A DNA stretch of 64,000 bases from a virus (taxonomy: Duplodnaviria > Caudoviricetes). A program made the translations under genes and the position numbers. Of this stretch, positions 1 to 64,000 are shown piece after piece. The stretch is taken from the IMG/VR virus record IMGVR_UViG_3300028186_000155; one strand, written 5' to 3'. The notes beneath the pieces were generated by a model. It worked only from the letters and a program-made list of their open reading frames with translations. It had not been told where the DNA came from and made no database searches. The stretch's first letter is position 1; the number at the start of each line of letters is the position of its first letter.

Positions 1-191
1 TCTACTTGGCAATTGGAGAAAATGCGCAGCACCACACGCCCACGTTTGTTGAAGACTTCCAGCTGCACGCAGGTTGGACTACCCTTCGGCAAATCACCTA
101 TCAGGTTGCCACTGGTTAAGGTGTAGTCGATATTATACGCAGCCATTTTAGTGACCAGCGTGGTTGCCACCATGAAAGGATTTACGTTCAT
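1..191 (-). CDS. hypothetical protein, runs off the window edge
   Basis: ATG at 191, 1 nt after the upstream stop; frame MNVNPFMVATT... open to position 1. Confidence 0.6.
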   Translation of the reverse strand, partial: MNVNPFMVATTLVTKMAAYNIDYTLTSGNLIGDLPKGSPTCVQLEVFNKRGRVVLRIFSNCQV

Positions 192-192
192 T

Positions 193-471
193 TCAATGCA
201 CCTGTATGAATCCGCGATCCAGCAACTTTTTGATCATGAGTTCCATCAAAACTTTTGACGGGTCATCAGGATTGCAGCGCAAGATTTCGACCGTGCCGTT
301 TGCCTTGACGGTCAGGCCAAATTCCGCGTCGGTTTCAGGAATCAAAACCTCGAAGGTGTGCGCCTCTTTGCCTTCGACCGGTTCGATGTTGCAAAAGAAA
401 ACGCCGTATTGATCGGGTATCTGCTCTTGCAGTTGCTCGCACACTGCATGGGTATTCAGTTTGATATCCAT
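193..471 (-). CDS. hypothetical protein (92 aa, MDIKLN...)
   Basis: GGAGA SD before ATG 471; the longer ORF-track start overlaps the Nudix gene. Confidence 0.7.
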   Translation of the reverse strand: MDIKLNTHAVCEQLQEQIPDQYGVFFCNIEPVEGKEAHTFEVLIPETDAEFGLTVKANGTVEILRCNPDDPSKVLMELMIKKLLDRGFIQVH

Positions 472-493
472 ATTTTCTCCTGCCAGAAAGTGC

Positions 494-517
494 AATGGCG
501 CCCAAAAGGACGCCATT
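494..517 (-). promoter_or_regulatory. intergenic stem-loop
   Basis: AATGGCGTCC-TTTT-GGGCGCCATT, 10-bp stem with one G-U, between stop and SD. Confidence 0.55.
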
Positions 518-521
518 TTGA

Positions 522-1043
522 TTATGCAGCTTTCTTGATTTTCTTCGGTTTGATCTTGGCAGGTTTCAGCGCCTTGATCTTTGGCTTGTCTTTCTTCGGC
601 AACTTTTTGATTTCGTCCAGCAGCTTGTGGTGCTCGCGGCTCAGTTTGTCGCGGGCTTCCGGTAGGCTGAACCACTTGCGTTTCCGCATGTGTTTTTCTT
701 GCCAGTCATCGAGTGCCGTATGGAAATCCATCGCGTACATGACGACGTTCTGTTTCATCCCGTCTTTCTTGTACTCAAATTTACCAATTTTCTTGGTAAC
801 GGTTCCGGTGACTCCCGCCTCTTCGAAGCATTCTTTTGCCGCGTTTTCACGGGCATTCAAATGCTTCTCCTGCCCGCCTTTGGTGAAGCCCCACCACGCG
901 CCTTTCTTCAGCTTTTTCACCAGCAAAACTTGGCGAATGCCGTCTTTGTCGCGGTACGGAATACAACCCGATTGTTCGCGGACTTTTTCCTTCTTTTTGG
1001 CCGACTTCGCGGTGGCCAATTGGAGTTCAACCTGCATTTCCAT
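522..1043 (-). CDS. Nudix hydrolase, DIPP/Ap6A-type, with Lys-rich tail
   Basis: Nudix box GGQEKHLNARENAAKECFEEAGV; WQE...RKRKWF. Confidence 0.85.
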   Translation of the reverse strand: MEMQVELQLATAKSAKKKEKVREQSGCIPYRDKDGIRQVLLVKKLKKGAWWGFTKGGQEKHLNARENAAKECFEEAGVTGTVTKKIGKFEYKKDGMKQNVVMYAMDFHTALDDWQEKHMRKRKWFSLPEARDKLSREHHKLLDEIKKLPKKDKPKIKALKPAKIKPKKIKKAA

Positions 1044-1113
1044 ACAGCCCCTTGTTAGTTAATGGTCGCGACCTTAAAGATCGCTCCCTATTAAATTACT
1101 GCCTACAAGGTAT

Positions 1114-1124
1114 GTTTACAGTTT
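1114..1124 (-). promoter_or_regulatory. AAACTGTAAAC motif copy 1 (putative phage promoter)
   Basis: exact 11-mer, essentially intergenic, followed by SD-occluding hairpin. Confidence 0.65.
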
Positions 1125-1303
1125 TAGTGACCGGCTTCACGCATGTCATCCACTGCACGCTGCACAGCTGCGATGAAAGAGTAGTTTTCAGTGTTCCACG
1201 ACCAGAAGTTAGTCATGCCCGGATGTGAAATTGTCCGGGTGCGGAAACAAACCGTGAGTTCGTAGGTTGCCAGCTGGATAACTGCCCATTCGTATTTGCT
1301 CAT
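1124..1303 (-). CDS. 59-aa hypothetical, paralog of 1300..1485 (not in ORF track)
   Basis: MSKYEWAVIQLATYELTVCFRTRTISHPGMTNFWSWNT...; ATGA-coupled. Confidence 0.75.
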   Translation of the reverse strand: MSKYEWAVIQLATYELTVCFRTRTISHPGMTNFWSWNTENYSFIAAVQRAVDDMREAGH

Positions 1304-1485
1304 GTGCGGCGTTCCTCGACGTATGCAACGGCTTCGACCATGGCTTCGATTAGTCCCGCAGTATCAATCGAATTCCACGTCCAATAACGGGTGTGGCCGG
1401 GGCATTTGATGGTGCCCATAGCGAAGTTGATATACATGCCGTATTTCATGGCCTGCGCCAATGCCCAATTCCCATCGTAAATCAT
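1300..1485 (-). CDS. 61-aa hypothetical
   Basis: ATGA-coupled; shares WA..Q...Y.....F...TI..PG....W.WN with neighbour. Confidence 0.75.
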   Translation of the reverse strand: MIYDGNWALAQAMKYGMYINFAMGTIKCPGHTRYWTWNSIDTAGLIEAMVEAVAYVEERRT

Positions 1486-2360
1486 TTATCTTCCTCAACT
1501 GGCTCGCTGAATATGAGGGTGTACCCTGTGTATTCATTGTTAGTCAAATCAAGCAGCGGCATAAAGAACGGCGAATCGCAAACCTGCCAGCTAACCACCT
1601 TCGTGGTTTTGATACCGACAATTCCATGACGCAAAACCATGTCGGCAAAAGCGCTAGGTTTTAGCAGGGTCAGCAGTTCGGTATTGTTGGCAAATGGAAT
1701 GTATTTGCGCAGTGCAAACGACGGGCGTTTCTCTTCCAACAACAGCGGAATTTCCGAAGCGACATTGACGCTCAGGCGCAGGCCGTGGCGCGTGTGGAAC
1801 TCTTCGAAGTCTTCCGGTTCGTCATAGGCGCCCGGCTCGCCTTCCAAACGGTTTTTGTTAGGCTCCAGCCATTTAATCCCGTCAAAATATACCGAAAACA
1901 TCCCATCGGTAAACGTGCTGGTGTCACGGCCAAGGCCAAAGATTTCATGATCACCCAGCATGACCGACGCGCTGTGCGGATACCCTTTCGGATCGAGGAC
2001 CACCTTGGCTTCGGTTTTCACCTGATTCAGAATAACTTGAACGTCGGACAAAAACGTGGCCCACAATTGGTCAAAATTGAGGTTGGTTTCCGCACTCTTG
2101 GTCAGGATTCCGAATAGCGCGCTGGTCGTCATTTCCTCTGGCAGTTCTTTACACCCTTCGACAAACGCGGTACATCGCTCGCGGTTTGCCGGAACTTCCA
2201 ACCACGTAACTTTTACGCCGTTGAGTTCCATGGTCACAGGCGGCAAATAACCTTGCTGTCGTTCATCGTGGGGCCACGGGCTTCTGATGCTGAAGCCGTT
2301 GGCAATCAAACCCTCGATAAGGTTCACCCGGTGCCGCGTTACAATTTGAGTGCTCGACAT
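1482..2360 (-). CDS. hypothetical protein, family A (cf. 8674, 9489)
   Basis: start MSSTQ at TAATG overlap; terminal segments resemble paralogs. Confidence 0.75.
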   Translation of the reverse strand: MSSTQIVTRHRVNLIEGLIANGFSIRSPWPHDERQQGYLPPVTMELNGVKVTWLEVPANRERCTAFVEGCKELPEEMTTSALFGILTKSAETNLNFDQLWATFLSDVQVILNQVKTEAKVVLDPKGYPHSASVMLGDHEIFGLGRDTSTFTDGMFSVYFDGIKWLEPNKNRLEGEPGAYDEPEDFEEFHTRHGLRLSVNVASEIPLLLEEKRPSFALRKYIPFANNTELLTLLKPSAFADMVLRHGIVGIKTTKVVSWQVCDSPFFMPLLDLTNNEYTGYTLIFSEPVEEDK

Positions 2361-2671
2361 TATTTTTGAATCCTTCCGTGGCCATAAGTGCTGTACTGTT
2401 CGAACAAATCGGCGTCCTGTTTCCCACGCGATTTCAAATTCAGTGATTCCGATTCGCCCTCGCAACTCATGCCACTTTTGCCGAAATTGCAGAACCCTGC
2501 GCTGATGGCGCCGCCCGGACTCATGTCGCTGTATCTGTCGCGCAGCATTACGCGCTTCGACGCTTCACACATGTCGGCATGGGTCAGGTATTTCGGGAAC
2601 ATCACAGGGACTTCGAATTCGTCACCCTGTCTGTTGATTGCCTTGAAAACGATGTATTTGAACGCACTCAT
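2360..2671 (-). CDS. small phage protein, family B
   Basis: KY..F...LTHAD...SAGFC...C.GESESL.L.SRG motif shared with 50196 and, more weakly, 12456. Confidence 0.8.
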   Translation of the reverse strand: MSAFKYIVFKAINRQGDEFEVPVMFPKYLTHADMCEASKRVMLRDRYSDMSPGGAISAGFCNFGKSGMSCEGESESLNLKSRGKQDADLFEQYSTYGHGRIQK

Positions 2672-2672
2672 T

Positions 2673-2987
2673 TTAATTGCTGCTCCGTGCTGTGATGCGG
2701 ATGGTTTGGCGTTTCAGGTCAATCAAATTGTCTCGCAGGCTATCGCGCTCGGTGGTCAGCAGGTTGATACGGCGGGTGTGCTGATCCATCGTCTTTTCCA
2801 CGAAATCAATCAGGTAAAGCTGCGCTTCCAATTCGGTGGCGAACGCTACCTGTTTGGTGGCCGTGTTGTTGTTCCATGCACGCCAGCCACCGCCTTCGAA
2901 ATATTGCGGAATGAACATGTCTTTTTCGCTGATGCCGGGGGCTGGTACGCGGGCAAAAACACGGAACGGAAATTCTGGTTTATTCAT
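2673..2987 (-). CDS. hypothetical protein
   Basis: tiles operon; C-terminal coiled coil. Confidence 0.7.
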   Translation of the reverse strand: MNKPEFPFRVFARVPAPGISEKDMFIPQYFEGGGWRAWNNNTATKQVAFATELEAQLYLIDFVEKTMDQHTRRINLLTTERDSLRDNLIDLKRQTIRITARSSN

Positions 2988-3390
2988 CTTTAGAAATACC
3001 TTTCAAGCGGAACACTGCACGACTGCCGTCAGGTTTGGTGCAGACTGTGCGATATGGGTTTTCCTGATCCGCATAGCTAACGTTGCGGAAACCTTCCTGA
3101 ATCCAGCCTTTTTCAAGGCACAGGCGCTGGGCCTCGAAACGTTCGGCCCAAAGCACACGCCGCTCGTAACGATCTTTACCGTTTACTGGTGGTGGAATAT
3201 CGTGCAGGATGAAATTTTCTTCCTCGATACGTTCGCGCTCTTCACGCTTGGCTTTAACCACAGCATCGCGGATTGCAGCGCTCTCGGCACTCTCTGCTTT
3301 TTCCTTGGCCTTCACGCCCTTATCTTGATAGGGATATTTGCCGTCACAACCAGCCAGCAAAACCAGTGCAAACACCACCAAATATTTCAT
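2980..3390 (-). CDS. lipoprotein paralog 3
   Basis: MKYLVVFALVLLAGC lipobox; AQRLC...YRTVC. Confidence 0.8.
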   Translation of the reverse strand: MKYLVVFALVLLAGCDGKYPYQDKGVKAKEKAESAESAAIRDAVVKAKREERERIEEENFILHDIPPPVNGKDRYERRVLWAERFEAQRLCLEKGWIQEGFRNVSYADQENPYRTVCTKPDGSRAVFRLKGISKDE

Positions 3391-3647
3391 TGCTGGCCAT
3401 TCCTTTTCAGGTAGATAACGGTGCCATCTTTCTGGCGACAAACGGCGCGGTAGCTTTCTGGCCCGCCGCTGCGCAGGTAGTTGCTGGTTTCGAACAGCAT
3501 GCCCATACGCTGGCAGATGCCTTGGGCTTCCCATTTCGCATCCCAATTCAGGCGCGTTTCTTTGGATTTATCAACGCCTCGCGAAGGTCGATCAAGGGCA
3601 TCGCAGCCAGTCAGCAACAGTGCGGCAACCACCATCAAATATTTCAT
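3387..3647 (-). CDS. lipoprotein paralog 2
   Basis: MKYLMVVAALLLTGC lipobox; AQGIC...YRAVC. Confidence 0.8.
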   Translation of the reverse strand: MKYLMVVAALLLTGCDALDRPSRGVDKSKETRLNWDAKWEAQGICQRMGMLFETSNYLRSGGPESYRAVCRQKDGTVIYLKRNGQQ

Positions 3648-3955
3648 TCTGCCACCTCGAATTGTTCCACCGGCTGATTTTCAAGCATACAGGTGGCGCG
3701 GGGTTTCATGTCGTCAACGCCCGGCACCAAACCGATGTAAACCATGTCACGATCAGCGCAAATTTTCTGTGCCTTCAGCGTGCGTTCAAACTGGCCCTTG
3801 CGGTATTCTTGACGCTCCGCCACATAGCGTTGGGCTGCTGCAATTCGGTCGGCGCGTTTTTGGTCACGATCTACCATGCTTTGATATTCTTTTTCAGCGC
3901 CCGAATCACAACCAACCAGAACCAGTGCGGCCATCACGGCCATCAGAATTTTCAT
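3644..3955 (-). CDS. lipoprotein paralog 1
   Basis: MKILMAVMAALVLVGC lipobox; AQKIC...RATC. Confidence 0.8.
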   Translation of the reverse strand: MKILMAVMAALVLVGCDSGAEKEYQSMVDRDQKRADRIAAAQRYVAERQEYRKGQFERTLKAQKICADRDMVYIGLVPGVDDMKPRATCMLENQPVEQFEVAE

Positions 3956-3972
3956 TGTACCTAAATCCTTGA

Positions 3973-4015
3973 AGGTGCCCACACCACGCAGGCACCTGTT
4001 TATCGTTTACAGTTT
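3973..4015 (-). promoter_or_regulatory. AAACTGTAAAC motif copy 2 (4005..4015) plus downstream 10-bp hairpin
   Basis: exact 11-mer overlapping the stop; AGGTGCCTGC/GTGGGCACCT stem before SD AAGGA. Confidence 0.65.
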
Positions 4016-4247
4016 ATTTGTCGCGGTAGCGAGCGTCACGGTCACGCACGAAGCAACGCGCACGGCGCCATGCATCTTGCGCCAGTTCACCAATCAACAT
4101 CACGAACACGAACAGGCCCATAAAGAACATGAAAAGCGGGGTCCACCATGCACGCCCGCCCGGTGGATAATGGTCGTTGCGCGTGTCGTACACAAACCAA
4201 AACGCGTAGGCCAACCACGCCCCTACAATCAGCAAAAGGAAAATCAT
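4014..4247 (-). CDS. small Trp-rich membrane protein (2 TM)
   Basis: two hydrophobic segments; resembles 6322..6525. Confidence 0.7.
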   Translation of the reverse strand: MIFLLLIVGAWLAYAFWFVYDTRNDHYPPGGRAWWTPLFMFFMGLFVFVMLIGELAQDAWRRARCFVRDRDARYRDK

Positions 4248-5614
4248 TCGAAATCTCCCATGTCGTCATCGTCATGATCCACATCGTCAATCAAAACGTG
4301 CGGGATGAAACGTTCGTTGCTGGTGCCCAAAACCGGTTCGTCAAATTCACGAATACACAGTGTGGCAGCCGACGCTTCACGCAGCGAACGGTAATCGGTT
4401 GCACGATCCGGGCACATGAACATGCCGACGATGAAACTGTTACGGCCATCGACCTTGTACGGCGCTTTATATTCCTGATAAACCACATCAGAACCGCCGT
4501 AAATTCCATCGGTCGAGAACTGGTGTTCACCGTTGGCGCGATAGATCACGATGTTGTTGGACATGCGACCGATCACAGGCTTTTGCACATACGCATTTTT
4601 GCCCACAAAACGATCCGGTTTCATGTAAGTGCGCAGCACTGGAACCGTCGCATATTTGTCCGCGAAATTCTGATCGTTTTCCATCAGGTAAGTGACGTAG
4701 GCCCAAATGCCTTTGTTGGACGTAAACCAACGCCACGCCGGTTCCATGATAGTGACGTTACGCGCCCAGTTTTCCCACTGCTGATAGGCAATCGGGCAGG
4801 CCTCGACCATTTCTTCCCACGGCACCAGCGCGAAGATAACCGACAACGGCGTGTCGCCGTATTTCCACGGGTTTTCGCGGTCGGTCAGATCGAACTCGAT
4901 ATCCTTGCTCGAAATGAACAGGCAATCGTTTTCCTCGCCCATGATTTGCGCCACGACTTCCGAAGTGGCTTGCACCTCGAAACTTTCGTCGTCAAACACC
5001 ACAGCCGCCGTGCCGGGAATCTCACCCATTTCCGCAAACAGATCGGATGCCAGCGGGAAATAGGAATTCAACTGCAATTCCGAATCGCCGGTCACAGCTA
5101 CGCACACTTCGTTTTGCAACGAAACGGATTCCAGCAGCATGGTCGGGGTATCGCCGTTAAATTCGTAGATACCTTCGATCTTTTCCGTGACTGGGTTCAT
5201 CACGGCGTCAAAGCGACCGTAGATCGACTGGCGCGCCGAACTGTTGTCGCGATAGGTCCATTTTGCGTAGTCGATGAAATACGGGTGCTTGCGCAGGAAA
5301 TCGCAGCCCATATATTCCATGATGGTGCTTTCGGATTCGTTGAACAGGTGGCCCACAGCCTCGACCAGCATTGCGTAAGCGGCTTCAAACGTGAGTTCAA
5401 TATCGCGGCACGAACTCAGGTTGAAATTGTAGACCGGCAGGTTGTGTTTGTTGTTCATGGGGAACGAGAAATAATCGCGAACCGTCTGATAAAATTCTGC
5501 GTCGGCTTCCGCTTCTGGCTTCGGCATTTCGCGCCAGAATGCTTGAGTCCATGGCAGTTCGTTAACCATGAAATCGTTGAGTTCGAAAGATACTTCGTGA
5601 TACGTGCAATGCAT
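4244..5614 (-). CDS. glutathionylspermidine synthase-like ATP-grasp ligase (YgiC/YjfC family)
   Basis: IYGRFD, IYEFNGDTPT.L.ES, PWE, EPAW....SNKG, KPVIGR...N, VYQEY, IRE, RFIPH. Confidence 0.9.
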   Translation of the reverse strand: MHCTYHEVSFELNDFMVNELPWTQAFWREMPKPEAEADAEFYQTVRDYFSFPMNNKHNLPVYNFNLSSCRDIELTFEAAYAMLVEAVGHLFNESESTIMEYMGCDFLRKHPYFIDYAKWTYRDNSSARQSIYGRFDAVMNPVTEKIEGIYEFNGDTPTMLLESVSLQNEVCVAVTGDSELQLNSYFPLASDLFAEMGEIPGTAAVVFDDESFEVQATSEVVAQIMGEENDCLFISSKDIEFDLTDRENPWKYGDTPLSVIFALVPWEEMVEACPIAYQQWENWARNVTIMEPAWRWFTSNKGIWAYVTYLMENDQNFADKYATVPVLRTYMKPDRFVGKNAYVQKPVIGRMSNNIVIYRANGEHQFSTDGIYGGSDVVYQEYKAPYKVDGRNSFIVGMFMCPDRATDYRSLREASAATLCIREFDEPVLGTSNERFIPHVLIDDVDHDDDDMGDFE

Positions 5615-5653
5615 GATCTATTCCTTGAGAAATTGGAAGGGTGAAACGGGGAA

Positions 5654-6325
5654 TTAACCCCCGCCACCACCTTTGGCACCTGCACCACCGCCACCGCTGT
5701 GCATTGCGGACTTCACGCGGGCTTGCGTAGCCTGCTGTACCGTGGCTGGGGCACTGCTAGGGCTGGCGCGCCATTGCGATACGCGATTCTGCATATTCTG
5801 GCGATAATTCGGGCTGGCCATAACCGCATTGCGATTGCTGTTCATCAGGGCGCTGGTGTAAATGGCAGAACCACCATTCCGGCATTTACGGCGTTCGTCG
5901 CGATTGTCACAACGTTGCGTGGTCATCGGCGCATGCTGCTGTTGATATTGCTGATAGCCGCCCGATTGATTCATGGATTTTGCCAACGCGTAACCGCCCA
6001 GCGCACCGAGTGCCGCACCGCCCACCATTGGCCAGATGGAATTGCTGCTGGTGCCGTCCGCTTCTTCACGCACAACGTTCAAGACTTTTTCGCCTTTTTC
6101 GTTGACGGAATAATACACGTCTTTTACCGACGGATCTTTAGATTGAAGTTCACGCAACGCGGCCTGTGCGTCTTCCTGATCAGCAGCCATTTGCTTGCGC
6201 GTTGCTTCTGATGCCTGTTCGTCAACATACGCCTTTTCTTCATCGGGATAGGCCCCGCTATCGTCACACCCGCCCAGCAAAGCCAATGCTGCGGCGCCTG
6301 CGGCCAACAGAACTTTGTTGCTCAA
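5654..6325 (-). CDS. YgiB/DUF1190-like lipoprotein with Gly-rich tail
   Basis: LLGGC lipobox, WPMVGG..GYAL segment, GGGGAGAKGGGGG end; next to the GspS-like gene as in ygiBC. Confidence 0.7.
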   Translation of the reverse strand: MSNKVLLAAGAAALALLGGCDDSGAYPDEEKAYVDEQASEATRKQMAADQEDAQAALRELQSKDPSVKDVYYSVNEKGEKVLNVVREEADGTSSNSIWPMVGGAALGALGGYALAKSMNQSGGYQQYQQQHAPMTTQRCDNRDERRKCRNGGSAIYTSALMNSNRNAVMASPNYRQNMQNRVSQWRASPSSAPATVQQATQARVKSAMHSGGGGAGAKGGGGG

Positions 6326-6525
6326 TTCTTTTTCCTCAGTTTTTTAACCAGATTGTCTTTAATGATCCACACGTCCATCAGGAACATTGTGGGCTGCCAA
6401 ATGTACATGGCGAGAAAAACAATGGGCCACGCCCACCATTTCACATCGTGGTTGATCCAGCTGTACCGAAAACCCCACGCGGCCCAGCAGGTCCACAGAA
6501 CGATCAGCCACCAATACCACGCCAT
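6322..6525 (-). CDS. small Trp-rich membrane protein
   Basis: MAWYWWLIVLW...; SD AAGGG. Confidence 0.7.
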   Translation of the reverse strand: MAWYWWLIVLWTCWAAWGFRYSWINHDVKWWAWPIVFLAMYIWQPTMFLMDVWIIKDNLVKKLRKKN

Positions 6526-6527
6526 GC

Positions 6528-6872
6528 CTAATCCCTTTTGATTTTGGTGAACTGGATAGCTTCCAAATCGACTGCACCACAATATTTGTGCAGAAAATCG
6601 TAAGCCCGTTGGTCGATCAGCATAACCTCGGATTGCGGCCAAGTGATTACATCCAACGGCTCGCGAACTAGATCGTTAACCGAGACTGCGATTTCTACCG
6701 GCTCTTCGTCACAAACGGAAATGTAACGGTAACGTTCGTAGCTATCGCATTTCAGTAAGACGCCCAAATATTCAAACTCGGGATCTACTTCGAGCGGCTT
6801 CCCTTCAGCATAGGACGCCAGTATCCCGGCAGCCTCGACCAACTTAATGTGGCCTTCGTGCAAAACGTTCAT
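6528..6872 (-). CDS. hypothetical protein
   Basis: AGGA SD; tiles operon. Confidence 0.7.
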   Translation of the reverse strand: MNVLHEGHIKLVEAAGILASYAEGKPLEVDPEFEYLGVLLKCDSYERYRYISVCDEEPVEIAVSVNDLVREPLDVITWPQSEVMLIDQRAYDFLHKYCGAVDLEAIQFTKIKRD

Positions 6873-6884
6873 TCCACGTTTCCT

Positions 6885-6895
6885 GTTTACAGTTT
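6885..6895 (-). promoter_or_regulatory. AAACTGTAAAC motif copy 3
   Basis: exact 11-mer containing the upstream stop, directly before the SD. Confidence 0.55.
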
Positions 6896-7852
6896 GTGGA
6901 TCAGCGCCAGCAACTGCGCGTTGTGCTCGGGGCCTTGCGGAACTTTGATGATTTCGCCGTTTTCGTTCTGCCCTTTTTCGTAGCGGTAGGTAACGGTTTC
7001 ATCCGGGTAGAATGAGCACGACCACCAAACGTTAGTGTTTTCTTCATAGGGCAGCATCAGGCCGACGTAGCCCTCATGATCCAGACTGGGCATTACACGC
7101 TTACGCGAATGCACGGCCAGATTTTCGCGCACGTATTCGAAGAATTCACGCGCCAACCTCAACGAATCGGGCAACGGTGCTGGCAGGTCTTCGAACCAAC
7201 CGTCTTCGAGTTTTCCGTAGGCCACATATTCAGCTTCAACACCGGCCCAAACTTTCTGGAACCACTCTTCTTTTTCGCGTGCTTGCTGCTGCATCGACAA
7301 TTCCATCAATTCAGCTTCGGCGCGTTCAATGTCGGCCTCTGTTTGGTGCGGTAAACCAGCCATCACCATTTCGCCACAAACCGGGCAGTGGTGCATGCCC
7401 ATTGGTTCACCGCTCAGCATTTCCGGGTGCCCTTGGCAATGGCCCTCAACGTTGCGGTGTACGCGGTAAATGAACGTGCGTACCGAACCCTTGGCCGAGC
7501 CTTCGAAAATGCGGTGCGACACGTGGTATTGCGTCCAGTCGTGCGGTAGTGCGTGGGTAAACGCACCGATCAAACGCATTTGCAAATCCTGCAATTCCGG
7601 TGTGAATTTGCCACCCAGTTTGAACACGTAGGTCATGCATGCATTGGGCAGGCCTTCGATATCCATCCAGTAATCTTTGCCGCCCTTGTAGCTAAACGGC
7701 ACGCGGCTTTCTTCCATCACGATTGCATCAAACGTGACCTGCAATGTGGAGCCGTCAAACTCGGGGTTTTGGTAGCCCCACAGGGTTTGGCGCTCTTCGC
7801 CCTTGAAAATCATTTGGTCGATGATCGAAGAATTGAAATCGCGAAATTCCAT
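6887..7852 (-). CDS. multi-domain hypothetical with Zn-ribbon-like HCPVCG
   Basis: GAGGA SD before MEFRDF; C-terminal domain resembles 48220. Confidence 0.75.
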   Translation of the reverse strand: MEFRDFNSSIIDQMIFKGEERQTLWGYQNPEFDGSTLQVTFDAIVMEESRVPFSYKGGKDYWMDIEGLPNACMTYVFKLGGKFTPELQDLQMRLIGAFTHALPHDWTQYHVSHRIFEGSAKGSVRTFIYRVHRNVEGHCQGHPEMLSGEPMGMHHCPVCGEMVMAGLPHQTEADIERAEAELMELSMQQQAREKEEWFQKVWAGVEAEYVAYGKLEDGWFEDLPAPLPDSLRLAREFFEYVRENLAVHSRKRVMPSLDHEGYVGLMLPYEENTNVWWSCSFYPDETVTYRYEKGQNENGEIIKVPQGPEHNAQLLALIHKL

Positions 7853-7862
7853 TGGTAGATCC

Positions 7863-8096
7863 TCAGAAAATTTGAACATTCTCGATTTGACGGGATTCGT
7901 TATTGCCACCGGGACCGTCGTTAGAGAAACATTTGCGAGACTGCGCGTTGAGGTAGTCCGCCGGAGTCTTAAATTTCAGGCCCGGCCCCACGTCTTCGCT
8001 CGCAAATTCTCGGTGAAACGAATACTCCAACTGCCGTAGCCGTTTGCAGATTTTGAACGTCACCAGCACATGACGGAAAGGGGAAGGTGCTTTCAT
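7863..8096 (-). CDS. hypothetical protein (77 aa)
   Basis: ATGA-coupled to the 8093 stop. Confidence 0.5.
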   Translation of the reverse strand: MKAPSPFRHVLVTFKICKRLRQLEYSFHREFASEDVGPGLKFKTPADYLNAQSRKCFSNDGPGGNNESRQIENVQIF

Positions 8097-8677
8097 TCGT
8101 GGGGGTCTTCCAGCGTGGAGTACGCAACGTTCCAAAGGTTGCCGTTGGAACCTTCAACCGACGCCCGGAATTTCTCGGGGGAGAACGCCACTCTATGATC
8201 AACGTCAACCCAAATTTTACGCAGAATACCCAGCTTGTATTTGTCACCCGATTTGAATTTGACGGGCATGCCTTCTGTTGGGCGGAACACTGGTTTCTGC
8301 ACAGCGACCACCTGCCCCATCGGATCGGCAGCATCAAGCGTTTTCGGCATGGCCAGAATTGCACGCAATTCATTTTCGAATTCTTTGCCGTCAATTTCGT
8401 TGACGTACCTATCAAGTTCGATTGCGCTACTGAACCACGAACCGTTTTCCAGCAGACGCAGCACCACACGTTCCAGAGCATCGGCGCGGGCATCGGATGG
8501 CAACAGCTGCTCACCGATTTTCAGGCCGTTTTCTTCGGCCTCGATACAGGCGTCCAGCCACGCACTGATTTGGCTGTTCATCGACCGGTGGTTGCGGTTG
8601 GCCAATCGCTGGATTTTGTCGCGCATTTCACCGTCATACATGCGCACGTTGAATTTAGCTACGACAGGCCGTTTCAT
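8093..8677 (-). CDS. Arc-like ribbon-helix-helix DNA-binding protein
   Basis: KFNVRM...MRDKIQRLANRNHRSMNSQI matches the Arc/AmrZ pattern. Confidence 0.85.
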   Translation of the reverse strand: MKRPVVAKFNVRMYDGEMRDKIQRLANRNHRSMNSQISAWLDACIEAEENGLKIGEQLLPSDARADALERVVLRLLENGSWFSSAIELDRYVNEIDGKEFENELRAILAMPKTLDAADPMGQVVAVQKPVFRPTEGMPVKFKSGDKYKLGILRKIWVDVDHRVAFSPEKFRASVEGSNGNLWNVAYSTLEDPHE

Positions 8678-9489
8678 TCGGTAACTCGCTGGTTGAGGCC
8701 GCTGGAACGGCGCAGTTTGATTTTGAGATATTTACGGGTTTCTGGCTGCGGGTTGAACAGCAGGTGTGCCGCTTCGTCATGCGAAATGATTTGCACCGGA
8801 GCCGCTACCACTCGCGCACTAGCCAGCCCATATTTGAAGAGCAACGGGCCGAACTGATGCAGTGGGCCGGTGGTGTAAATTTTGTCGTTGTCGATTATCG
8901 TAACCTGATCTTTGGACCTGTAGCGTTTCGGGAATTGGCCGCTGTCAGTTTGCAGGATTTCGATTACTTGACCAGCCGACGTAATTTCGTGCTCTTCATC
9001 ACCATATTCCATGAACGATTGGCCTTCATGGTAAAAGATAGTGAAAATCGGATCGCCTTTTGCTTCGGCCATCAGGCGGAACGACACGTGCCATGCGTTG
9101 TACCAATCGGTAGTGGCACGCATGTGCGCAGACCCGACCTTGCAGGGTTTGTCCGTTGGATGCAGACGCACGCCGAGCGATTCAATGCGATTTTCTACAT
9201 CGGTAATCAGTGCTCTGAAATCGTCACGCTCAGCCTTCATGGTCGCCAAGCACTTTTCGATATATTCCAGCACTTCCTGATCAGGGACCGTATCAAAGAA
9301 CGTCTTGGCCTCAGCGACCGAGCCATCCAACATGATGCGCATGGTGTTACCGTATGACGTGACGTTGATTTTCAGCCGGTCAAACACAAACGAATAACCG
9401 GTGCGGGTAACGAAACCGAGGTCCAGCAATTTCTGACCCAGTTCTGCACGGGAACCCAAGTTAGTTTGTTTCTGCTTTGCAAGCTTCAT
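8674..9489 (-). CDS. hypothetical protein, family A
   Basis: tandem paralog of 9489..10316. Confidence 0.8.
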   Translation of the reverse strand: MKLAKQKQTNLGSRAELGQKLLDLGFVTRTGYSFVFDRLKINVTSYGNTMRIMLDGSVAEAKTFFDTVPDQEVLEYIEKCLATMKAERDDFRALITDVENRIESLGVRLHPTDKPCKVGSAHMRATTDWYNAWHVSFRLMAEAKGDPIFTIFYHEGQSFMEYGDEEHEITSAGQVIEILQTDSGQFPKRYRSKDQVTIIDNDKIYTTGPLHQFGPLLFKYGLASARVVAAPVQIISHDEAAHLLFNPQPETRKYLKIKLRRSSGLNQRVTE

Positions 9490-10316
9490 TAAATGTCATC
9501 CATCACTTTGTCGGCTAAGGCTTTGACTTCCATGAACATGCCCCGGTTGACCGGCATGCGGAAACGATATTCGTAATACTCTTTTGTGACTGGTTTGCCA
9601 CCCAGCAACAACTCGTTGAGCGCTTTGTCTTCCGATTGGCGAATCACAACGCCTTCCCGCTTGTGGCAACCGACCAAACCGAATTGGAAAAACAGCGGTT
9701 TGAAATCGCAGGCCGGGCGGTACGAGAACATCGATTTACCTTTGAACACTAGCGGCGACGATTCGTCTGGCCAGTCATCGAAGTCCTGACCCAACAGACG
9801 TTTGGTAACGTCTTGTTCGCAGGTGACTACCTGATCATAGAAAGCATGATCAAACAGGAAATCTTTGCCACGAATCGACATAGAAAACATTTCCTCTTCA
9901 CCGTTCATGTAACCACGGCAGAAGAAACCTAGAGTGAACGGCCAGTTGGTGGTTTTCTTGAACTTACCAATTACGCCCATGGTGCGCGCCCAGTATTGGA
10001 CTTCGACCGTGAGCGCCACAAATTCCTCAAGGCGTTTATTGAAAATCGCCATTTCGCTATCGATGTAGGCCACGATTTCATCGATTGGCACCGGGACACG
10101 GCGCTGGGTATTGTGATTGTAGCTGTCCCAATCCTTGCAGACTTCGATTTCGACCACGACGCCGTATTGGTTGATACGCACCGACAAATCGGTATCGGTT
10201 TTATGCTGCCACAGGTAGCCGCCGTCCGAATCGTCTTTATCGATTTTGAAGCCGTGACCACGCAGGCAATCGTTAAGCTTTTTCGAGCGAGTCATAGCGG
10301 GGTGTTGGTAGCTCAT
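9489..10316 (-). CDS. hypothetical protein, family A
   Basis: F.PL.F..GL ... LL...P.T..Y C-terminal motif. Confidence 0.8.
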   Translation of the reverse strand: MSYQHPAMTRSKKLNDCLRGHGFKIDKDDSDGGYLWQHKTDTDLSVRINQYGVVVEIEVCKDWDSYNHNTQRRVPVPIDEIVAYIDSEMAIFNKRLEEFVALTVEVQYWARTMGVIGKFKKTTNWPFTLGFFCRGYMNGEEEMFSMSIRGKDFLFDHAFYDQVVTCEQDVTKRLLGQDFDDWPDESSPLVFKGKSMFSYRPACDFKPLFFQFGLVGCHKREGVVIRQSEDKALNELLLGGKPVTKEYYEYRFRMPVNRGMFMEVKALADKVMDDI

Positions 10317-10855
10317 TTCTTCAGATCCTTGACGTATTTGTTGACGGCACGTTTTGCAGCAGCCTTGAGTTTCGGCACGGAGTCAAACCGCTTATGCCTT
10401 GCGCCTTTTACCGAACTTGTGCGGAGCGTATAAACATCCCGGCTTTCAGCACCCATGCTAACCACTTCGATTCCGTCGATCAGGATGCCCGCAATGTCTG
10501 GACACTCTGCTGGTGCGTCCAGTCGAAACGTATGGCCCGGCACCGTGACGTTTTCCAGAATCTGCTGGCGCACTTCAGCGAAATTTTGAATGATGGAATC
10601 AGCTTCGAGTTTTGCATCATCCAGCACCCGGCAAATAGCAGGCACAGATTCATCGGTAAATGTTCGTTGCACCAGCCCTTCCAGAACAATCGGGGATTTG
10701 TCCGCATTTTGTGGATCGCGGAAAATCTCCAACGCACCATCGAAATAAGCGGCGTGTACGACTGGCAGTTTCTTGTGGTGCGTAAAACCCAACTTGGATC
10801 GGGCATGCTTGACCACACGCTCGAAATCCTTCTGCGTGTAGCCGGTCATTTGCAC
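10313..10855 (-). CDS. hypothetical protein
   Basis: tiles operon. Confidence 0.7.
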   Translation of the reverse strand: MQMTGYTQKDFERVVKHARSKLGFTHHKKLPVVHAAYFDGALEIFRDPQNADKSPIVLEGLVQRTFTDESVPAICRVLDDAKLEADSIIQNFAEVRQQILENVTVPGHTFRLDAPAECPDIAGILIDGIEVVSMGAESRDVYTLRTSSVKGARHKRFDSVPKLKAAAKRAVNKYVKDLKK

Positions 10856-11499
10856 ATGTCCTTGTAGGAAATCACATCAGAGTTTTTGCCGTTGTCCATA
10901 AAGAACGAATAGGCCTCAGCACGCGGCAGCGGGTAGCGCCCCGGCTCTGCATCTTTCACGTTGACTTTCGGGTGCGTGCCATCACTCATGTGGGCCAAAA
11001 CCGATACGCCATTGTTGGGCATATCCACAAAGGTTTTTTCTTCCATGTGGCGCAGATCATACAGGCGCCAGTTGAAAATGGTGAAATAGCGATACGAATA
11101 TTCGCGATTGCCCTTGACCGTCCGATCACCCACTTTGAAGATGCATTGCGTTTCGTGCGAACCGTATTTGTTCCAGTCCTGCACCACTTCGCCACGGTAG
11201 GCCCAGCCGATGGCCCCCAGCAGCGCCAGCAGGCCCACGAAGCACGCAAAGATCCAAGCGCGTACCATCCACTTGCCAAACGCGATACGGCTTTTGTCGG
11301 CCTTCGCCTGCGCGGTGCCGAGGCTGGCGACGTGTTCTGCCTCGCTGGCGAGATTTGCCGCCAACACCTCGATTTCTTCCGGCGTTAACGGAGGCAGCGC
11401 CCGGTCCGCTGCGTCTGGGACGTGCGGTGGCAATTCTTGATCTTTGTTCAGTTCGTCATTGATTTTCGACATGTCCAGCCCTTCCCCTGTGTGTCCCAC
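10846..11499 (-). CDS. single-pass membrane protein
   Basis: TM segment AWIFACFVGLLALLGAIGWAY; start may be MSKIN. Confidence 0.75.
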   Translation of the reverse strand: MGHTGEGLDMSKINDELNKDQELPPHVPDAADRALPPLTPEEIEVLAANLASEAEHVASLGTAQAKADKSRIAFGKWMVRAWIFACFVGLLALLGAIGWAYRGEVVQDWNKYGSHETQCIFKVGDRTVKGNREYSYRYFTIFNWRLYDLRHMEEKTFVDMPNNGVSVLAHMSDGTHPKVNVKDAEPGRYPLPRAEAYSFFMDNGKNSDVISYKDMCK

Positions 11500-11508
11500 A
11501 ATTGATCC

Positions 11509-12057
11509 TTAATATTTATCAGCGAAAAATTCAATCTTCGCCCTGTGTTTTTCAAACAGTTCTTGATCAGTAGTCCATACCAGATCAGTGTTGGTAAAGA
11601 CGTGCGTTTTCTCGCAAACGAACTGGCACTGCCGCACATTGCCAATGGCCGCCGAGTGCGCCCAGCGCATAACCATCATCAGCCGCGTAAGATTCACCAG
11701 CGGCGACGTGTAGGCCACGTGGTACACGTTCGCATTCTGGCGCGGGATATGGTTGTACAGGATAGACAGGCTGGTGCCCTCTACCCAAAACAAATTCGTT
11801 GGCTGTTCGAGGAAATATTTCTGCGGAAGCCAGCCCTGCTTCTTAACCAGAATTTTCTTTCTGATGCTGTGAATAAATTCCAGCAGGTTTTGATCTTGGC
11901 GAAAGGCAGCGCCTTCCACTAAATGCTTTAGACGGGCCAGTGTCCCGTCCATAGCTGCGCGTGCATCCCGAATGGCAATCCACTGTTCTTTTGATACGCG
12001 TGGTCGCTTTTCGGGGCTTACTTGCTGCGCTTGTGAACCTTGATTCACCTGTTCCAT
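11509..12057 (-). CDS. hypothetical protein
   Basis: AAGGA SD; tiles operon. Confidence 0.75.
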   Translation of the reverse strand: MEQVNQGSQAQQVSPEKRPRVSKEQWIAIRDARAAMDGTLARLKHLVEGAAFRQDQNLLEFIHSIRKKILVKKQGWLPQKYFLEQPTNLFWVEGTSLSILYNHIPRQNANVYHVAYTSPLVNLTRLMMVMRWAHSAAIGNVRQCQFVCEKTHVFTNTDLVWTTDQELFEKHRAKIEFFADKY

Positions 12058-12075
12058 TTAGGCTTTCCTTGTACC

Positions 12076-12453
12076 CTAGATTTTTCGCCCAATTGTCGTT
12101 GGGTCTTCGGAATCGCTGATGTATTGATAGCCGCCCTTGTTGTACAGGGGCGCAGTGCGTTTCTTTTTGCGTTCGATTTCTTCCTGTGCCGCCTGTTCAC
12201 GTGCAGCCCAGTCTTCACCCTCGACCAGAAAAACGCCTTCCTCGGTCACGGTCAGTTTTTTCGCACTCGGCAAATGTCCAACGTCCGACGTGCGATATTC
12301 GAGTTTAAGGGACGATCCATCGTCCACTTTCTTTGCAGCTTTTGGCAAAGAACCATCGGCATTACGGCCCAGCTGTTTTGCCAGCTTTGCACGGGCCGCC
12401 GCTTCCTGTTGTTCTTTGCGCTTGCGTTCTTGTTGCTGCTTTTTGGTCAGCAT
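12076..12453 (-). CDS. basic phage protein with APLYNKGGYQY motif
   Basis: GGAG SD; motif type recalled from myovirus hypotheticals. Confidence 0.75.
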   Translation of the reverse strand: MLTKKQQQERKRKEQQEAAARAKLAKQLGRNADGSLPKAAKKVDDGSSLKLEYRTSDVGHLPSAKKLTVTEEGVFLVEGEDWAAREQAAQEEIERKKKRTAPLYNKGGYQYISDSEDPTTIGRKI

Positions 12454-12455
12454 GT

Positions 12456-12779
12456 TTACTCCCGCGTTTTGAACTCGGTTTTATTGAGAATGATGGTAGC
12501 CTTATCCTTGTTTACAGTTTGGGTCACAGGCTGCTGCACAGGGGCCGGTGCGTCCACGTCTTCGGCAGAACGAATCAGGATTTCGTCACGCAGGCCACGC
12601 GAACCGAACTCGATGCCACCAATGGTCAGCGAGGATTGGCAGGTGTAGAAAATGGTTTGACCTACGGCCCAGCCAGCGGCCACGATTGGCCATGGGAATT
12701 TCACCTGCTCCAGATCCACTTTCGGATCAAACATCATCACAGCTTCTTTGCCTTCGATTTTGACAACAACGTATTTCAT
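12456..12779 (-). CDS. small phage protein, divergent family B
   Basis: MKYVV...VAAGW...S.T....SRG..D. Confidence 0.7.
   Translation of the reverse strand: MKYVVVKIEGKEAVMMFDPKVDLEQVKFPWPIVAAGWAVGQTIFYTCQSSLTIGGIEFGSRGLRDEILIRSAEDVDAPAPVQQPVTQTVNKDKATIILNKTEFKTRE
12510..12520 (-). promoter_or_regulatory. AAACTGTAAAC motif copy 4
   Basis: exact 11-mer 56 nt upstream of ATG 12453, inside the 3' end of the previous gene. Confidence 0.55.
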
Positions 12780-12786
12780 GTGGACC

Positions 12787-13020
12787 TCAATGGTGTGCAG
12801 CGTTTTCGAGAAGATCAGTCATGTCGTCATAACTGATGAACGCTTTGTTTTGTTCGATGGTGAAACTGCCGTTATCGACAGTAGCGATTATTTCAAAGTC
12901 GCCGGATAGTTGTCGCGGAACTGCTGCAACAAAGAAATCGCCGTAGCGGTGGATATCGGCTGCTCGGACTTGATCGATAAACAGCGTTTCGGATCGCGAA
13001 GCATATACGCGAAGTACCAT
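12787..13020 (-). CDS. hypothetical protein (MVLRVY...)
   Basis: GGAGA SD. Confidence 0.7.
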   Translation of the reverse strand: MVLRVYASRSETLFIDQVRAADIHRYGDFFVAAVPRQLSGDFEIIATVDNGSFTIEQNKAFISYDDMTDLLENAAHH

Positions 13021-13039
13021 GGTTGTTTCTCCAGACGTT

Positions 13040-13771
13040 TCATTTAGGTTGCTCCCCTGTTTGCTCCAAAGCAAAATCTTTGGTGCGAGTAAATTGGTGT
13101 GACCTTGGTGAATTGAAATCGGTGCAGCTGAAATGCTCTGTGTCTTTGGCCCACGTGTTGAACTTCGAATAAAATCCATAACCGAGGGTGACTGGCTTTT
13201 GTTTGTGCGGCACCCGCCCCAGCAGCATATCTACCGAGAACGTTTCACCCATCGGCCACTCTTTAGCCATTTGACGAACCGCGTCCTGCAATTGCTGTTG
13301 CGTCATGCGGCGCAGTGCCAGTGGATCACGTGGCTTTTTGTTGGCGCGTCCCTTGGGCAGCGGCGCTTCTACGTCGCTAATGCGCTGGAACAGGTTGCCA
13401 TTTTGTGCCGGGATTATGCGGAACTCTTCGTGACGGCGAACCCACTGCGCGAACACAGAATGCCAGTAGCCGGGCACCTTCAGTGAACTGAATTGGTTAC
13501 GGCTATGCAGGCGAATCACAAGGTCATACAGGCTAAACATCATGCCCATTTTTATTGTGCGGGCCACCGGGACCAGTTCAGTCCATTCGAGGCTATCCAG
13601 CGGCACGGCCTGTTTTTCATACAGGTCTTCAGTGGTCGCCAAATGTTGCTCAAGAATTTTGCTAATCGCCTGTTCGACCGTTTCGCCTGTGCGCTCGCAA
13701 TGATCGGCCAGCGCACGGTGCAGGTCTTCACCAATATCCAGCTTCAACAAAACTTTTTTATCTTGTTCCAT
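13040..13771 (-). CDS. RHH DNA-binding protein with two repeated C-terminal domains
   Basis: LKLDIGEDLHRALADHCERTGETVEQAISKIL; two G..FS...L...F..W repeats. Confidence 0.7.
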   Translation of the reverse strand: MEQDKKVLLKLDIGEDLHRALADHCERTGETVEQAISKILEQHLATTEDLYEKQAVPLDSLEWTELVPVARTIKMGMMFSLYDLVIRLHSRNQFSSLKVPGYWHSVFAQWVRRHEEFRIIPAQNGNLFQRISDVEAPLPKGRANKKPRDPLALRRMTQQQLQDAVRQMAKEWPMGETFSVDMLLGRVPHKQKPVTLGYGFYSKFNTWAKDTEHFSCTDFNSPRSHQFTRTKDFALEQTGEQPK

Positions 13772-13857
13772 TGTTCCTCCTTAGAGGCTGCCCCACATGC
13801 CGAACAGCCGATCCATTTCGCCCAGTGCATTCCCCTGCTGCACCGGCACCGCCTGTT

Positions 13858-14052
13858 TTACGGCAGGTGTTCCCACTCGGCTAGGATTAACCGGACTTTT
13901 AGATTGCGCCTTAGCACCTTGCATTCTTTCGGTGTGAACTGCCGGGCGCGTAATCTGCTTTTGCATGATAAAATCTTAGTCTCTTGAATTGCGAAAATAT
14001 ATTCGCCCGATGGCAACCGGGCTACATAGCGTTTACAGTTTTCCCTGTCCAC
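13858..14052 (-). CDS. small hypothetical, family C domain
   Basis: YVARLPSGEYI...ARQF; overlaps an alternative ORF 13781..13966. Confidence 0.5.
   Translation of the reverse strand: MDRENCKRYVARLPSGEYIFAIQETKILSCKSRLRARQFTPKECKVLRRNLKVRLILAEWEHLP
14031..14041 (-). promoter_or_regulatory. AAACTGTAAAC motif copy 5
   Basis: exact 11-mer containing the stop of 14033..14281. Confidence 0.55.
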
Positions 14053-14281
14053 TGCGCACCACCTTGCGCGACCAGAACAACAGGGCCACCATGGTGCCCT
14101 GAATGATGGTGATCAGGCCGTGAATTATCAAAAGTAGCCAGCGCGTTTCGTTATCAGCGGCCAAGGATTCCGCACGGAGGAAACAGATGCTGGCAATCAT
14201 CAGCAAACCCATCATTATCGCAATGGGCCATACGTTGTGCATTACAGCTTTTGCCACGCCTTTTTGTCGTTCGTTGTACAT
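14033..14281 (-). CDS. small membrane protein (2 TM)
   Basis: two hydrophobic helices. Confidence 0.7.
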   Translation of the reverse strand: MYNERQKGVAKAVMHNVWPIAIMMGLLMIASICFLRAESLAADNETRWLLLIIHGLITIIQGTMVALLFWSRKVVRSGQGKL

Positions 14282-14988
14282 CAGTAAGCCCCTTCGTGCG
14301 GTGGCAGATTTTGCAGGCTCAGGGCACGCACAGCGGCTTCACGTGCGGGCAGCGTGCGGGTCCAGATGATCTTGCCGGGATCGGTGAACATTTTCGCCTG
14401 TTTCAGGAAGCCGATTTGCAATTCGATTGCGTCGGCCACGTCCACGTTCATTTCTTCGCACAGGTCGAACATGACGTGTTGCACGCAACGCGGTTCACAG
14501 CTTTCCATCAGGTCGGCATCGCGCAGCACTTTTTCCATCAAATTTTGCGGTGGGTTCGGGAAGCCGTGCGCAAACTCGGTGCAGCGGATCATGTTTTCAA
14601 TCCGGCCCAACGAAACACCGCCGAAGTAATCTTGCACGCACTCTGCTTGCCGTAGCCCGTGGATAGCGATTTGGATATTTTTGCTATCGGGACCACCACC
14701 GGTATGGCCGAAATCGTGGAACAGCGCGGCGCACAACGTTTGCGAAATTTCGTGACGCAGGCGCCAGCCCATTGCGGCAAACAATTCGAGGCAGCGGTGT
14801 GCCACACGGATGCAGTGATCGACGTTGTGGTACGGCTGGTGCGTGTCGAATTGCGGCTTTTGCACATACTCGAAAATCGCACCCATTTTGTATTCGTCAA
14901 TCGCGGCCTCAAACATGGCACGGCGATAGGTAGCGGCCACGTCCAGTTCAGCGTCCAGAACTGCTACGGTTTTTTCACTGTACGACAT
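14281..14988 (-). CDS. HD-superfamily phosphohydrolase, PDEase-like
   Basis: YHNVDH, AALFHDFGHTG, DADL. Confidence 0.85.
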   Translation of the reverse strand: MSYSEKTVAVLDAELDVAATYRRAMFEAAIDEYKMGAIFEYVQKPQFDTHQPYHNVDHCIRVAHRCLELFAAMGWRLRHEISQTLCAALFHDFGHTGGGPDSKNIQIAIHGLRQAECVQDYFGGVSLGRIENMIRCTEFAHGFPNPPQNLMEKVLRDADLMESCEPRCVQHVMFDLCEEMNVDVADAIELQIGFLKQAKMFTDPGKIIWTRTLPAREAAVRALSLQNLPPHEGAY

Positions 14989-15006
14989 TTTGGTTCACCT
15001 CTTGGG

Positions 15007-15210
15007 TTATTTGCCTTTTTGCCCGGCTGTGTAAGCTGCGCGCATCACCATGAACATACCCAACATCAGGATGCACATAATGGTGCCCATTGCCTTGTGC
15101 GCACGGCCCTTGGAGAAATCGATCATGCAATCGACCGCCATCCCGATAAGGCCAACCCAGCACACATGCCACCAGCCAATGATCGGCAATTTACTCAGCA
15201 GCTTTTGCAT
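15007..15210 (-). CDS. small membrane protein
   Basis: two hydrophobic segments; tiles operon. Confidence 0.65.
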   Translation of the reverse strand: MQKLLSKLPIIGWWHVCWVGLIGMAVDCMIDFSKGRAHKAMGTIMCILMLGMFMVMRAAYTAGQKGK

Positions 15211-16147
15211 TCTTTTTGGCCTTCAATTCTTTTTCGTAACCGGCGCCGATGTGCTCCAGCCGTTGGGCCGTGCCTTTCTTGTCGTGCCATTTGTTGTGCT
15301 TCATTACGCGATTGACCGCTGCTTTGTGGTCGTATTTCTTTTCGCGCTCTTTGGTGTACAACTTGGTCAGCAGATCATCCGGGTTGTACCGATAAATATG
15401 CGCTTCGTCCCACACGATGAATTTCCGTTCCAGATCGAAATCGAAATGGTGGTCGCTATTGATTGGTGATCGAGGTTTGGTGCGCACCACACGCATAGGA
15501 TTTCGGGGCAAAGAATCGCAGATGAACCGTTCCATATTTTTCATCGAGGCTTCCATGTCAATGGAGTCCTCCAGACACACGGTAAACGGCTTGCCCAGTT
15601 CTGCCAGTCGTTTGTATACCTGCAATTGATGCGCATACATGGGCGGACGGCCAGCGCTGTAAAGCGGCAATCCGCCGCTCAAGTAACCGCCGGGAAGCAG
15701 GCCGGGATCGAAACCCATAATCGGAATGCGTGGCTCGGATTTTACACCCAGTCTCTCGCGAATCCATTCAAGGCTGTTTGCAAATTCTTGCGCCATTTTT
15801 TCACACTCCACATTGGTGCCTTGCACAGGGTGATTGCGCAGGAAACTGAATGGGCCGTCGTCAATTTCGCTACGGTGGCCGACGCAATCCCACATGCCGG
15901 TTTTGCCCGCGCCTTTTGGAATGTTCATGGTTTGCCATTGCCGTGGACGGGACCGGGCGAAGAGGCGTTCCCTAGCTTGCCAGTTGGTGCGGGCAGGAGG
16001 TTGCCAGCGATAATCACCAAACACCACCATGTTGCGTATACGATCCCACAGGGCTTTGGCTTCGGGTGCATTCAGTTCCATCGGGGTTTTACCGATCAGC
16101 CCAATGTAATCGACTGCCCGGAAATCACGATCATGGTTTTGTTCCAC
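15191..16147 (-). CDS. hypothetical protein with scattered NTPase, nuclease and polymerase-like motifs
   Basis: NIPKGAGKT, NHPVQGT, IMGFDPG, YAHQ, IVWDEAH. Confidence 0.75.
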   Translation of the reverse strand: MEQNHDRDFRAVDYIGLIGKTPMELNAPEAKALWDRIRNMVVFGDYRWQPPARTNWQARERLFARSRPRQWQTMNIPKGAGKTGMWDCVGHRSEIDDGPFSFLRNHPVQGTNVECEKMAQEFANSLEWIRERLGVKSEPRIPIMGFDPGLLPGGYLSGGLPLYSAGRPPMYAHQLQVYKRLAELGKPFTVCLEDSIDMEASMKNMERFICDSLPRNPMRVVRTKPRSPINSDHHFDFDLERKFIVWDEAHIYRYNPDDLLTKLYTKEREKKYDHKAAVNRVMKHNKWHDKKGTAQRLEHIGAGYEKELKAKKNAKAAE

Positions 16148-16322
16148 GTTCTGCCTCTTTTTTCAGTTCTGCAATTTTGGTCAGTGCTTGGGCCACCAGA
16201 CGCTGGCGCAGTTTCGGCGGCACATACGCATAGTCACGATTGAGCCGGGCCGCAACCGCTTTGCCGTCCAGCCCTTCGGCCAAAAGTTTGGCAATGGATT
16301 CCGCCATTTGATCAACGACCAT
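16131..16322 (-). CDS. small HTH-like protein
   Basis: LLAEGLDGKAVAARLN. Confidence 0.6.
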   Translation of the reverse strand: MVVDQMAESIAKLLAEGLDGKAVAARLNRDYAYVPPKLRQRLVAQALTKIAELKKEAERGTKP

Positions 16323-16747
16323 CAGCGATTCACACCGTAGCTAACGGCCAGCTTGTTGATACCACGGCGGAAAGAATCGGTGTAAAACTCGACACGATAC
16401 GGACGCTCCAGCACGTTGAATGCGTCGTAGAAATCAATGCTTGGGCCATCCTCGGGGCACGCCAGATGCAACACCACATAAGGGCGCTCGGTGCTGCGTG
16501 CACGCAACGCATTTACAGAACGTTCAATTTCGCGAATTGCGATTTCCACCAGTTCGATTGCCGAGTCGCTATGGACCACGCAACCGTCGAAGGTGAAGAC
16601 GTGCAGGCCTCGCGCTTCGTCGTAGGAATACAGCGGCGTTTCTGTAGCGGTCTTCAGCGGTGAATCATTGAACAGCGTAGGCACCACGTCGAGGAAGAAA
16701 ATGCATGGGAAGAAAGGTTTTTTGCCGTCGTATTTCAGAAGATCCAT
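16322..16747 (-). CDS. hypothetical protein (MDLLKY...)
   Basis: AAGGTG SD; TAATG overlap. Confidence 0.7.
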   Translation of the reverse strand: MDLLKYDGKKPFFPCIFFLDVVPTLFNDSPLKTATETPLYSYDEARGLHVFTFDGCVVHSDSAIELVEIAIREIERSVNALRARSTERPYVVLHLACPEDGPSIDFYDAFNVLERPYRVEFYTDSFRRGINKLAVSYGVNR

Positions 16748-16926
16748 TACAACACCTTTTGCAGAATTTGTTTGATGATGTGAACAGTTGCGAACATGCC
16801 GACCGCCATGTGCATCGGGGTCAACTGGTGCCAATAGGTTTTGGTGCGCCAGCCGTGGAACAGGTAGAAGCCCGCGAAGCTATACATGCCGTACAGCAGC
16901 CACCGCCAGATATCCCAGTCATCCAT
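16747..16926 (-). CDS. 59-aa membrane peptide (not in ORF track)
   Basis: MDDWDIWRWLLYGMYSFAGFYLF...; fills the gap with overlaps at both ends. Confidence 0.65.
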   Translation of the reverse strand: MDDWDIWRWLLYGMYSFAGFYLFHGWRTKTYWHQLTPMHMAVGMFATVHIIKQILQKVL

Positions 16927-17446
16927 GATAATAAAAATCCATGCGCATCTGGCTATGGTTCACGCACAGGTCGATTATTTCAGAGCGCTTTTTGCCTTTG
17001 AAGCTATCTCGGAATTCTGTGAGCATGCGGCCCATCGCGTCTGCACCTTTCCCATCGCGCCCGGTGCCCCAGTCCTTATCCCAATCGGCTTTGTGCACCA
17101 ACCGCCCTTTGGTTTCCAGTAGGGCTAACAGGCGGATAGGGTTTTGCAAATACGCTTCACGAATCGCGATTTTCATCGTGTCGTAACGCTTCGATTTTTG
17201 ATCCTTGCGTTCCTTGCCCTTCGCCTTGGGGCCGCCGAAATGTTTGGCCTTGTAGGGATCAAAGGAATTTAGGATTTTGGTGCGCAGTTCTTTTTCGCTC
17301 GGGTCCAGCGAATAAAACTGGTACATGTGTTCGATGGATTTGAACAGCCGTTTCTTGTAGAAAAACGGCGAGGGCCACATCGCGCTCCACATCGGATTTT
17401 CATACGAGTTAAATTCGATGATCGGTACAGTCGTTTTCTTCGCCAC
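16919..17446 (-). CDS. NADAR (YbiA-like) family protein
   Basis: S..WPSPF, SIEHMYQ, P..AK..G, QNP..L..LLET, D..WG.G.DGKG...MG.ML...R. Confidence 0.9.
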   Translation of the reverse strand: MAKKTTVPIIEFNSYENPMWSAMWPSPFFYKKRLFKSIEHMYQFYSLDPSEKELRTKILNSFDPYKAKHFGGPKAKGKERKDQKSKRYDTMKIAIREAYLQNPIRLLALLETKGRLVHKADWDKDWGTGRDGKGADAMGRMLTEFRDSFKGKKRSEIIDLCVNHSQMRMDFYYHG

Positions 17447-17585
17447 TTAAACCTTGCCCTTTTTCTGGTGTGCCGTCCGGGTTGAGTTTCACCCAGCGCG
17501 CTTCGATATGCGGCCACGGGTGGTATGGATTCGGTTCAACAAAGTGAACCTTTACTGCCGGAAATAAGCTGGGGAGTTTATCCAT
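17409..17585 (-). CDS. 58-aa hypothetical (not in ORF track)
   Basis: MDKLPSLFPAVKVHF...; AAGGT SD. Confidence 0.55.
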   Translation of the reverse strand: MDKLPSLFPAVKVHFVEPNPYHPWPHIEARWVKLNPDGTPEKGQGLSGEENDCTDHRI

Positions 17586-17606
17586 TTTTCATTGTACCTT
17601 TGGAGT

Positions 17607-17627
17607 GGGGCACCACAAGGGCACCCC
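17607..17627 (-). promoter_or_regulatory. intergenic GC-rich hairpin
   Basis: GGGGTGCC-CTTGT-GGTGCCCC with two G-U pairs. Confidence 0.5.
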
Positions 17628-17637
17628 AAACGATTAA

Positions 17638-18387
17638 TCAGTCACCACCGCCGCCACCGCCACCGGAATCACCGCCAGAATCGCCACCGCCGCCCCAGCC
17701 CCCGGAACGGTCGCTAGTGCTAGGCGAATCATCATGGCGCGAAGGCGTATAGGACGGCGCAGGGGCCTCATGGCGCGTTTCTGCCATAGGTTCGCGGTAT
17801 CCACGCGTTTCTGCCATAGGTTCGCGGTATCCAACCGAGGGCTGGTGCAACGCGTTGCCGGTGATTTGCTCGCGCTGTTCCGGCGTAACCTTCAGCGTGT
17901 GCGTTTCTACGCTGGCGCGCCGGTTGCCCACTGTCAGGTCGCCAGGGTAGCCCTGTGCACGCTCTAGCGCATCGTCGTAAACACCGTTGACGTTTTGCGT
18001 TACCGCAATGTGCGTTGCCATCAGAATTGCAGAATCATCTGGCGGCGTGCTTTGGATTTGACCGCTGCGGTATTGCTGGCCATAACGCGCCACCTTTTCC
18101 GCTAGGTGACGTTCCGGGTGCTGGACCGGCTGGGGCTGCTCGCGCTGCAATCGGCTCAGACGGTCCGTCACTTCGAAATATTCGCGGCGCACCGAATTGA
18201 TTTCGTTTTGCAGGCCTTCGATTTGTTTGTTCTTTGCCGCCAGTTCGCGGTTTACGCGCAGCAGTTCAGCCGCTTGTGATTCGTAGCCCAGTGCCAGCAG
18301 TTTGTAGTGCGACTGGAACTCGCGGAAACGGCGGGTGCCGAACAGCTTGTCGAACCAGTAAAAATTACGCGGTTTTTGGTGATCCAT
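17638..18387 (-). CDS. coiled-coil protein with Gly/Ser/Asp-rich tail
   Basis: GAGGA SD before MDHQK; ends GGWGGGGDSGGDSGGGGGGGD. Confidence 0.8.
   Translation of the reverse strand: MDHQKPRNFYWFDKLFGTRRFREFQSHYKLLALGYESQAAELLRVNRELAAKNKQIEGLQNEINSVRREYFEVTDRLSRLQREQPQPVQHPERHLAEKVARYGQQYRSGQIQSTPPDDSAILMATHIAVTQNVNGVYDDALERAQGYPGDLTVGNRRASVETHTLKVTPEQREQITGNALHQPSVGYREPMAETRGYREPMAETRHEAPAPSYTPSRHDDSPSTSDRSGGWGGGGDSGGDSGGGGGGGD
17774..17833. repeat. perfect 30-bp tandem duplication (GYREPMAETR x2)
   Basis: cgcgtttctgccataggttcgcggtatcca twice in a row. Confidence 0.95.
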
Positions 18388-18401
18388 CAGTTTTCCTCTG
18401 C

Positions 18402-19289
18402 TTATTGTGCGCAATCATCTTGATCATCATCGTCGCATTCTTCGAGGTCGTAGCCGTAGCCAGCCTCTGCGAAATAATCCTTGCTGATTTCGTCTTGTTC
18501 GGTCAGTCCGTTGAGGTGATCAACGAACAGTTTGGTCCAGTTTTCGAACTTCACACCCGGATAGGTTTCGTACAGCTTTTGGGCCGCAACTGGCGGAATG
18601 AAATCGACGCCTTTTTCACGATTGCCTACCGTCACTCCGTCTTTCAGACGCAGACGCCACGCGATAGCCAGATGCAGACGGCCTACGTTGTCGCTATTGT
18701 CGAAAATCAGGCCTTCGAAATGCAGGGTTGCCAAATCCGCCAGATCATCCAGCGTGGCAGTCAGCCGTTCTTTCGCCGTGCCTTCTGCCCGGTAGGCGCT
18801 GAATTTTTCACCGTGAACGAAGAACGTCATTTCTTCGAATGCTTCGCGCATGATGTTTTGCAGAGAAGTTTCCAGCAGGTTCGGAATACTGGTATTGCGG
18901 TGTGTTACAGGGTCGCGCAGATAACGCACGTCCACCGCGTCGAGGTGGCCGCCCGGCATGCCCGAACCTTTGCCTTGCAGATCGGATTCGCCGTTGCCTT
19001 CACGTGCACGCATGTAGGCGTTCAGTTCCGGCAGGTAATGCGGCGTACCAGCCTGCTCTACCGTGAAGTAGTTCAGCCATTGCGCGTAATCGCGGTTGCC
19101 TTTGAACGATTCGCCCCAGTGCAAAGATTCGTCAAGGTCTTCGCGCTGGCCAATGATGAACCCGCGACGAACCAAACCGGAGAATTGTTCCCAGTCCACT
19201 TTTACGAAGCCGGTTTGACCCATGCCGAGTTGCGGAATGTCACGCAGAACGGTGCGGCGAATCGCGCCAATGAATTCTGGATATTTCAT
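18402..19289 (-). CDS. Nudix-fold phosphoesterase (YmaB/COG4112-like)
   Basis: Y.R....GES.L.G..S...GGH, REAFEE, D..VG.LH, ENW. Confidence 0.8.
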   Translation of the reverse strand: MKYPEFIGAIRRTVLRDIPQLGMGQTGFVKVDWEQFSGLVRRGFIIGQREDLDESLHWGESFKGNRDYAQWLNYFTVEQAGTPHYLPELNAYMRAREGNGESDLQGKGSGMPGGHLDAVDVRYLRDPVTHRNTSIPNLLETSLQNIMREAFEEMTFFVHGEKFSAYRAEGTAKERLTATLDDLADLATLHFEGLIFDNSDNVGRLHLAIAWRLRLKDGVTVGNREKGVDFIPPVAAQKLYETYPGVKFENWTKLFVDHLNGLTEQDEISKDYFAEAGYGYDLEECDDDDQDDCAQ

Positions 19290-19297
19290 GTTGGTTC

Positions 19298-19353
19298 CTA
19301 GATACAGGGCGGCCCCCTTTGGACCGCTCGCCTGTACCTAGTGTTTACAGTTT
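19298..19353 (-). promoter_or_regulatory. AAACTGTAAAC motif copy 6 (19343..19353) plus SD-occluding hairpin
   Basis: CTAGGTACAGG/CCTGTATCTAG 11-bp stem plus 7-bp inner stem; 3' arm includes the AG of SD AGGA. Confidence 0.7.
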
Positions 19354-19356
19354 TAC

Positions 19357-19848
19357 TTAGTCGCCCAGTCGAGTGGACATGGAAGCGCAACGGAAACGCA
19401 CGTTATGCCCGTTCAATGCGTCGGCCATCGCATCACTGGTTTCAACCGAGAACGGAACCACCATTCCGGCCCCCGTGGTGCAACCCAGCTTGAACGTGCG
19501 TTGCAGATCAGCATAAATCCACAGCTGCTGCTCCACCGGCAAATTGTCAGAAATATTCTGAACCATTGTCGATATTTGTTCCGGGGTTTTGCCTGCCAGA
19601 TCGGGAACCATCAAACGCTGGCCGAACTGCTGGTAACGTTGCAACATCCCTTCACCGTCATCCACGATTTTTTCGAGACGTTCCAACAATTGCGCTGGCG
19701 TGGATTCATCGTGCAGATACAGCAAAACCGTGTTGGGCACATCCCATGCAAAATACAGGTCGGCAAACAGGGTCATTAACACCGCGTTGGTGGCACCTGC
19801 GCCCGGTTGGGTAACACCAACGATGATTTCAGGTTTTACGTTTTTCAT
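19357..19848 (-). CDS. degenerate RecA/DnaB-fold P-loop protein
   Basis: IIVGVTQPGAGAT (no Walker A Lys); VLLYLHDESTPAQLLERL. Confidence 0.7.
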   Translation of the reverse strand: MKNVKPEIIVGVTQPGAGATNAVLMTLFADLYFAWDVPNTVLLYLHDESTPAQLLERLEKIVDDGEGMLQRYQQFGQRLMVPDLAGKTPEQISTMVQNISDNLPVEQQLWIYADLQRTFKLGCTTGAGMVVPFSVETSDAMADALNGHNVRFRCASMSTRLGD

Positions 19849-20330
19849 TTGCTCAGGGTTCCGGTGGCGCGGGCGAAATCAACCATTTGGTGTGCACTCA
19901 TGCGCAGGTTTGCGACACGTACCACCACATTCGGGTTTTCTTCCAGCAGGCGGTCGAGTTCGATGCTTTGCATTTCGTCGGTCAGTGTGACCTGTACGTC
20001 TTTGCCTTTGGCGCGGATGTTGGTCATGCCCGGAGCGTCCAGATAAATGTTGATTTCTTTATCTGCGAATTTTTCGGTCATGTGCTTGATGGCGCCGAAC
20101 ACGTGGCCGCATTCGAGGGCGAAAGCGAAATTCAAAACACCCTTCTTTTCGTCCAGACGCTCCAGCCCGAATTTGGTGACGAATTGTTGGGCCAGATTAT
20201 CCGGCGAACTTTCATCGGAAATCAGCATGTGTACCGAGTCGCGAACGTCCAACTGGCTTTCCAGCTGGCGCATGCAGGAAGACGACAGGCCGCCGTGGGT
20301 CATGCCGAAAGAAACAATACGTGGGATCAT
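19845..20330 (-). CDS. degenerate P-loop protein, paralog of 19357
   Basis: HMLISDESSPDNLAQQF; INIYLD; NVVVRVA. Confidence 0.7.
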   Translation of the reverse strand: MIPRIVSFGMTHGGLSSSCMRQLESQLDVRDSVHMLISDESSPDNLAQQFVTKFGLERLDEKKGVLNFAFALECGHVFGAIKHMTEKFADKEINIYLDAPGMTNIRAKGKDVQVTLTDEMQSIELDRLLEENPNVVVRVANLRMSAHQMVDFARATGTLSK

Positions 20331-20334
20331 GGTT

Positions 20335-20766
20335 TTACTCTCCAGTTTTTGGTTCAACAATCAGGGTGACTTTTTGGAACAGATCCGAGGCAATTTGCCG
20401 CTGGATTGTTTGCGAAGCGATGTAGACCGGCAACGCGCCGTTGCAGTCCAGATCCGGGTCAGCCACGATGTGCTCAGGCATCCAGTAAATCACATGCAGC
20501 GGCCTTACCTCGGGACCGGCCCACAGCGCCTGTAGTTCTTTGGCCTTTTGTTCGATGTTGGAAACACCGTGGCAAATCACCATGTCGCGGGCCAGTACGC
20601 CGTTGTTATCGATGGCATGCCGTAGGTTATGTGGCAGACTCAGCGGGTTCCAAACGACGATCACCAGCAGGTCATTTTTCAGCAGGCGTTCACCGATCTT
20701 TTTGCCGATGATGAACAGGCATTCGTCGTGGGAACAATCGCTGTAAATCGAAATCTTTTTAGCCAT
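20335..20766 (-). CDS. hypothetical alpha/beta protein, possible third paralog
   Basis: similar size and strand/helix pattern. Confidence 0.65.
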   Translation of the reverse strand: MAKKISIYSDCSHDECLFIIGKKIGERLLKNDLLVIVVWNPLSLPHNLRHAIDNNGVLARDMVICHGVSNIEQKAKELQALWAGPEVRPLHVIYWMPEHIVADPDLDCNGALPVYIASQTIQRQIASDLFQKVTLIVEPKTGE

Positions 20767-21469
20767 TGACTTCATCCTGCATTTTGCTGATGCCGCATTC
20801 CTTGATGCTGGTAATTGCATCGTAGGCTTCGGCTTCGGTGGCAAACATGTCACGCCCCAATACGCGGGTGCCGACGTACAGATAGCTTTGTTCCTGCGAT
20901 TTAACTGGTTTGTCTTCACCAACAACCAGCGCCCAACCGTGGCGGCTATATGGGCCTTCGCCATTAGCGATCAGGAACGGCTTTATCTTCGATTCACCAG
21001 CCGCCACGGACATTGCAATGTCGGACGCGGCGATAACGGATACTGGCTTTTTGCGCTGGCGCTCTTTTTCACGGTTAAAACGCAGCGTGCGGTCGCGGGC
21101 TTTGCGTTCCTCTTCGGCCATTTCTTTTGCATCTTCGGCGTCGAGTTTTATGATTTCTTCACCGACCATGATTTGCTTGGCCAGTTCTGATGCGTGCACG
21201 GTGCCGCTGAACATACCGGAATTCACGACAACCTTTTTCGCTTTGACCGCCATGCCCGGCTCACGGTCCAAAGCCGATTTAGGCACGACGCCCAGCAGCC
21301 AGCTAACAGAAACCTCGGCGTCAACGCGCATTTGGTGCGCCTGCTGCAATTTGCTTTGCAGGCCTTCGGTCATGGCCGACATTACGTCGCGCATCAAGCT
21401 TGGATCTTCTGCCACGCTATCCGCAACATAGCGCAGGAAAACCATGCGTTGTTCGTGATTCATTGCCAT
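20759..21469 (-). CDS. hypothetical protein (MAMNHEQ...)
   Basis: TAATG coupling. Confidence 0.75.
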   Translation of the reverse strand: MAMNHEQRMVFLRYVADSVAEDPSLMRDVMSAMTEGLQSKLQQAHQMRVDAEVSVSWLLGVVPKSALDREPGMAVKAKKVVVNSGMFSGTVHASELAKQIMVGEEIIKLDAEDAKEMAEEERKARDRTLRFNREKERQRKKPVSVIAASDIAMSVAAGESKIKPFLIANGEGPYSRHGWALVVGEDKPVKSQEQSYLYVGTRVLGRDMFATEAEAYDAITSIKECGISKMQDEVNG

Positions 21470-22230
21470 TACTTCTCTTCCTGTACGGGTTGGGCCGCGA
21501 TTGCTACGTCGTGGGTTTTGGTCAGCACGAAAATATCCCACGTTTCTGGTTCAAATTCGGGCAGCACATATTGGCTGGTGGTGTGGATCGTGGCCTTGGC
21601 CGGAATGAACGTAAACGGCCCGCCCTCCAAGAAATTGCCGTGTGCCTCGGGCGCATGCCCATTGGTGTAGCTGCTGCCAATAGGCGAACCCAGCGCGTTG
21701 ATCATGCTGCTGAAATGCCGGGTGAAAACGCGTTCCGACTGGCTATCGTACCAATCGCAATTGACCACGTAATATTCTTCACCGGCCAGATATTTGTGGA
21801 ACGGTTCACGTCCCAAAATATTCAGACGCACATACGCATGAATGCGCAAACGGTGGTCGCCCTCACCTGCATGCGAATCGCCTTTGATCCCCACGGTGAA
21901 AATGATCCAGTAAGGGGCCTTCGTCATTTCCCGCGCTTTGGTCGCATACAGAATTGCGGTGCAGAAAATGCGCAACTCACGGGCAAACGCCGCGTGCTCT
22001 TCCGGGCTTTTCGGTTCGTGCAGCTGTTCGTGGTAGCGCTCGCCCACCAGCCCCTGATGGTTCACTTCCGGCGCCCACATTTCGCAGGTGCGTTTCTTGA
22101 ACACGATGCGGAATTCTTCCGCCTTAAATTCGATGCCCCAGCGGGTTGGCAATTCCTCGAAATTGATTTTCTCGCCTACGAGGAATTCACGCACGACCTG
22201 AATGTGGTTATGCAGAATATGCTTACTCAT
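21469..22230 (-). CDS. hypothetical protein
   Basis: AAGGA SD; tiles operon. Confidence 0.75.
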   Translation of the reverse strand: MSKHILHNHIQVVREFLVGEKINFEELPTRWGIEFKAEEFRIVFKKRTCEMWAPEVNHQGLVGERYHEQLHEPKSPEEHAAFARELRIFCTAILYATKAREMTKAPYWIIFTVGIKGDSHAGEGDHRLRIHAYVRLNILGREPFHKYLAGEEYYVVNCDWYDSQSERVFTRHFSSMINALGSPIGSSYTNGHAPEAHGNFLEGGPFTFIPAKATIHTTSQYVLPEFEPETWDIFVLTKTHDVAIAAQPVQEEK

Positions 22231-23356
22231 GGTTTTCTTCCTTTTCCTCGGTTTTGACTTTCATGTCGTTGATGATTTGAGACATGAACATTTCCCGGTC
22301 GCGCACCTCAAACAATTCGCGACGGGCTTTCATCTTGCCCTCTTCCTCAACAACCCACAGCAGGTACAGATTGCCGCGACCGTCTACGCAGGTAAACAGG
22401 GTGCCCAAAATTTCCTTGCGGTTGCTCAGGGTTTTCTTCCGATGCAGTACCAACTCATGCAGGCCGTTGGTGAACTGGCCGACATACTTCGGCAGCATGT
22501 CGCACAGGTGCTCTTGGAATTGCACGATCCAGCTTTTTGCGGGTGCCGAAAACTCGATGGGTTCCCTTGGCTGCAACGCTTCGATCAGGCCGTTAACGCA
22601 ATTCAATGCGCTTTCGTGCTGGTGGCGTTCGTATTTGTAAACGGTGGTGCTGCCCAGCACGTTGATTTTTACGCCGTCCGTTTCCAGATCGTGCACCACC
22701 GTAATCTGGTTGGCAATTCCGTAAACCACCTGTTCGGAATCGGCCTTGTAATCGAATTGTCGCCCGTGGGATTCTGCGAGATTTTCCAACCCGTAGGCCA
22801 GCGAACATGCTTCGAACGGATTTGGCGAAAACTCTTCCGCGTATTCCGTGATGAATGCAGCACGGGCGTAACGATGCTGCACACCATCGGCCTGCACACG
22901 GCGAATCTTGACGGCCTGCGCAGCCATTACAGCATGATCCCGGCGCACGGGACGCATTGCCTTGATACCGTCAACGCCTTTCACCCGCACGCCCAGCGAC
23001 AACGACAGCACGTCGATTTCGCCATTCAGGTAATGCGTGAAGTTTTCCACGGTTAGACCGCTGAATGGGTAGGCCTCGACCACAACCACTTCGGCCTTGT
23101 CGCGATCCGCGTAGCCTTGATGGAACGCCCAGCTAATCAGCGCCTGATTAACGACCTTCGGGTGGTAATGGCCCAGTGCGCCTTCGTGTGGCGTGATGGA
23201 ACCGAGATATTCAGCACGCAGCACGCCCATTGCGGTATAAACCATGATGTGCAAATTGCACGGGGCGAACGGGCGGTTGTTGAGGAAACAAATGTTGTAG
23301 AATTCCTGCAACGTGTCGCCACAAAAAGCAATGTGCTGGTCCGGTGTCATGCTCAT
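22223..23356 (-). CDS. hypothetical protein (377 aa)
   Basis: long ORF, ATGA-coupled. Confidence 0.8.
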   Translation of the reverse strand: MSMTPDQHIAFCGDTLQEFYNICFLNNRPFAPCNLHIMVYTAMGVLRAEYLGSITPHEGALGHYHPKVVNQALISWAFHQGYADRDKAEVVVVEAYPFSGLTVENFTHYLNGEIDVLSLSLGVRVKGVDGIKAMRPVRRDHAVMAAQAVKIRRVQADGVQHRYARAAFITEYAEEFSPNPFEACSLAYGLENLAESHGRQFDYKADSEQVVYGIANQITVVHDLETDGVKINVLGSTTVYKYERHQHESALNCVNGLIEALQPREPIEFSAPAKSWIVQFQEHLCDMLPKYVGQFTNGLHELVLHRKKTLSNRKEILGTLFTCVDGRGNLYLLWVVEEEGKMKARRELFEVRDREMFMSQIINDMKVKTEEKEENHE

Positions 23357-23763
23357 GAGTGCTGTTCCTTGTACTGCTCGATAAATTGTTCACGCAGGGA
23401 TTCGGCTTCCGCCCGTTTCTGTTCCCAATTGCGCAGGTAGGTGTTTTCTGTGCCGACGTACAAAATGTGCGGTTTGTTCGTGGCTGGATTGCAGACTGCA
23501 AAGCGATGCTTGATTTGCTTGCCGTCCGTGACCATGTAATGGGTGATCCCAACAGGTAAATCACCCGCTTTGTTTGGTCGCGCTTTTGTTTCGATTTTTC
23601 GATGCAGCGTTTCGTCTGCATCCGGTTCCAGTTCGCGCAGGGCAGCGTCATACGATTGCTCGCGGCTGCCATACACCGAATCTAAAAACCGTTGGCGCCG
23701 GGTTCCTAGCGCCTTGGGAATGTACCAACCGTTTTGCTGGCTGTTACGGCAAACACTTTTCAT
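23353..23763 (-). CDS. AP2-like DNA-binding protein
   Basis: GW...RF.D..YGS.E.....A and LPVGI...A...R pattern. Confidence 0.55.
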   Translation of the reverse strand: MKSVCRNSQQNGWYIPKALGTRRQRFLDSVYGSREQSYDAALRELEPDADETLHRKIETKARPNKAGDLPVGITHYMVTDGKQIKHRFAVCNPATNKPHILYVGTENTYLRNWEQKRAEAESLREQFIEQYKEQHS

Positions 23764-24389
23764 GGCTTTGCATAATAAATACTCACATTGGTGGCTGGGA
23801 TTTCAGCGCGGATAAATTCGCCGGACAGATGCAGCGCAATGCCGTGCATGCGCAATTCTGCATCAAGGTCCAGCAGGGTTTTCTGGTCGCTGCTACGGAC
23901 CACAAAACTTTTTTCGTGAATCTGTGTGAGGTTCCACACGTAGCGCCCCACATGCAACAGACCACGCCGGGCGTCGTAATGCACCTCGGGCCTCAGTTCG
24001 TTCTTGTAAAAGAACTGGCGGCCTACAGGCACTTCGTCAACATCGACCCCGAATAGCTCTTTGATTCTACGGCGGCTAACAGGCTTCAGGAGGCGTTTTG
24101 CGCGTGCCCACTGGCTAACTGTCTCAGGCTTCGCAATCGCGCTCAAATCGTGCCCTGCGCGCCCCAGTTCGAGGATGTGGTAGGCATACAGGGCCAACCG
24201 CCATTCGTTCTCGAAGTCAGGCAGGTTTGAAATGGCTTTCACTTCGTCCAGCGTGGGCAGATAAAGCCCAGTTCCATAAGCGGTTAATGCAGCGGTCGCC
24301 CGCTCTACATCCCAGCCCATTTTATTTGCATACGATTCGATAATGGACCGGTTACTGGCCATAGCCCCAACCGATAGATTGAACATCAT
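23760..24389 (-). CDS. XRE-HTH-like protein
   Basis: ETVSQWARAKR......RIKELFGVDV. Confidence 0.6.
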   Translation of the reverse strand: MMFNLSVGAMASNRSIIESYANKMGWDVERATAALTAYGTGLYLPTLDEVKAISNLPDFENEWRLALYAYHILELGRAGHDLSAIAKPETVSQWARAKRLLKPVSRRRIKELFGVDVDEVPVGRQFFYKNELRPEVHYDARRGLLHVGRYVWNLTQIHEKSFVVRSSDQKTLLDLDAELRMHGIALHLSGEFIRAEIPATNVSIYYAKP

Positions 24390-24455
24390 GTAAACCTCTT
24401 AGAATCGCTACAGATTGCCGTTTGAAAAATGAGATAAAGGGTGTTGCGTACCGAT

Positions 24456-24490
24456 AAAAAAGTAGGGCCGCCCAAACCGGCACGGCCCCT
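24456..24490 (-). terminator. intrinsic terminator
   Basis: GGGGCCG...CGGCCCT stem followed by ACTTTTTT. Confidence 0.8.
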
Positions 24491-24494
24491 TGCA

Positions 24495-26456
24495 TCAGAT
24501 GAACACGATGCTATGCATGTATTCGTCCGCGTCCTTGTTGTTCTGGTGGAACGCGTTGTAAGCAGCCTGCGACAGCGGCAATTCCAGTTCATTGCGTTCG
24601 TTGAGGAACGCGCCGTGCAGTTGCGCCCCGCGTGGGAACGGTGGGGCCAGATCGTTGATGTGGTCCGCGTAGCTGGCCGCGCCTTTGGTAGGGCCATTGG
24701 CCGCCATGGTATCCAGATTCAGCACGTGGAATTCGGCCTCTTCACCAACGTGCAGATTGAACGCCGCGAAGCGCTCCACCGCATTGGCTTTACGCATCAC
24801 AATACCACGCGTGGTTTGTGCGGCCAGCAGCAGGAATTGCGAAGCGCTGTAAAGGTTGCCGTTGCCTGTGATCGTGATTTCGTTGGAATAGGCTTGGTCG
24901 TAGAACGCGGCAGGCGTGTAGTTGGTCTTGCTCTCCAAATGGAATTCCACACCAGCCACGTGATCGTTTTCGAAACCGAGATTTTTGTGCATGATTTCGC
25001 CCAGTTGATCGCTGGTCATTACGTCGAAAAGACGGAACACCTGTTCAACCGATTCGCACAGCCCTTTGGTGTTGGCGTACATCACGTAACCGCCCCCGGA
25101 TTCCTCGACAAAAACTTCGGCGCGGTTTTCGGTCACGCGTGCCTTGAAATTGCAGGTTTCCAGATTCCACCAAACGCGGGCGCCGTCTTCGTCCAGAATC
25201 TGCTCGGATTCGAGTTCATGACGCAGCGTGTTAGGCCACAGTTCCATCATGGCGCGGAAGCCCGGACCGTTCACCAGTTCGGCGTAAACGTTGCGGTGAA
25301 CGTTTGCAGGCATTTCATCCATGATGGCCGCGAAATCCTTGGACAGGTGCTGCACCCGATCCAAATCACGCTTAGTGAAGAAATCGTAAATTTCGTCACC
25401 CTCGGAAAACGCAGCGGCCCGCACGGCCTTGCGTGGCGCGTGGAATTCTTCATCAAGCACAGAGCCATCCATGACGTAAATGCCACGGTCGTGCATGTCG
25501 TTCAGCGCGTCATAGCTGGGAAGCGAAGCCATGTTGTCGGAAAGCCACCGGCCAACTGGCGCCGCCGAAAACATTTGCTGAATTTCCGCGTGTTGCTCAG
25601 GCGACAGGCGCGCATAGTTGCGCTGTAGAACAGCCTTGCGATAAAGCACGTCGATTTGCTGCCTCGGGTGCTTGTCCTGCATGGCATCAAGCATGCTGCC
25701 CGAAAATTCGTTGAGCATGTCCGAATCACCTTCGACCACGTGCGCGTAAATATCGGCTTCACGGCGGTTGAAAGTAGTGTCGCAATACGCTTCCAGATCG
25801 CTATGGTGTTCGAGCCATACATTGCTGAAAACGAACGAAGGTTTTTTCACTTTCTCGACCACGGTTTTTGCTCCCCCGACAGGTGCGTTCTTTTTGTCGT
25901 CTTCGGACAACGGCGGCAAAGATTTTTTGCCCTGCGCTTTCACAGGCTTTTCATCGACCGCGCTTTCGTCTTTGGCACCGGTAGGCTTGGCGAATTCCGA
26001 TTGAGGAACAACGGAATATTTCAGCAGGTCCAAATCGAATTCGTCTTCGAGTGCCAGCAAAGTTTTGTCGCTCGGCAGCGAATGCTGGGTAAGCCACGAA
26101 TTGACGGTTTCGCGCTTGAATCGCTTGCGCAGCTGGTCGATTACCTCGGTGCCTGCCTTGTTCAGGCCGTAGGCTACAAGGGCCTTCATGTAAAGCCCGT
26201 AGACGTTGACCTGCTGCCCCTTGAGGATTTTGGCCATCGCGTCCAAATCTTCCGCCACCAGCGTCAACAGCTTTTGCGGCTCGCCATCGGTGTACGCGGC
26301 ATAGGCGCGGAATTCATCGTCGCCCGTTTTCGCCAGCGCATCGGTAAAGCCCTTGAGCGTTTTGTAACGCAGCTTCCACATGTTGGCGAAAGTGGGTTGC
26401 TCTTTTGGGGTGATTTTCTTGTCGGTGGCTTTGTTGAGGGCTACGCGATTTTTCAT
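24495..26456 (-). CDS. 653-aa protein with N-terminal XRE-HTH-like segment
   Basis: RETVNSWLTQHSLPSDKTLLALEDEFDLD; AGGAG SD. Confidence 0.8.
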   Translation of the reverse strand: MKNRVALNKATDKKITPKEQPTFANMWKLRYKTLKGFTDALAKTGDDEFRAYAAYTDGEPQKLLTLVAEDLDAMAKILKGQQVNVYGLYMKALVAYGLNKAGTEVIDQLRKRFKRETVNSWLTQHSLPSDKTLLALEDEFDLDLLKYSVVPQSEFAKPTGAKDESAVDEKPVKAQGKKSLPPLSEDDKKNAPVGGAKTVVEKVKKPSFVFSNVWLEHHSDLEAYCDTTFNRREADIYAHVVEGDSDMLNEFSGSMLDAMQDKHPRQQIDVLYRKAVLQRNYARLSPEQHAEIQQMFSAAPVGRWLSDNMASLPSYDALNDMHDRGIYVMDGSVLDEEFHAPRKAVRAAAFSEGDEIYDFFTKRDLDRVQHLSKDFAAIMDEMPANVHRNVYAELVNGPGFRAMMELWPNTLRHELESEQILDEDGARVWWNLETCNFKARVTENRAEVFVEESGGGYVMYANTKGLCESVEQVFRLFDVMTSDQLGEIMHKNLGFENDHVAGVEFHLESKTNYTPAAFYDQAYSNEITITGNGNLYSASQFLLLAAQTTRGIVMRKANAVERFAAFNLHVGEEAEFHVLNLDTMAANGPTKGAASYADHINDLAPPFPRGAQLHGAFLNERNELELPLSQAAYNAFHQNNKDADEYMHSIVFI

Positions 26457-26473
26457 GGTGTTACTCCTAAAGT

Positions 26474-26500
26474 GGGGACCGCCAACAGGGCGTGGTCCCC
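26474..26500 (-). promoter_or_regulatory. intergenic hairpin before SD
   Basis: GGGGACC...GGTCCCC. Confidence 0.55.
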
Positions 26501-26510
26501 TTTCTGAAAT

Positions 26511-27320
26511 TTACTTGTTGTTGAGTTCTTGCGCTGCCAGTTCGGCAAAGCGGGAATCCACTTCACACAATTGTTTCAGGTAGCGTTTCGGGAAATTGTT
26601 AATCGACTGGGCGCCGCTGTACAGTTCGTGGCTCGACTTGTACATGCTGGTCATGTCGTGGAAGAAAAGCAATTCGCCAACCGTCATGCGGTAATAGCGG
26701 GTCATGCCGAAATTCGGAATTGCCTCACACAGGCGCCCCCACACTTCGGGAATGTCACGACCGATCATCATTTCCTCAAACTGGGTTTTGCTCATGAGTT
26801 TGAGAATGTGCACATGGCCGAAACGCTGCACCGTGTTCTCAAACCAGCGGGCGCGGAATTCTTGCTGAATGATGCCCTCGATGTACTCGACACGCTCGCC
26901 GGTTTCGTCCGCAATGATTTGGATGTGTTCGGCGGTCGGTACGTGCGTGCCGTTGTGCTTGAACAGCTGGTAGCGCAGCGCAGGCAACGGCAGGGCCATA
27001 AAGGTCGATTGGTAGAGGTTCACGAAATCAGTGAACGGCGTAGCGGTGTCGCTTCCCTCGAAATACGGGCCGACCTGATAAACGTGTGAACGGTCGGTTT
27101 TCGCTTTCTTGCCTCGGATGATCCATTGCTTGGCGGAACCCAGTTCGCGCTGGTCGAGAATCATCCAGACGTTTGGGCAGGCCTGCTTGAAAAGCAAATC
27201 GGCTTCATCCTTGGACAGCGCCATAACGTGCGCTTCCATTTTGGTGACTGCCGGGGTCAGCACGGTGAAAATGAAATGGAAGTGTTTCAGCGAATGCGTG
27301 GTGCGGGAAAGCGTAGCCAT
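26511..27320 (-). CDS. hypothetical protein, possible HTH remnant
   Basis: HVPTAEHIQIIADETGERVEYI; GAGGT SD. Confidence 0.75.
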   Translation of the reverse strand: MATLSRTTHSLKHFHFIFTVLTPAVTKMEAHVMALSKDEADLLFKQACPNVWMILDQRELGSAKQWIIRGKKAKTDRSHVYQVGPYFEGSDTATPFTDFVNLYQSTFMALPLPALRYQLFKHNGTHVPTAEHIQIIADETGERVEYIEGIIQQEFRARWFENTVQRFGHVHILKLMSKTQFEEMMIGRDIPEVWGRLCEAIPNFGMTRYYRMTVGELLFFHDMTSMYKSSHELYSGAQSINNFPKRYLKQLCEVDSRFAELAAQELNNK

Positions 27321-27338
27321 TGTGAACCTCGTAGGGGC

Positions 27339-27587
27339 CTAGTTATTAATCAACAGTGCAAAGCAAACAACGAACGCCACCATATTGAAGCGTTCGAATC
27401 GGGCAGTCCAACGGTCGGTATTGCGCCCTACAAAAAGCAGCGACACAACCGAAAGCAGGATTCCCAAGGTGCCGATAATGGCGTGCGCCATTTGGCTATT
27501 AAACGGAACGGCAATCCAGCACAGGCTCAGCAATCCAACGACGATGCCTGAATGGGGGCGCATAAGCAGTGCCCGCGTAGTTTTCAT
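27339..27587 (-). CDS. small membrane protein (3 TM)
   Basis: three hydrophobic segments; start 27587 or 27596. Confidence 0.7.
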   Translation of the reverse strand: MKTTRALLMRPHSGIVVGLLSLCWIAVPFNSQMAHAIIGTLGILLSVVSLLFVGRNTDRWTARFERFNMVAFVVCFALLINN

Positions 27588-27604
27588 TGTACCCATGGAA
27601 ACTT

Positions 27605-27703
27605 CCCTTAATCCGTGAGGGTGTAGGTAACAGGCAGCAAATGCCCAGCCACCAATCTGACAGACGGTCGCCCATCTGTCAACACTTGCCCACGGATCAA
27701 GGG
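27605..27703 (-). ncRNA. candidate multi-stem cis-regulatory RNA
   Basis: 15-bp outer stem, GCGA-capped 10-bp hairpin and a third stem; wobbles are G-U only on the minus strand. Confidence 0.5.
27654..27682 (-). promoter_or_regulatory. sigma70-type promoter within an inverted repeat
   Basis: TTGACA-N17-(TG.)CAGATT; TGACAGATGG-GCGA-CCGTCTGTCA inverted repeat. Confidence 0.6.
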
Positions 27704-27765
27704 CTTAGGCCCCAATGGGAGCGGCTATAGGCCTGTGCACACGCGCACGCGTATACAGGGCAGGG

Positions 27766-28245
27766 TTAGGCCGGGTCAACCCCTGCACCGGCTTCCTTGG
27801 CGTGCTCCAGCTTGGCCGCCACCTGCGCCAGTTGAACCACGGTGTATTGCTCGGGCGACATGAGATTGGCCAACCCGGCGTCAATGGTGAACCACTCGCG
27901 CTTGCGCAATTGGAACTCTTCCCAATCGCAATAGGAAGCGAACGAAGCGCGGAAATAAATCTCGCGCTGGATCTTTGCCGGGTGATCGTCGGTTGCTTCG
28001 TAGGACAATACTTCGTCGTAAATCTTTTCACGCAGGAAAACTTCCATGCCTGCCTCTTCACGGGTTTCCTTCTGCGCGTTTTGTGCCTCGGTCAAACCTT
28101 CCTCCAAACCACCTTTGGGCAAAACCCACAGGCCGGGGAATTTCAGTGACGTGACCAGCAACACTTTATTGGTATCGTAGGAAATGACGGCAACGCCGGT
28201 AGCGGTGCGGCTATAGTTCAGGTCTTCAGATTTAACGACGTTCAT
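27766..28245 (-). CDS. Nudix hydrolase, DIPP/Ap6A-type
   Basis: WVLPKGGLEEGLTEAQNAQKETREEAGM; WEE..LRKREWF. Confidence 0.9.
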   Translation of the reverse strand: MNVVKSEDLNYSRTATGVAVISYDTNKVLLVTSLKFPGLWVLPKGGLEEGLTEAQNAQKETREEAGMEVFLREKIYDEVLSYEATDDHPAKIQREIYFRASFASYCDWEEFQLRKREWFTIDAGLANLMSPEQYTVVQLAQVAAKLEHAKEAGAGVDPA

Positions 28246-28953
28246 TTAGCAGTCTCCAATGTAATCAGTAACGAAGGGTCCGAAATTGCGGTTGAGCGCA
28301 TCACGCAAAGGCTTCACGCAACGCACCACAAAGCCAAAATCTTTCAGGTCGAAATAAAGTTCGTAGGGCACGGGGCCTGCCATATTCCACAGCTTCACAC
28401 ACTGGTTAATCAGTGCGATGCGGAATGTGTGGTTGCCTCGCAGGTGCATGTAGCCTATGGCCGTCATGTGATTGATAGTATCGTGCACCGCCTGTTCTAC
28501 AAGCCGAATGTATTGGCGAACATGCGCAGAGTCCAACGGATTATATCCATTGTCTTTCAGGATGCTGCGAAGCCGGTCTACACTATTTCCGACGTTTTCG
28601 ATGATGGATGCAACGACCACCAAATCAAACATGGGCATAGCGTGGCCGGATTCCACGCTGGGGCAAACCACCGCACCAATCCCCGGATACATGTGAAAAA
28701 ACGACCAACCATTTCTGTCTAATTGGTCCCTCACCGCTTTCGTCAGGTAACGCGGCCTTTCTGACCAATACATCCGAAATTCATCACGCTTCCAGCCATT
28801 CGACAAATAATGCATGATGGCTCGATTGAACAGAATTTGTGAATCTGGCTGTTCTTTGATCGGCACCAAAAACCCCATACCGCGTTCGACCTTGTGGGCC
28901 AAACACTCTTCTAGGTCGAAAGAGATTTTGTACAGCGGAATAGACAAATTCAC
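28246..28953 (-). CDS. hypothetical protein
   Basis: GTGA-coupled; tiles operon. Confidence 0.7.
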   Translation of the reverse strand: MNLSIPLYKISFDLEECLAHKVERGMGFLVPIKEQPDSQILFNRAIMHYLSNGWKRDEFRMYWSERPRYLTKAVRDQLDRNGWSFFHMYPGIGAVVCPSVESGHAMPMFDLVVVASIIENVGNSVDRLRSILKDNGYNPLDSAHVRQYIRLVEQAVHDTINHMTAIGYMHLRGNHTFRIALINQCVKLWNMAGPVPYELYFDLKDFGFVVRCVKPLRDALNRNFGPFVTDYIGDC

Positions 28954-29333
28954 ACGGTGCCCCTTTCGTCCTGAAGTTCGGTGTAGATTTCACGTGCAAT
29001 GCGTTCGATTTGTCGCTGGCGTTTGCCACGCTTGGCAATCTTCATTTTCTCACGGCGTTTGCGCACCACACGATCATGCAGCAACATGCCTGCAACCCAA
29101 CCGGCGCCAGCACCAAACGAGGCAAATAGCGCGTAGTACGGATTGGGCAAATCACGCGTGGCACCCACAACAAAAAGCGTGACCAAAATTTCGCAAGCAT
29201 TCATCAGGGTGCCGGTGATGCCAGCCGCCGTTTTGTGGCCGCTGGAAACTGCCTTGCTCTGAAAACCACGAAGCAACGTCGTGACGAACAAAACGCACGC
29301 CATGGCCAGCACCACAAAAACGGTATGATTCAT
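28950..29333 (-). CDS. 3-TM membrane protein (UPF0316/DUF2179-like layout)
   Basis: TM pattern with GAGAGW.AG. Confidence 0.65.
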   Translation of the reverse strand: MNHTVFVVLAMACVLFVTTLLRGFQSKAVSSGHKTAAGITGTLMNACEILVTLFVVGATRDLPNPYYALFASFGAGAGWVAGMLLHDRVVRKRREKMKIAKRGKRQRQIERIAREIYTELQDERGTV

Positions 29334-29944
29334 TTCGGTTCCTTACCCAAAATGTGCACTTGATCACTCGGCAAAATGGTCAGCCGGTCATCCGTGAAAA
29401 AATCATCCATCAGGCCGCTTTGAATGTCTTTGTACACACGCAGGCGCCAGTTCTGGAATTTGTCAGGTTCTGCACCTTCAGGCAGTGGCCGCGCCAGATC
29501 GTTTTCGATCACACCAATTTCCAGCATCAGTGCAGCTTCGATGGCGCCGGTCAGCTGCTGCATTTCTCTGCGGGCGTAGAGGGGGATTGCGTGGGCAAAG
29601 ATTTCCATTTGCACCGTGACGAATCCGCCGTCGAAATACACCCAGCAATTACGCGTGGCGTTGTCGCACATCCGCTTCGATTTCTTCCAGAATTCATCAG
29701 GCGGCATGCCTTCCAGCTGCTGATATTCTGGTTGTTGTGCGTGCCAGCAGAAACGGGCGGCAGGAATCAATACGTCTTGGCGCCACCACTCGCGCATATC
29801 GTGCTGCGCCTGTTCCCGGCCACGCAGGGCCTTGCCGTTCGGTTGGAATTTGAACCGCGCTTCCATATCCGGCGAAGGGAAACGGAAGGTAACGATGTGA
29901 GGCCGTGCACTGATAGGTATCAGATCGGAGATATTAACGTTCAT
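29330..29944 (-). CDS. hypothetical protein
   Basis: tiles operon. Confidence 0.75.
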   Translation of the reverse strand: MNVNISDLIPISARPHIVTFRFPSPDMEARFKFQPNGKALRGREQAQHDMREWWRQDVLIPAARFCWHAQQPEYQQLEGMPPDEFWKKSKRMCDNATRNCWVYFDGGFVTVQMEIFAHAIPLYARREMQQLTGAIEAALMLEIGVIENDLARPLPEGAEPDKFQNWRLRVYKDIQSGLMDDFFTDDRLTILPSDQVHILGKEPK

Positions 29945-30266
29945 ATTTTTTGGCCTCTTTCTCTCGGGCGTTGCGGTCTTCGATAAACTCGCGGTACTTT
30001 CGATATTTCACACGTAGCTTGTCCGAATTATTGGGCGTACACGACATGGTTAGCGAAATGGAAAGTTTGTAGCAAACCACGTCGGCCTCGGAATCGTAGG
30101 TACGTTGCACGTCCGTGACGCCGGGGCCGTTAACACCGTTGTCGAACATGTAGGGCGAATTTTCAACCCATTGGTTGGTGACGGTTTCCGCACGCGCATT
30201 GGACGCGATCACCAGCAACACGGAAATCAGCAGGATGGTCAACCAGTGTTTTTCTAACATTTTCAT
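29934..30266 (-). CDS. secreted small protein, paralog of 30269
   Basis: signal peptide; YDSEADVVCY...SC. Confidence 0.7.
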   Translation of the reverse strand: MKMLEKHWLTILLISVLLVIASNARAETVTNQWVENSPYMFDNGVNGPGVTDVQRTYDSEADVVCYKLSISLTMSCTPNNSDKLRVKYRKYREFIEDRNAREKEAKKYER

Positions 30267-30268
30267 TC

Positions 30269-30544
30269 CTAGAGGCCGAGGTTCTCTTCGATGGTTTGGC
30301 GCCACTTGACGGCAGAGCATGCGAACATTCCGCTTTTGTTTAGCTCGTAGCACACAACACCAGTCTGTTGGTCGTAATAGCGGACAACGGTCGTTGATCC
30401 GACTTCGAAACGCTGGCCCTTGATTGGGTTCTCCGCGTGGGCGGCATTGGCCTCAACTTTGGAGCCTTGGCCGAACACCGACCACACAGCCAGCATCAGA
30501 CATGCGGCGCCCAACGCACCAAAACAAAACGTCGTGTCTTTCAT
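30269..30544 (-). CDS. secreted or anchored small protein
   Basis: N-terminal TM; YDQQTGVVCY...AC. Confidence 0.75.
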   Translation of the reverse strand: MKDTTFCFGALGAACLMLAVWSVFGQGSKVEANAAHAENPIKGQRFEVGSTTVVRYYDQQTGVVCYELNKSGMFACSAVKWRQTIEENLGL

Positions 30545-31011
30545 GAAAGTTGCTCCAAAATTTCCTTTCCGACCAATTCTGCTGCTTCCTCGACCACACG
30601 CATAACGATCATGTCTAAAACTTTGTCCACCAGATCAGCGTGGGCCTGTGCTTCTTTAGCCGTGCTAAACAGTTGACCCGTAGAAAGGCCGTGCGGCAAT
30701 CCAGCTTTTTCCAGATCGAAACCACCCGTGATCCGCACGTACCAACCACCGCTGTAGTAAATGTGGGTCCAGCGGCTTTCGCGGCCCTTGTTCCCATCAC
30801 GGACCGTCACGCCCGAAATCGGTTTAACCAATTTTGGGTCCAAACAGTCGATAGGCGGGTACGGGGGAATGTACACCTGCACGCGTGACGTTTGTTCCTC
30901 ACGTACACATATTAGCTTCCCGCAACACTCGCTGATAAAATTCGGGACTGTATAACTCTGCAATTTCTGGTTGCAGTACGGGCACTTCAGAACTTCCGGC
31001 AAGGTGTTCAT
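30541..31011 (-). CDS. Zn-ribbon protein
   Basis: CPYC...CCG. Confidence 0.7.
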   Translation of the reverse strand: MNTLPEVLKCPYCNQKLQSYTVPNFISECCGKLICVREEQTSRVQVYIPPYPPIDCLDPKLVKPISGVTVRDGNKGRESRWTHIYYSGGWYVRITGGFDLEKAGLPHGLSTGQLFSTAKEAQAHADLVDKVLDMIVMRVVEEAAELVGKEILEQLS

Positions 31012-31150
31012 AATGGGTTCTCAGGATCTTGGTAAGTGCGCCGCACCAACGGCAGCGCACAGAAATTTCAGCTTGAGCAAACAGGGACGCGACTTCGGGG
31101 CTAACGTAAATTCGCCGCCGACACGATCCACAGTTAGATATCTGGATCAT
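30899..31150 (-). CDS. small Zn-ribbon protein
   Basis: CGSC...CRWCG; 113-nt overlap with next gene. Confidence 0.5.
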   Translation of the reverse strand: MIQISNCGSCRRRIYVSPEVASLFAQAEISVRCRWCGALTKILRTHYEHLAGSSEVPVLQPEIAELYSPEFYQRVLREANMCT

Positions 31151-31640
31151 TCTGGTCCAGTTTATATTTCTTGATCCCTTTGAGAACCATGCGGTGCAGG
31201 TGTTCGTTTTCCTGCTCCAGCATTTGCATCATGTACGAACCGGTAAATTCGTAACCCGTTTCTTTGACCTGCACCATCGCATTGGTGTGCAGGATGTAAA
31301 TCAGAAATTCGCCGTCGTGTGTGCCATATACGCCGCACGGCAGCAGGTCAACGTAGGGCGGTTCATCTTTGATCGGAATTTCCAGTAGCAGGCGGTAGCG
31401 GTGGGCATTGTCTTGCTTGATGTGGGAAGCATCCAGCAAATGCGTGTAGCCGAACCAGTGATCTTTGTTGCGCTCTTCTCGGCGGAAAGCCAGCTTTTTC
31501 AACACTTCGCCATGGGGCAGGCGCCCGCGCAAGGTAAGGCACGATGACAGATCCATGTGGTCTTTTGGATTCTGCACACCGCCAACCGAAATGTCACCTT
31601 GGGCGTTCCGTTTGATTTGTACAATTTGTGTGAAATGCAT
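31134..31640 (-). CDS. hypothetical protein
   Basis: AGGA SD. Confidence 0.75.
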   Translation of the reverse strand: MHFTQIVQIKRNAQGDISVGGVQNPKDHMDLSSCLTLRGRLPHGEVLKKLAFRREERNKDHWFGYTHLLDASHIKQDNAHRYRLLLEIPIKDEPPYVDLLPCGVYGTHDGEFLIYILHTNAMVQVKETGYEFTGSYMMQMLEQENEHLHRMVLKGIKKYKLDQNDPDI

Positions 31641-31658
31641 GGGATTTCCTAAATGGGT

Positions 31659-31880
31659 TTAGACTTGTTTAAGTCGCTCAATTGCCTTGGCCTGTGCCGT
31701 AGCAATTAGTGGCCGATATTGTTCGGCCCGTTCTTCCAGCAGACGTTTGCGCGCCTCATGGAAGTTTTGGAATTTCATTTCCCGTGCCAGCGTTTCCTGC
31801 GCCAACGTGATCTTGGCCCCGGTCGCTTTACGAATTTGTCTGGCACTGAATTTGAAAAGGTCTATTGCATCGTTGATCAT
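31659..31880 (-). CDS. small helical protein (MINDAIDL...)
   Basis: GGAG SD; AR.IRK......AQE.LARE..F. Confidence 0.65.
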   Translation of the reverse strand: MINDAIDLFKFSARQIRKATGAKITLAQETLAREMKFQNFHEARKRLLEERAEQYRPLIATAQAKAIERLKQV

Positions 31881-31890
31881 TTTCGCTCCG

Positions 31891-32286
31891 CTACCGGCGC
31901 CACCACCGTTTCTTTTCCTTTTGCTCTTCAGGGGTTTTTGCCCGGCCTTCATAGATCGGCACCATGTGGCTAACAGAGTCAACGTGCTGCGCAATTACTT
32001 GCAGCGTTTGGTTGAACTCGTTGAGGCCCATTTTCGAATTACGAATCGACTCGGTGTATTCACGAATTTTCTTTTCGTGCGAGTTGAGGGCACGCACACA
32101 ATCCGCAATGGTGGTCAGGCTAGAATAGCCGCGCTGGCCGTGTGGGGGCGCGCTCCAAATGGCGCAAACCTGTAGGTGCAGTTCGTGTTCGATTTCACGG
32201 GCTTTCTTCACAAACAGCTGCGCTTCCTCAAGCGTGGTTGCGTGTGAAATTTCCCGCGTCTTTTTGCCACCTTCACAGTGCACCAT
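31891..32286 (-). CDS. hypothetical protein (MVHCEG...)
   Basis: TAATG coupling. Confidence 0.65.
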   Translation of the reverse strand: MVHCEGGKKTREISHATTLEEAQLFVKKAREIEHELHLQVCAIWSAPPHGQRGYSSLTTIADCVRALNSHEKKIREYTESIRNSKMGLNEFNQTLQVIAQHVDSVSHMVPIYEGRAKTPEEQKEKKRWWRR

Positions 32287-32507
32287 TAGCAGGTCGCTCG
32301 ATGTGATTTGATGTACGTCACTTCCTTGCAGCCGGGGCACACGTGACGATAGCGCTGGCCGATAGGAATCACCATGCCAGTTGGCGGTCGGTGGCTCTGG
32401 TGGAAGCACGGTTGTTTCTGGCTGAATTCTGGATCAGGTTCGAAGCCCGAACCGTCCCGGTTTTCCTGCATGATCATGGCGGCGATCAGATCGTTATCTT
32501 CTGTCAT
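32286..32507 (-). CDS. small Cys/His protein
   Basis: CFHQSH...HVCPGC. Confidence 0.7.
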   Translation of the reverse strand: MTEDNDLIAAMIMQENRDGSGFEPDPEFSQKQPCFHQSHRPPTGMVIPIGQRYRHVCPGCKEVTYIKSHRATC

Positions 32508-32521
32508 TTTTCATTGTTCCT

Positions 32522-33028
32522 TTACGATTCCCAAATGTCAGCCGGGGCAATGTCACCACCGGTAAACATGCAGGTCATGAGAGCCGGAATCTGCGCATAC
32601 AGCTTTGGATTCATTTGATCAAAATGTACGCAATGCAAAACGCGCAATTTCTCGTAGGCCATACGGGCCGCCCCGTTCTGTGCCACGTTAAACTGCTCAA
32701 CAGCATCACTTGGAATGCACACAGAAAACCAACCTTTTTCGAACATTTCATGCGTCTTGCGCACAAGGTTGGCCAGTGCCTGTTGCTGCCACGGACTATC
32801 TGGATTTTCAGGCTCAGGGAAAACGATTTCTTCGACCGGCGATTTCTTACGGTAGGTCTTCAGTGTGAAATCTTTTGCCTTGCGTTCGCGGTAGCCGTAA
32901 TTGGAATCAACGCTAGCTGAAACCTCTTTGCTATTCGACAGTTTGGTACGTTCCGCAATGTCAGCCTCGGCCTCTGCGCCGTCCTTGCCAACACGACGAA
33001 ACGAAACTTCTACGCCACAAAATTTCAT
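32522..33028 (-). CDS. hypothetical protein
   Basis: GGAGG SD. Confidence 0.75.
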   Translation of the reverse strand: MKFCGVEVSFRRVGKDGAEAEADIAERTKLSNSKEVSASVDSNYGYRERKAKDFTLKTYRKKSPVEEIVFPEPENPDSPWQQQALANLVRKTHEMFEKGWFSVCIPSDAVEQFNVAQNGAARMAYEKLRVLHCVHFDQMNPKLYAQIPALMTCMFTGGDIAPADIWES

Positions 33029-33384
33029 TCGCCCAGTACCTCCGAAAGAATGACAGACATGTCGAGTTTGTTTTCCATGGCGATGCCAATGGCTTGACTG
33101 AATTTCTCTTCGTCAGTCATTTTGTCGATTGGCTTTTCCGGGTTCTTGTATTTCTCGATTTGACGCTCGAAATATTTGATTTCCCGGTCGATGGCGCGGA
33201 TGTGCTCCAGAACCGATTTGATGGTCAGGCCCTTGGGCTGGATCGGCGCGGTGTTAACTTGCTCGCCGGTCGGCACGCTATAACGCAGATTGTTGAACTC
33301 GATTCTGCGTTCCTGTTTACGCTGTTCCAGCCGCTGGTAAACGTTGTGCAGAATGGCGATGTGCTGCTGTACGGTCAGGCTCAT
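33025..33384 (-). CDS. coiled-coil hypothetical
   Basis: ATGA-coupled; resembles N-terminus of 33381 (L...Y..L...I..I). Confidence 0.7.
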   Translation of the reverse strand: MSLTVQQHIAILHNVYQRLEQRKQERRIEFNNLRYSVPTGEQVNTAPIQPKGLTIKSVLEHIRAIDREIKYFERQIEKYKNPEKPIDKMTDEEKFSQAIGIAMENKLDMSVILSEVLGE

Positions 33385-33950
33385 TGGGATTTCTCCACGA
33401 CGATTGTTTCCTCGATTTCGCACGGCACACACGTCATCCACGTGCCATAGATCAGCGAGGGTTTGAGGCCCAGTGCACCGGCCATTGTCTGGCCCAGCGA
33501 CATTGCCACGTCAAACGAAACACGGTCGCGAATAATCGAACGGCTCAGCCACTCACCGTCCTCGGTTTCCGTGTCGTGGTAGACGCTATAGAGCGCGTCT
33601 TTATCCGCGAATTCTAAGGCGTGCTCTTCGATGTAACCGTTCAGGTCAAATTCGGCAGCAATTTTCGCCACGATGTGGATTGGATTGGCACGTGCTCGGG
33701 TTTCGAGTTCGTCTTGCTGGGACAACTGGAAATGGGTAATCTTGCGGCGCATTTCCAGAATGTCTTCGCGGATCGTGAGGATGGCACGAATCGCCGCCTT
33801 CGAATCCGGGTGGTTGCCCACACGCAGCGCGATTGGATCGGGCTTGCCTCGGATCATCATCGAATATTGATCTACCAATTCTTTCAGCTGGATACCCAGC
33901 GCAGAATACAGCTGGTTGAGACGGGAAATACTCAGATTAGGTTCCGACAT
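33381..33950 (-). CDS. hypothetical protein
   Basis: AAGGA SD. Confidence 0.75.
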   Translation of the reverse strand: MSEPNLSISRLNQLYSALGIQLKELVDQYSMMIRGKPDPIALRVGNHPDSKAAIRAILTIREDILEMRRKITHFQLSQQDELETRARANPIHIVAKIAAEFDLNGYIEEHALEFADKDALYSVYHDTETEDGEWLSRSIIRDRVSFDVAMSLGQTMAGALGLKPSLIYGTWMTCVPCEIEETIVVEKSQ

Positions 33951-34344
33951 TTTTCAGTCCTTTGCGCATTTTTTCAGCGCGTCGTTTTTGCCCTTCCCGG
34001 TCGCGGATGCTTTGATTCGGGGCAGGCCAGATAACAGGCAGGTGACGCACCAGATTGAAAAACTTCCGGTGCTCGATTTCCAACACGTCAGCCACGTGAG
34101 TGCGACTGTAGCCCTGTGATGCCAGTTCGCGACAACGCAATACCAAACACCCGACTACACCGCACTGGCAAACGTCTATCGCCCCCGTTTTTGGGTTCGG
34201 GCCGTGGCCTTCGGTTTGAAACGATAGTTGGTTTTGTAAATTGACCATACGGTTACACCCAAAGGCAGACAGTGCATGAAAAGGAGAAACAATGCAAACA
34301 GGTGAATCATTCGGTGGTATCCACGCAGGTGTAAGTAACGGCAA
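33937..34344 (-). CDS. HTH-like protein, start uncertain
   Basis: ELASQGYSRTHVADVLEI. Confidence 0.5.
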   Translation of the reverse strand: MPLLTPAWIPPNDSPVCIVSPFHALSAFGCNRMVNLQNQLSFQTEGHGPNPKTGAIDVCQCGVVGCLVLRCRELASQGYSRTHVADVLEIEHRKFFNLVRHLPVIWPAPNQSIRDREGQKRRAEKMRKGLKNVGT

Positions 34345-34597
34345 AGCCGTTGATCAGGCTTTCTTTGACGACGGTTACTGCATCTTTTTTGGAGTCGCTA
34401 CGGCGCGTAATTTTCACGTCGTCTTTGCCGTCCATATAGGCAAAGCCCTGCGTCTCGAAATAGCGGTCGCGCACCCGTACACACGTGGCTTGATCGGGGA
34501 ATGGTTGCATGCCCTGTGCAACACTAGGCACACCCACATTGAGCGGCGCCTTGAAGCTAACCAGCGTGAAGAGAATTGCGCCTGCCCAATTATCCAT
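34307..34597 (-). CDS. hypothetical protein (MDNWAG...)
   Basis: tiles operon. Confidence 0.6.
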   Translation of the reverse strand: MDNWAGAILFTLVSFKAPLNVGVPSVAQGMQPFPDQATCVRVRDRYFETQGFAYMDGKDDVKITRRSDSKKDAVTVVKESLINGFAVTYTCVDTTE

Positions 34598-34847
34598 TTT
34601 CCGAAACCACCAGATCCACAGTGTATCCAAGGTTAGCGGCGAACATCACCAGCCGGGCGAACGGAATGTTGCCCTTGCCGCTAACCACCGAGTAAAGGTC
34701 GATCTTCGAAATGTCGTACAGCTTCTGGATTTCCGGTGCCTGCAAACCGAGTGTCATCAGCTTGGCTTGGCATGCAGAAATCAGCTGCGCCTGCATTTCT
34801 TGCACCGCGATGCGGCCACGGTCCAGATCAACTTTTTGCTTTGCCAT
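34590..34847 (-). CDS. XRE-HTH-like protein
   Basis: LQAPEIQKLYDISKIDLYSVVSGK...RLV.FA..LG; AAGGA SD. Confidence 0.65.
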   Translation of the reverse strand: MAKQKVDLDRGRIAVQEMQAQLISACQAKLMTLGLQAPEIQKLYDISKIDLYSVVSGKGNIPFARLVMFAANLGYTVDLVVSENG

Positions 34848-35208
34848 ATTGAATTCCTTGAAGTTCCTGTAAGAGACGTATGTGGACGGTTTCGAGTCGT
34901 TCGCCACATATATCGTTTACAGTTTTCAGGAAGTCTTGCAATTCATCCAGTACCGTGAGGATTTCCACCGACAGGTCGGACCAGCGTTGATTGCCGCCCA
35001 GCGTCAATTCCAATTCAGGCCTACGTGTTAGGCCGGGGATAGAATGGCGCACGTGAGTTTCGTCAACATCGATTTGAGAAACGGCGAAACTTTCACGCGA
35101 TACGTGCACCTTGTGGCGCAGAACGGCAACGCGGCGGAACAGTTCCTGTGCGTAGGCCTGCCGTTCCATTGGCATCATGTCCTCGATTTCTTTCCGGCTG
35201 TATCTCAC
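34828..35208 (-). CDS. hypothetical protein
   Basis: GTGA-coupled. Confidence 0.65.
   Translation of the reverse strand: MRYSRKEIEDMMPMERQAYAQELFRRVAVLRHKVHVSRESFAVSQIDVDETHVRHSIPGLTRRPELELTLGGNQRWSDLSVEILTVLDELQDFLKTVNDICGERLETVHIRLLQELQGIQYGKAKS
34915..34925 (-). promoter_or_regulatory. AAACTGTAAAC motif copy 7
   Basis: exact 11-mer 67 nt upstream of the HTH gene; shares downstream GATA with copy 2. Confidence 0.55.
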
Positions 35209-35648
35209 TGGTCAGACTCCCCCAGTTGCTGCCAGAACCAGCGCGCAGGTTTTTCTGCATCGTCCACGTTGTACACGCGCCAATTCATGTTAAGCAGACC
35301 AATCGGCGTGCCCGGCTCAACATCTTGGAAATCTACGCTGGCGCGGAACAGGAAACGCGGTGCCGAACCATCCTTCGGATAGCCCTCAATACGGAACAGG
35401 TTGGAAACTTTCACGTGAACGGTGTAGGCCAGTTCGTGATAGTTTTCCGTAACGGTTTTGTAGAAACGTTTGCGCAGCCAGAAGTCGTATTCACCATCTT
35501 CCAGACGCGCTAGGTCTTCGGGGTGGACGCGGACCCACTCGTAACCGTTGTTCACGAACTCGGCAAAGATTTCATTTTTTCCGAGAGCGTTTGGAAGATC
35601 GAACACGTCGTCCAGACTTAGCGGCTTGTGGTGGTTTTTTCTCAGCAT
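35205..35648 (-). CDS. hypothetical protein
   Basis: GAGG SD. Confidence 0.7.
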   Translation of the reverse strand: MLRKNHHKPLSLDDVFDLPNALGKNEIFAEFVNNGYEWVRVHPEDLARLEDGEYDFWLRKRFYKTVTENYHELAYTVHVKVSNLFRIEGYPKDGSAPRFLFRASVDFQDVEPGTPIGLLNMNWRVYNVDDAEKPARWFWQQLGESDQ

Positions 35649-36201
35649 ATTGTTTCAGCCTCGTTTCTTGTACGATAAGTTCAACAAATCTTACGGGTTC
35701 GCGGTGGTACATAATGAGGTCCATGATTTCGGCCCCACTTGCGAACACTTTCGACACGCCATCCAGAGGATCAATTGCTTCAGAACGCACAGACTCAACA
35801 CGGCGCAGCATACGCCACGCAGCCTTACGCACGGCCAATGCAGTTCCGTGAATTTTTGCAGCCAACCCCACAACCAAAATGGCGTGGTGTGTATCAACCG
35901 GCGCCGGGTCAGGCTTTTTCGGATGCACCACAAAATGCACGTGGTAGCCAATCGACTTGCGCGGGAACGGAATGCGCTTCACAGGCATAGGCCGATAGGT
36001 CAGGTCTTCGTCAATTTCGAACCAGACGAAAAAACCTGTTGGGTAATACGGGATGTACGGGACGACAACAGGTGGAAAATCAGTAATGCTCTTCGGTTCC
36101 GGTTCCAGCAGTGCTTGCGCGTTCATCCAACAAATCCCACAACGGTTTAAAATCGGTATCTTGTTGCGCGGTTCGCGCTTGGTCCAGCGCTGCGCGTACA
36201 T
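35572..36201 (-). CDS. hypothetical protein, start uncertain
   Basis: overlaps both neighbours. Confidence 0.55.
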   Translation of the reverse strand: MYAQRWTKREPRNKIPILNRCGICWMNAQALLEPEPKSITDFPPVVVPYIPYYPTGFFVWFEIDEDLTYRPMPVKRIPFPRKSIGYHVHFVVHPKKPDPAPVDTHHAILVVGLAAKIHGTALAVRKAAWRMLRRVESVRSEAIDPLDGVSKVFASGAEIMDLIMYHREPVRFVELIVQETRLKQYAEKKPPQAAKSGRRVRSSKRSRKK

Positions 36202-36400
36202 TCGGGTCTAGCCCGTCTTTGCCTAGCCATTTGAACAACGCAACTTCCAGCCGGTGCAGCCCATTGGCCTTACGGCAGAAAGCATCATTCATGTCTTGAA
36301 TTTGCTGCTTCTGGTGTGATGCGTAATGCTTGTCACCCGTAGCATTTGAACGGTCGCCATTCGAGCGTTTCTTTTTCGGTCGGTCGTCTGTGTTGTCCAT
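36080..36400 (-). CDS. hypothetical protein
   Basis: AAGGA SD. Confidence 0.65.
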   Translation of the reverse strand: MDNTDDRPKKKRSNGDRSNATGDKHYASHQKQQIQDMNDAFCRKANGLHRLEVALFKWLGKDGLDPNVRAALDQARTAQQDTDFKPLWDLLDERASTAGTGTEEHY

Positions 36401-36409
36401 AACAGTCCT

Positions 36410-36793
36410 TTACAGAAATTGAATATCAAACACGAATTCGTCGTGTGCTCGCCATTCATCCGCTACGGCGTAGAGGCTGGGCAGCATAGCTTCCTTTTTG
36501 AAAATATCAGGAACCCAAGCCAGAAATGCCCGGCTCACCTCATGCCCATTTGGAATCGGTTTAGCCACAATGAACAGTACGTTATTTTGGTAGCCACACG
36601 CCTGCTTGCTGTATGGCTCTAATTTCACCAACGAATCATCGCGCACCAGTTTCAGTTTCGACACTTGGCTAGGGGTTAGCAGGTCGCGCCCCTTTAGCCA
36701 ATCCAAGGAATCGCGTAGGCTTTTGCGTGTAGTTTTCCACGCCAAATATTCAGCGGCATCCATTTGTTGCCCGTAGGAAATTCCGTTGCGCAT
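36410..36793 (-). CDS. hypothetical protein
   Basis: GAGG SD. Confidence 0.7.
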   Translation of the reverse strand: MRNGISYGQQMDAAEYLAWKTTRKSLRDSLDWLKGRDLLTPSQVSKLKLVRDDSLVKLEPYSKQACGYQNNVLFIVAKPIPNGHEVSRAFLAWVPDIFKKEAMLPSLYAVADEWRAHDEFVFDIQFL

Positions 36794-36799
36794 AAGGCC

Positions 36800-37216
36800 T
36801 CACGATTCCCATTGTTGAATGGCATTCAACGGATGACTCATGCGCCCTTTGAACACCGGCATATTCAGCGTGACCAGCGCGTTAACTTGACGTTTGGTTT
36901 CCACCTGATCGCAGCAGCCGGAATGTTTGGACTCGACCAGACCGTCCACAGTTTCGCTGTAGACAAACCGGGCGCTTTCACGCCAGATTCCGGGCACCAT
37001 CAAATGCATTTTGTCACCTAGCGGATCATGCAGGGCTTTCTTGCGTTCGCAGCGCAGCAGCCAGAAGGTTTCGCCGTCGATTTGGTGGCTGATCAGGAAG
37101 GCGGCGATATCATCATCGCTGTATTGCAGGCCGAATTGTTTCACGCAGTTATCAAACGCTTCTTTATGGCTGAAACCCAAAACCAAACGACCGTAACCTG
37201 CTTGAACTTCACTCAT
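36800..37216 (-). CDS. hypothetical protein
   Basis: ATGA-coupled, GGAG SD. Confidence 0.7.
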   Translation of the reverse strand: MSEVQAGYGRLVLGFSHKEAFDNCVKQFGLQYSDDDIAAFLISHQIDGETFWLLRCERKKALHDPLGDKMHLMVPGIWRESARFVYSETVDGLVESKHSGCCDQVETKRQVNALVTLNMPVFKGRMSHPLNAIQQWES

Positions 37217-37815
37217 GCTTGTTGCTCCTGTTGTTGGTCCAAAGTGTGCAGCAAACCAGCCGCTTTCAGCTTACGAATTTCGCTCAGCGATTTACCATAT
37301 TTCGCGGCCAGTTCTTTCACTGTACCTTCGGGCGCTGGTTTGTGCTGGCTCAGGAATTGCTCGCGCTGTTCAGCCTTCTTTTGTTCAGCACGTTTCTGAT
37401 CGGCTCGCAGGCTTTCACGCCAGTCTTGCATACCGAGCACTGTAGGCTTGTTCGGCACGCGCATAAGCTGGCCGATTTGTTCCATGGTGGCTTGGTCTAT
37501 GAAAGGCAAAATTGCCTCGACTTGTTTGGTCACAGCTTCCTGCGCCCAATCCTTCGCTTCGTTGAGCAAAGACGTGGCCAGATCACCGAAAATAAACCCA
37601 GCGTCTTCCAGCGAATTCAGATCAACATGGCGCTCATGGATCGAATGGAAAAAGCACATACGCACTTCCAGATCAGCTAGGCCGGTCAGCAGGTCACGCG
37701 CATATTTGAATTTCTTTTCGTATGAATCCAGATACAGCATGTAACCGATGCGGGTGCGCTGCTCGATTGGGTAGTCTGCGAAAGGGCTACGGGTTTGTTC
37801 TTGATGTTGCATCAC
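37213..37815 (-). CDS. protein with C-terminal HTH
   Basis: TVKELAAKYGKSLSEIRKLKAAG. Confidence 0.7.
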   Translation of the reverse strand: MMQHQEQTRSPFADYPIEQRTRIGYMLYLDSYEKKFKYARDLLTGLADLEVRMCFFHSIHERHVDLNSLEDAGFIFGDLATSLLNEAKDWAQEAVTKQVEAILPFIDQATMEQIGQLMRVPNKPTVLGMQDWRESLRADQKRAEQKKAEQREQFLSQHKPAPEGTVKELAAKYGKSLSEIRKLKAAGLLHTLDQQQEQQA

Positions 37816-37824
37816 AACTTCCTT

Positions 37825-38577
37825 TTATTTAACTCGTTTGGTTCCAGACTTTTTCTTAGTCTTAGTCTTGGAGAATTCACGCTCCACCTCAGCCAACATT
37901 TCCAGCCAGTCCAAGGTGCTCACCCATTCCTGCCCTTGTTCGTCACCGAAACGAATGTGGCTCACGCTGCGTTCCAGAATGGCGGCGCAAATGTTGTGGG
38001 CCGCGCTCACGTACAGCTGTTGCACATCGATAGTAGGCAGTGGCGAGCGCAGTGGGCTTTCGCCTTCTGGACTTTTGATCCAAATCGGCTGCTGTTGCAG
38101 GAAATCTACGTTGTCACCTTCGATTTCCACATGTACAGGGAAACCGCCGAAAATACGTTCCAATGCAGCCTTTGCCATTTGACCGGTCAACGCGGGCAAA
38201 TCTGGTTCTTTGTCAGGATCGACAATGGCATGCAACGTCAGTTCTACCCAGCGATCATCGAAGTCACGCTTGATTTCGGCTTTCAGCGTCAAATCGATAA
38301 CGCTACGCTCGGTGCGTACCTCGTTGAGGTTGACCATCAGGCCCCCGATTTTATCCGCCAGAACTTCACGGAAAATTTCTTCGGGTTTTGCCGAACGCAT
38401 CAGCCCTTCGATCAGGTTGTGTCCGTTGGCATTGCGAATCGGCAACGACACTACGCCTTCGAGGCCGTCGAGGAAATGTTCAACACCGATTTCAACCGAA
38501 CGGACCTTGATCGATTTCGGCTCGGACTTTTTCACTTTCTCTTTGTAAGACTTTGCGGCTTTGACTGTGCTGGGCAT
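37825..38577 (-). CDS. hypothetical protein with Lys-rich ends
   Basis: TAATG coupling. Confidence 0.75.
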   Translation of the reverse strand: MPSTVKAAKSYKEKVKKSEPKSIKVRSVEIGVEHFLDGLEGVVSLPIRNANGHNLIEGLMRSAKPEEIFREVLADKIGGLMVNLNEVRTERSVIDLTLKAEIKRDFDDRWVELTLHAIVDPDKEPDLPALTGQMAKAALERIFGGFPVHVEIEGDNVDFLQQQPIWIKSPEGESPLRSPLPTIDVQQLYVSAAHNICAAILERSVSHIRFGDEQGQEWVSTLDWLEMLAEVEREFSKTKTKKKSGTKRVK

Positions 38578-38840
38578 TACACGTTTCCTGTGTTGTAGTT
38601 GAGGACCAGCAGGGCAGTGCAGGCGATGGATACGGCAACCGTGATCACGCGCACCACCGCCCGATGAATTCGGCTCTGTCGCTGCTTGTCAGCGTATGAA
38701 AGGGACAGAGACGCTACGATAAACACAATCATCAGGCCGAGCACAACTTGCGAAGTATTCAGCCCAATTTGTTCGTGCAAGATTTTGTCAGTGTGGGCCG
38801 ATGTTGTGATACCCACGTGACTGGAATTCGTTTGTGTCAT
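38577..38840 (-). CDS. 2-TM membrane protein
   Basis: two hydrophobic helices. Confidence 0.7.
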   Translation of the reverse strand: MTQTNSSHVGITTSAHTDKILHEQIGLNTSQVVLGLMIVFIVASLSLSYADKQRQSRIHRAVVRVITVAVSIACTALLVLNYNTGNV

Positions 38841-38843
38841 TTC

Positions 38844-40034
38844 TTACTTAACCCCGACCCATTCTTTCAGTTTTGCATCCCACATTTTGGTGTTCTTTGG
38901 CGACATGATAATCGCCTTCCCTTGTTGGTAGACGCACCAGCCGCCTTTGGAGAAGTTGATAATCCACGGGCTGGTGCTCGATTCACGAACGTAAAGTTTC
39001 CGTACTCGCATAACCTGTTTCTCGATGCAGATGTTTTGACGTTGAATTTCAACCGCACCGGTCTTCAGACGTGTGAGGATTTGCACAAGGTAGCAACCCT
39101 CCGTCATCCGCACCGATGGCAGTTCACCCGGTTTATAGCGACGATAGTCTGCGACCACAACACGCGATTCGGATGCACCTGCGTGAATGCTTTCGCTATT
39201 GTCTAGGTTTGCGTACAGCGGGTGATCCCCGTAATTTGTCCGCAAAAATCCAACGTTTACCGGCGTCCGATCAAACAGGCCGGTGAAATAAACTCCGTAC
39301 TCGGAAGCAATCTGGTTAGCGCTGCGGAAAAAGCCGGTGTAAGCGTTGTTTGCCGCCGCGTTCACGTCCGGTAAATCCGGCCCGTGGTCCGTGATCAGAA
39401 TTACGCCGCTTCCTGCTTCGCGATAGGCCACCATTGCAGCCACAGCCGCATCGGTGAAACGCCCGGTTGGTGTGCCGTAGTCCGAGGACATGACCAGCAC
39501 CGCGCAGTAGCTTTCCAATTCGGACAATGTGGGATTTAACACATCCCCATAATCCGAACGATCCTTGAACGTCGGCACATAGCCAGCGATGGCGAACAGG
39601 CGCGTAAACGACGTGCGGAAGCTGGTTGATTCGCTGCCCTTCACGCTGTAGTTCTGGCCTTCGACCTGATCGCCAAGGATCAACACCTTGTTATTGCCTG
39701 CCGCCTTTTTCGTTTGGTTGGCCACGAAATTGAGGGCGTTGTAGAGATATTTGTAGGCGCCGGTTAGTCCAGCAAACACCGTGCCTTCGGCTGGCGCCCC
39801 GACGTTGTAAAACTTCGGAAAGCCGCCGTCATAAACCACGTTGCCCCGGCCATCCTGCGTGACAGCAATGAACGGGTTTGGTGGGTTCAGCGTGTCATAC
39901 GCCACATATTCAGAATATGTCGGCATAAGGCCGTTGACTGTGAACATGACGAAATCAACTTGTGGCGTCGTATTCCATTCGACCAGCAGCGGTTCGCCGT
40001 AAGTGCCTGCGGGATACGTGAGGCTTACTTGCAT
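38844..40034 (-). CDS. possible virion/tail-associated protein with GATase1-like fold
   Basis: GSGVILITDHG...ANQIA..YGVYF pattern; family assignment from recall only. Confidence 0.45.
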   Translation of the reverse strand: MQVSLTYPAGTYGEPLLVEWNTTPQVDFVMFTVNGLMPTYSEYVAYDTLNPPNPFIAVTQDGRGNVVYDGGFPKFYNVGAPAEGTVFAGLTGAYKYLYNALNFVANQTKKAAGNNKVLILGDQVEGQNYSVKGSESTSFRTSFTRLFAIAGYVPTFKDRSDYGDVLNPTLSELESYCAVLVMSSDYGTPTGRFTDAAVAAMVAYREAGSGVILITDHGPDLPDVNAAANNAYTGFFRSANQIASEYGVYFTGLFDRTPVNVGFLRTNYGDHPLYANLDNSESIHAGASESRVVVADYRRYKPGELPSVRMTEGCYLVQILTRLKTGAVEIQRQNICIEKQVMRVRKLYVRESSTSPWIINFSKGGWCVYQQGKAIIMSPKNTKMWDAKLKEWVGVK

Positions 40035-40052
40035 TTTAAAACCTTTTGAATT

Positions 40053-40361
40053 TTATGGAACGTAATCTGCCTCCCATAGATCGAGTTCGCGCATAACGTC
40101 GCCCCACTGCGGGTTGAAATTTCCCTTGGGCAACACGCACGATTCGAACACGTGGCAGAGTTCGATAATGTTGGTGACGACTCGCGTCAAATCGTAACGG
40201 GTTTCTACGGCCAGCGAACCACCTTCGAGCGCATAGGCCGTCATGGTTTCCTTGGCCCCTGAATGCAGGTCATACAGGAAAACATTGCGGTTGCGGTCGT
40301 AGTGGATTTCTACGTCAACGCCGAGCCGGATAAGGCGTTCAATCAGAGGATGGATTTTCAT
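40053..40361 (-). CDS. hypothetical protein
   Basis: AAGGA SD. Confidence 0.7.
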   Translation of the reverse strand: MKIHPLIERLIRLGVDVEIHYDRNRNVFLYDLHSGAKETMTAYALEGGSLAVETRYDLTRVVTNIIELCHVFESCVLPKGNFNPQWGDVMRELDLWEADYVP

Positions 40362-40803
40362 CGCTGCTTCCTTCTGGTTTACAGTTTTCTTCAGTGCGGC
40401 GAATCCGCGTAATTATCGGAGTGATTCGCTCGCGTTGTTGCGCACGCCGCTTGTGGACCGTTGACAGAATAATTTCCTCTGACAATTTTAGGTGCCAGTC
40501 AGTGCAAGGCCAGCGGTCATGGTCCGCGTGATCGTTGCGGGGTACGCCGTATTGGTTGATTGTGCCGGAATGGCGGCCCTTATCGTCAAAGGCGCGCCAG
40601 CGGATGTTTTCCGGGGGAATGTGCCCCAGTGCCACGGCCAGTCGGAACGCGTCAAACGCCAGCGTGTTCGACAAGTGGATTTTGGCCTCGGTGTCGGGTC
40701 CGTAGTAGCGAGCAGGCAAAGAAATCGCCTCGGAATCCGAAAGTGCGTAGGCCCCGTGTTCCAGATCGGGGGAGCCGGGTAGGTGTAGATACAGAGTGAT
40801 CAC
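40339..40803 (-). CDS. hypothetical protein
   Basis: GGAG SD, GTG start. Confidence 0.65.
   Translation of the reverse strand: MITLYLHLPGSPDLEHGAYALSDSEAISLPARYYGPDTEAKIHLSNTLAFDAFRLAVALGHIPPENIRWRAFDDKGRHSGTINQYGVPRNDHADHDRWPCTDWHLKLSEEIILSTVHKRRAQQRERITPIITRIRRTEENCKPEGSSDENPSSD
40377..40387 (-). promoter_or_regulatory. AAACTGTAAAC motif copy 8
   Basis: exact 11-mer immediately before the SD of 40361. Confidence 0.55.
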
Positions 40804-40959
40804 GATTCAGTAACTCCACGTTTAGGAAATGTTCGGCTTGGCCAAGTTCCTCAAAGAAACGGCGGTTGCAGACCACGCCATACTGGATTTGGTCAATTGT
40901 GAATTTGCGACTGGTTTTCGTAACGTATTCACTGACCCGGATGTTTTTCAGATCGTCAC

Positions 40960-41370
40960 TCACGAATATTTCGTGGACATACTCAGACGGCCCGATACGG
41001 TAAGCAGTGTGCCGGGCTTCACGTGCTTGATCAAACTGATGCACGACCCGAGCACGTTGCAGAAATTGCGAACGGTATTTTCGTTGCCACGGCCAGAGCC
41101 ATCGTAGCTCTTTTTTATTTGGCGTTTCTGCACTTGTTGCAGCATGCACAGTAGTGACTCCTTTTCATGTGCTGGGTAACTTTTTTCGAGGCCTGTATTC
41201 AAATTACGGAGAACGGTACTGTCACGATATTCAATGACAATGTACTGGATTTTTCTGTGACCATCACGCGGCTCGAAGCGGAACTCTTGAGTACCCGCGT
41301 GACGGGTGCGCAGAACGCGGTGATGCGGTAGGGCGTGTTTCAGATCGTTGAAGATTTTCGAGTAGAGCAC
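40960..41370 (-). CDS. hypothetical protein; overlapping ORF 40652..41149 may also be coding
   Basis: AAGGGA SD, GTG start. Confidence 0.5.
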   Translation of the reverse strand: MLYSKIFNDLKHALPHHRVLRTRHAGTQEFRFEPRDGHRKIQYIVIEYRDSTVLRNLNTGLEKSYPAHEKESLLCMLQQVQKRQIKKSYDGSGRGNENTVRNFCNVLGSCISLIKHVKPGTLLTVSGRLSMSTKYS

Positions 41371-41395
41371 AGGTGAATTCCCTTTCCAGTTTCCG

Positions 41396-41641
41396 TCAAA
41401 TGCGGGTTACATGAATGCTGATAATGTCGTCGGGGTTAATGTGGTCTTCACCCTCGGTGGTCATGTGCTCATACAGCGTTTCGCCCGCCATGCGCAGCAC
41501 TTCGTTAATCGGGTGCGGTATGTAGGTGCCTGCTGCATCATGCGACGGATAGGTGCGAGCCAGTTCGGTATCTTTGCAGCCACCTTTTACGGCTTGCACG
41601 CACACCACGCGGAAATGCGGTTCACGTCGTTCATTGGTCAT
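41396..41641 (-). CDS. hypothetical protein
   Basis: GAGGA SD. Confidence 0.7.
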   Translation of the reverse strand: MTNERREPHFRVVCVQAVKGGCKDTELARTYPSHDAAGTYIPHPINEVLRMAGETLYEHMTTEGEDHINPDDIISIHVTRI

Positions 41642-41651
41642 GGATTTTTCC

Positions 41652-42041
41652 TCAGAGGCTTACTGGAATGCCCGCCGCAATTTCTGCGCGGCGAACGTCG
41701 TCCTGCGTCAGAGTTTTATGCAGGGTTTTTGTGACGAAGAAACAGAAAACGTCGCTGGCCTCAAGTTCACCGTTGGCCAACATTTCTTGCAGCGCTTGGT
41801 TGCCACGCTCGATCACGTTGGACACTGGATCGGGGATATAACGCCCGTCAATGTCGAAGGCTTCCAGCGTGGATGCCAGTTCGATTTCGGATTGCCCGTC
41901 AAACATTTTGCTGAAGAGTTTCACGGTGGCGCGATACTGATCCTCATGCCACGTTTTCGATTGCTGGCGTTTCAGGTTTGCATCACGCGCCGCTTCTACC
42001 GCCAGACGCAGATCGTCAACCGTTGGATTTTCTTTGCTCAT
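41652..42041 (-). CDS. hypothetical protein
   Basis: TAATG coupling. Confidence 0.7.
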   Translation of the reverse strand: MSKENPTVDDLRLAVEAARDANLKRQQSKTWHEDQYRATVKLFSKMFDGQSEIELASTLEAFDIDGRYIPDPVSNVIERGNQALQEMLANGELEASDVFCFFVTKTLHKTLTQDDVRRAEIAAGIPVSL

Positions 42042-42463
42042 TATCGGATTCCATAATCGTAGGCTTTCAACCGGCCTTGCCGGTCGTACCCAACTTGTGC
42101 ACAGTCCACGGAATCAACCCACACAGGCAGATTCCTTGGGCGTTTAACGTCATGGTGTAGGCGCTGCAAACGTTCCTGCATAACACAGCAGAAACCCATA
42201 AACTCGACACGACGGCTACGGGCCTTTGTAGGGCCACGGTGACGGCCTTCGTAATTGTTGTCAGCTTCGCCATTCAGGCTACGCGGAAACTTGAGCACAA
42301 AACCGCGACCGGTAGAGAACACCAGACGATTGCGCCCGGCGTCGATTGGCCTTCCGTATTTGCGGGCCAAAATCTGTAGGGCTTCGTCGGCCTTGGCGCT
42401 CAGTTCAGGATTATCTGCAAACACTTTAGGCAGCAAAATATATCGACCTACACCTCGATTCAT
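42041..42463 (-). CDS. minimal protein-kinase-like fold protein (140 aa)
   Basis: IDAGRNRLVF, FVLKFP, N..E, VMQE, D...VG, AYDYG in kinase order. Confidence 0.6.
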   Translation of the reverse strand: MNRGVGRYILLPKVFADNPELSAKADEALQILARKYGRPIDAGRNRLVFSTGRGFVLKFPRSLNGEADNNYEGRHRGPTKARSRRVEFMGFCCVMQERLQRLHHDVKRPRNLPVWVDSVDCAQVGYDRQGRLKAYDYGIR

Positions 42464-42464
42464 T

Positions 42465-43217
42465 TTAGTGCACCACGTGGCCCGGAACGTTGAGACGAAC
42501 CAGCGTGCGCTCGCAGTCGAACGCCACTGGCAGCGATTCATGGATAAACGAAACGTTACCCTGATAAACACGATTTGGCAGCATGATGATTTCTTGCATG
42601 TGGCTCAGGTCCAAATGCGTCACATCACCACCAATCGAAATCGGCCCGTCGAATTCCCCGATCAAGCCGCGACTCGCGCAAACGTTGGTCGCCAAAATGA
42701 TCGATTCGGGTTTGTCGTTGATATCGAAATACCAGCTAGGCGTCGGTGTATCCCAACGGCCTTTCAGGTAGGCGCTACGGTGCCCTTGGTGGCCACCAAT
42801 AGCTGCGATGGAACCGTGACGCGGTTGCGGATTGCTTGGGCCGTGGAAAGGTCGGGAAGGCTGGCCACCACCGTGCGCTGATTTGGTCATGTGAGAACCA
42901 CCGCCGTGACCGGGTTCTGGTGCAGGTTTAGAACCGTGCCCGCCACCACCGTGCGCCTGAATCATTGGGTGCCAATAACCATCGACGTGCAGGCCGGGGC
43001 GACGGTGCGTGACATTGGCCTTCACCGCTTTCTGATCGATCATCAAATAAATCGGCCCGTCAGTATCGACGCCGACCAACATTTGATCCACGGTTTCTTG
43101 CCAGCGTTTCAGGCTTTCAGGCAAACCCTGTTCCATGCGAAATTCGTGCATGTAAACACGCTCGCCCAAAAACGCAGGGAAATCTACAGAACCAACTTCA
43201 CGTGCTACTGAAATCAT
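42465..43217 (-). CDS. 2OG-Fe(II) oxygenase-like protein with Gly/His-rich insert
   Basis: RPGLHVDG (HxD), distal HES, R...R. Confidence 0.65.
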   Translation of the reverse strand: MISVAREVGSVDFPAFLGERVYMHEFRMEQGLPESLKRWQETVDQMLVGVDTDGPIYLMIDQKAVKANVTHRRPGLHVDGYWHPMIQAHGGGGHGSKPAPEPGHGGGSHMTKSAHGGGQPSRPFHGPSNPQPRHGSIAAIGGHQGHRSAYLKGRWDTPTPSWYFDINDKPESIILATNVCASRGLIGEFDGPISIGGDVTHLDLSHMQEIIMLPNRVYQGNVSFIHESLPVAFDCERTLVRLNVPGHVVH

Positions 43218-43444
43218 TTCTTTTTCCTTGATTGTTGCCGCATTTTCTTTTTGATTTTGCGCTTTGCTCGCAGCTTTCTGGCACCGGGGCAGCCGTAACC
43301 GATCCGGTTAGAATTGCGCCCCGCTGTTCCACCAATTTCCCAGCGTGGTGAACTTTCGGTGATTACCTTGGGCATTGCAGATTGTGCCATCTGCGCAGCC
43401 AACGCCAGCGCCGAGAAATGCCCAAGGATGGAAACGCGCTTCAC
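43214..43444 (-). CDS. small Lys/Arg-rich protein
   Basis: ends PGARKLRAKRKIKKKMRQQSRKKK. Confidence 0.7.
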   Translation of the reverse strand: MKRVSILGHFSALALAAQMAQSAMPKVITESSPRWEIGGTAGRNSNRIGYGCPGARKLRAKRKIKKKMRQQSRKKK

Positions 43445-43671
43445 AGCAGCGCCTCAGCCGATGCAATCACAGGAATAAAACTCGCAGGAACATTCACGTT
43501 GTTATTTAACAGTCCGGCTTGTTCGTTGGCTGTGCCTTCATGTCGCCAGTGCATTGCGTATTTCCCCTTGGGAGTAGTGACCACAACTGACTGCGCAATT
43601 TTGGCCACGTATTCACCAGAACGATTCTCGCGAATCAGCCACATGGTTTCTGTTTTCTGTTCGTTACTCAC
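43441..43671 (-). CDS. small protein, family C domain
   Basis: WLIRENRSGEYV...AMHW. Confidence 0.7.
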   Translation of the reverse strand: MSNEQKTETMWLIRENRSGEYVAKIAQSVVVTTPKGKYAMHWRHEGTANEQAGLLNNNVNVPASFIPVIASAEALL

Positions 43672-44312
43672 CGGAAAGCCCGCCCTGTTACCTCGCCTTT
43701 GTTGCCAGCGTGAAGCAAAACGACCGTGATCCCGTAGCGTGTCGATTGCGGCCCTCGCAGCGAATCACGAACTTGCAACGCCAAATCACGCCCGGTAATC
43801 AGCATTGCACGGTCCAACGATTCATCGGTGCGGATATCCGGGCCAACCAGCGCAGTGATGTAGCGATTGTGGTGATTGTCGCAAATCGCGTACAGCGCTG
43901 TGTCTTCTGCTTCTGGCTCTGCTTCTTTTTCGAAGGCTGGGCGACGGAAATTATATTCACCTTCAGCGCTACCCGGCACGCGTACAAAACCGTTACGCAG
44001 CAAAACTTCGCGCAGCATTTCGTTGTGCACCTGATCTACCCACATGGCGTCGTAGCCCAGTGTGTGACACTGCGCAACAAAGTGCACCAGAAAATCACGG
44101 AACAAACCTTGCCCGCGTTTTGCTGGGTCTACATCGACACGGGACAGCACCATTGCGTTTTCCCACACGTTGGTGCCGGGCACTATGCGATTGTTGGCCC
44201 GCACGTAAACCACAATGCCTTCCTCGCTCACAAACTCTTTCGAGCGTGGGAATTTCTGGCCTTTGCGTTCCTCGAAAAACGCGTAGAGTTCTTGGTAGAA
44301 TTTATGGCTCAT
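43668..44312 (-). CDS. GNAT acetyltransferase fused to family C domain
   Basis: VDVDPAKRGQGLF; N..L...L.RNGF. Confidence 0.8.
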   Translation of the reverse strand: MSHKFYQELYAFFEERKGQKFPRSKEFVSEEGIVVYVRANNRIVPGTNVWENAMVLSRVDVDPAKRGQGLFRDFLVHFVAQCHTLGYDAMWVDQVHNEMLREVLLRNGFVRVPGSAEGEYNFRRPAFEKEAEPEAEDTALYAICDNHHNRYITALVGPDIRTDESLDRAMLITGRDLALQVRDSLRGPQSTRYGITVVLLHAGNKGEVTGRAFR

Positions 44313-44890
44313 ATTTCACCTCGCTGTTGTGCCTTCAGCACCTTTTGCAAAAATGCCCGTTTCCGGCGTTGTAGGATTACCCGCACCGCGTCACCGTAAT
44401 AAGGCTGCGGCAGGTCTTTCAATTTCCCGGCCCGCGCCAATTCGGCGTTGGTGTCTTTGAGTTCCTTTTCCCCGAACGTGCAGTCAGGAACGAAAATCAG
44501 ATTGCGTTCGAAGAAATGTTCCGATCCGGGGTAGCCTTCGTAAGCACTGATAACGCGCCGGTCGTAATTCTCGAAATCACGCAGGCGGCTGATCAACGCA
44601 GAACCTACGCCCTGCCTGCGATTTTCCGGTTTCACGTAAAGCTGAATGTGGCTGCGGTTTATTTCGTAAACCAGCGCCCCGTAAAACGTCCAGTGTGGGA
44701 AATATGCGCTGCCCTTTTCCAACTCACAGGCAACCACCACCAAAACCTTGCGGCCCTTATTGGTGCCGGTTTCGGCCACACGTTCCCACACGCCCAGCAG
44801 TTCGTCGCCACGATCATCGTAGATGCGCTGGTGCAGCAGCTGTTTGGCCAGACTACGCAAATCGTTTCCCTGATAAACCACGTAGCGCAT
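44309..44890 (-). CDS. GNAT acetyltransferase
   Basis: LYVKPENRRQGVGSALI; FFER; start MRYVV at TAATG. Confidence 0.85.
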   Translation of the reverse strand: MRYVVYQGNDLRSLAKQLLHQRIYDDRGDELLGVWERVAETGTNKGRKVLVVVACELEKGSAYFPHWTFYGALVYEINRSHIQLYVKPENRRQGVGSALISRLRDFENYDRRVISAYEGYPGSEHFFERNLIFVPDCTFGEKELKDTNAELARAGKLKDLPQPYYGDAVRVILQRRKRAFLQKVLKAQQRGEI

Positions 44891-45087
44891 TAACGCTTCC
44901 TCGCCTTGCGTGCTGCCTTGTTTTTGACTTTGCGTTTTGCACGTGCCTTGGCGGCACCCGGTGCACCGCGCCCGCTGGTGGTGATACGGCCCGGATGTGG
45001 ATAGCCAGCAGGGTGTAGCAGCTTGCCAACTTCCTTGCCGATTTTTGCCGTGGTGGTCATCATTTGCATTGCTTGGGTCAGCGTCAC
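44890..45087 (-). CDS. small Lys/Arg-rich protein
   Basis: ends PGAAKARAKRKVKNKAARKARKR. Confidence 0.7.
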   Translation of the reverse strand: MTLTQAMQMMTTTAKIGKEVGKLLHPAGYPHPGRITTSGRGAPGAAKARAKRKVKNKAARKARKR

Positions 45088-45320
45088 TTTTTCTTCCTCG
45101 ATTGCTGGCGCATTTTCTTACGCGCTTTGCGTTTGTCCTTGGCCTTTTGTGCCTTGCGCATTTCGTCAATGCCGATTGGTTGAGGGGCGCGGCTGTCGTA
45201 ACCGGGTAGACTGGCACCAGCACGCATAATACGCGTGTCGCCCATAAGACGTTCACGGGTGGTCGGTGGCATGCGTTCCAGTTCGCTGCTCATGAGTGCA
45301 TCAAACAAATCATTTTTCAT
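45084..45320 (-). CDS. small Lys/Arg-rich protein
   Basis: ends KRKARKKMRQQSRKKK. Confidence 0.7.
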   Translation of the reverse strand: MKNDLFDALMSSELERMPPTTRERLMGDTRIMRAGASLPGYDSRAPQPIGIDEMRKAQKAKDKRKARKKMRQQSRKKK

Positions 45321-46050
45321 TGGCAGGCCTCGCTTCGTTGCTAACAGGAATATCGTGGGTCAGGATGTACACATACGGCATACGGAAACTTTTGCCACGC
45401 GTTTTGATTGTCACTTGATTTGGCAGCAGGCTGCTAATCGGTCCATCAAGGGCTTTCATACCGAAAATGCTTTTGCACGAACGCCCGTTGATAATGGTCG
45501 CCAGTTTCAGCGTTTCGCCAATGTGCAATTCATTGTCAATTTCGGTCGAGTAGTGGGCCGGGCGATTCATCACCGAATACACCAGCTTGAGGAACGTGGC
45601 GTTTGGTGCAAAATAGATATCGTGTTCCAGATCGTGCCACAGGCAATAGGAGCCACGCGGCTGCATAGGGACCGCCAACTGGTGGCGCCCTTCGAAAACG
45701 TCTTGTAGGCCCGCGCTAATGGCTTCAGGGCCTCCCAAGGATTCGAGTGTGCTGGTGCGCAGCAAAGCGTACAGCTTGCGCCCCTGCATGAATGGGGTCA
45801 TATAACGAACGTCGCCGGGGTGGCGGTATTCGTCCGGTTCGAAACGTGGACGGCAATTCAGAACCACAAGCGAATAGGGTTCTTTTTCCAGCATATCGCG
45901 TTGTGTACGCATCCAGCTGAAACCCACGGCGCCACAGTCATATTCGCTGCTGCCCATGATATCGTAGTTAACCAGTTCGGTAAGGCCTTGGCCGCGTTTG
46001 AGTTCGTCATAGCGGAAGGCGGCGCGGTGAATCAGTCGTGGTCGGTACAT
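45310..46050 (-). CDS. hypothetical protein
   Basis: AAGGA SD; YD.MGSSEY motif. Confidence 0.75.
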   Translation of the reverse strand: MYRPRLIHRAAFRYDELKRGQGLTELVNYDIMGSSEYDCGAVGFSWMRTQRDMLEKEPYSLVVLNCRPRFEPDEYRHPGDVRYMTPFMQGRKLYALLRTSTLESLGGPEAISAGLQDVFEGRHQLAVPMQPRGSYCLWHDLEHDIYFAPNATFLKLVYSVMNRPAHYSTEIDNELHIGETLKLATIINGRSCKSIFGMKALDGPISSLLPNQVTIKTRGKSFRMPYVYILTHDIPVSNEARPANEK

Positions 46051-46065
46051 TTTGATGGTCCTTGA

Positions 46066-46485
46066 TTAAGGTCGTTTTTGATCGGTGGCTGAATCGTCAG
46101 GTATTTCAATTTCGTCATCGTCTTCGAGGTCTTCTGGATCGATAGGCGTTGACGGTACAACAGTTGTGAATTTTCCACGGATAATCCAGCGGCCATATCC
46201 GAGGAACTGATCGCCGTGAACGGAGGTCAGAGATTCGCCTGCGCTCCAGCCCATGAAATGCCACCACGAATTAAAGAACCAGCGAAAACGAAATTTGTGC
46301 TGGGTGTTGCGGTAGGTGGCGCACTTGCGTTTGAAGCGATGGAAATCGATTGCCAGCACGAAACCTTTGACAATTTCCAACAGGAACATTCCCAGCGTGC
46401 ACAGCAGGGCCAGCGTAACAAGGGTGCCGCATAGCATTAGCCAACCATGCAGCCAAGGTTTATCGGCCAGATAATCGAATAGCAT
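46066..46485 (-). CDS. membrane protein
   Basis: N-terminal TM; acidic tail. Confidence 0.7.
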   Translation of the reverse strand: MLFDYLADKPWLHGWLMLCGTLVTLALLCTLGMFLLEIVKGFVLAIDFHRFKRKCATYRNTQHKFRFRWFFNSWWHFMGWSAGESLTSVHGDQFLGYGRWIIRGKFTTVVPSTPIDPEDLEDDDEIEIPDDSATDQKRP

Positions 46486-46488
46486 GGC

Positions 46489-46806
46489 TCAACCCTCTTT
46501 GCTTGGGATTGTGTTCGGGTGCTGGTTCACCGATTGAATGTTGAACCGTTCTTGCCGAATGATCGCGTCGGGGTCAAACGTCGGGTCAGGGTGTTTGATG
46601 TAGGACATAAAGCGCTCTACAGCCACCACCGGGATCGTTTCACCAAAAGGGATTTTGTCGGTGCAAACCAAAATCTTTTCGATGGTAGCTTTGCGCAATC
46701 GCGCTTCGCGGTCGTTGAACTGTTTGCGCCAGATGTAGGCGAACACCATCAGCAGGAACACGAAGCCCGGCCCTACCACGATTAGGTCTTTCTGGAACTC
46801 AGTCAT
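46489..46806 (-). CDS. single-TM protein
   Basis: TM at about aa 8-26. Confidence 0.7.
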   Translation of the reverse strand: MTEFQKDLIVVGPGFVFLLMVFAYIWRKQFNDREARLRKATIEKILVCTDKIPFGETIPVVAVERFMSYIKHPDPTFDPDAIIRQERFNIQSVNQHPNTIPSKEG

Positions 46807-46827
46807 TTTTCATTGTACCTATGTGGA

Positions 46828-46852
46828 AGGGGGGACCGATATGGCTCCCCCT
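46828..46852 (-). promoter_or_regulatory. intergenic hairpin
   Basis: AGGGGGAGCC-ATATC-GGTCCCCCCT. Confidence 0.5.
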
Positions 46853-46857
46853 AGAAT

Positions 46858-47862
46858 TTACGCAGTGCGTTGTTTGCGGCGCATATCGGCGGCTTGTCGC
46901 TTGGAAATGCCGTCCGGGTAGCCGGGGCCTGCGACGATACGCTTATCATCGATCAGGATATTTACCGGGGTGCCCAGCAGGTCTTCCAACGCGTCTTCGC
47001 AGTGCTGCGCCGTGCGTCTATTTTCCACCAGCTTTTGCAGGAATTCACGCAGTGTCGATTCGTTCAGGTGTTCAAACTTGAACGGGGTTTCCGGTTTCTC
47101 TTCGTCTTCAATCCCTTCGGAATCAGGATCGACGGTAATGAGTGTTTCCACGCCCAATTCGGACGTGATCAGGTTTTCCAGATCCTCTTCAAGGATCATC
47201 CACGTGAAGCTGTTTTCGAGTTCTTTCAATTGCGCCTGCACCAGCTGAATGCGGCGGTATTTTTCGAAACACTCGTAAACGTATTCACGATGGTTGAGGG
47301 TAACGTCATCCTCGGCAATCATCCGCGCAATCTTGCACATCACATCAGGCCATTCCTGATCCAGCTGCATTTCGTGGCGGATGTGATCGATGCAGGCCAC
47401 CAGCGGGCCACGCAGCGTGACAGATTTGCTCGGGTTTTTATGCTCATGCAGAATTTGCACGCGCTCGCCCGTGAGTTCGAAAATCACAGCTTCGACGGTT
47501 TCGATGCGGTACGTGGTGAAGTCCTGCATCCCATAATCGCAAAGCTGCTTTTCGTTTTCCAGCCGGTCAGCAGCACGCGGTTTGTGGCCATGCTGTGTAT
47601 CACCCTCCAGCCATTCGCTGCGGAAATAGGCACCGAGCGATTCGTCGCCTTCCATCCATTTGGAAACCGACAGCATTTCGTCAATGACCGCGTGCCACGT
47701 CTGCAACTTCCAATCGTTGGTATCGAGTTCAACGCCCGGTGCTTCCAAAAGAGCGCCGCCATGCGCGGTTGCGTTGTGAACCGCAATCATGAATTTGCGC
47801 GGACCCATATCGACCAACATTTGGCCGACCAGCTTTTCCGCCAACTCTAAGCGCTTGCCCAT
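46858..47862 (-). CDS. acidic hypothetical protein (334 aa)
   Basis: TAAGGA SD before MGKRL. Confidence 0.8.
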   Translation of the reverse strand: MGKRLELAEKLVGQMLVDMGPRKFMIAVHNATAHGGALLEAPGVELDTNDWKLQTWHAVIDEMLSVSKWMEGDESLGAYFRSEWLEGDTQHGHKPRAADRLENEKQLCDYGMQDFTTYRIETVEAVIFELTGERVQILHEHKNPSKSVTLRGPLVACIDHIRHEMQLDQEWPDVMCKIARMIAEDDVTLNHREYVYECFEKYRRIQLVQAQLKELENSFTWMILEEDLENLITSELGVETLITVDPDSEGIEDEEKPETPFKFEHLNESTLREFLQKLVENRRTAQHCEDALEDLLGTPVNILIDDKRIVAGPGYPDGISKRQAADMRRKQRTA

Positions 47863-47865
47863 TCT

Positions 47866-47952
47866 CAAACTTCCTTAATTGCGTGAGTGTGAATGTAACG
47901 GCCATAGCAAAGGCCAGCCGCCACACTACCATTCGTCGGGTTGCCTTGTCAA
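47866..47952 (-). promoter_or_regulatory. sigma70-type promoter and leader homologous to 27599..27682
   Basis: TTGACA-N18-(TG.)TAGTGT, then GGCGGCTGG..TTTGC..GCC GTTAC..CTCACG..ATTAAGGAAGTTT. Confidence 0.7.
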
Positions 47953-47960
47953 TCAGGCGG

Positions 47961-48260
47961 TTAGCCCGCGTAGCACTGGCGCAGGGCCACAGCGGGGCTA
48001 TCGGTCGTTACGCGTATGCAGGTGCCCGTATCTGCATAGAAGCGGCTAACGGTGTTCCCTAGCGTGCCTTTGGCGTGCTGGATCAACGCCTTTTGCTTGC
48101 CGTTGAACCACACGGCCAGATCCCAGCTGTGAACGGCCTCGGTGACGCTCACAATGAAACCGCGTTCAATTGCAGCCCGTTCGGTTTGCTTGATTACGTG
48201 CGGTGCACTGTCTGGCGTTTTATTCGGGGTTGGTGCCTTCGGTTTTGATTGGCGTGCCAT
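47961..48260 (-). CDS. hypothetical protein
   Basis: GAGGA SD. Confidence 0.7.
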   Translation of the reverse strand: MARQSKPKAPTPNKTPDSAPHVIKQTERAAIERGFIVSVTEAVHSWDLAVWFNGKQKALIQHAKGTLGNTVSRFYADTGTCIRVTTDSPAVALRQCYAG

Positions 48261-48654
48261 ATTCGGTTTCCTCTACGTTCCTCATTGCCCTAATAAATTC
48301 GGGGCGTATCTCACTCAGTGCCTTAACAAAATAGGCCTGTTCAATATCTCCCACGAAATGCCCGATCATAAATGACCCGTCGCCCTGTACTTCGATATTG
48401 AGATAGCTGGTGCTGCCTTTGGAAATGTGGGCAATTTCGATTTCACCACAACTGCCCATGAACAACAGCGGGTGATTGATTCCATGCTGGCGCAAATACT
48501 CGATAACCTGAAGGGCTTCGGCCACCGTTTTTTGATCGGGTGCGCCTTTGGCACTGCCGCCATCCCAACCGGGTTCACTGGTCAGAAATAATTCCAACCG
48601 TTCCCATTGCGTGCTACTTAGCGAAATAGTCTGCGGGCTGTTCAAGGTATTCAA
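48220..48654 (-). CDS. hypothetical protein with GWDG motif, start uncertain (TTG)
   Basis: resembles the C-terminal domain of 6887. Confidence 0.55.
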   Translation of the reverse strand: MNTLNSPQTISLSSTQWERLELFLTSEPGWDGGSAKGAPDQKTVAEALQVIEYLRQHGINHPLLFMGSCGEIEIAHISKGSTSYLNIEVQGDGSFMIGHFVGDIEQAYFVKALSEIRPEFIRAMRNVEETEYGTPIKTEGTNPE

Positions 48655-48883
48655 CCTTTTCTTTGAGTTCGCGGATGTACGCGTTCTTTTCTGCCAGCAG
48701 CTGTTCCAGATGGATAGCGTGCTGGCGCTGGCGTTCGTAACGGGCTTTCCAACGGTGGTGTGCCCGCACAAAACGGGCGTTCATTTTATCCCAAATATGA
48801 TCGCCGGGCGCTTTGCTCAACAGACGCGCTGCGCGCATGATCATGGCGACCGAGGTAGAACGCCCGTGGTAATGAGTTTTCAT
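48614..48883 (-). CDS. hypothetical coiled-coil protein
   Basis: ATGA-coupled. Confidence 0.65.
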   Translation of the reverse strand: MKTHYHGRSTSVAMIMRAARLLSKAPGDHIWDKMNARFVRAHHRWKARYERQRQHAIHLEQLLAEKNAYIRELKEKVEYLEQPADYFAK

Positions 48884-49704
48884 CGTTCTAGTGCCTCGCA
48901 TTGTTCGGCCCACGTTTGCGGCTGTCCCATCAGGCGAGCCAGCATACCGCTCAAGAATTCACGATGTTCATCCTGTTTGAAGTCCACCATTTTCGGGAAT
49001 TGGAAAGCAACCAATTGATCCCATACCCATTTGGCGAAATCCTCTTCTTTCTGGTTGGTTTCCGGCTGCATGGCCCAATCATACAGACGCATGACCGTTG
49101 CATATTCCTCGATGTGTTCCATACGGGATTCCACACCATGATATTGCTCGATGTGGACAACCGGCATGCCCCCGCGCCGCTCGCTCAGTGCACGCAGTTG
49201 CAGCGCAATAAACATGTAGCGGAATGTTTGGCGGCGTCTTTTTGCAGGATCGATGTGTTTTACTGCGTGCATGGAGCCAATGACGGAACGGTACATTTCA
49301 CGCGGGTCAAAACAGCGATCAACCACAGATTGCAAATGGACACGCCAGTTGCAGGTCGAGTCGTGGTAGCCGAATGGAGTGTAGATCGTTTCGTAGGCCA
49401 CCAATTCAGAACGCGCCAGCTTACGCAGGAATTTTTGTGCCGAAAAAACACGCACATCACATTCCTTGCCCATGAACATCATTTTGCCGCTGAACGAATC
49501 GCGCGGCCAGCGGAAATAATCGTAATCTACATCGTGGCCAACAATCGTGAAATCGTGATCGGAATCTTCGACATTGGTGCCCCATGCCATGCTGCCGGTT
49601 TCGCTGATCAGCAGCGGTTGAATTCCCAGCTGTTCCACTTCGACCACAAGCTGATACATTTGGTCTTCGGTCAACGGCGATTTGATGTGTGGTTTGATCG
49701 TCAT
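48880..49704 (-). CDS. Pol-beta nucleotidyltransferase (RlaP/YcgL/NrdC.11-like)
   Basis: [17 protein letters not shown]; D......KFL..L..S....YE. Confidence 0.8.
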
Positions 49705-50051
49705 TCTTCTTTCACCGTTTGCAACGTCATTTTCGGGAACACTGCTGCCAGCGCCGCGTAGGCCGCTAGGCTTGAATGTCTTGAGGCCATACGCGATTTG
49801 ACCGAGGTCAGATTTCCCTTTTCGTCCACTTGGAAAATTTCTTCCGCTGGATTCCGGTACGCGGCTGGAATCGTTTCGCATTCCAGTTTGATGGCGACGT
49901 AGCCCTGCACTTTGAACGCATTGTCCACCAGATACGCGATGTACCGGTGCAGCTGTTCGGGCGTCACAATTTTCTTCGAGTGAAGGGCCGCCAGTTCCGC
50001 AATCTTTCGTAGGGATGCCGCGTGCGGATAAAGCAGCACATAATTGTTCAT
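49701..50051 (-). CDS. hypothetical protein
   Basis: GAGGA SD; ATGA-coupled to the next gene. Confidence 0.7.
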
Positions 50052-50195
50052 TTTTCGGTTCCTCTTTCGGAATCAATCTAACGTCTTCGACAACGATCCA
50101 GCCGTACCAGCGCTTGGAAATGGAATAGGTGCCGTTGCCACCGTTATCGTTTAGGCGCCTCATTTCACGGACGGCACTTTCGTAACTGAACAGCA

Positions 50196-51020
50196 TCAGT
50201 CTTTATCGAGGTCGATGTGGAAATAACGGCACAGGCCTTCCAACGAACCTTTGTGCTGAATTACTTCTTTTTCATCGCCCAGTAACGTGAAGTGCGCCAC
50301 CAGCTGATCATGTGGTTCCGAAATCGGGAACGGATCTACAATGGCCACCAGATTGGCTACGCTGATCGCACCGTCAACCATGACTGCGCGGCAGGATTCT
50401 CTGGTCAGTTTGCGAATTTCCGGCGAGTCTACGTGAATGGCCATCATCCAGATATCGCTAACGGTGTAAATTCCGTCGCGGAAATCTTCGTAGCCTTCCG
50501 AGTCTGGCGCCACTTTGAAAATGTGGACCGCTGCGCCTTCACCGTCCAGCGAAGGGCCGACATATTCCAGACGCATACCCACAAACAAATCGACGTAGTT
50601 TTCATCGATCATGTTGAAGGCGCGAACCTCACGGCCAACTATGTAACGCTGCTGGGTCAGACGCAGCATGGGGCGTGCGCACGTATCCGAGAAATTGTTG
50701 AGCAAAGTGCTCACCATATCGAACGGCCCCGGATTGGCATCGCGGGTTTGCAGCATGCTCGAATTGAGCGTGTTTTCGTCGGCATATCCTCGCGAAGAAA
50801 TACCCAGCGATTCGGAGTGGCCGTAGCACGTCACCGGATAGCCCGACGAACAGAAACCTGCGCCCACGACTTTTACGTCCTCAGTGGTCGTATCGTAGGT
50901 GCAGGCAATGCAGATTTGCATGTGTTCCGCAACGTCGGCGTGGGTCAGTGCATCATGGTGCATCAGGCCGACTTCGAACGTCATGTCGCTTTTGGTGATT
51001 TGGAAAATTTCGTATTTCAT
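50196..51020 (-). CDS. family B domain fused to further domains
   Basis: LTHADV...GAGFC...CYGHSESLGISSRG. Confidence 0.8.
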   Translation of the reverse strand: MKYEIFQITKSDMTFEVGLMHHDALTHADVAEHMQICIACTYDTTTEDVKVVGAGFCSSGYPVTCYGHSESLGISSRGYADENTLNSSMLQTRDANPGPFDMVSTLLNNFSDTCARPMLRLTQQRYIVGREVRAFNMIDENYVDLFVGMRLEYVGPSLDGEGAAVHIFKVAPDSEGYEDFRDGIYTVSDIWMMAIHVDSPEIRKLTRESCRAVMVDGAISVANLVAIVDPFPISEPHDQLVAHFTLLGDEKEVIQHKGSLEGLCRYFHIDLDKD

Positions 51021-51475
51021 TTTGCTTTGGCCTTTATGCGATAGACTGTGCTGATCATGTATTGATCGTAGGGGCCTGAATGCCGGGTTTCCAGATGGTC
51101 ACGGCAGGCCTTCGCCTCTTCGAGATTGTGCCAGCGTTGTGCAACGTTTATGTTAGACGCGAACAATGGCTGATCGGCCATGACTTTCACGTACTGTTGC
51201 GTATGCAATTCCTGAATGATGAACCACGGTTTGTTTAGCGGTCTATCAAACACCCATGCGCCCAACCGGGAACCGGGCCACAACGGAGCGGCACAAATCG
51301 CAATCCACGGCATTTGCAACAACATCAGAAACGTCGAGAAATTCGAATTGGGTCCGGGCCATTTGTCGGCGTGGATTTCGTAAATGAGGTAGCCCAGTGC
51401 AATGGCCACGTAGAGCGTGGACCAGCCGATCAACCACCACGCTTTGCGGCTAATGGATTTGAGGTAGTTAATCAT
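51017..51475 (-). CDS. 2-TM protein fused to family C domain
   Basis: two TM helices; WFIIQE..QQYV...AQRW. Confidence 0.75.
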   Translation of the reverse strand: MINYLKSISRKAWWLIGWSTLYVAIALGYLIYEIHADKWPGPNSNFSTFLMLLQMPWIAICAAPLWPGSRLGAWVFDRPLNKPWFIIQELHTQQYVKVMADQPLFASNINVAQRWHNLEEAKACRDHLETRHSGPYDQYMISTVYRIKAKAK

Positions 51476-51674
51476 TTGTGAAATTCCGTTCGATTAGGAC
51501 ACGTGTTTCCTGATTGATTGCCGCGTAAGGAATCAGCATCATGGACAGCACGAAGGTCATAACGAAAATGCGTGGCCAATCTTTCTTTACAGTTGGATCG
51601 TGCAGGCCGAACAGCACAACGAAAATGCAAATCGTCGGGAACAAAACCCACAAAACGGTCAACAAATCTTTCAT
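51468..51674 (-). CDS. 2-TM membrane protein
   Basis: hydrophobic; ATGA-coupled. Confidence 0.7.
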   Translation of the reverse strand: MKDLLTVLWVLFPTICIFVVLFGLHDPTVKKDWPRIFVMTFVLSMMLIPYAAINQETRVLIERNFTND

Positions 51675-52372
51675 AGCGGCGCCTTGACTGGTGACTGGTT
51701 ACGGTCGTGCAGATCGGTACGGGCCACCACGATTTCACGGCGACCAAAACCGAGGCTCCAGATTTCTCGGTGTGCCTTGAACATGCCGTCGCCTTCTTTC
51801 ATCTTGATTGCCAGCCGCTCGGCAGGATTTACGATGTTGTAGAAATAAACCGATTCTTTGTCACCGAGTGTTGGGTTTTTCACGACAGCCACGAAGTAGC
51901 GGTAGCCGAAGCGATACAGGCCTTCGCCAACAATTTGCTTAGGGAACGCTTCAGCGTAGCCGGGATGGAGCACGCTATAGAACTTGCGATTTTCACGTTC
52001 TGCAATTTCAGCCGCTTCAACTTCGTCTTTCTTCCAGCCATGGAAGAGGCCGTCGCATTCACCCGGATCGACGGAATCTGCGAGACATTTGTCGATCACA
52101 GATTCGAAATTGTCCATGTAGATTTTCTTGGCGACTGCGCGGCCTGCTTCGGTGTAGAAACTTTCTTCGCTGTCACCGCCGTGCACGTAGCGAGTAATAA
52201 GGTGGACGTTTTGGTTGCCGTTCACGTCAGCACCGTAATACCGCACAATGCCGTAGTCACCTTCCTCGTTGTCCACCAATTCGTAATCGTCGTGGTTGGA
52301 ATCCAGCGAGTTTTCCCAATTTTCGATCAGTTCGTTAAGTGGGTATTGATAATCCAATCGTACTTCGAGCAT
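51671..52372 (-). CDS. hypothetical protein
   Basis: AAGGA SD. Confidence 0.75.
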   Translation of the reverse strand: MLEVRLDYQYPLNELIENWENSLDSNHDDYELVDNEEGDYGIVRYYGADVNGNQNVHLITRYVHGGDSEESFYTEAGRAVAKKIYMDNFESVIDKCLADSVDPGECDGLFHGWKKDEVEAAEIAERENRKFYSVLHPGYAEAFPKQIVGEGLYRFGYRYFVAVVKNPTLGDKESVYFYNIVNPAERLAIKMKEGDGMFKAHREIWSLGFGRREIVVARTDLHDRNQSPVKAPL

Positions 52373-52374
52373 GT

Positions 52375-52701
52375 TCAGTTCCTTTGATCGGTGATGATGT
52401 TGCGCAGCGCCTCGACGGCCCGGCCATATTTGGTTACGCGGCTGAAGCGACCTTGCGAATATTCGCGGTCGAGATATTCAACCAGAATCTTGGCGTTTTC
52501 ACGCAGCTTTTCGCTTTCAAGCAACAGCGGTGAAACCAGTTCGTTGACCACCTGATCGATGCCATTTTCGTGAGCGTCTTTAATCAACTCTTCACGCTTG
52601 TTACCGCCCACATCGTATTGGTGCGGGTGGTACGTCGGCCACGACAATTCACGCTTAGCCACCTGCGACCGCAACCAACCTTTCCGCTTTTTCACGTCCA
52701 T
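52375..52701 (-). CDS. hypothetical protein
   Basis: TAATG coupling. Confidence 0.7.
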   Translation of the reverse strand: MDVKKRKGWLRSQVAKRELSWPTYHPHQYDVGGNKREELIKDAHENGIDQVVNELVSPLLLESEKLRENAKILVEYLDREYSQGRFSRVTKYGRAVEALRNIITDQRN

Positions 52702-52886
52702 TAAAAACCGCCTTGCAGCATTTGTTGTGCCCTGTGCATGGCCCGAAGCACTTCACCTTTTGGGCTGTAGCGCTTACGTTCCATTTGCTTTTCGAGTTCT
52801 TGCAGCAGCACGGCCATCACCTCGGCCATTTCTTCTTTCTCGGCTGCGTTTTCCAGCAGGCCCGTCATGATTCCGCCCATGTGCAT
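52701..52886 (-). CDS. small helical hypothetical
   Basis: GAGGA SD. Confidence 0.65.
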   Translation of the reverse strand: MHMGGIMTGLLENAAEKEEMAEVMAVLLQELEKQMERKRYSPKGEVLRAMHRAQQMLQGGF

Positions 52887-52896
52887 TTTGTGATCC

Positions 52897-53286
52897 TCAG
52901 TACCAACGTGGGTTCCAGCCTTCGAGGCGATCTTTCAACTTTTTCAGATCAGCTTCGTGCATGTTTTCGGCCACGGCAATCTGGTAAAGTTTCTCACGCA
53001 TTTCATCGACCTTTTTGATACGCGCTTTCCATTCCGGCGAACGCTGGCACATGGAATCCTGTTCGATACGAATCAGGTTTGGGGTGTACGAAAATTTCGT
53101 GCCGCAATCAAACTGGATGCTGGTGTTCCACTGGCCGCTGCAATGCTGCGAATGCTGGCGGTACTCTTTGACTTTGGTGCACGCGCAGTACGGGCAGTTG
53201 GGAATGTTGCGGGCATCGCGAACGTCCTTGTAAAAATCACGAACTTGGACGGGGTTCATTTCGTTGAATTCGTTGAATGCTTGCAT
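52897..53286 (-). CDS. Cys-containing hypothetical
   Basis: CPYC...HC...FDCG; AAGGA SD. Confidence 0.75.
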   Translation of the reverse strand: MQAFNEFNEMNPVQVRDFYKDVRDARNIPNCPYCACTKVKEYRQHSQHCSGQWNTSIQFDCGTKFSYTPNLIRIEQDSMCQRSPEWKARIKKVDEMREKLYQIAVAENMHEADLKKLKDRLEGWNPRWY

Positions 53287-53301
53287 GACTTTTCCTTGTA
53301 C

Positions 53302-53568
53302 CTAGCGTTTGTTTGCCAGTTCGCGTAGCATGGGCGCAGACCAGCGGGAAGTAATGAACTCGCAGCACCGGGCAATTTGGCCGTCAGTGGTGCCGGGATA
53401 ATAACGTTCGATTTCGGAACGTATGAATGTCGCTTTCGACTTTGGATATCGACGCACCAGATTGATAACGGCGCGGATAATTTCGAAATCGTCATCCGAC
53501 AAATCGGGTTCGGGGTCAGGCTGGTTGACGTACACAATGCCTCGACCTTTTGTGTGTATTTTTCCCAT
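53302..53568 (-). CDS. hypothetical protein
   Basis: GAGGA SD. Confidence 0.7.
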   Translation of the reverse strand: MGKIHTKGRGIVYVNQPDPEPDLSDDDFEIIRAVINLVRRYPKSKATFIRSEIERYYPGTTDGQIARCCEFITSRWSAPMLRELANKR

Positions 53569-53581
53569 CGTTTTTCCTCGA

Positions 53582-53605
53582 AGGGCGCCCCGTCAGGAAC
53601 GCCCT
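53582..53605 (-). promoter_or_regulatory. intergenic hairpin before SD
   Basis: AGGGCGTTCC-TGAC-GGGGCGCCCT. Confidence 0.55.
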
Positions 53606-53613
53606 GTTGCTCG

Positions 53614-54213
53614 TTATTGCGCAGCAGGTGCCGCTGGTTTACGCGATGGCAGATCGTACAGGCCTTGGTCACGCCCGGTGCGGAACGATTCTTCGGCTTT
53701 GTCGTTCATCAGTGGCGCGTAATCGTCTTGCGTGCCCTTACAGCCGATTTTCAGGTCGGCCAGATCAAAGGTGTTGATCACCAGCTTGTTAGGCTGCTTA
53801 CCGCGATAGGTACACGATACCTGTTTGCGGTCGGTCATCATCTTTTCTTCACGCAGGAATTTCTCACGGCCCTGATCGATCAGGTTCACGATCTTTTCCG
53901 CCAGCGCGTTGGACGGCGCAATGTTGTTTTCTTGCAGGAACAGCATGGTAGCTTTCAGGCCATCAGCACCGGAACGCAGCTTGATTTGCTCGTTCACAGT
54001 TTTCTGGATATTTTCAACCGAAATATCCTGAACGCCGATTGCTTCTTTGATCTTCTGGCTGATGTTCGACAGCGTGGCCTTACGGCTGTTGTTCGCTGCG
54101 ACAATCCCCTCTTCCTGTGTCACCAACGTGTTGTTGATGTTCACAACCCAAACCAGACCGATTGCCAGCAGGCCGATCAACATCCACATGGGGCTAATTT
54201 TTGGTGCGGTCAA
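53614..54213 (-). CDS. LemA-like membrane-anchored helical protein
   Basis: N-terminal TM, NTLVTQEEGI.A, Y....PN.LV. Confidence 0.6.
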   Translation of the reverse strand: MTAPKISPMWMLIGLLAIGLVWVVNINNTLVTQEEGIVAANNSRKATLSNISQKIKEAIGVQDISVENIQKTVNEQIKLRSGADGLKATMLFLQENNIAPSNALAEKIVNLIDQGREKFLREEKMMTDRKQVSCTYRGKQPNKLVINTFDLADLKIGCKGTQDDYAPLMNDKAEESFRTGRDQGLYDLPSRKPAAPAAQ

Positions 54214-54243
54214 CTTGGTGCTTCCTTTTCAGTTTTTCAGGGA

Positions 54244-55329
54244 TTAGAAATAGCCGTGGCGTCGGTACATACCTCTGTAACCGGCAGACCAACGCTCACT
54301 CAGTTTGTTTACAGTTATCCAGACGATGGCAGCGATGGCAATCAACGACAGAACGATCAACCACATTGGCGGCGTATATTCGTCTTTGAGGAAATCGTAA
54401 CGGCCAAGGTCTTCACGCTGGAACAGCGCCAGCGAACCGTCGATAGAATCGATGATGGTTGGTACGCTGATAGGGCCTTTCTGTTGTATCAGCGCTTCGT
54501 GTGCGTTCACGAAAAGCGCGGTGGTGAAAGCGCGGCCACTTTTGTCAATCTTTTCGTCTGCCGACCGGCTGAATGCCCAAGCGTGAATCGTGCGGCATTC
54601 GTCGTTCACACCGAGGAACAAAACAGCATCGTTTTTCTTGCCACCATTCCACTTCGACGCCACGGCGTTGACGAACTGATTCCAGTTGGTTTTGGGGCCA
54701 ACCACAATCACGCTCACGTTAACCCCGTGCATTGGTCCCCAACGCTTCTGCGCCACCGACAAGAAATGCGACAGGCCGCGCTGATCCATGCAGGGCGTAT
54801 TCGAGAAACCGCGACTCACTTTGAAGCCCGAATAAATATGCGGATACGCAGGCAGCCAGCCTTGGTATTCCTCGGCAGACGTGCGATCAACCATCACCGA
54901 TTGGTCGCTAACGTTTTGGTAATTCATGAAACGCTGCGTGCTGGCGTATGGATCACCGATTTGCGCCTGCGAGTAAATGGCCGGGGCACGGATGGATTGC
55001 GACGTGTGTTCGCTGTAGTAATCGCCGTAATCGCTGATCACATCCCAGCGCCAGCGCGGGATTTCCCGGCTACACGTTTTGGTATTTCCGTGCGAGTCTT
55101 TGCCGCAGTCGTAATACTCGGTATCAGGATCGTAAACGCGCTGTTTCTTTGCGACAGATCCACTGATGATTTCCGTATCGGACGCCTGCCAATACATCGG
55201 CCCGTAATACAGCGCCAGACTGGCCGCAATGCCCGCCAAGAAACCGCAACCGGTGGCCGCCCAGTCCTTGACATGTAGGTTGCAGTAAACAGCAGCCAGC
55301 AACGCCACCGAAATATAAGCGTAGATCAT
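54244..55329 (-). CDS. membrane protein with TPM-like domain
   Basis: 2 N-terminal TM, WNGGKKNDAVLFLGV, C-terminal TM; next to LemA-like gene. Confidence 0.6.
   Translation of the reverse strand: MIYAYISVALLAAVYCNLHVKDWAATGCGFLAGIAASLALYYGPMYWQASDTEIISGSVAKKQRVYDPDTEYYDCGKDSHGNTKTCSREIPRWRWDVISDYGDYYSEHTSQSIRAPAIYSQAQIGDPYASTQRFMNYQNVSDQSVMVDRTSAEEYQGWLPAYPHIYSGFKVSRGFSNTPCMDQRGLSHFLSVAQKRWGPMHGVNVSVIVVGPKTNWNQFVNAVASKWNGGKKNDAVLFLGVNDECRTIHAWAFSRSADEKIDKSGRAFTTALFVNAHEALIQQKGPISVPTIIDSIDGSLALFQREDLGRYDFLKDEYTPPMWLIVLSLIAIAAIVWITVNKLSERWSAGYRGMYRRHGYF
54307..54317 (-). promoter_or_regulatory. motif variant TAACTGTAAAC
   Basis: 10/11 match, about 93 nt upstream of the LemA-like start. Confidence 0.4.
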
Positions 55330-55616
55330 TATGGTTGTCCCTTACTTTCCATGTGCGCAAGGCTCAGCTTAACTTCGGCCCATGGCATGAAAGTTGCGTC
55401 TTTCACGTCGGTGGAATCTTCCGGCATACGCACGATCAATTCGTAGCGGAACCCGTATTTGTCCGGGCAGTAACCGGCGATCAGGTTGTCGAAAACATCC
55501 GTGGAAAACATCGGAGGAAAACCTGCGTCGAGTAGCGCGTAGGCAATGGCGATGCAATCCGGGCCGGTCAGCAAGTCTTTTTCAATCGACCACGGCCACG
55601 CAAGATTCTCAATCAT
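55329..55616 (-). CDS. hypothetical protein (MIENL...)
   Basis: tiles operon. Confidence 0.65.
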   Translation of the reverse strand: MIENLAWPWSIEKDLLTGPDCIAIAYALLDAGFPPMFSTDVFDNLIAGYCPDKYGFRYELIVRMPEDSTDVKDATFMPWAEVKLSLAHMESKGQP

Positions 55617-56337
55617 TTTCATAGACCTTGAAATTTTCGTTGATGTAGCGAACGAAATCATAAATGCCTTCGTCGCCGTCGAATTCGATGTTGATCCAGT
55701 ATTCGTTCTGGTGTGAACCGTATTCCAGACACGGTTTAGATTTGGCGCGGCGTGCCAGTGCTTCGGGTTCTTGCGTGAACACGTGGTGCACCAGCCAATG
55801 GATCAGATCCGGGTGTGCGTGAACACCGCGAATTTCCAAACCAACTTTGTCACGCTGCACAATCGTTGGCCAGAATTGCGGGCGGCCATTTACCAGACGC
55901 TGTTCGATCAGTTTACGCGGGTACGCCATGTAACCATGCAGCGCCACGACTGGCACCCCACCGTCAACCTCGCGGTAGTCACCAACGGAGCGGCCCAATT
56001 CACAATCGAAAATGTGATTGTCTTCAGAGTAGGCAAGGCGATCAATCAGTTCCTCGCCAACACCGAGGCCACGGAAAATCGAATGGCATTGCTCGGTGAT
56101 TTCGTCGCCTTTTATGAAGTCGCGAACGTCGAACACTTTAGGCCCATAGGGTTCTGGCAAATTGTCATAGGCCACAACATCCATTTGCTCATAACCACCA
56201 ACAAACGCCACGTACCACCCAGTTTTGCGCTCGCTGTTCGGGTGGCCATAATACGCTTTGCACACGGTGCCTTGCGTGGTGGTTACGATGTAGTGGCCGT
56301 ATTCTTCAGGCTCACCAAATTTCCATTGGGCAATCAT
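55609..56337 (-). CDS. DUF551-like N-terminal domain protein
   Basis: W....PEE...YIVT...VVAY..LPEPY. Confidence 0.6.
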   Translation of the reverse strand: MIAQWKFGEPEEYGHYIVTTTQGTVCKAYYGHPNSERKTGWYVAFVGGYEQMDVVAYDNLPEPYGPKVFDVRDFIKGDEITEQCHSIFRGLGVGEELIDRLAYSEDNHIFDCELGRSVGDYREVDGGVPVVALHGYMAYPRKLIEQRLVNGRPQFWPTIVQRDKVGLEIRGVHAHPDLIHWLVHHVFTQEPEALARRAKSKPCLEYGSHQNEYWINIEFDGDEGIYDFVRYINENFKVYEND

Positions 56338-57125
56338 GGTTTCACCTCTTCAAACAGCAGGCCCTGTTCGGCCAGACAATCTTTGATTTGATCCAAGAAA
56401 ATACGGCGGGTAGTGTTGAACCTGTGATGAATATCCGGGTTGTGCGCAGCAGGCAGCTTGATGGTACGCGGCTCACGCTTTTCACGGGCGTGCACCATCG
56501 CCTTGTAAATTTCGCTAATGGCTTGCTTTGCGTGGTGTTTGGCATCCGCTTCGGATTGGTCGGAATTGCCTTCGAAATTTACGTCAGGTTCAGTGTCAAA
56601 GAACCGACCCAGCGCATTCAGCGCCGCACGTTCCATATCATCGGTGATTTGGTAGAGGAAAGGTGCATCCCATTCACGCTGCACAATATCGCCCGTGACG
56701 CCGGTCAGATTCTCTAGCTGCTGGTGCAGATCGTGCAGTTTGTCTTGCAGTTCATCAGCATGCGTTTTGATGATGCCTTTGGCCCGGATTTCGACAGCCT
56801 TTTCGAAGTTGGCAAAGTTGGCGCGGGCCAGCTTGTCTTCGTACATGCGATTGGCGAAATACGAACAGACTTTTTCGAAATCTGCGAACACAATTCGGCG
56901 GCCATTGAGCGTGATGCTGATTTGCATTGCGTCCGCGTCCCAGCCCGGCGTGTCCACAACTTCGCGCAGGTCGTCTTTCGACATGCCTTCAAGCAGCATG
57001 TGCGAAAGCCAAGTCGGGAAACCTTCGGCGTTACGGTCCAGATGCTTGTCAAAACTCAGGATTTCAAATTTGCCATTCTCATGGGCGATATCGATTGGCG
57101 ATTTGCTGCTGTCCTTGCTGCTCAT
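56334..57125 (-). CDS. hypothetical protein
   Basis: ATGA-coupled. Confidence 0.75.
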   Translation of the reverse strand: MSSKDSSKSPIDIAHENGKFEILSFDKHLDRNAEGFPTWLSHMLLEGMSKDDLREVVDTPGWDADAMQISITLNGRRIVFADFEKVCSYFANRMYEDKLARANFANFEKAVEIRAKGIIKTHADELQDKLHDLHQQLENLTGVTGDIVQREWDAPFLYQITDDMERAALNALGRFFDTEPDVNFEGNSDQSEADAKHHAKQAISEIYKAMVHAREKREPRTIKLPAAHNPDIHHRFNTTRRIFLDQIKDCLAEQGLLFEEVKP

Positions 57126-57655
57126 TTGAAGAGGGCCTGTAGTCGGAAATTTTGGTTAACCAGTCGGTTTGCGAACTGGTGATAGTCTGCTTCATCGAGG
57201 CAGGCATGGGCGATTAGGCACATGCGCTCCACGTCGTCGGCTACCATGACGCGGCGACCGCTGCCATGTGCCCACACGCTAAACATTTGGTTCACGTAGG
57301 AGTTGAATACGCGGCTCAATTCGTCAATTGCTGCGTAGCGTTTTGCCGGATCGACAGGCAGCCGGATTTCGGCGCCCATAAATTCGAATGACGGCAATTC
57401 TTTGCAGCGCATGAGATAGCCTTCCCACATGTACTGCACCGGCATAGGTTCGTAGGTGCCAGTAGTGTCACGGCGCCAGTTATGCACGGTCAGTTGCGCT
57501 TCGAAATCTTTGCGGAATTCTTCTTCACGTTCCGCCACACGCTTGCGCAGTTTGCCGATGATGCGTTGGCGCGCGTCTTCTTTCTTTTTCTCATGTGCCG
57601 CTTGTGCTGCGCGGTATTCTTCAGGGCTACCCAAAATGTCTTCGATTGTGCTCAC
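57122..57655 (-). CDS. hypothetical protein
   Basis: GAGGA SD, GTG start. Confidence 0.75.
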   Translation of the reverse strand: MSTIEDILGSPEEYRAAQAAHEKKKEDARQRIIGKLRKRVAEREEEFRKDFEAQLTVHNWRRDTTGTYEPMPVQYMWEGYLMRCKELPSFEFMGAEIRLPVDPAKRYAAIDELSRVFNSYVNQMFSVWAHGSGRRVMVADDVERMCLIAHACLDEADYHQFANRLVNQNFRLQALFK

Positions 57656-57679
57656 GACGTTTTCCTCAGTTTTTCCAAT

Positions 57680-57690
57680 GTTTACAGATT
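57680..57690 (-). promoter_or_regulatory. motif variant AATCTGTAAAC
   Basis: 10/11 match, between stop and SD. Confidence 0.5.
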
Positions 57691-58409
57691 TAGTAATCGG
57701 TTGGCAGTCTCTTCACGTACTGCACCATGTGCTCAATAGTACGGAACTTGTAGCCGTCTTCGTCCGAAATTTCACAGGCGAATTCGTCTTCGAGGCGCAT
57801 GATCATTTCGATTTGATCGAGCGAATCCATGTGGCCCCATTCTTCCAGATCCGTGTCCAGTGTTAGCGCGTTGGCTTCATCTACAGACACGCTGGATTGT
57901 TCCACCACCATTTCGAAAATCTTGTTGGTGATTTGGTCGCCCCAGTCACGCAATTTGCCACGGCGCGAAATGGTGCCAGATTTTTGCGGCAAGTCTTTTG
58001 GTCGCCAGTTTGCAACCTGTTCCGCCACAGGTTCCGTCACAACCATTTGATCAGCGCGAATCACGGCGCGGGTGCCGGGCGGTGCTGGTTTGGCTTGCCC
58101 TTGTGGGAAGTGTTCCCGTGCTAATTCGATGGCTTTACGCAGGTCCGGTTGCGGATCGAAACGCTGGTGGTGCCACATGATTTCCGTGGTGCCGTTCGGA
58201 TGGCCATTGATCGACAGGCCGGTGTAGGAAAGCCTTGCTTGTTTTTCCAGATAATCGATACGATCCGAATCTGCAAAAGCCATTGCTACTTTGACAGCCA
58301 GCACATTATTTTCCATGGCTTGGCCGTAGTCGTCAAAACTGTTTGGGAAATATTCACGCAGAATGCGCAGCACTCTGGCTTGTTCATGCTCGGTCAGTTT
58401 GTTGGTCAT
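57690..58409 (-). CDS. protein with C-terminal acyl carrier protein domain
   Basis: MDSLDQIEMIMRLEDEFACEISDED..KFRTI...VQYV, Ser196 in DSL. Confidence 0.85.
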   Translation of the reverse strand: MTNKLTEHEQARVLRILREYFPNSFDDYGQAMENNVLAVKVAMAFADSDRIDYLEKQARLSYTGLSINGHPNGTTEIMWHHQRFDPQPDLRKAIELAREHFPQGQAKPAPPGTRAVIRADQMVVTEPVAEQVANWRPKDLPQKSGTISRRGKLRDWGDQITNKIFEMVVEQSSVSVDEANALTLDTDLEEWGHMDSLDQIEMIMRLEDEFACEISDEDGYKFRTIEHMVQYVKRLPTDY

Positions 58410-58720
58410 TTCATCAGCTTCCGAATCAGGTAGGAATTACGAACGTTCCGGGCCACGACTTTGTATTGTGAGCGTTTCGGAACTGGTATCACTTTGCCGA
58501 ATGCATCGTGGTGACGCCAATCGGTGCGCATTCGAGTCAGGCCACACAAACCCCACTCGCGGCGCAGTTGAAAGCCTGCATACCAGTAGCCGCTGAACAG
58601 GTGAACGCCGGGACCGTCTACGTTCATTACCTTTGCCTCTTGGCGCGTAACGTTGTGTGCCAAGTAATACTGGCGGCCCGGTTCTGGCAGTTTAATAATG
58701 GTCCGTGGGCGCATGTTCAT
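58406..58720 (-). CDS. hypothetical protein
   Basis: ATGA-coupled at both ends. Confidence 0.65.
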   Translation of the reverse strand: MNMRPRTIIKLPEPGRQYYLAHNVTRQEAKVMNVDGPGVHLFSGYWYAGFQLRREWGLCGLTRMRTDWRHHDAFGKVIPVPKRSQYKVVARNVRNSYLIRKLMK

Positions 58721-58962
58721 TTCCAGAAATATTTGGCCGGGTATTTACGTTCGGTTTTGTTCTGCGCTTCGACCGCGTAGAACAGTCGCGCCAGATCGGT
58801 ATGGGCCAGTGGCATGTTGTCCATCATGCGTTGACGCAGCGCCTTATCTACGGGGCCGTTAATGTGGCCGTGGCCATCGAATAGGCAATCGCCTTTCATG
58901 CCTTGGCGCAGGTTGCCATTGTCGTCAAAAATGATATCGATAGTGCTGCGTTCCATGCCCAC
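58717..58962 (-). CDS. hypothetical protein
   Basis: GAGGA SD. Confidence 0.65.
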   Translation of the reverse strand: MGMERSTIDIIFDDNGNLRQGMKGDCLFDGHGHINGPVDKALRQRMMDNMPLAHTDLARLFYAVEAQNKTERKYPAKYFWK

Positions 58963-58964
58963 GG

Positions 58965-59183
58965 TTAGTTCCTCAAGTTGATTTCGTAAATGTTGTTCTG
59001 GTCAATCTCGCCAGAGGCCACACGCTTTTTCAGTTGGGTCAGTGCATGTTCCATCAGATCGATGGTGGACATGCCGTGGTTTTCGGTGGAAGCCAACGGC
59101 GCCACTTCAGGCTTGCCGGTTTGTTTGCTCAGGTGTTTCATGAAAACAACGCGCATCAGTTTCCCTCGGGTTTGACGGGCCAA
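58965..59183 (-). CDS. hypothetical protein
   Basis: probable start MRVVF at ATGA overlap. Confidence 0.65.
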   Translation of the reverse strand: MARQTRGKLMRVVFMKHLSKQTGKPEVAPLASTENHGMSTIDLMEHALTQLKKRVASGEIDQNNIYEINLRN

Positions 59184-59479
59184 ACTTTATGACCGGTGTC
59201 GATATAAACGTCGAAACCAACAGGGTTAGCTTCGGTCAATTCCTGCGCACATTTGACGGCTTCGTCGTAGCTGTTAAACGTGGTGTTGTGCCGCCCGGCA
59301 AACGACGTGTATTGCAGCGCGGGGCCGGTGTAGGAGAATCCGCTAAAGGCTCGCGAACTCTTCACCACCAACCACTGCGGGGCGTTGCAGTCAGGGCAGC
59401 GGTCGCCGTCGTACCCATCCGGGCGCAGGCAGCCGATTTCCCCATGGTCGTTGCAGGTTTCACAATTTGGTTTATTCAT
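59156..59479 (-). CDS. Zn-finger protein
   Basis: CETCNDHG...CPDC. Confidence 0.7.
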   Translation of the reverse strand: MNKPNCETCNDHGEIGCLRPDGYDGDRCPDCNAPQWLVVKSSRAFSGFSYTGPALQYTSFAGRHNTTFNSYDEAVKCAQELTEANPVGFDVYIDTGHKVWPVKPEGN

Positions 59480-59801
59480 CTTGATCGGCCATCCCCGGCA
59501 TGTCGGCAGTACGCGCCGAATCCACCGTGCAGTCGTCGTTCACCAGATAGAAACTGAATTTCGCCCACTCGCTATCCGACAAATGCGGTTTGATTTCGCG
59601 GGCGATATTTTCAAGCTGGCGCACCACTTCGTGACGACGCGGCGTGTTAGCTTGATGCGTGTCGCGTACCGCCAGTTCCCAGCATCCTAGTACCCAGTGC
59701 AGGTTTTCCAACGCGGCTTGGCGCCCCGGTTGACCTTGGACTGGAATTTGAAACCCGAAGAAATCGGGAATTTGAATGGTGATTGCTTTTTTCACAGCCA
59801 T
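59472..59801 (-). CDS. hypothetical, paralog of 60654
   Basis: IQIPDFF...NL.WV..CW...KPHL...EW. Confidence 0.8.
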   Translation of the reverse strand: MAVKKAITIQIPDFFGFQIPVQGQPGRQAALENLHWVLGCWELAVRDTHQANTPRRHEVVRQLENIAREIKPHLSDSEWAKFSFYLVNDDCTVDSARTADMPGMADQDE

Positions 59802-60185
59802 TTAGCGATGCCCCTTTTGAGTTCTGGATCGTTTATCGACGGATTGCAGCGCATCACGGACAACGCCCAGCGGGGCACCTGTGATTTTGCAAATCTCTGC
59901 GTGATTTAGGCCAAGCTTAAACGCCAGTCGAATTGTGGCAGCCAGCGCGAACACAGGCGTGATTTCATCCACTAGGCCCGCATCGGGTTTTTCATTGTCC
60001 CCTAGTAGATCGCTCAGCATGTCGCGCAGTTCGGTTAGCGATTTACGATCAGTGGAAAATACGGTGCTAACCCCGCCTACCCCGCAATTGACCAGAAATT
60101 CGTCGCGGCTGTCTCGGCGTTCGTTCGCTGCGAAATGTGCCTGCGCATATGCGTTGCCGATCAGGCTCAATTTTACTTCGGGCAT
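59802..60185 (-). CDS. protein with C-terminal HTH
   Basis: GLNHAEICKITGAPLGVVRDAL. Confidence 0.65.
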   Translation of the reverse strand: MPEVKLSLIGNAYAQAHFAANERRDSRDEFLVNCGVGGVSTVFSTDRKSLTELRDMLSDLLGDNEKPDAGLVDEITPVFALAATIRLAFKLGLNHAEICKITGAPLGVVRDALQSVDKRSRTQKGHR

Positions 60186-60643
60186 TATTGCGCTTCCTTG
60201 GGTTTGGTTACGATTCGCATCATGTTGGTGAACTCGAAACCGGAATCATATTCACAGCGGTAAACGATCAGGCGCCAGCTGCTGGTTTTCTCGGCCAGAT
60301 CACCACCGGTCAGGGATTGGTCGATTGCGGTCAGCGTGGAATTCAGCAAATCCCGCATGCGGAATGTGTTTGAGAAATCCCCGGTCGCCGTGTCGTACCA
60401 AACTGCTTTTTCGTTCGGACGAACAATGGTTTTCACCCATTCATCTACAGCAGCGCGCCACAGATCCGGGCACGATTCCTCGCGGTCGATATTGGTCCAG
60501 CCATCGGGCGGCTGTTCGCCCTTGTGCTCATACGGGTGCCAATAGGTGCTGGAAACATACTCGCCGTCTGCGTCGAATTTTTCGTATTCGTATGCGTAGA
60601 TCGGCAACAGTCTGCGCACCGCATCCCAGTCGATATGGAACAT
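60185..60643 (-). CDS. hypothetical protein (MFHIDW...)
   Basis: TAAGGAGG SD. Confidence 0.75.
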   Translation of the reverse strand: MFHIDWDAVRRLLPIYAYEYEKFDADGEYVSSTYWHPYEHKGEQPPDGWTNIDREESCPDLWRAAVDEWVKTIVRPNEKAVWYDTATGDFSNTFRMRDLLNSTLTAIDQSLTGGDLAEKTSSWRLIVYRCEYDSGFEFTNMMRIVTKPKEAQ

Positions 60644-60653
60644 AGAAACCTCC

Positions 60654-60986
60654 TTAATCCAGATCGTAGGCGCGGCCCGTGTCTGCATCCAACAAACCGT
60701 GGCACAACTCGTCCCATTCGTTTTCAGTGAGGTGTGGTTTGAGTTCGTTGTAAACGTTCTGGATTTTTTCGTTGGTTTCCACACGACGCGGCGCGCCTTT
60801 GGAATACCCGCCCGTTTCTTTGCTACCGATGATGCCTTTCAGCCAGCAGTTGAAAACCCAGCGCAGGTTGGTCAATGCATGTTCGCGCTCTTCGCCCTGC
60901 TTGACGGGAATTCCGATTTCGAAAAAATCAGGAATCTGCACACGGATCATGGTGCCGTTAACGTCGGTATAAATCGAAGTGGACAT
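60654..60986 (-). CDS. hypothetical, paralog of 59472
   Basis: VQIPDFF...NLRWVFNCW...KPHLTENEW. Confidence 0.8.
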   Translation of the reverse strand: MSTSIYTDVNGTMIRVQIPDFFEIGIPVKQGEEREHALTNLRWVFNCWLKGIIGSKETGGYSKGAPRRVETNEKIQNVYNELKPHLTENEWDELCHGLLDADTGRAYDLD

Positions 60987-61018
60987 AACGAAGGCCTCGA
61001 AATAAAAGGTGATGGTCT

Positions 61019-61057
61019 AAAGAAAATAAAGGTGCACGTTTTTAGACAGAACGTGCA
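61019..61057 (-). terminator. intrinsic terminator
   Basis: TGCACGTT/AACGTGCA stem, then CCTTTATTTTCTTT. Confidence 0.7.
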
Positions 61058-61070
61058 AACTGTTTATGGA

Positions 61071-61478
61071 TTACAGCGCGTCGCGCATTGCTTTCAGTTC
61101 AGCTGGCGACAGCTTGGCCAGTTCGGCGGTTTCCGCAGTTTCGATCAGGCGATCCAGCTGCTCGCGTTTCGCAGCCTTGTTGTTCTCTGCGACCTTCGCT
61201 TCGTTCTCGGCCTGCTTGGTGTCGATGATGTGTTTCACGATATCGAATTTGAGTTGCAGCACTTCGTCTTTCTTCGCGGATTTCACGAAGCTGGTGGTGC
61301 CCTGTGCTTCGATTTTCTGGTGCAGTTCGACCGCGATTTGATCGAGGTTAACACGATCCGATTTCGGGGTCAGTGGCAGGCCCCACAGGTCTTCCACCGA
61401 GATATTGCCACGGGTGGTTTCGAAACGCAGTTTCAGGCGGGAAGCTTGTTCGAAAATGTTGGTGGTTACTTGAGTCAT
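61071..61478 (-). CDS. conserved phage helical protein
   Basis: IFEQASRLKLRFET.RG...VEDLW.LPL; family recalled as adjacent to the next gene in large phages. Confidence 0.8.
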   Translation of the reverse strand: MTQVTTNIFEQASRLKLRFETTRGNISVEDLWGLPLTPKSDRVNLDQIAVELHQKIEAQGTTSFVKSAKKDEVLQLKFDIVKHIIDTKQAENEAKVAENNKAAKREQLDRLIETAETAELAKLSPAELKAMRDAL

Positions 61479-61510
61479 GGTATTTTCCTTTTTTCAGTTT
61501 GGTTTGTTGA

Positions 61511-63574
61511 TTAGAACTTGATGGTGAATGCGCGGTTGATGGTGCCTTTCACGCGCACTTGAATGTCGTTACGCTCGCTCATGGAGAAGCCGATGCCCGA
61601 CAGCTGTTCATCTGCATAAGGTGCGCGCATTTGCGAACCCAGCAGTTCCATTACCTTGCGGTGTTTGCTCAGATCGGCAGTCAGGTATTCGTTGTAGAAA
61701 CCGCGTGCAGAATCCGGGTTTTTGCAGCCCTTCAGAACGAAGATCAGGTGTTCGTGGCCAACCTCTTTTTCGTTCCAGAAGTTTGGCGAACGGGTGATCA
61801 GATCGACCGGGGTCCAGCCTTCGGTTTGGATGCCCCACTCTTCACGCGGGACGCCAGCGCCAGCGGTGAAACCTTCGACCGTGATTTCGCCCTTTTTATC
61901 GACAATCAGTTGGCCCACAACAACGCGACCGCGCAGATCCTTCGGATGTTCGAAGGTGTAAATCTGGCCCAAGATTTCCACCTGCACTTCGAAACCAATG
62001 TCGTGAGTTTTGCGCTTGGTGAATTGGTTCACTTCGATGGAGTAGGTGCCCGGTTCAATGTCACGCTTTTTGGTCCAGAAAATGTTTTCTACAGGATTTT
62101 TATCATCCTTTGGACCCCATGCGTTCATGTCCACATCGAGTTCACCGCCCAACGCTTGCTTGTCGCTGTACGAGATTTCTTGACCGTAACCACCACGGCC
62201 TTTACGCACGCTCAGGTCGAGGTCGTCGGCGTTGTGCCACGACAGCGAAATACGCACTTCACCTTCGACGTTGCCACCTGCCTTTTTCACGCGCTCTTTG
62301 ATGCCGTTGGTTACGTCGCCGTTGTAGCTCCAGCAGAAACCGTTTTCCCACTTGAACAGCGGCGGGGCATCGGCATGCACCTGTGCAGTCAGGGAAACCA
62401 GACGTGGTACGTGGCGGTTCTGCATGAACACTTCGAGCGAATCGATTTTCGGCAGAACTTTTTGCACGAAATCTTTTGCCGACATTTCGGTCAGGCCGTC
62501 CAGTTTCGCACCGGCTTTGGCAGTCGGTTTGATTTGGTCCAGCGCGCCGCCCAGCAGTTTCGGTTGTACAGAACCGTCAACGAACAGAACGTCGTTTACC
62601 GTGATATCTTCACGCACCGCATAACGGCGTGCCAGCGAATCTTCGATACCCAGTTTCGCGATGGTCTTTTTCGCATCGTCCAGCATGCGCTGTGTTACCA
62701 GTGCTTTCGGACGTTGGAAGTTTTCGCCAGAGGTTTTGTCTTCGTATTTCTTGACCGCAACTTCGAGGTCTTCGCCTTCGGTCAGATCCAGCAGCAGGGT
62801 GCCGAATACGCTGGAATGCACACGCGAACCCGGACCGGCGTTTTGCCACAGCCACAGTTCTTTTGCACGCTTGGTTTTCAGCGCGTTGTATTCACGCTTG
62901 GCGCGCATCAGCATCGCCAGTTTGTGCTTGTACTCTTCGCCCTTGTGCAGGTTGTCGGTATCGATCAGTTCGGCAACGATTTCGCAGGCTTCGTCGGAGA
63001 TTTCCAGAATGGAACGCTCCAGACCTTTCACGTCGTTGGTACGCTCACCAACGTAATCGCTTGGGTTGTTGCGCCACTGGTAAACGGCTGGCACTTCACC
63101 TACGAAGTGATGCCACGTTTCGCCGGTTTCGCCGTTGGTGGTACGGGCCGCGCCATACTTCGGTTCGCTCACAACGAACGGGCGGGCAATTTCCAGCTTT
63201 TTCACCAGCTTCGACATTTCGTCTGCAACGTGCTGGTAGATCGGATCATCGATCTTCACATCCCACACGGTGCTAACTTTGTTGCCATCGACGTAGACCA
63301 CGGCGCCCAAGTTGCGCACGAAGTTGCGGCAGGTGCTGCAATCGTGTTCGGTCTTTTCGCGGAAAATCGGGTTGGTGCCTTCAGGGAACGCAGCGAGGTA
63401 CGCGGCCCACAGTTTGTCGCCAGTGGACAGGCCTTCGAGAACTTCGCCGTCTTCGTCTACCGCATTAGGGAATTTGACGACGAAAACGTGCTTCTTTTGG
63501 CCAGCGTCTTTGCTCAGCATCGAAGCGAAAACGTGAGTGACTGCATGGCCGAAAGTTTTGAAATTGCTGCTCAT
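61511..63574 (-). CDS. 687-aa phage protein with YfaP/DUF2135-like C-terminal domain
   Basis: HDCSTCRNF; LSW.N.DDLDL, GGELDVD, VENIFW, G.Y.I.V; AAGGA SD before MSSNF. Confidence 0.8.
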   Translation of the reverse strand: MSSNFKTFGHAVTHVFASMLSKDAGQKKHVFVVKFPNAVDEDGEVLEGLSTGDKLWAAYLAAFPEGTNPIFREKTEHDCSTCRNFVRNLGAVVYVDGNKVSTVWDVKIDDPIYQHVADEMSKLVKKLEIARPFVVSEPKYGAARTTNGETGETWHHFVGEVPAVYQWRNNPSDYVGERTNDVKGLERSILEISDEACEIVAELIDTDNLHKGEEYKHKLAMLMRAKREYNALKTKRAKELWLWQNAGPGSRVHSSVFGTLLLDLTEGEDLEVAVKKYEDKTSGENFQRPKALVTQRMLDDAKKTIAKLGIEDSLARRYAVREDITVNDVLFVDGSVQPKLLGGALDQIKPTAKAGAKLDGLTEMSAKDFVQKVLPKIDSLEVFMQNRHVPRLVSLTAQVHADAPPLFKWENGFCWSYNGDVTNGIKERVKKAGGNVEGEVRISLSWHNADDLDLSVRKGRGGYGQEISYSDKQALGGELDVDMNAWGPKDDKNPVENIFWTKKRDIEPGTYSIEVNQFTKRKTHDIGFEVQVEILGQIYTFEHPKDLRGRVVVGQLIVDKKGEITVEGFTAGAGVPREEWGIQTEGWTPVDLITRSPNFWNEKEVGHEHLIFVLKGCKNPDSARGFYNEYLTADLSKHRKVMELLGSQMRAPYADEQLSGIGFSMSERNDIQVRVKGTINRAFTIKF

Positions 63575-63617
63575 TTGAACTTCCTTTTTAGTGCGGGTCT
63601 TCCGCGTTAGAAACAGA

Positions 63618-63992
63618 TTAGCGACGGCGGCGAATGAATTCGAGTTCAGAGCGGAAAGCGTCTTCCCACAAATCCGCGTTACGTGGATCGCGTTCGTCAA
63701 GGTACGGGTTATTCAGCATCGCATCTTCGATGCCTTCCTGCGCCATCATTTTCCCCAATTGCGCCGGGGTGTATTCGTGCAATTCGTGCTCACGAATATA
63801 CAGGATGGTTACGTTGCTCGGGCCGCGCTTCACCTGCGCATGATCACAGATCGGGTCAATGATGTTGCTCAGTTCCGGCCCGTGTGCCCATACGGTGAAA
63901 GTGCTTTCCAGAACTTGGGTCATTACACCGTTGACTGGGGTGCTCACTTTTGCCGTTACATCAAAGCGGCGTTTGGCCTTGGTGAATTTCAC
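63618..63992 (-). CDS. hypothetical protein
   Basis: GTG start; tiles operon. Confidence 0.65.
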   Translation of the reverse strand: MKFTKAKRRFDVTAKVSTPVNGVMTQVLESTFTVWAHGPELSNIIDPICDHAQVKRGPSNVTILYIREHELHEYTPAQLGKMMAQEGIEDAMLNNPYLDERDPRNADLWEDAFRSELEFIRRRR

Positions 63993-64000
63993 TTTAACTG

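Follow-up and report, generated by a model that had tools for sequence, protein, structure and literature searches.

Genes whose translation is blocked on long messages and released by an internal promoter are known from phage T4. In the case of e (lysozyme), soc, 49 and I-TevI, long transcripts hide the Shine-Dalgarno (SD) sequence, and an internal promoter frees it (PMC3014915). Three other described systems share individual parts with the locus presented here. The PeSL cassettes of RB49, phi1 and other T4-type phages are terminator stem-loops that are connected with recombination and mini-circles (PMC2839356, PMC4122927). The SAS/ESAS elements of the cluster K mycobacteriophages are of unknown function (PMC3203893). 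Finally, the early promoter of phage Mu has an IHF site (van Ulsen 1996, to the extent that this work is cited in PMC11043490).

The window analysed here, i.e. the whole stretch of 64,000 nucleotides, was assigned to a Lu11/HRDY3-like Pseudomonas jumbo phage and is part of a contig of 194,917 nt (~63% complete). The locus is a 169-nt spacer on the minus strand, leading from a Nudix hydrolase gene (28245-27766; Pfam NUDIX 9.5e-12, phrog_10313 1e-38) to an open reading frame for an 85-aa orphan membrane protein (27596-27339). The Nudix gene is the final gene of a long upstream operon, in which the gaps between genes range from -11 to 0. The order of Nudix gene, membrane gene and a 269-aa gene is common to HRDY3, Lu11 and most of the metagenomic relatives. 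The 85-aa protein, which would be the regulated product, belongs to a conserved family with approximately three hydrophobic segments by hydropathy, and matched no Pfam or PHROG family. Searches gave no support for a holin, a T4 Imm-like protein or any other named family. In particular, a lambda S-type dual-start holin is disfavoured by an extension (M-G-T-M) that has no basic residue and is absent in Lu11, and by the failure to match a holin family. Elsewhere in the window, an exact 30-nt tandem duplication is found at 17774-17833.

By analogy, the locus is best read as a translation gate of the T4 gene e type with reversed timing. As in T4, a 5′ arm carried by upstream-initiated RNA is predicted to hide the SD, and a promoter inside the structure would give a short mRNA. 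The SD-sequestering helix on the long transcript is obtained computationally here and in 13 of 21 orthologs, and the promoter, as marked by its conserved TTGACA and -10 elements, is located 3′ of the arm, which is therefore missing from its transcript. In T4, however, the nested promoter is late and silencing is early, whereas the promoter here is of the host sigma70 type and probably early. It is for this reason that we infer a reversed timing, and also that the locus is not a strict member of the T4 e-type class. Unlike in T4, the entire promoter fits between the two arms, which are separated by ~70 nt, the 3′ arm is formed by a box repeated throughout the genome, and the 5′ arm overlaps an IHF-like site.

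An earlier note, made from the sequence alone, had described this region as a multi-stem RNA hiding the SD on read-through mRNA and leaving it free on the transcript of the internal promoter. All four of its stems are present on the minus strand. The outer stem pairs 27703-27689 with 27619-27605. Its 5′ arm (27689-27703), an anti-SD sequence and partial inverted copy of the leader box, lies 7 nt upstream of TTGACA (27682-27677), and its 3′ arm covers most of the SD. A hairpin with a GCGA loop spans the -35/-10 spacer (27658-27681) and could form in read-through RNA only. The third stem lies at 27653-27626. The upstream hairpin (27732-27759) is an alternating purine/pyrimidine tract with the motif CGCGTATA, and appears to be an optional accessory of the cassette described below. 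At this locus the tract is present only in the phage itself, HRDY3, L318, L319 and L240, and is thus not conserved here; the motif also occurs ~100-140 nt ahead of other cassette boxes in HRDY3 and Lu11. Matches by blastn to SPN3US-like phages covered the short alternating tract only and were treated as chance. The region 27596-27766 folds at -81.5 kcal/mol on the minus strand (z -5.2; 0 of 200 shuffles as stable) versus -61.5 kcal/mol on the plus strand (z -1.4). In line with the earlier statement that no known riboswitch or ribozyme is recognisable, Rfam returned no family at the gathering score and nothing credible by E-value.

A BLAST comparison of the spacer with its own genome and with Lu11 revealed further partial copies and defined a repeated cassette. 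Its parts are, in order, TTGAC, 17-18 nt, often an extended -10, a small GC hairpin, an A/C-rich linker and a box of fixed length, TCACG-n7-GGAAGTTT, usually 2-5 nt ahead of ATG. By sequence, the spacer is one copy of what is probably an early-promoter cassette of Lu11/HRDY3-like jumbo phages. TTGACA, the third stem and the SD-bearing 3′ arm are therefore standard cassette parts, since the further copies share them. A weight-matrix scan found 7 boxes in the phage's own contig, 13 in HRDY3 and 11 in Lu11 (0-1 in shuffled genomes), and the reversed box pattern, used as a control, gave 0 matches. Among 78 distinct cassettes, selected to have a -35 at 62-82 nt from the box, the -35 to box distance is 63-70 nt in 73.

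At the locus, the sigma70-type promoter comprises the -35 hexamer TTGACA (27677-27682) and, after a 17-nt spacer, an extended -10, TG-n-CAGATT (27654-27662); from their position, transcription is predicted to start at ~27648-27646. A generic promoter scan missed this promoter, the -10 of which matches at only 3 of 6 positions. We take its conservation to override that miss: TTGAC as well as A2 and T6 of the -10 hexamer are invariant in the 20 aligned orthologs, so that the internal promoter proposed in the note gains comparative support. A hairpin at the 5′ terminus of the promoter-initiated mRNA (27632-27646) is common to all cassette copies and conserved in the orthologs. Across cassettes, two of its stem positions show 28 G-U/U-G against 1 C-A on the transcribed strand, in sequences that are related and hence not independent. 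The leader box, (ACAC)TCACG-n7-GGAAGTTT (27599-27622), has a core of ~20 nt and holds the SD; its first 15 nt are the 3′ arm (27605-27619). Sense versus antisense folding of the whole leader gives 32 vs 35. As for other identities of the box, an RsmA/CsrA site, judged by eye, was rejected because GGA is lost in the Lu11 copies, and boxA, a CRP half-site, parS and an other-strand sigmaE promoter likewise fit poorly by eye. TTGATC as a tandem -35 was also discarded, there being no -10 at 17 nt.

Several other cassette copies have features of their own. A paralogous cassette within the window (47867-47952, minus strand) has promoter, 5′ hairpin and box, and no anti-SD arm. A strict WATCAR-form IHF match (47963-47951, minus strand) overlaps its -35 and is not seen in its orthologs. 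Tandem cassettes ~170 nt apart are found at G000:C1 168339-168080 (L032), with orthologs L028, L035, L040, L051, L060 and L064; no ORF follows the first box, which may thus give a short non-coding or leader RNA. Downstream of the box in HRDY3 at 282090 (L020), and likewise in L043 near 5584, come its complement and a U-run; the result is a terminator-like hairpin, possibly an attenuator. In L325 (IMGVR_UViG_3300042010_000106), the cassette is kept after the Nudix gene and the next ORF is a different, 72-aa hydrophobic one; by analogy with PeSL-type shuffling, this could be an exchange of the gene behind an unchanged cassette. A second repeated motif, GGTACAA(T/G)(G/T)AAA, overlaps codons 2-5 of the membrane gene (27582-27593, minus strand). 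It has 6 copies in the phage's own genome against 0.08 expected, 6 in HRDY3 and 5 in Lu11; on the minus strand of the window, its first bases lie at 53302, 46819, 27593, 17598, 12075 and 3961. Every copy is on the coding strand and coincides with a gene start or lies close to one, often ~8 nt past a hairpin; the motif is kept at matching places in HRDY3 and Lu11.

The cassette resembles PeSL elements in being a repeated intergenic unit of sigma70 promoter, stem-loop and SD ahead of orphan genes, and some PeSL stem-loops are placed between -35 and -10, as at this locus. Unlike PeSLs, it is found in a phage that is not T4-type, the sequence upstream of its -35 is GC-rich and not an AT-rich tract, its shared hairpin follows +1 and has no U-tract, and it carries an invariant 20-nt box. 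With SAS/ESAS it shares an asymmetric repeated box that overlaps the SD just before start codons, is inverted in a few copies, and is conserved beyond what 16S pairing needs. The sequence and host are different, however, and in this cassette the box keeps a fixed distance from a sigma70 promoter. In the literature consulted, we found no paper on cassette or box elements in Lu11-like phages, nor a described transcription scheme for Lu11-like jumbo phages or literature naming HRDY3. The phage promoter cassette is apparently undescribed.

To follow the structure through the relatives, 21 orthologous spacers, including that of the phage itself, were compared. The metagenome scan contributed only 2 true orthologs, and a pattern search of viral contigs for arm, -35 and box gave almost entirely chance matches. 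In addition to the promoter positions given above, the 5′ hairpin core and the ends of the box are invariant in these spacers. The full structure of the earlier note leaves 70% of the alignment cells paired, with 81% for the outer stem, 61% for the spacer hairpin and 36% for the GGT extension. The inner stems consist of promoter sequence (-35, spacer, -10, discriminator). The spacer hairpin stem occurs in ~6 of the 21 orthologs, and its GNRA loop in this genome only. The covariation score of the whole structure falls below that of the shuffled control (491 of 500 shuffles reach it), and none of the 15 outer-stem pairs shows a two-sided compensatory change, the box side being invariant. With the 13 closest sequences as input, the only elements left in the RNAalifold consensus are a 10-bp outer stem, the 5′ hairpin and a 3-bp stem.

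These data bear directly on the alternative that the region is an independent structured ncRNA, as the note had also suggested, or a riboswitch-like three-way junction. The strong strand-specific folding in this genome speaks for it, as do some two-sided changes in the spacer hairpin among the ~6 relatives that have it. Nevertheless, a conserved multi-stem ncRNA is rejected because the inner helices are not kept (36-61% paired), covariation stays below control and the consensus fold is reduced. Moreover, the conserved bases are those of promoter and box, common to paralogs that lack the structure, and Rfam has no match. The alignment thus largely refutes this reading, which we regard as very improbable.

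In contrast to the inner stems, the predicted hiding of the SD recurs among the relatives. The energy needed to open the half of the box that holds the SD was calculated for three RNAs: the promoter-initiated form, the long form, and a long form whose upstream sequence had been shuffled. At this locus it is 4.2 kcal/mol on the short RNA, 12.5 on the long RNA and 4.7±1.5 in the shuffled-upstream control. Hiding on the long RNA beats all 30 shuffles (P<=0.03) in the 13 orthologs mentioned, among which L248, where there is no clean arm, does so only weakly; 2 of the 21 are borderline and 6 have no effect (Lu11, L245, L251, L319, L252, L325). Among the paralogous cassettes, only 1 of 21 reaches P=0.05, and the locus of that one has a second, inverted box. 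The 5′ arm pairs at 15 of 15 positions here, at 13-14 of 15 in most main-clade orthologs and at 6-11 in others. The outer stem is present in HRDY3 but was lost in the Lu11 clade, L319, L252 and L325, corresponding to about three changes on a Nudix tree in which several deep branches are poorly supported. Because it is lost in several lineages, the modelled occlusion would be dispensable, although widespread and specific to this locus. The central claim of the note, SD hiding on read-through RNA and not on the internal-promoter transcript, thus agrees with prediction, as does its point that formation of the outer stem is restricted to read-through RNA, given that the 5′ arm is upstream of the -35.

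Read-through itself is plausible because the upstream genes abut, no U-tract terminator is present in the 8 kb upstream of the locus in the three genomes scanned, and a candidate promoter lies upstream. The last is a candidate phage middle/late promoter motif, AAACTGTAAAC (34915-34925, minus strand), which is a possible source of read-through RNA. It is ~7.3-7.4 kb upstream of the locus in this genome and HRDY3, and is similar to a sequence that the Lu11 annotation labels 'putative middle/late promoter'. The spacer of the locus does not contain the candidate middle/late motif CTGTAAA. The phage encodes a sigma70-family factor (343-aa open frame, G000:C1 154320-154451, L336) that is a candidate reader of AAACTGTAAAC. 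The timing proposed earlier, on early and off later, would fit this anatomy. The metatranscriptome runs, which are assembled contigs with uniform coverage over tens of kb, are uninformative on strand, start and read-through. Coverage of the structured spacer is interrupted in one run of low depth, from which no conclusion follows.

The outer helix could instead serve RNA processing or termination (RNase III-type cleavage or a PeSL-like stop) and so uncouple the two operons. A helix of 15-19 bp does close in read-through RNA, and PeSL stem-loops overlapping early promoters terminate transcription in RB49 and phi1 (PMC2839356). However, no U-tract follows any stem of the locus and the conserved helix measures only ~10 bp in many orthologs, and we consider this explanation improbable.

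The 5′ arm also overlaps an IHF-like site, TAA-N4-TTGAT(C) (27695-27707, minus strand). TAA-N4-TTGAT is the reverse complement of the 13-bp IHF consensus WATCAANNNNTTR (PMC7581858), which the site matches at 12 of 13 positions; on the consensus strand the W is replaced by G. TTA of that strand, i.e. the TAA, is invariant in 21 of 21 orthologs though unpaired, the CAA/CAG part is kept, and L248 fully matches the looser WATCAR-N4-TTR. The site persists where arm pairing is lost, the changes in L319, L252 and L248 falling within N4. Lower weight is given to the most distant members, L248 and L325, where the site was picked by pattern. As the IHF-like site accounts for both, the conservation of TAA and TTGAT needs no RNA explanation. 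No phage-encoded IHF or HU was found, so any IHF would be that of the host. The early promoter of Mu, which is likewise host-recognised, also has an IHF-consensus site upstream, as far as the cited account of that promoter goes; unlike in Mu, the site here is predicted from sequence, at 12/13 and with a GC-rich flank. Strong IHF sites have an A/T-rich flank (see also PMC7581858), and the 5′ flank here is not A/T-rich.

This overlap changes how the G-U wobbles are to be read. They do occur on the minus strand only, consistent with the folding asymmetry, but the core wobble alone cannot demonstrate the RNA-level selection with which the note found them consistent: its G is an IHF consensus base, so that this wobble is not independent evidence, and the overlapping DNA consensus can by itself explain it. 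The IHF consensus does not, however, appear to account for everything. In the 12 main-clade sequences, the unpaired N1 varies (G/C/A), whereas the paired CCC and two C past TTGAT are nearly invariant, and one C-to-U change in the arm preserves a U-G pair. Lineages that pair carry a C, off consensus, at the final IHF position; the Lu11 clade, L248 and L325, in which pairing is weak or has been lost, carry A/T there. A double DNA and RNA constraint on the 5′ arm would fit these patterns best. L252 is a counter-example, as it keeps TTGATCCG and the C, yet its box no longer pairs.

Inverted boxes placed directly against a -35 occur at two other loci in this genome and HRDY3, one of them also in Lu11. 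The dual-box locus (G000:C1 ~150075-150180, L034; HRDY3 L026; Lu11 L011) precedes a 148-aa gene. Its promoter combines a poor -35 with a perfect IHF consensus in the spacer, an inverted box abutting the -35 and a direct box downstream, a layout like that of an activator or repressor site. The second locus (G000:C1 114986-115005, L033; HRDY3 L024) has a lone inverted box between a terminator-like hairpin and a TTGAC promoter, and no downstream partner box within the scan. In sequence, the inverted copies track the consensus of the box and not their partner, a hint that the box is perhaps read as DNA.

Less likely, in our view, is that the inverted repeat matters as DNA only, with an IHF site and a decayed inverted protein-binding box flanking the promoter and the RNA stem a by-product. 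A promoter flanked by two sites and boxes inverted against a -35 have just been described at other loci of this phage; in the dual-box pair, the 2-6 differences between the boxes fall almost wholly in the variable middle, and there are no G-U pairs. IHF cores near boxes number 3 in the phage's own genome against 0.11 expected, 14 of the 78 cassettes lack an ATG within 10 nt of the box, and one natural variant of the box, that of L226, is exactly reverse-complementary to the arm. What argues against a DNA-only role is the composition of the arm: the AAGTTT half of the box is missing from it in every ortholog and the TCACG half in many of them, and its conserved part is exactly the middle that pairs with the SD. 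The GC-rich flank and non-consensus last base are also unfavourable for IHF.

We therefore weigh these observations in favour of a nested-promoter translation gate, a cis-regulatory promoter/leader cassette without a free RNA gene in which the SD is hidden on read-through RNA, and give this reading a probability of roughly 0.55. In this scheme, host sigma70 RNA polymerase would start a short mRNA at ~27647, consisting of the small hairpin and then the leader box with a comparatively open SD, which would allow synthesis of the 85-aa membrane protein, probably at an early stage. Transcripts from the upstream Nudix operon would additionally carry the arm upstream of the -35. The arm would pair with the box over 10-15 bp and hide the SD, leaving the membrane gene untranslated from these longer messages. 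The extra inner stems, which are lineage-specific, would only help loop closure, and the same arm would double as an IHF-like DNA site beside the promoter.

A broader proposal, which we put forward tentatively and consider rather unlikely, is that the box is an operator for a putative regulator reading double-stranded DNA. It would lie ~30 bp downstream of every early promoter and, at a few of them, inverted against the -35. At the present locus, one 19-bp stretch would then be both an IHF-bent promoter-control site and an antisense arm silencing the same gene on read-through RNA.

Taken together, the element is real, partly conserved and regulatory. Promoter-relieved SD occlusion is already known as a mechanism from T4, so the surprise is limited, and the locus offers a compact, testable case of a phage confining a membrane protein to one transcript class. 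For Lu11-like jumbo phages more generally, the cassette marks probable early promoters, and the inverted boxes and IHF-like sites point to a putative DNA-binding regulator. If the operator box and the dual use of the 19-bp stretch hold true, a phage membrane protein would here be under an early-to-late switch that combines DNA and RNA control.

Follow-up and report, generated by a model that had tools for sequence, protein, structure and literature searches.

Small genes standing beside genes for modifying enzymes are found in RiPP clusters, in histone-tail modification and in GNAT toxin-antitoxin pairs, and acetylation, hydroxylation or demethylation, and phosphorylation are chemistries used on histone tails. 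Among bacteriophages, GNATs encoded in the accessory regions of Pseudomonas phages have been described, such as Rac of the phiKMV-like phages (PMC7552054) and the GNATs of jumbo phages (PMC7824862), with acetylation of host proteins as the standing hypothesis for their role. Rac-like GNATs have been described as numerous in jumbo phages, in which ribosome-type GNATs have also been noted (PMC7824862). Phage-encoded protein-kinase-like folds are represented by gp0.7 of T7 and by JSS1_004 (PMC13645617, PMC12345140); the T7 kinase family corresponds to PHROG 2828 and is characterized by a DPV motif and a shut-off domain (PMC13645617).

In this work we focused on a block of genes in a 64,000-nucleotide stretch of DNA (the window) from a Lu11/HRDY3-like Pseudomonas jumbo phage. 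The original prediction described this block as a putative writer/eraser set, in which two GNATs, a 2OG-Fe(II) oxygenase and a mini-kinase act on co-encoded Lys/Arg-rich peptides. We analysed the identity of the proteins, the selection acting on their genes and the distribution of these genes in related phages.

Results

Layout of the gene block

The eight open reading frames and the order claimed for them were confirmed, all on the minus strand (Table 1). Their junctions are indeed overlapping or abutting, with overlaps of 4, 1, 4, 4, 4 and 4 nt in gene order followed by a 1-nt gap. Upstream, peptide 1 overlaps the gene at 45310-46050 by 11 nt and downstream the kinase-like gene overlaps the one at 41652-42041 by 1 nt, so that coupling runs past both ends of the block and the junctions mark no boundary. 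A promoter and terminator scan yielded fewer sites than in shuffled sequences, with no boundary around the block, and no protease, transporter/exporter or recognition element was seen within it. Comparison with four relatives gave pN/pS values of 0.13-0.62, indicating purifying selection in all seven genes compared (all but family C); the block genes are real. The ATG at 44890 was taken as the GNAT1 start because orthologues begin there, and a 315-aa version of this frame starting from a GTG at 45256 was rejected as an upstream extension overlying the peptides in another frame.

Table 1. Genes of the block in order of transcription (positions in the window)
Feature	Coordinates	Strand	Length	pI	Remarks
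Basic-tailed miniprotein (peptide) 1	45084..45320	-	78 aa	10.8	
Basic-tailed miniprotein (peptide) 2	44890..45087	-	65 aa	12.0	
GNAT1 acetyltransferase	44309..44890	-	193 aa	9.4	
GNAT2 + C-terminal 'family C' domain	43668..44312	-	214 aa		GNAT domain ~130 aa
Stand-alone 'family C' domain	43441..43671	-	76 aa		
Basic-tailed miniprotein (peptide) 3	43214..43444	-	76 aa	11.9	
2OG-Fe(II) oxygenase-fold protein	42465..43217	-	250 aa		PHROG 8970
Minimal protein-kinase-like protein	42041..42463	-	140 aa		

Identity of the enzymes

GNAT1 is an acetyltransferase of the GNAT type, as predicted (PF13508, E 9e-6; PHROG 1249 acetyltransferase), its PF13508 score being 26.4 bits (cut-off 27) in one scan and 27.5 in another. 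Its motif A reads RRQGVG, in which R91, R92 and G94 are invariant in the alignments, and its C-terminal helix is basic and conserved (RRRKRAF). For GNAT2 the same assignment is plausible, with weak profile matches (Pfam E 0.13, the PHROG match also weak) and a variant motif A, R-G-x-G-x-F; the family profile matches solved acetyltransferases at E 0.008. The family C gene encodes on its own the domain that forms the C-terminal part of GNAT2, and the contig contains two copies of this domain in total. HRDY3 is among the phages in which it is fused to GNAT2, and the GNAT2 orthologue of Lu11 lacks it; it also distinguishes GNAT2 from Rac, to which the likeness is one of kind. At least two further GNATs lie elsewhere in the contig, and each relative has 4-5 GNAT-like matches. 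Distant GNAT1 relatives occur in phiKZ-like phages; in PA1C, Phabio and 201phi2-1 the 4 kb around them contain no basic-tailed peptide.

The oxygenase gave no Pfam match and its profile retrieved nothing from the PDB sequences, so that it was placed by fold search alone. The predicted 2OG-Fe(II) identity is borne out by a double-stranded beta-helix fold (core pLDDT >90) and a conserved HxD...H...R signature. 2OG oxygenases make up nearly all of the best 50 fold matches, the highest Z being 9.1 with an rmsd of 3.4 A over 155 aligned residues, and Foldseek agrees with this trend (E 0.0065). The facial triad H77, D79 and H226 is invariant in 121 sequences, as are R237 and R241 on strand 235-245, where the predicted 2OG-binding Arg lies in the absence of a canonical RxS. 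At the top is a near-tie in which small-molecule oxygenases come first and not JmjC or AlkB proteins; JMJD5 and ALKBH6/7 stand below them (Z 7.2-7.6), and ribosomal and EF-Tu hydroxylases are also among the matches (Z 7.2-7.8). EvdO2, ColD, PhyH, IDO and the prolyl hydroxylases share the fold and the signature with the window protein, which differs from known Fe(II)/2OG oxygenases by an identity of only 8-14%, by belonging to no specific subfamily and by a disordered His/Gly/Pro insert between the metal ligands, variable from 22 to 138 aa in the family.

The mini-kinase proposed initially has a supported kinase-like fold (model pLDDT 92; fold matches nearly all kinase-like, best Z 7.0) with an atypical catalytic loop. 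The N-lobe contains a GRNR loop, the invariant residues K57 and E71 and a nearly invariant G42 (numbered without the start Met). The canonical D-x-x-x-x-N catalytic loop is absent; in its place stands D119-x-x-Q122, with tighter spacing and Gln for Asn, D119 being present in 16 of the 18 rows of the alignment and Q122 in all. D135, also invariant and part of a D-Y/F-G motif (DYG here), would be the DFG-like Mg-binding Asp, and the chain stops two residues past this motif family-wide, with no C-lobe helices. Truncated kinase folds are likewise found in the minimal effector kinases SteC, OspG, NleH and HopBF1, of which the last three were among the fold matches and SteC was matched over the N-lobe by the family profile (E 0.004). 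The window protein is shorter still and differs from them in its catalytic loop, its kinase activity being putative. Membership in the T7 kinase family was rejected, as there was no PHROG match at E 0.1, the motif is DYG and not DPV, and the shut-off or DNA-binding domain is lacking like the C-lobe helices.

The basic-tailed peptides

The build of the peptides is exemplified by peptide 3, with an Ala-rich N-terminus, a Pro/Gly linker and a Lys/Arg helix. Peptide 1 ends in KKMRQQSRKKK, peptide 2 shares a TSGxGxPGAxKxR motif with the peptide 3 family, and conservation of the KMRxQSR motif in the tail goes further than its charge alone would require. Judging from these sequences the three peptides are probably paralogues, and their clustering is as expected from local duplication; the 195-kb contig has no other convincing peptides with a basic tail. 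The pN/pS of peptide 1 is 0.37-0.47, and over the final 22 codons of peptide 2, whose gene is coupled to GNAT1 via TAATG, pN is 0.00-0.22 versus a pS of 0.59-0.82. Part of the shared tail, in peptide 3 an AGG codon, also acts as the Shine-Dalgarno sequence of the downstream gene.

None of 20 peptide sequences belonged to a significant Pfam or PHROG family, no homologues were found in GTDB genomes, and no PDB chain matched the peptide profile or tail at E 10. Look-alikes in the ESM Atlas were all <0.9 and unnamed viral proteins. The peptides do not resemble the upstream RHH antitoxin of a GNAT toxin-antitoxin pair, as they match no RHH family and their tails are strongly basic, not acidic.

Phage miniproteins of PHROG 8108, 13831, 6410 and 21931 (55-70 aa) have an Ala-rich N-terminus and a Pro linker like the window peptides, and a basic C-terminal helix G-x-A-A-A-K/R-R-A-A-K/R-K, the likeness being in build only: the window peptides did not match these four families. 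HMM comparison with the PHROG 8108/13831 type gave a mean of 8.1 bits versus 3.3 bits for tail-preserving shuffles, which is partly circular, and the profile-profile probability for homology to these widespread temperate-phage miniproteins was not significant (hhalign, 2.4%). Miniproteins of the same build were found at 73 or more loci, at least, mostly in temperate phages, with no homologue of the block enzymes nearby. A Pfam scan of their neighbours covered 106 of 145 clusters, with 25 of 76 families listed; among the families listed there was no second PF13508 match, a single match to another GNAT model being possible. The basic-tailed miniprotein architecture is common in phage early regions.

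Distribution in related phages

All 11 clade loci carry the peptides, GNAT1, GNAT2 and the C domain without any loss, and the flanking genes are retained as well as this core. The kinase was found in two of these loci, belonging to sister phages in the GNAT1 tree, and is a single recent insertion; genome-wide it is absent from HRDY3, Lu11 and one 100%-complete IMG/VR relative, in which positive controls were detected. The oxygenase follows peptide 3 directly in 9 of the 11 loci, is missing from two on separate branches, and is absent genome-wide from Lu11 and the 100%-complete IMG/VR relative. Outside the clade, none of 56 oxygenase loci and none of 23 kinase loci (some redundant) had a peptide or GNAT1/2 homologue nearby by HMM search, the GNAT1/2 HMMs being blind to unrelated GNATs.

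In Lu11 and two near-relatives GNAT2 keeps the backbone position that it has in the window, and a lone peptide, in Lu11 an orthologue of peptide 3, is separated from GNAT1 by 0-1 genes, at a site in the backbone ~7 kb from that of the window. Every Lu11/HRDY3-group locus of sufficient length for the test carries both a peptide and GNAT1. The literature search returned nothing on HRDY3, on this oxygenase family or on lysine-rich jumbo-phage miniproteins with GNATs.

Discussion

The proposal that GNATs, oxygenase and kinase together write and erase marks on the three peptides, in the manner of a histone code or a RiPP system, drew on the interleaved gene order with its coupled junctions, on the match of the three chemistries with those of histone tails and, now, on the position of the oxygenase right after peptide 3 in most clade loci. 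The synteny check set beforehand goes against it: the peptides do not share in the gains and losses of kinase and oxygenase, the kinase being rare in the clade, the oxygenase lost twice and both absent from Lu11, and both enzymes are widespread in phages without peptides. Unlike in RiPP clusters or histone-tail modification, the enzymes thus show no stable co-inheritance with a precursor, no protease, exporter or recognition element accompanies them, and small-molecule enzymes lead, in a near-tie, the structural matches of the oxygenase. The full system is largely refuted by this presence/absence pattern, and we regard it as very improbable; that neither kinase nor oxygenase is linked to the peptides has been shown.

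All that remains is the link between peptide and GNAT1, supported by a single independent comparison, that with Lu11. A two-gene module, in which a basic-tailed peptide serves as charge-tuned nucleic-acid binder, decoy or adaptor and either is the substrate of GNAT1 or binds or steers this enzyme, with kinase, oxygenase and GNAT2 as bystanders, would explain the co-occurrence of the two, the proximity kept at a different backbone position, the coupling of peptide 2 to GNAT1 and the strong purifying selection on the Lys-rich tail. However, a single rearrangement can shift both neighbours without selection, which is why Lu11 counts as one comparison, and there a third gene separates the two. Moreover, GNAT1 relatives of phiKZ-like phages lack a peptide, similar miniproteins are widespread without GNATs, and GNAT1 is itself basic and would be electrostatically ill-suited to a polybasic tail. 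Such a module is possible but unlikely. It is also rather unlikely that GNAT1 modifies the Lys-rich helix of the co-translated miniprotein and thereby switches its binding to nucleic acid or the ribosome, kinase and oxygenase not being involved; if it did, the pair would be a small-scale phage counterpart to the acetylation of histone tails, and a substrate-enzyme relationship would provide a phage case in which acetylation tunes the charge of a nucleic-acid binder.

A ribosomal role starts from the lead that the peptide tail presumably resembles eL41. The peptides would mimic eL41/bS22-like ribosomal proteins or ribosome-rescue tails, with GNATs and oxygenase acting on the translation apparatus, and the block would be a loosely knit cluster for the takeover of translation, whose genes share the ribosome as their target. 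The RimI-type matches of the GNAT profiles, the hydroxylases of ribosomal proteins and EF-Tu among the oxygenase matches and the ribosome-type GNATs noted in jumbo phages (PMC7824862) point in this direction, but the RimI-type matches are weak and stand among many others, the fold matches are unspecific, and neither the genome, searched with PF05162 (L41), nor the PDB chains, searched with the peptide profile and tail, gave a match up to E 10. Mimicry of eL41 was rejected on this absence of sequence matches, for which composition filters limit sensitivity, and the ribosomal reading as a whole appears improbable.

It is likely that the block is a dense, translationally coupled accessory gene array, in which each enzyme has its own target. 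Of the original prediction, the fallback readings fit best, peptides as nucleic-acid binders and clustering in an accessory region. The array would have been built by local duplication, giving three peptides and two C domains, and by independent insertion of oxygenase and kinase. The peptides themselves are most likely nucleic-acid-binding miniproteins using their Lys/Arg helix. Each enzyme would act on a target of its own, most probably a macromolecule of the host. Acetylation of host proteins would be the role of the GNATs, by analogy with Rac on RNA polymerase alpha, and the oxygenase would hydroxylate a substrate common to many unrelated phages, which cannot be the window peptides. The mini-kinase, having no substrate-binding lobe of its own, would phosphorylate a host protein on which it docks, or may be a nucleotide-binding pseudokinase. 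The invariable retention of peptides, GNATs and C domain in the 11 clade loci, the peptide-GNAT1 proximity in Lu11 and the conservation of KMRxQSR speak against the accessory-array reading.

As a system, the block is of little importance: accessory arrays like it are already known. Three annotations of phage proteins nevertheless come out of the analysis that were not found in the libraries and papers searched: a common class of basic-tailed miniproteins with no assigned function; a kinase-like family of ~115-155 aa with a D-x-x-Q loop, outside Pfam and PHROG and distinct from the T7 kinases; and the unannotated PHROG 8970, comprising hundreds of phage proteins, as a family that has the 2OG-Fe(II) oxygenase fold and carries a variable His/Gly insert.

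Genomic setting and organization of the block

The source contig of the window (194,917 bases, virus, 63% complete) is related to Pseudomonas phage HRDY3 (314 kb), with 76% DNA identity across 55% of the block length. Pseudomonas phage Lu11 is colinear with the block neighbourhood, with protein identities mostly of 30-65%. The ORF and junction check bore out the eight genes in the order originally predicted, with overlapping or abutting junctions, and the GNAT1 start (ATG at 44890) is the same in orthologues. Seven block genes were compared with four relatives, resulting in pN/pS values of 0.13-0.62. The block lies inside a long minus-strand series of small, translationally coupled and mostly unannotated genes. 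Coupling runs beyond both ends, a 246-aa gene upstream overlapping peptide 1 and a 129-aa gene downstream overlapping the kinase-like gene.

Coordinates of the block genes (minus strand, in transcription order) and of other features
Feature	Coordinates	Remark
Peptide 1	45084-45320	
Peptide 2	44890-45087	
GNAT1	44309-44890	
GNAT2	43668-44312	
Family C	43441-43671	
Peptide 3	43214-43444	
Oxygenase	42465-43217	
Kinase-like	42041-42463	
GNAT1 G-x-I; peptide 3 S-R-K	44309-44325; 43214-43228	Conserved C-terminal residues coinciding with the next gene's Shine-Dalgarno
Oxygenase insert	42700-42970	Recurring AHG, GHG, GHR and RHG; H89 and H143 nearly invariant (family alignment A1)
Two downstream genes	41396-41641; 41652-42041	Apparent paralogues that alternate in relatives; a further case of local duplication in the array
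Nucleotidyltransferase	48880-49629	RlaP-family homologue (PF10127 found in Lu11 orthologue); likely another host-conflict enzyme of the same array
Acyl-carrier-protein-like C-terminal domain	57690-58409	Faint PF00550 in Lu11 homologue; two acyl carrier proteins annotated in the matching HRDY3 region
Two more GNAT domains (same contig, outside the window)	G000:C1 149639-149872; 127850-128038	Without basic-tailed neighbours
Kinase and oxygenase homologues, 277-kb IMG/VR phage	L015:4956-6632 (= L037)	One gene between them, order reversed, no peptide/GNAT; only outside-clade case so close

Basic-tailed peptides

The contig has no convincing basic-tailed peptides besides peptides 1-3. They are real proteins with selected tails, because pN/pS is low across the genes and, over the 22 C-terminal codons of peptides 2 and 3, pN is 0.00-0.22 versus a pS of 0.39-0.82 (four relatives). 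Peptides 1 and 3 have the tail KKMRQQSRKKK in common, and peptide 2 and the peptide 3 family a TSGxGxPGA motif, for which local duplication would be the simple reading. In the peptide 3 tail, the Arg of Q-S-R is an AGG codon in 12 of 12 orthologues, 7-9 bases upstream of the next gene, and the Arg of K-M-R is always CGN. The AGGA is the Shine-Dalgarno of the next gene, so that the final few tail residues are partly constrained by the DNA. Through such overlaps, also found in GNAT1, constraint on the DNA accounts for part of the terminal conservation in the coupled genes.

A degenerate tail pattern (G-x-A-A-A-K/R-R-A-A-K/R-K) matched at least 73 viral loci, mostly small temperate phages (L111-L183). 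Nearly all matches were C-terminal in short ORFs that typically have 55-70 aa, begin Ala-rich and contain a Pro linker. These miniproteins belong to PHROG 8108, 13831, 6410 and 21931, all unannotated, and neighbour replication, recombination and regulatory genes; near them we found no homologue of the four block enzymes and, in a Pfam scan covering 106 of 145 neighbour clusters, no PF13508 match except the positive control. Their build is that of the window peptides, a likeness of build only, profile-profile comparison giving no significant homology. From charge and from general knowledge of arginine-rich phage peptides, we infer that window-type peptides may bind nucleic acid via a basic helix.

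Predicted enzymes

GNAT1 has motif A, a PF13508 score right at the cut-off, a basic pI of 9.4 and a conserved helix, RRRKRAF. Judged by sequence, GNAT2 is probably a more divergent GNAT, and the 'family C' protein is a free copy of its C-terminal domain. The domain is fused to GNAT2 in HRDY3 and others, and the contig has two copies only, the free protein and the GNAT2 C-terminus.

The oxygenase falls in the unannotated PHROG 8970 (E 6.5e-56), with about 500 homologues. In its predicted structure the core is confident and the insert disordered, and Fe(II)/2OG oxygenases make up nearly all of the best structural matches (top EvdO2, Z 9.1, rmsd 3.4 Å, 155 residues). H77, D79, H226, R237 and R241 are invariant across 121 family sequences. 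This fold and the invariant H77/D79/H226 uphold the 2OG-Fe(II) oxygenase call; the demethylation suggested with it is not favoured over other activities, since no single subfamily is prominent among the matches. Gly-, His-, Pro- and Ser-rich and 22-138 residues long across the family, the insert could be a metal binder or a built-in substrate. Contexts of the homologues (L005, L007, L008, L024) are varied, with no neighbour in common: gamma-glutamyl cyclotransferase, peptidase C26 and glutamine amidotransferase in phiM6, a glycosyltransferase in PhiXhv-15, a methyltransferase in a Gordonia phage, and PAPS reductase and NA37 in L024.

The 42041-42463 product is a kinase-like protein with putative kinase activity. 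Its fold is confidently modelled (pLDDT 92), and almost all of its structural matches are kinase-like, if weak (best Z 7.0); the family profile matches SteC (E 0.004). Invariant positions include the beta3 Lys, the helix-C Glu and the Asp of DYG; the catalytic loop, however, is D-x-x-Q, and the helical C-lobe is absent. Large phages, Paride-like, Xoo-sp13 and RSP15 among them, are the main carriers of the family (L079-L091, L009-L011), whose members mostly have 113-155 aa, terminate at DYG/DFG and lack a Pfam or PHROG model. T7K family membership was rejected by PHROG search and by the family definition (PMC13645617).

Synteny of the block genes

Eleven loci of the Lu11/HRDY3-like clade of Pseudomonas jumbo phages span the whole block (window, HRDY3, L013, L021, L022, L025, L027, L058, L104, L106, L107). 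Peptides 1-3, GNAT1, GNAT2 and the C domain are present in all 11. Flanking genes of 105, 246, 136, 165, 154 and 396 aa are equally kept, and this conservation is therefore ordinary colinearity.

Gain and loss are independent for the other two genes. The kinase is present in 2 of the 11, the window and L013, sisters in the GNAT1 tree (99/97), and its nearest other relatives are in phages without the peptides. Genome-wide, HRDY3, Lu11 and one complete IMG/VR relative lack it, the same search detecting it in the genomes of the window and L015; one recent insertion explains this distribution. Two loci on separate branches, L021 and L106, lack the oxygenase, and genome-wide it is also absent from Lu11 and from L021's genome. 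Outside the clade, 56 oxygenase and 23 kinase loci, some of them redundant, were screened for homologues of the peptides, GNAT1 and GNAT2 within about 4-5 kb, and not one had any; the loci include Ackermannviridae, Sinorhizobium, Gordonia and Xanthomonas phages and PaBG.

Exhaustive searching with peptide 3 found, beyond HRDY3, only the Lu11 peptide. Lu11 carries this single peptide one gene away from GNAT1 (directly adjoining it in the close relatives L077 and L103), both about 7 kb along the backbone from their site in the window, and its GNAT2 keeps the window's position. This arrangement is the sole linkage evidence beyond colinearity; it is one comparison, and a single block move would produce it.

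Discussion

The block is probably an accessory array whose enzymes would each act singly on a host target, the kind of substrate we infer for all of them, and the peptides would act as nucleic-acid binders independent of the enzymes. The Rac analogy has led to the suggestion that jumbo-phage GNATs act on host targets (PMC7824862, PMC7552054).

The original prediction of GNATs, oxygenase and kinase as a full writer/eraser set on the peptides is now very improbable. Kinase and oxygenase scatter independently in relatives, and families that thrive without the peptides are unlikely to exist for modifying them. A narrower pairing of the peptides with GNAT1 is unlikely, though less so: the Lu11 peptide stays near GNAT1 at a different position, but no such peptide lies near the GNAT1 relatives of PA1C, Phabio and 201phi2-1, several further GNATs occur elsewhere in the phages that carry the block, and GNAT1 and the substrate proposed for it are alike in charge. 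We consider a ribosome-centred cluster improbable, if not to the degree of the full set.

The block enzymes are of known kinds, and the useful yield is the annotation of an oxygenase family and of a minimal kinase-like family, the latter worth separate study.

Follow-up and report, generated by a model that had tools for sequence, protein, structure and literature searches.

Promoter-early stem-loop (PeSL) cassettes have been described in the T4-type phages RB49 and phi1 (Arbiol et al. 2010, PMC2839356; PMC4122927). The two promoter-leader cassettes analysed here (copies A and B) resemble them as a repeated intergenic unit of about 100 bp, found in a large virulent phage, that combines a strong early promoter of the sigma-70 type with a stem-loop and a Shine-Dalgarno sequence ahead of genes that are mostly ORFans. 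However, the stem-loop of PeSLs is a tested terminator of upstream transcription and its site is variable (upstream, between or over the hexamers, or just past the -10), whereas the hairpin of the present cassettes is fixed at the 5' end of the RNA and lacks a U-run. A search of the coding strand upstream of both promoters, as far back as the preceding gene, revealed no terminator-like site. PeSLs also carry an AT-rich upstream element, whereas the sequence upstream of the -35 is GC-rich in both cassettes (GGGCAAGTG in A, AACCGCCTGA in B). Gene shuffling and mini-circles are associated with PeSLs, whereas the genes flanking A and B are syntenic in all relatives examined, and PeSLs have no counterpart of the invariant leader sequence CTCAC-N8-GGAAGTT (hereafter the box). 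Because they differ in the place and role of the stem-loop, the AT-rich element, gene shuffling and the leader box, A and B are not classed as PeSLs.

A second point of comparison is the post-transcriptional control of early messages in T4, where the agents are RegA, a translational repressor, and the endoribonuclease RegB, which cleaves early ribosome sites at GGAG. The likeness, which is one of analogy only, lies in a short ribosome-site sequence that marks many early messages for common control after transcription. The box differs in being a longer, bipartite 20-mer, in phages where no RegB or RegA homologue is found.

Part of the promoter has been noted before in the GenBank record of Pseudomonas phage Lu11, which annotates two cassettes as 'similar to early promoter consensus TTGACA(N15-17)TATAAT'. 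That annotation covers only the hexamers at 2 of roughly 8-10 sites and leaves the hairpin and the box unannotated, and no paper describing either was found in the literature searched. A phage sigma factor has been described for the PaBG/Lu11 group, in passages that make no mention of phage RNA polymerase subunits (PMC7412058). In Pseudomonas aeruginosa, the LytTR-family regulator AlgR has the consensus site CCGTTCGTC, from which footprinted natural sites such as CCGTTCATC and CCGTTGGTC vary by one base (PMC4787818).

Two cassettes in a Pseudomonas jumbo phage genome

The window, that is the whole 64-kb stretch of DNA analysed, belongs to a 195-kb IMG/VR virus record (G000) estimated to be 63% complete. 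Its DNA shows about 70% identity to HRDY3 (314 kb) and Lu11 (281 kb), both Pseudomonas jumbo phages, and the window is part of a Lu11/HRDY3-like Pseudomonas jumbo phage genome. A complete 308-kb relative (G001) was used alongside HRDY3, Lu11 and G000. Every gene of the window lies on the minus strand, as do both cassettes, A at 27594-27682 and B at 47860-47952. Their common layout consists of TTGACA, a spacer of 17 or 18 nt and TGn with a weak -10, followed by a leader whose small hairpin, placed where the RNA is predicted to start, precedes a CA-rich segment and the box, with an ATG 3-5 nt further on. The sequence strings quoted for both copies in an earlier note on this DNA are present on the minus strand as written. 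The features of copy A, in order of transcription, are as follows.

27677..27682, minus strand: -35 hexamer TTGACA, read directly and followed by a 17-nt spacer
27659..27667, minus strand: AlgR-type 9-mer CCGTCTGTC, a 7/9 match to the AlgR consensus, covering the TGn and ending on the first base of the -10 hexamer
27654..27662, minus strand: extended -10, TGT followed by CAGATT (hexamer 27659-27654), read directly and following the TGn pattern of the family
27632..27647, minus strand: predicted transcript start (27647) and 5' hairpin GGGCA-N5-UGCCU, from -10 spacing and folding
27600..27619, minus strand: leader box CTCACGGATTAAGGGAAGTT, that is CTCAC-GGATTAAG-GGAAGTT, including the putative ribosome-binding site, from sequence and covariance model
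27339..27596, minus strand: open reading frame for an 85-aa hydrophobic protein, downstream of a NUDIX hydrolase gene (27766-28245)

Copy B is arranged in the same way.

47947..47952, minus strand: -35 hexamer TTGACA, read directly and followed by an 18-nt spacer
47929..47937, plus strand: AlgR-type 9-mer CCATTCGTC, an 8/9 match to CCGTTCGTC, lying in the spacer, covering the TGn and abutting the -10 hexamer
47923..47931, minus strand: extended -10, TGG followed by TAGTGT (hexamer 47928-47923), read directly and following the family pattern
47900..47916, minus strand: predicted transcript start (47916) and 5' hairpin GGCC-N8-GGCC, from -10 spacing and folding
47868..47887, minus strand: leader box CTCACGCAATTAAGGAAGTT, that is CTCAC-GCAATTAA-GGAAGTT, including the putative ribosome-binding site, from sequence and covariance model
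46858..47862, minus strand: open reading frame for a 334-aa protein with its ATG at 47862

The two predicted starts are the seventh base past each -10 hexamer, and between hexamer and hairpin stand GGTGGCT in A and GGCGGCT in B. The box begins at +28 in A and at +29 in B and is separated from the ATG by TCC (3 nt, ATG at 27596) and TGAGA (5 nt), respectively, in keeping with the earlier claim that the Shine-Dalgarno context is retained. The genes served are unrelated, as had also been proposed: protein comparison finds no relationship between the 85-aa and the 334-aa product. The 334-aa protein behind B has no Pfam or PHROG match, and the 85-aa protein behind A has no family assignment.

Promoter class and family of cassettes

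Promoter and leader anatomy was counted over 47 distinct cassettes from the window and its relatives. The spacer measures 17 nt in 39/47 and 18 nt in 8/47, TGn precedes the -10 in 37/47, and A at -11 and T at -7 are present in all 47; TTGAC is invariant or almost so among 36 aligned cassettes. The -10 hexamers of A and B match TATAAT at only 3/6 positions, which is why a plain sigma-70 consensus scan (TTGACA/TATAAT) flags neither copy. The description of A and B as sigma70 promoters therefore holds by virtue of their extended -10 (TGn) signature and fails for the plain -10 consensus. The signature is that of an extended -10 promoter of the housekeeping sigma factor, and an early sigma-70 promoter class, whose start sites and timing are predictions, is very likely.

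A Sigma70_r2 gene is found in each of the four genomes searched (G000, G001, Lu11 and HRDY3). Together with the promoter signature, a phage sigma factor fits an order in which early promoters would be served by the host polymerase, followed by a later class driven by the phage factor. A candidate for this later class is the 11-mer AAACTGTAAACA, of which the window has ten copies on its coding strand (0.28 expected), none of them near A or B, and which is annotated as 'putative middle/late promoter' in the Lu11 record. Its core is present in 40 copies in G001, with the strand tracking gene orientation. The 11-mer class plausibly consists of later promoters read by the phage sigma factor, and both its distance from A and B and its annotation in Lu11 agree with the earlier suggestion that the cassettes define a second regulon apart from it.

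A covariance model was built from 36 related cassettes, and the family set was extended to about 50 distinct members with G001 and with a DNA pattern scan of IMG/VR, from which many chance matches were removed by context. Over the whole window, with filters off, the model gives 69.5 bits to A and 68.8 bits to B, and the runner-up has 6.4 bits; the likeness of A and B is far above chance. In G001 there are nine matches above 50 bits and three weaker ones, in HRDY3 nine strong cassettes and three weaker, and in Lu11 eight strong and two weaker, while the incomplete G000 has A, B and one more strong cassette with three weak ones. The earlier note had proposed such a search and held that the lack of further copies would speak against a common element; the search recovers a multi-copy promoter-leader family in the relatives, with 8-9 strong and 2-3 degenerate copies in each complete related genome. 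The pattern CTCAC-N8-GGAAGTT alone is found nine times in HRDY3 and four times in Lu11, and its relaxed form TCAC-N8-GGAAGTT nine times in each, with no match to the reversed-pattern control in either case. Among 50,697 phage records searched with blastn, cassette matches are confined to HRDY3 and Lu11, and the cassette is absent from the more distant relative PaBG. A protein-guided IMG/VR search with the 334-aa downstream protein and a 269-aa one did not find related loci.

In the complete genomes, six copies (five of them above 50 bits in G001) are grouped in a block of about 20 kb of small genes of unknown function. B lies about 18-29 kb downstream of this early cluster and A another 17.5-20 kb further. 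A and B share about 60% identity, which is no closer than either is to other paralogues, whereas each is 77-85% identical to its own orthologues. By these identities A and B are no special pair. They appear as two outlying members of the family. The orthologous A cassette stands before the same gene in HRDY3, G001 and Lu11, the order NUDIX gene, cassette A and small open reading frame being kept in Lu11 and HRDY3. The B cassette likewise has orthologues in HRDY3, G001 and three IMG/VR contigs, in each case ahead of the corresponding gene, which in HRDY3 and G001 encodes the orthologue of the 334-aa protein. When the window is compared with HRDY3 or G001, identity is 82-88% over the cassettes and 90-100% over the box alone (100% for the box of A in both), against 62-68% for the first 255 nt of the downstream genes and 65-69% for the upstream 250 nt.

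The 5' hairpin and the leader box

Nearly every cassette can fold a small stem-loop at its predicted RNA start, with stems of the types GGGCA/TGCCC, GGCC/GGCC, CGGC/GCCG, GGAC/GTCC and CCCTGGC/GTCAGGG, and a GGGCA...TGCCY core occupies the same place in most paralogues. The hairpin begins 0-4 nt past the predicted +1 in 38/47 cassettes, and 1 nt from it in both A and B. Folding of the hairpin region gives a mean z of -1.8, with 26/38 cassettes below -1.5. In A the hairpin has 5 bp and -5.8 kcal/mol (z -0.48), no better than shuffled sequence, and in B 4 bp and -8.1 kcal/mol (z -2.08). In a fixed register, 63.6% of positions across 52 cassettes are paired against 60.7% in shuffles, a difference that is not significant. 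For the orthologues of A and of B, RNAalifold shows one-sided changes from G-C to G-U alone and no double-sided compensatory change. Sense and antisense strands fold equally well (19 against 18, Wilcoxon p 0.39), and the partly conserved GGGCA...TGCCC could equally be a palindrome in DNA. The earlier note had spoken of a leader hairpin retained in both copies within a conserved leader RNA element. A stem is present in A and B and the promoter-leader family is conserved; the structural part of the claim fares less well, as both stems are small, that of A behaves like shuffled sequence and covariation falls short of significance. We regard the hairpin as probably real, and the odds that it has a function as even. 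Hairpins at the extreme 5' end of a message usually protect it from 5'-end-dependent decay.

The box begins between +28 and +33 in 46/47 cassettes, an ATG follows GGAAGTT after 3-6 nt in 38/47, and the spacing N8 is exactly eight in every true cassette. The 3' end of 16S rRNA is ACCUCCUUA-3', and the 3' half of the box (UWRRGGAAGU) can pair with its last nine bases save for one fixed A-C mismatch. This complementarity, together with a start codon at the right distance, identifies the 3' half as a likely ribosome site, a reading in which we have good confidence and which relies on the known 16S end for the pairing. The CTCAC half and the exact N8 are not explained by such pairing.

The whole leader may be a cis-acting expression module and nothing else, comprising a strong promoter, a stabilising hairpin and an optimised initiation region, that was duplicated and selected for uniform high early expression. 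The CA-rich stretch would then be a landing pad and the 16S-complementary half a long, deliberately imperfect Shine-Dalgarno sequence, and the position of the ATG fits. The leaders of A and B downstream of the hairpin are no more structured than shuffles, as expected of an open ribosome site, and the failure of the Rfam, RegA and RegB searches to yield a candidate reader also agrees with a module acting in cis. However, about 50 cassettes show no variation in CTCAC or in the exact N8, although gene identity between the phages that carry them is only about 65%. Other ribosome sites in the same genome vary freely: in G001, those of other genes contain AGGA (80), GAGG (60) or GGAG (48), and AGT directly follows [AG]GGA in only 4/114 genes. 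Moreover, the box is kept in 7/47 cassettes that have no start codon behind it, and one such type has a separate ribosome site 42 nt on. On balance we consider a purely cis-acting leader unlikely.

Boxes with no start codon behind them occur in three conserved settings. The first is a strong cassette on the other strand (G000 168239, HRDY3 148460, G001 169393 and Lu11 117341), with a degenerate second cassette that has an open reading frame about 170 nt later; in the RNAs of G001 and HRDY3, CGCUCAC folds onto a downstream GUGAGCG. The second is the cassette that ends the early cluster of HRDY3 and G001. There TTAGG-ACTTCCC-TTTTT comes after GGGAAGT to give a terminator-like hairpin, and the open reading frame, which has its own ribosome site, lies 42 nt further; a third phage has GGGAA-N6-TTCCC at the same place. 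In two of these settings GGGAAG(U) can pair with a downstream (A)CUUCCC that precedes a U-run. The third setting consists of inverted box copies upstream of promoters. In G000, G001 and Lu11 one cassette-type promoter is flanked by two inverted box copies, whose arms match only in the conserved halves and not in N8 in Lu11 and form a perfect 13-bp inverted repeat in G000, and at G000 115006 an inverted box abuts the -35 of another promoter.

The retention of the box where no gene starts behind it suggests that something besides the ribosome probably reads it. Downstream complementarity, which matters only in RNA, and the constant sense orientation favour a role at the RNA level and a common trans-acting reader, while the inverted boxes that bracket one promoter keep a DNA operator in play. 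Under the latter reading the box is a bipartite operator (TCAC-N8-GGAAGTT) from which a phage DNA-binding protein would block or loop early promoters at a fixed downstream position. The near-constant distance from the promoter is in line with this, as is the bracketed promoter, whose upstream box copy cannot be a ribosome site; the restriction of the Lu11 match to the conserved halves, the inverted box at G000 115006 and the several DNA-binding proteins encoded in the early region also fit. However, more than 40 cassettes all have the box in sense orientation, within the transcript and next to a start codon, its 3' half is a near-perfect anti-16S sequence, and the copies that lack an open reading frame have downstream complementary RNA segments followed by U-runs. 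The bracketing arms also lend themselves to another reading, in which the RNA of read-through transcripts folds back and so conceals the ribosome site. We consider a DNA operator quite improbable. That the cassettes are PeSL-like mobile modules, at which recombination would reassort early genes in the manner of T4-type phages, is very improbable: repeats of about 95 bp with 55-65% identity, dispersed in one orientation and clustered among small ORFan genes, recall PeSLs, which are likewise early promoter, stem-loop and Shine-Dalgarno units (PMC2839356), but the genes behind A and B are the same in the window, HRDY3, G001 and other relatives, so that synteny is preserved, their stem-loop is fixed downstream of the start with no U-tract, the AT-rich upstream element is absent and the 20-nt box has no PeSL counterpart.

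The existence of a dedicated trans-acting reader of the box, the reading that we prefer, has in our estimate slightly less than an even chance. Rfam searched over the whole window at E up to 1 gives no match, and homologues of RegB (PF10715) and RegA (PF01818) are absent from G000, G001, Lu11 and HRDY3.

Several described leader and RNA elements were compared with the cassettes and set aside. By inspection of the 36-sequence alignment, lambda nut or rrn boxA-boxB signals do not apply, as there is no boxA-like string (CGCTCTTTA or TGCTCTTTAACAA) and the hairpin loops, conserved in boxB, vary here in both sequence and length. Inspection likewise rejects RsmA/CsrA sites (neither a constant A(N)GGA context nor a regular second GGA), the A-rich motifs of Hfq/Crc (ARN repeats are not in register), an RNase E site of the RNWUU type in N8 (fitting some copies only) and masking of the ribosome site by CUC-GGG self-pairing (3-4 bp only). 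An upstream mini-ORF in the copies that lack a gene is discounted by indels between G000, G001 and HRDY3 that break its frame.

A candidate operator and the proposed course of early expression

The earlier note had also stated that the spacers of A and B differ. This is true of their length, 17 against 18 nt, and misses a 9-mer of the AlgR type that lies over the extended -10 in both copies, in opposite orientations. Within the spacer, CCGACGAATGG is invariant in six B orthologues while the remainder varies, and CCGTCTGTCAGATT is invariant in A in the window, HRDY3 and G001 while the first half varies. The match to the AlgR consensus is kept among orthologues, at 8/9 in the six of B and at 7/9 in three of A, and the HRDY3-282k-type promoter has an exact 9/9 copy overlapping its -35. 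When the core promoters of 24 ortholog groups are screened, every member retains a match of 7/9 or better in four multi-member groups, those of A and B among them, compared with a mean of 0.56 groups for letter-permuted AlgR motifs (0.4% of 1000 permutations reach four), a figure to be read with the shortness of the 9-mer in mind and with the AlgR likeness having been matched after the motif was seen in the data. With one mismatch allowed, the AlgR 9-mer shows no genome-wide enrichment over a reversed control.

Each complete genome encodes a single LytTR-domain gene (38-47 bits), placed just upstream of the first cassette of the early cluster, whose product of 128 aa consists of a LytTR domain only. 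In G001 this gene is preceded by a middle/late motif and by the counterpart of a Lu11 gene that is annotated as endolysin. Searches with the phage protein found no long homologues, and among solved structures it resembles AgrA weakly; close kinship to AlgR is not detectable. The AlgR-type 9-mer in both promoters and the single LytTR protein are new here. Taken as a candidate operator, for the phage LytTR protein or for host AlgR, the 9-mer is in our view rather doubtful.

Overall, we give a balanced chance to the reading of A and B as early promoter-leader cassettes, in which host sigma-70 promoters would be joined to a standard leader with a box read in trans and with the 9-mer as candidate operator. 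According to this proposal, the host sigma-70 holoenzyme would recognise TTGACA, the 17- or 18-nt spacer and TGn-nAnnnT and start transcription near 27647 and 47916, and so would open two early transcription units within a region otherwise served by 11-mer middle/late promoters. The resulting messages would carry a small hairpin 0-4 nt from their 5' end that, by analogy, may shield them against 5'-end-dependent decay. An unstructured CA-rich stretch would follow, and then the 20-nt box at +28 to +33, whose 3' half would position the start codon 3-6 nt further on. The box may also be what a single trans-acting reader recognises in order to act on all early messages in the same way. Such a reader is suggested by a box that is unchanged and exactly spaced across paralogues and diverged phages, even where the start codon is lacking, and its most likely purpose would be the timed shut-off or the protection of early messages. 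The AlgR-type 9-mer over the extended -10 of A and B would be a candidate operator for phage LytTR or host AlgR.

A more extended form of this proposal, which we put forward tentatively and regard as somewhat unlikely, takes the box as an address label on every early message of the lineage, by which a dedicated factor, a phage protein or RNA unrelated to RegA or RegB, would switch off or protect all of them together. The box RNAs that lack an open reading frame would then be sensors or decoys, and LytTR would gate some of the early promoters, A and B among them, through AlgR-type operators that mimic those of the host.

Jumbo phages of the Lu11/PaBG type seem to rely on the host RNA polymerase. 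A cassette that marks every early transcription unit would map the early regulon at once, a regulon consisting mostly of genes of unknown function that are likely aimed at host takeover. If the pairing of an AlgR-type site with a LytTR protein is true, it would link phage early transcription to the signalling vocabulary of the host. As parts, the cassettes are predicted to be compact, strong and self-contained expression units for Pseudomonas. The fixed leader of 20 bases has changed less than the genes behind it, which points to a single control step, as yet undescribed, that all early messages would share.

Putative middle/late promoter motif and other repeats in the window

In the window, AAACTGTAAACA occurs on the coding strand 5' of genes in 10 copies, against 0.28 expected (at most one mismatch), and the Lu11 record labels the motif 'putative middle/late promoter'. 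Its core is found in 40 copies in the complete relative G001, where the strand of the copies matches the orientation of the genes. Another coding-strand element, AGGWACAATGAAAAATGA (repeat family D5), is common to four gene starts.

Copies of the two motifs in the window
1113, 4004, 6884, 12509, 14030, 19342, 34914, 40376, 54306, 57679, minus strand: AAACTGTAAACA, at most one mismatch
13757-13778, 17578-17599, 32500-32521, 46799-46820, coding strand: AGGWACAATGAAAAATGA, at gene starts

The D5 sequence comprises a ribosome site followed by first codons reading MKN..., and hence may represent a shared N-terminus or start context. An adjacent 48-nt pair (3344-3391 and 3601-3648; 77% identity), both members ending ...CAAATATTTCATT, corresponds on the coding strand to the starts of neighbouring genes, ATGAAATATTTG..., with similar N-termini; these genes possibly encode paralogous small secreted proteins or lipoproteins. 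At 17774-17833, within or beside minus-strand ORFs, a 30-nt unit (CGCGTTTCTGCCATAGGTTCGCGGTATCCA) is perfectly duplicated in tandem.

The LytTR gene and inverted boxes at promoters

Each complete genome carries one LytTR-domain gene, in every case directly upstream of the first early cassette. The Lu11 copy, annotated as 'putative response regulator receiver protein', is preceded by an endolysin gene.

LytTR-domain genes
G001 282313-282699 (L189:1402-1788)
HRDY3 261046-261441
Lu11 11615-12127

The leader box (CTCAC-N8-GGAAGTT) also occurs inverted at promoters. In the window's own record (G000), G001 and Lu11, two inverted copies flank a cassette-type promoter, TTGCGT-N17-TAGCAT, and the G000 arms, AAACTTCCCATAT...ATATGGGAAGTTT, form a perfect 13-bp inverted repeat.

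Promoters with inverted boxes
G000:C1:150074-150177: bracketed promoter
G001:C1:151091-151193: bracketed promoter
Lu11 134254-134364 (L193:655-765): bracketed promoter
G000:C1:114979-115087, box on minus, promoter on plus: inverted box at -35

About 125-135 nt 5' of the bracketed promoter lie an AlgR-type sequence, CCGTTCGTC, which matches exactly in G001 and at 8/9 positions in G000, and a promoter-like palindromic site, TTGACACAC..TGTCACA; the phage sigma-factor gene is located ~4 kb upstream. At the remaining site, the inverted box CACTCACGCGATTTGGGAAGTT adjoins the -35 of a TTGACA-N17-TACCTT promoter, which is directly preceded on the plus strand by a predicted terminator-like hairpin and whose leader has no box of its own.

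Cassettes with a box predicted to be paired

Two cassette arrangements place the box within predicted RNA structure.

Tandem cassettes, strong plus degenerate
G000:C1:168067-168339, minus strand, outside the window
HRDY3 148285-148559
G001 169220-169492

Last cassette of the early cluster
HRDY3 282027-282140 (L167:22528-22640)
G001 301361-301470 (L169:1501-1610)
L090:142-260, a third phage

In the tandem arrangement the strong promoter has a box and no ORF, the ORF belonging to the degenerate cassette (CACTCACACTATTTCGCAAGTTTGGAGATTGACCATG) ~170 nt downstream. The RNA between them is predicted to fold into two strong domains with both box halves paired, suggesting a possible small RNA or attenuator. 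In the last early-cluster cassette, a complementary ACTTCCC and then a T-run lie downstream of the box, giving a predicted terminator-like hairpin that would hide it, and the ORF has its own separate ribosome site 42 nt further on. This hairpin could be a natural sensor for a box-binding factor.
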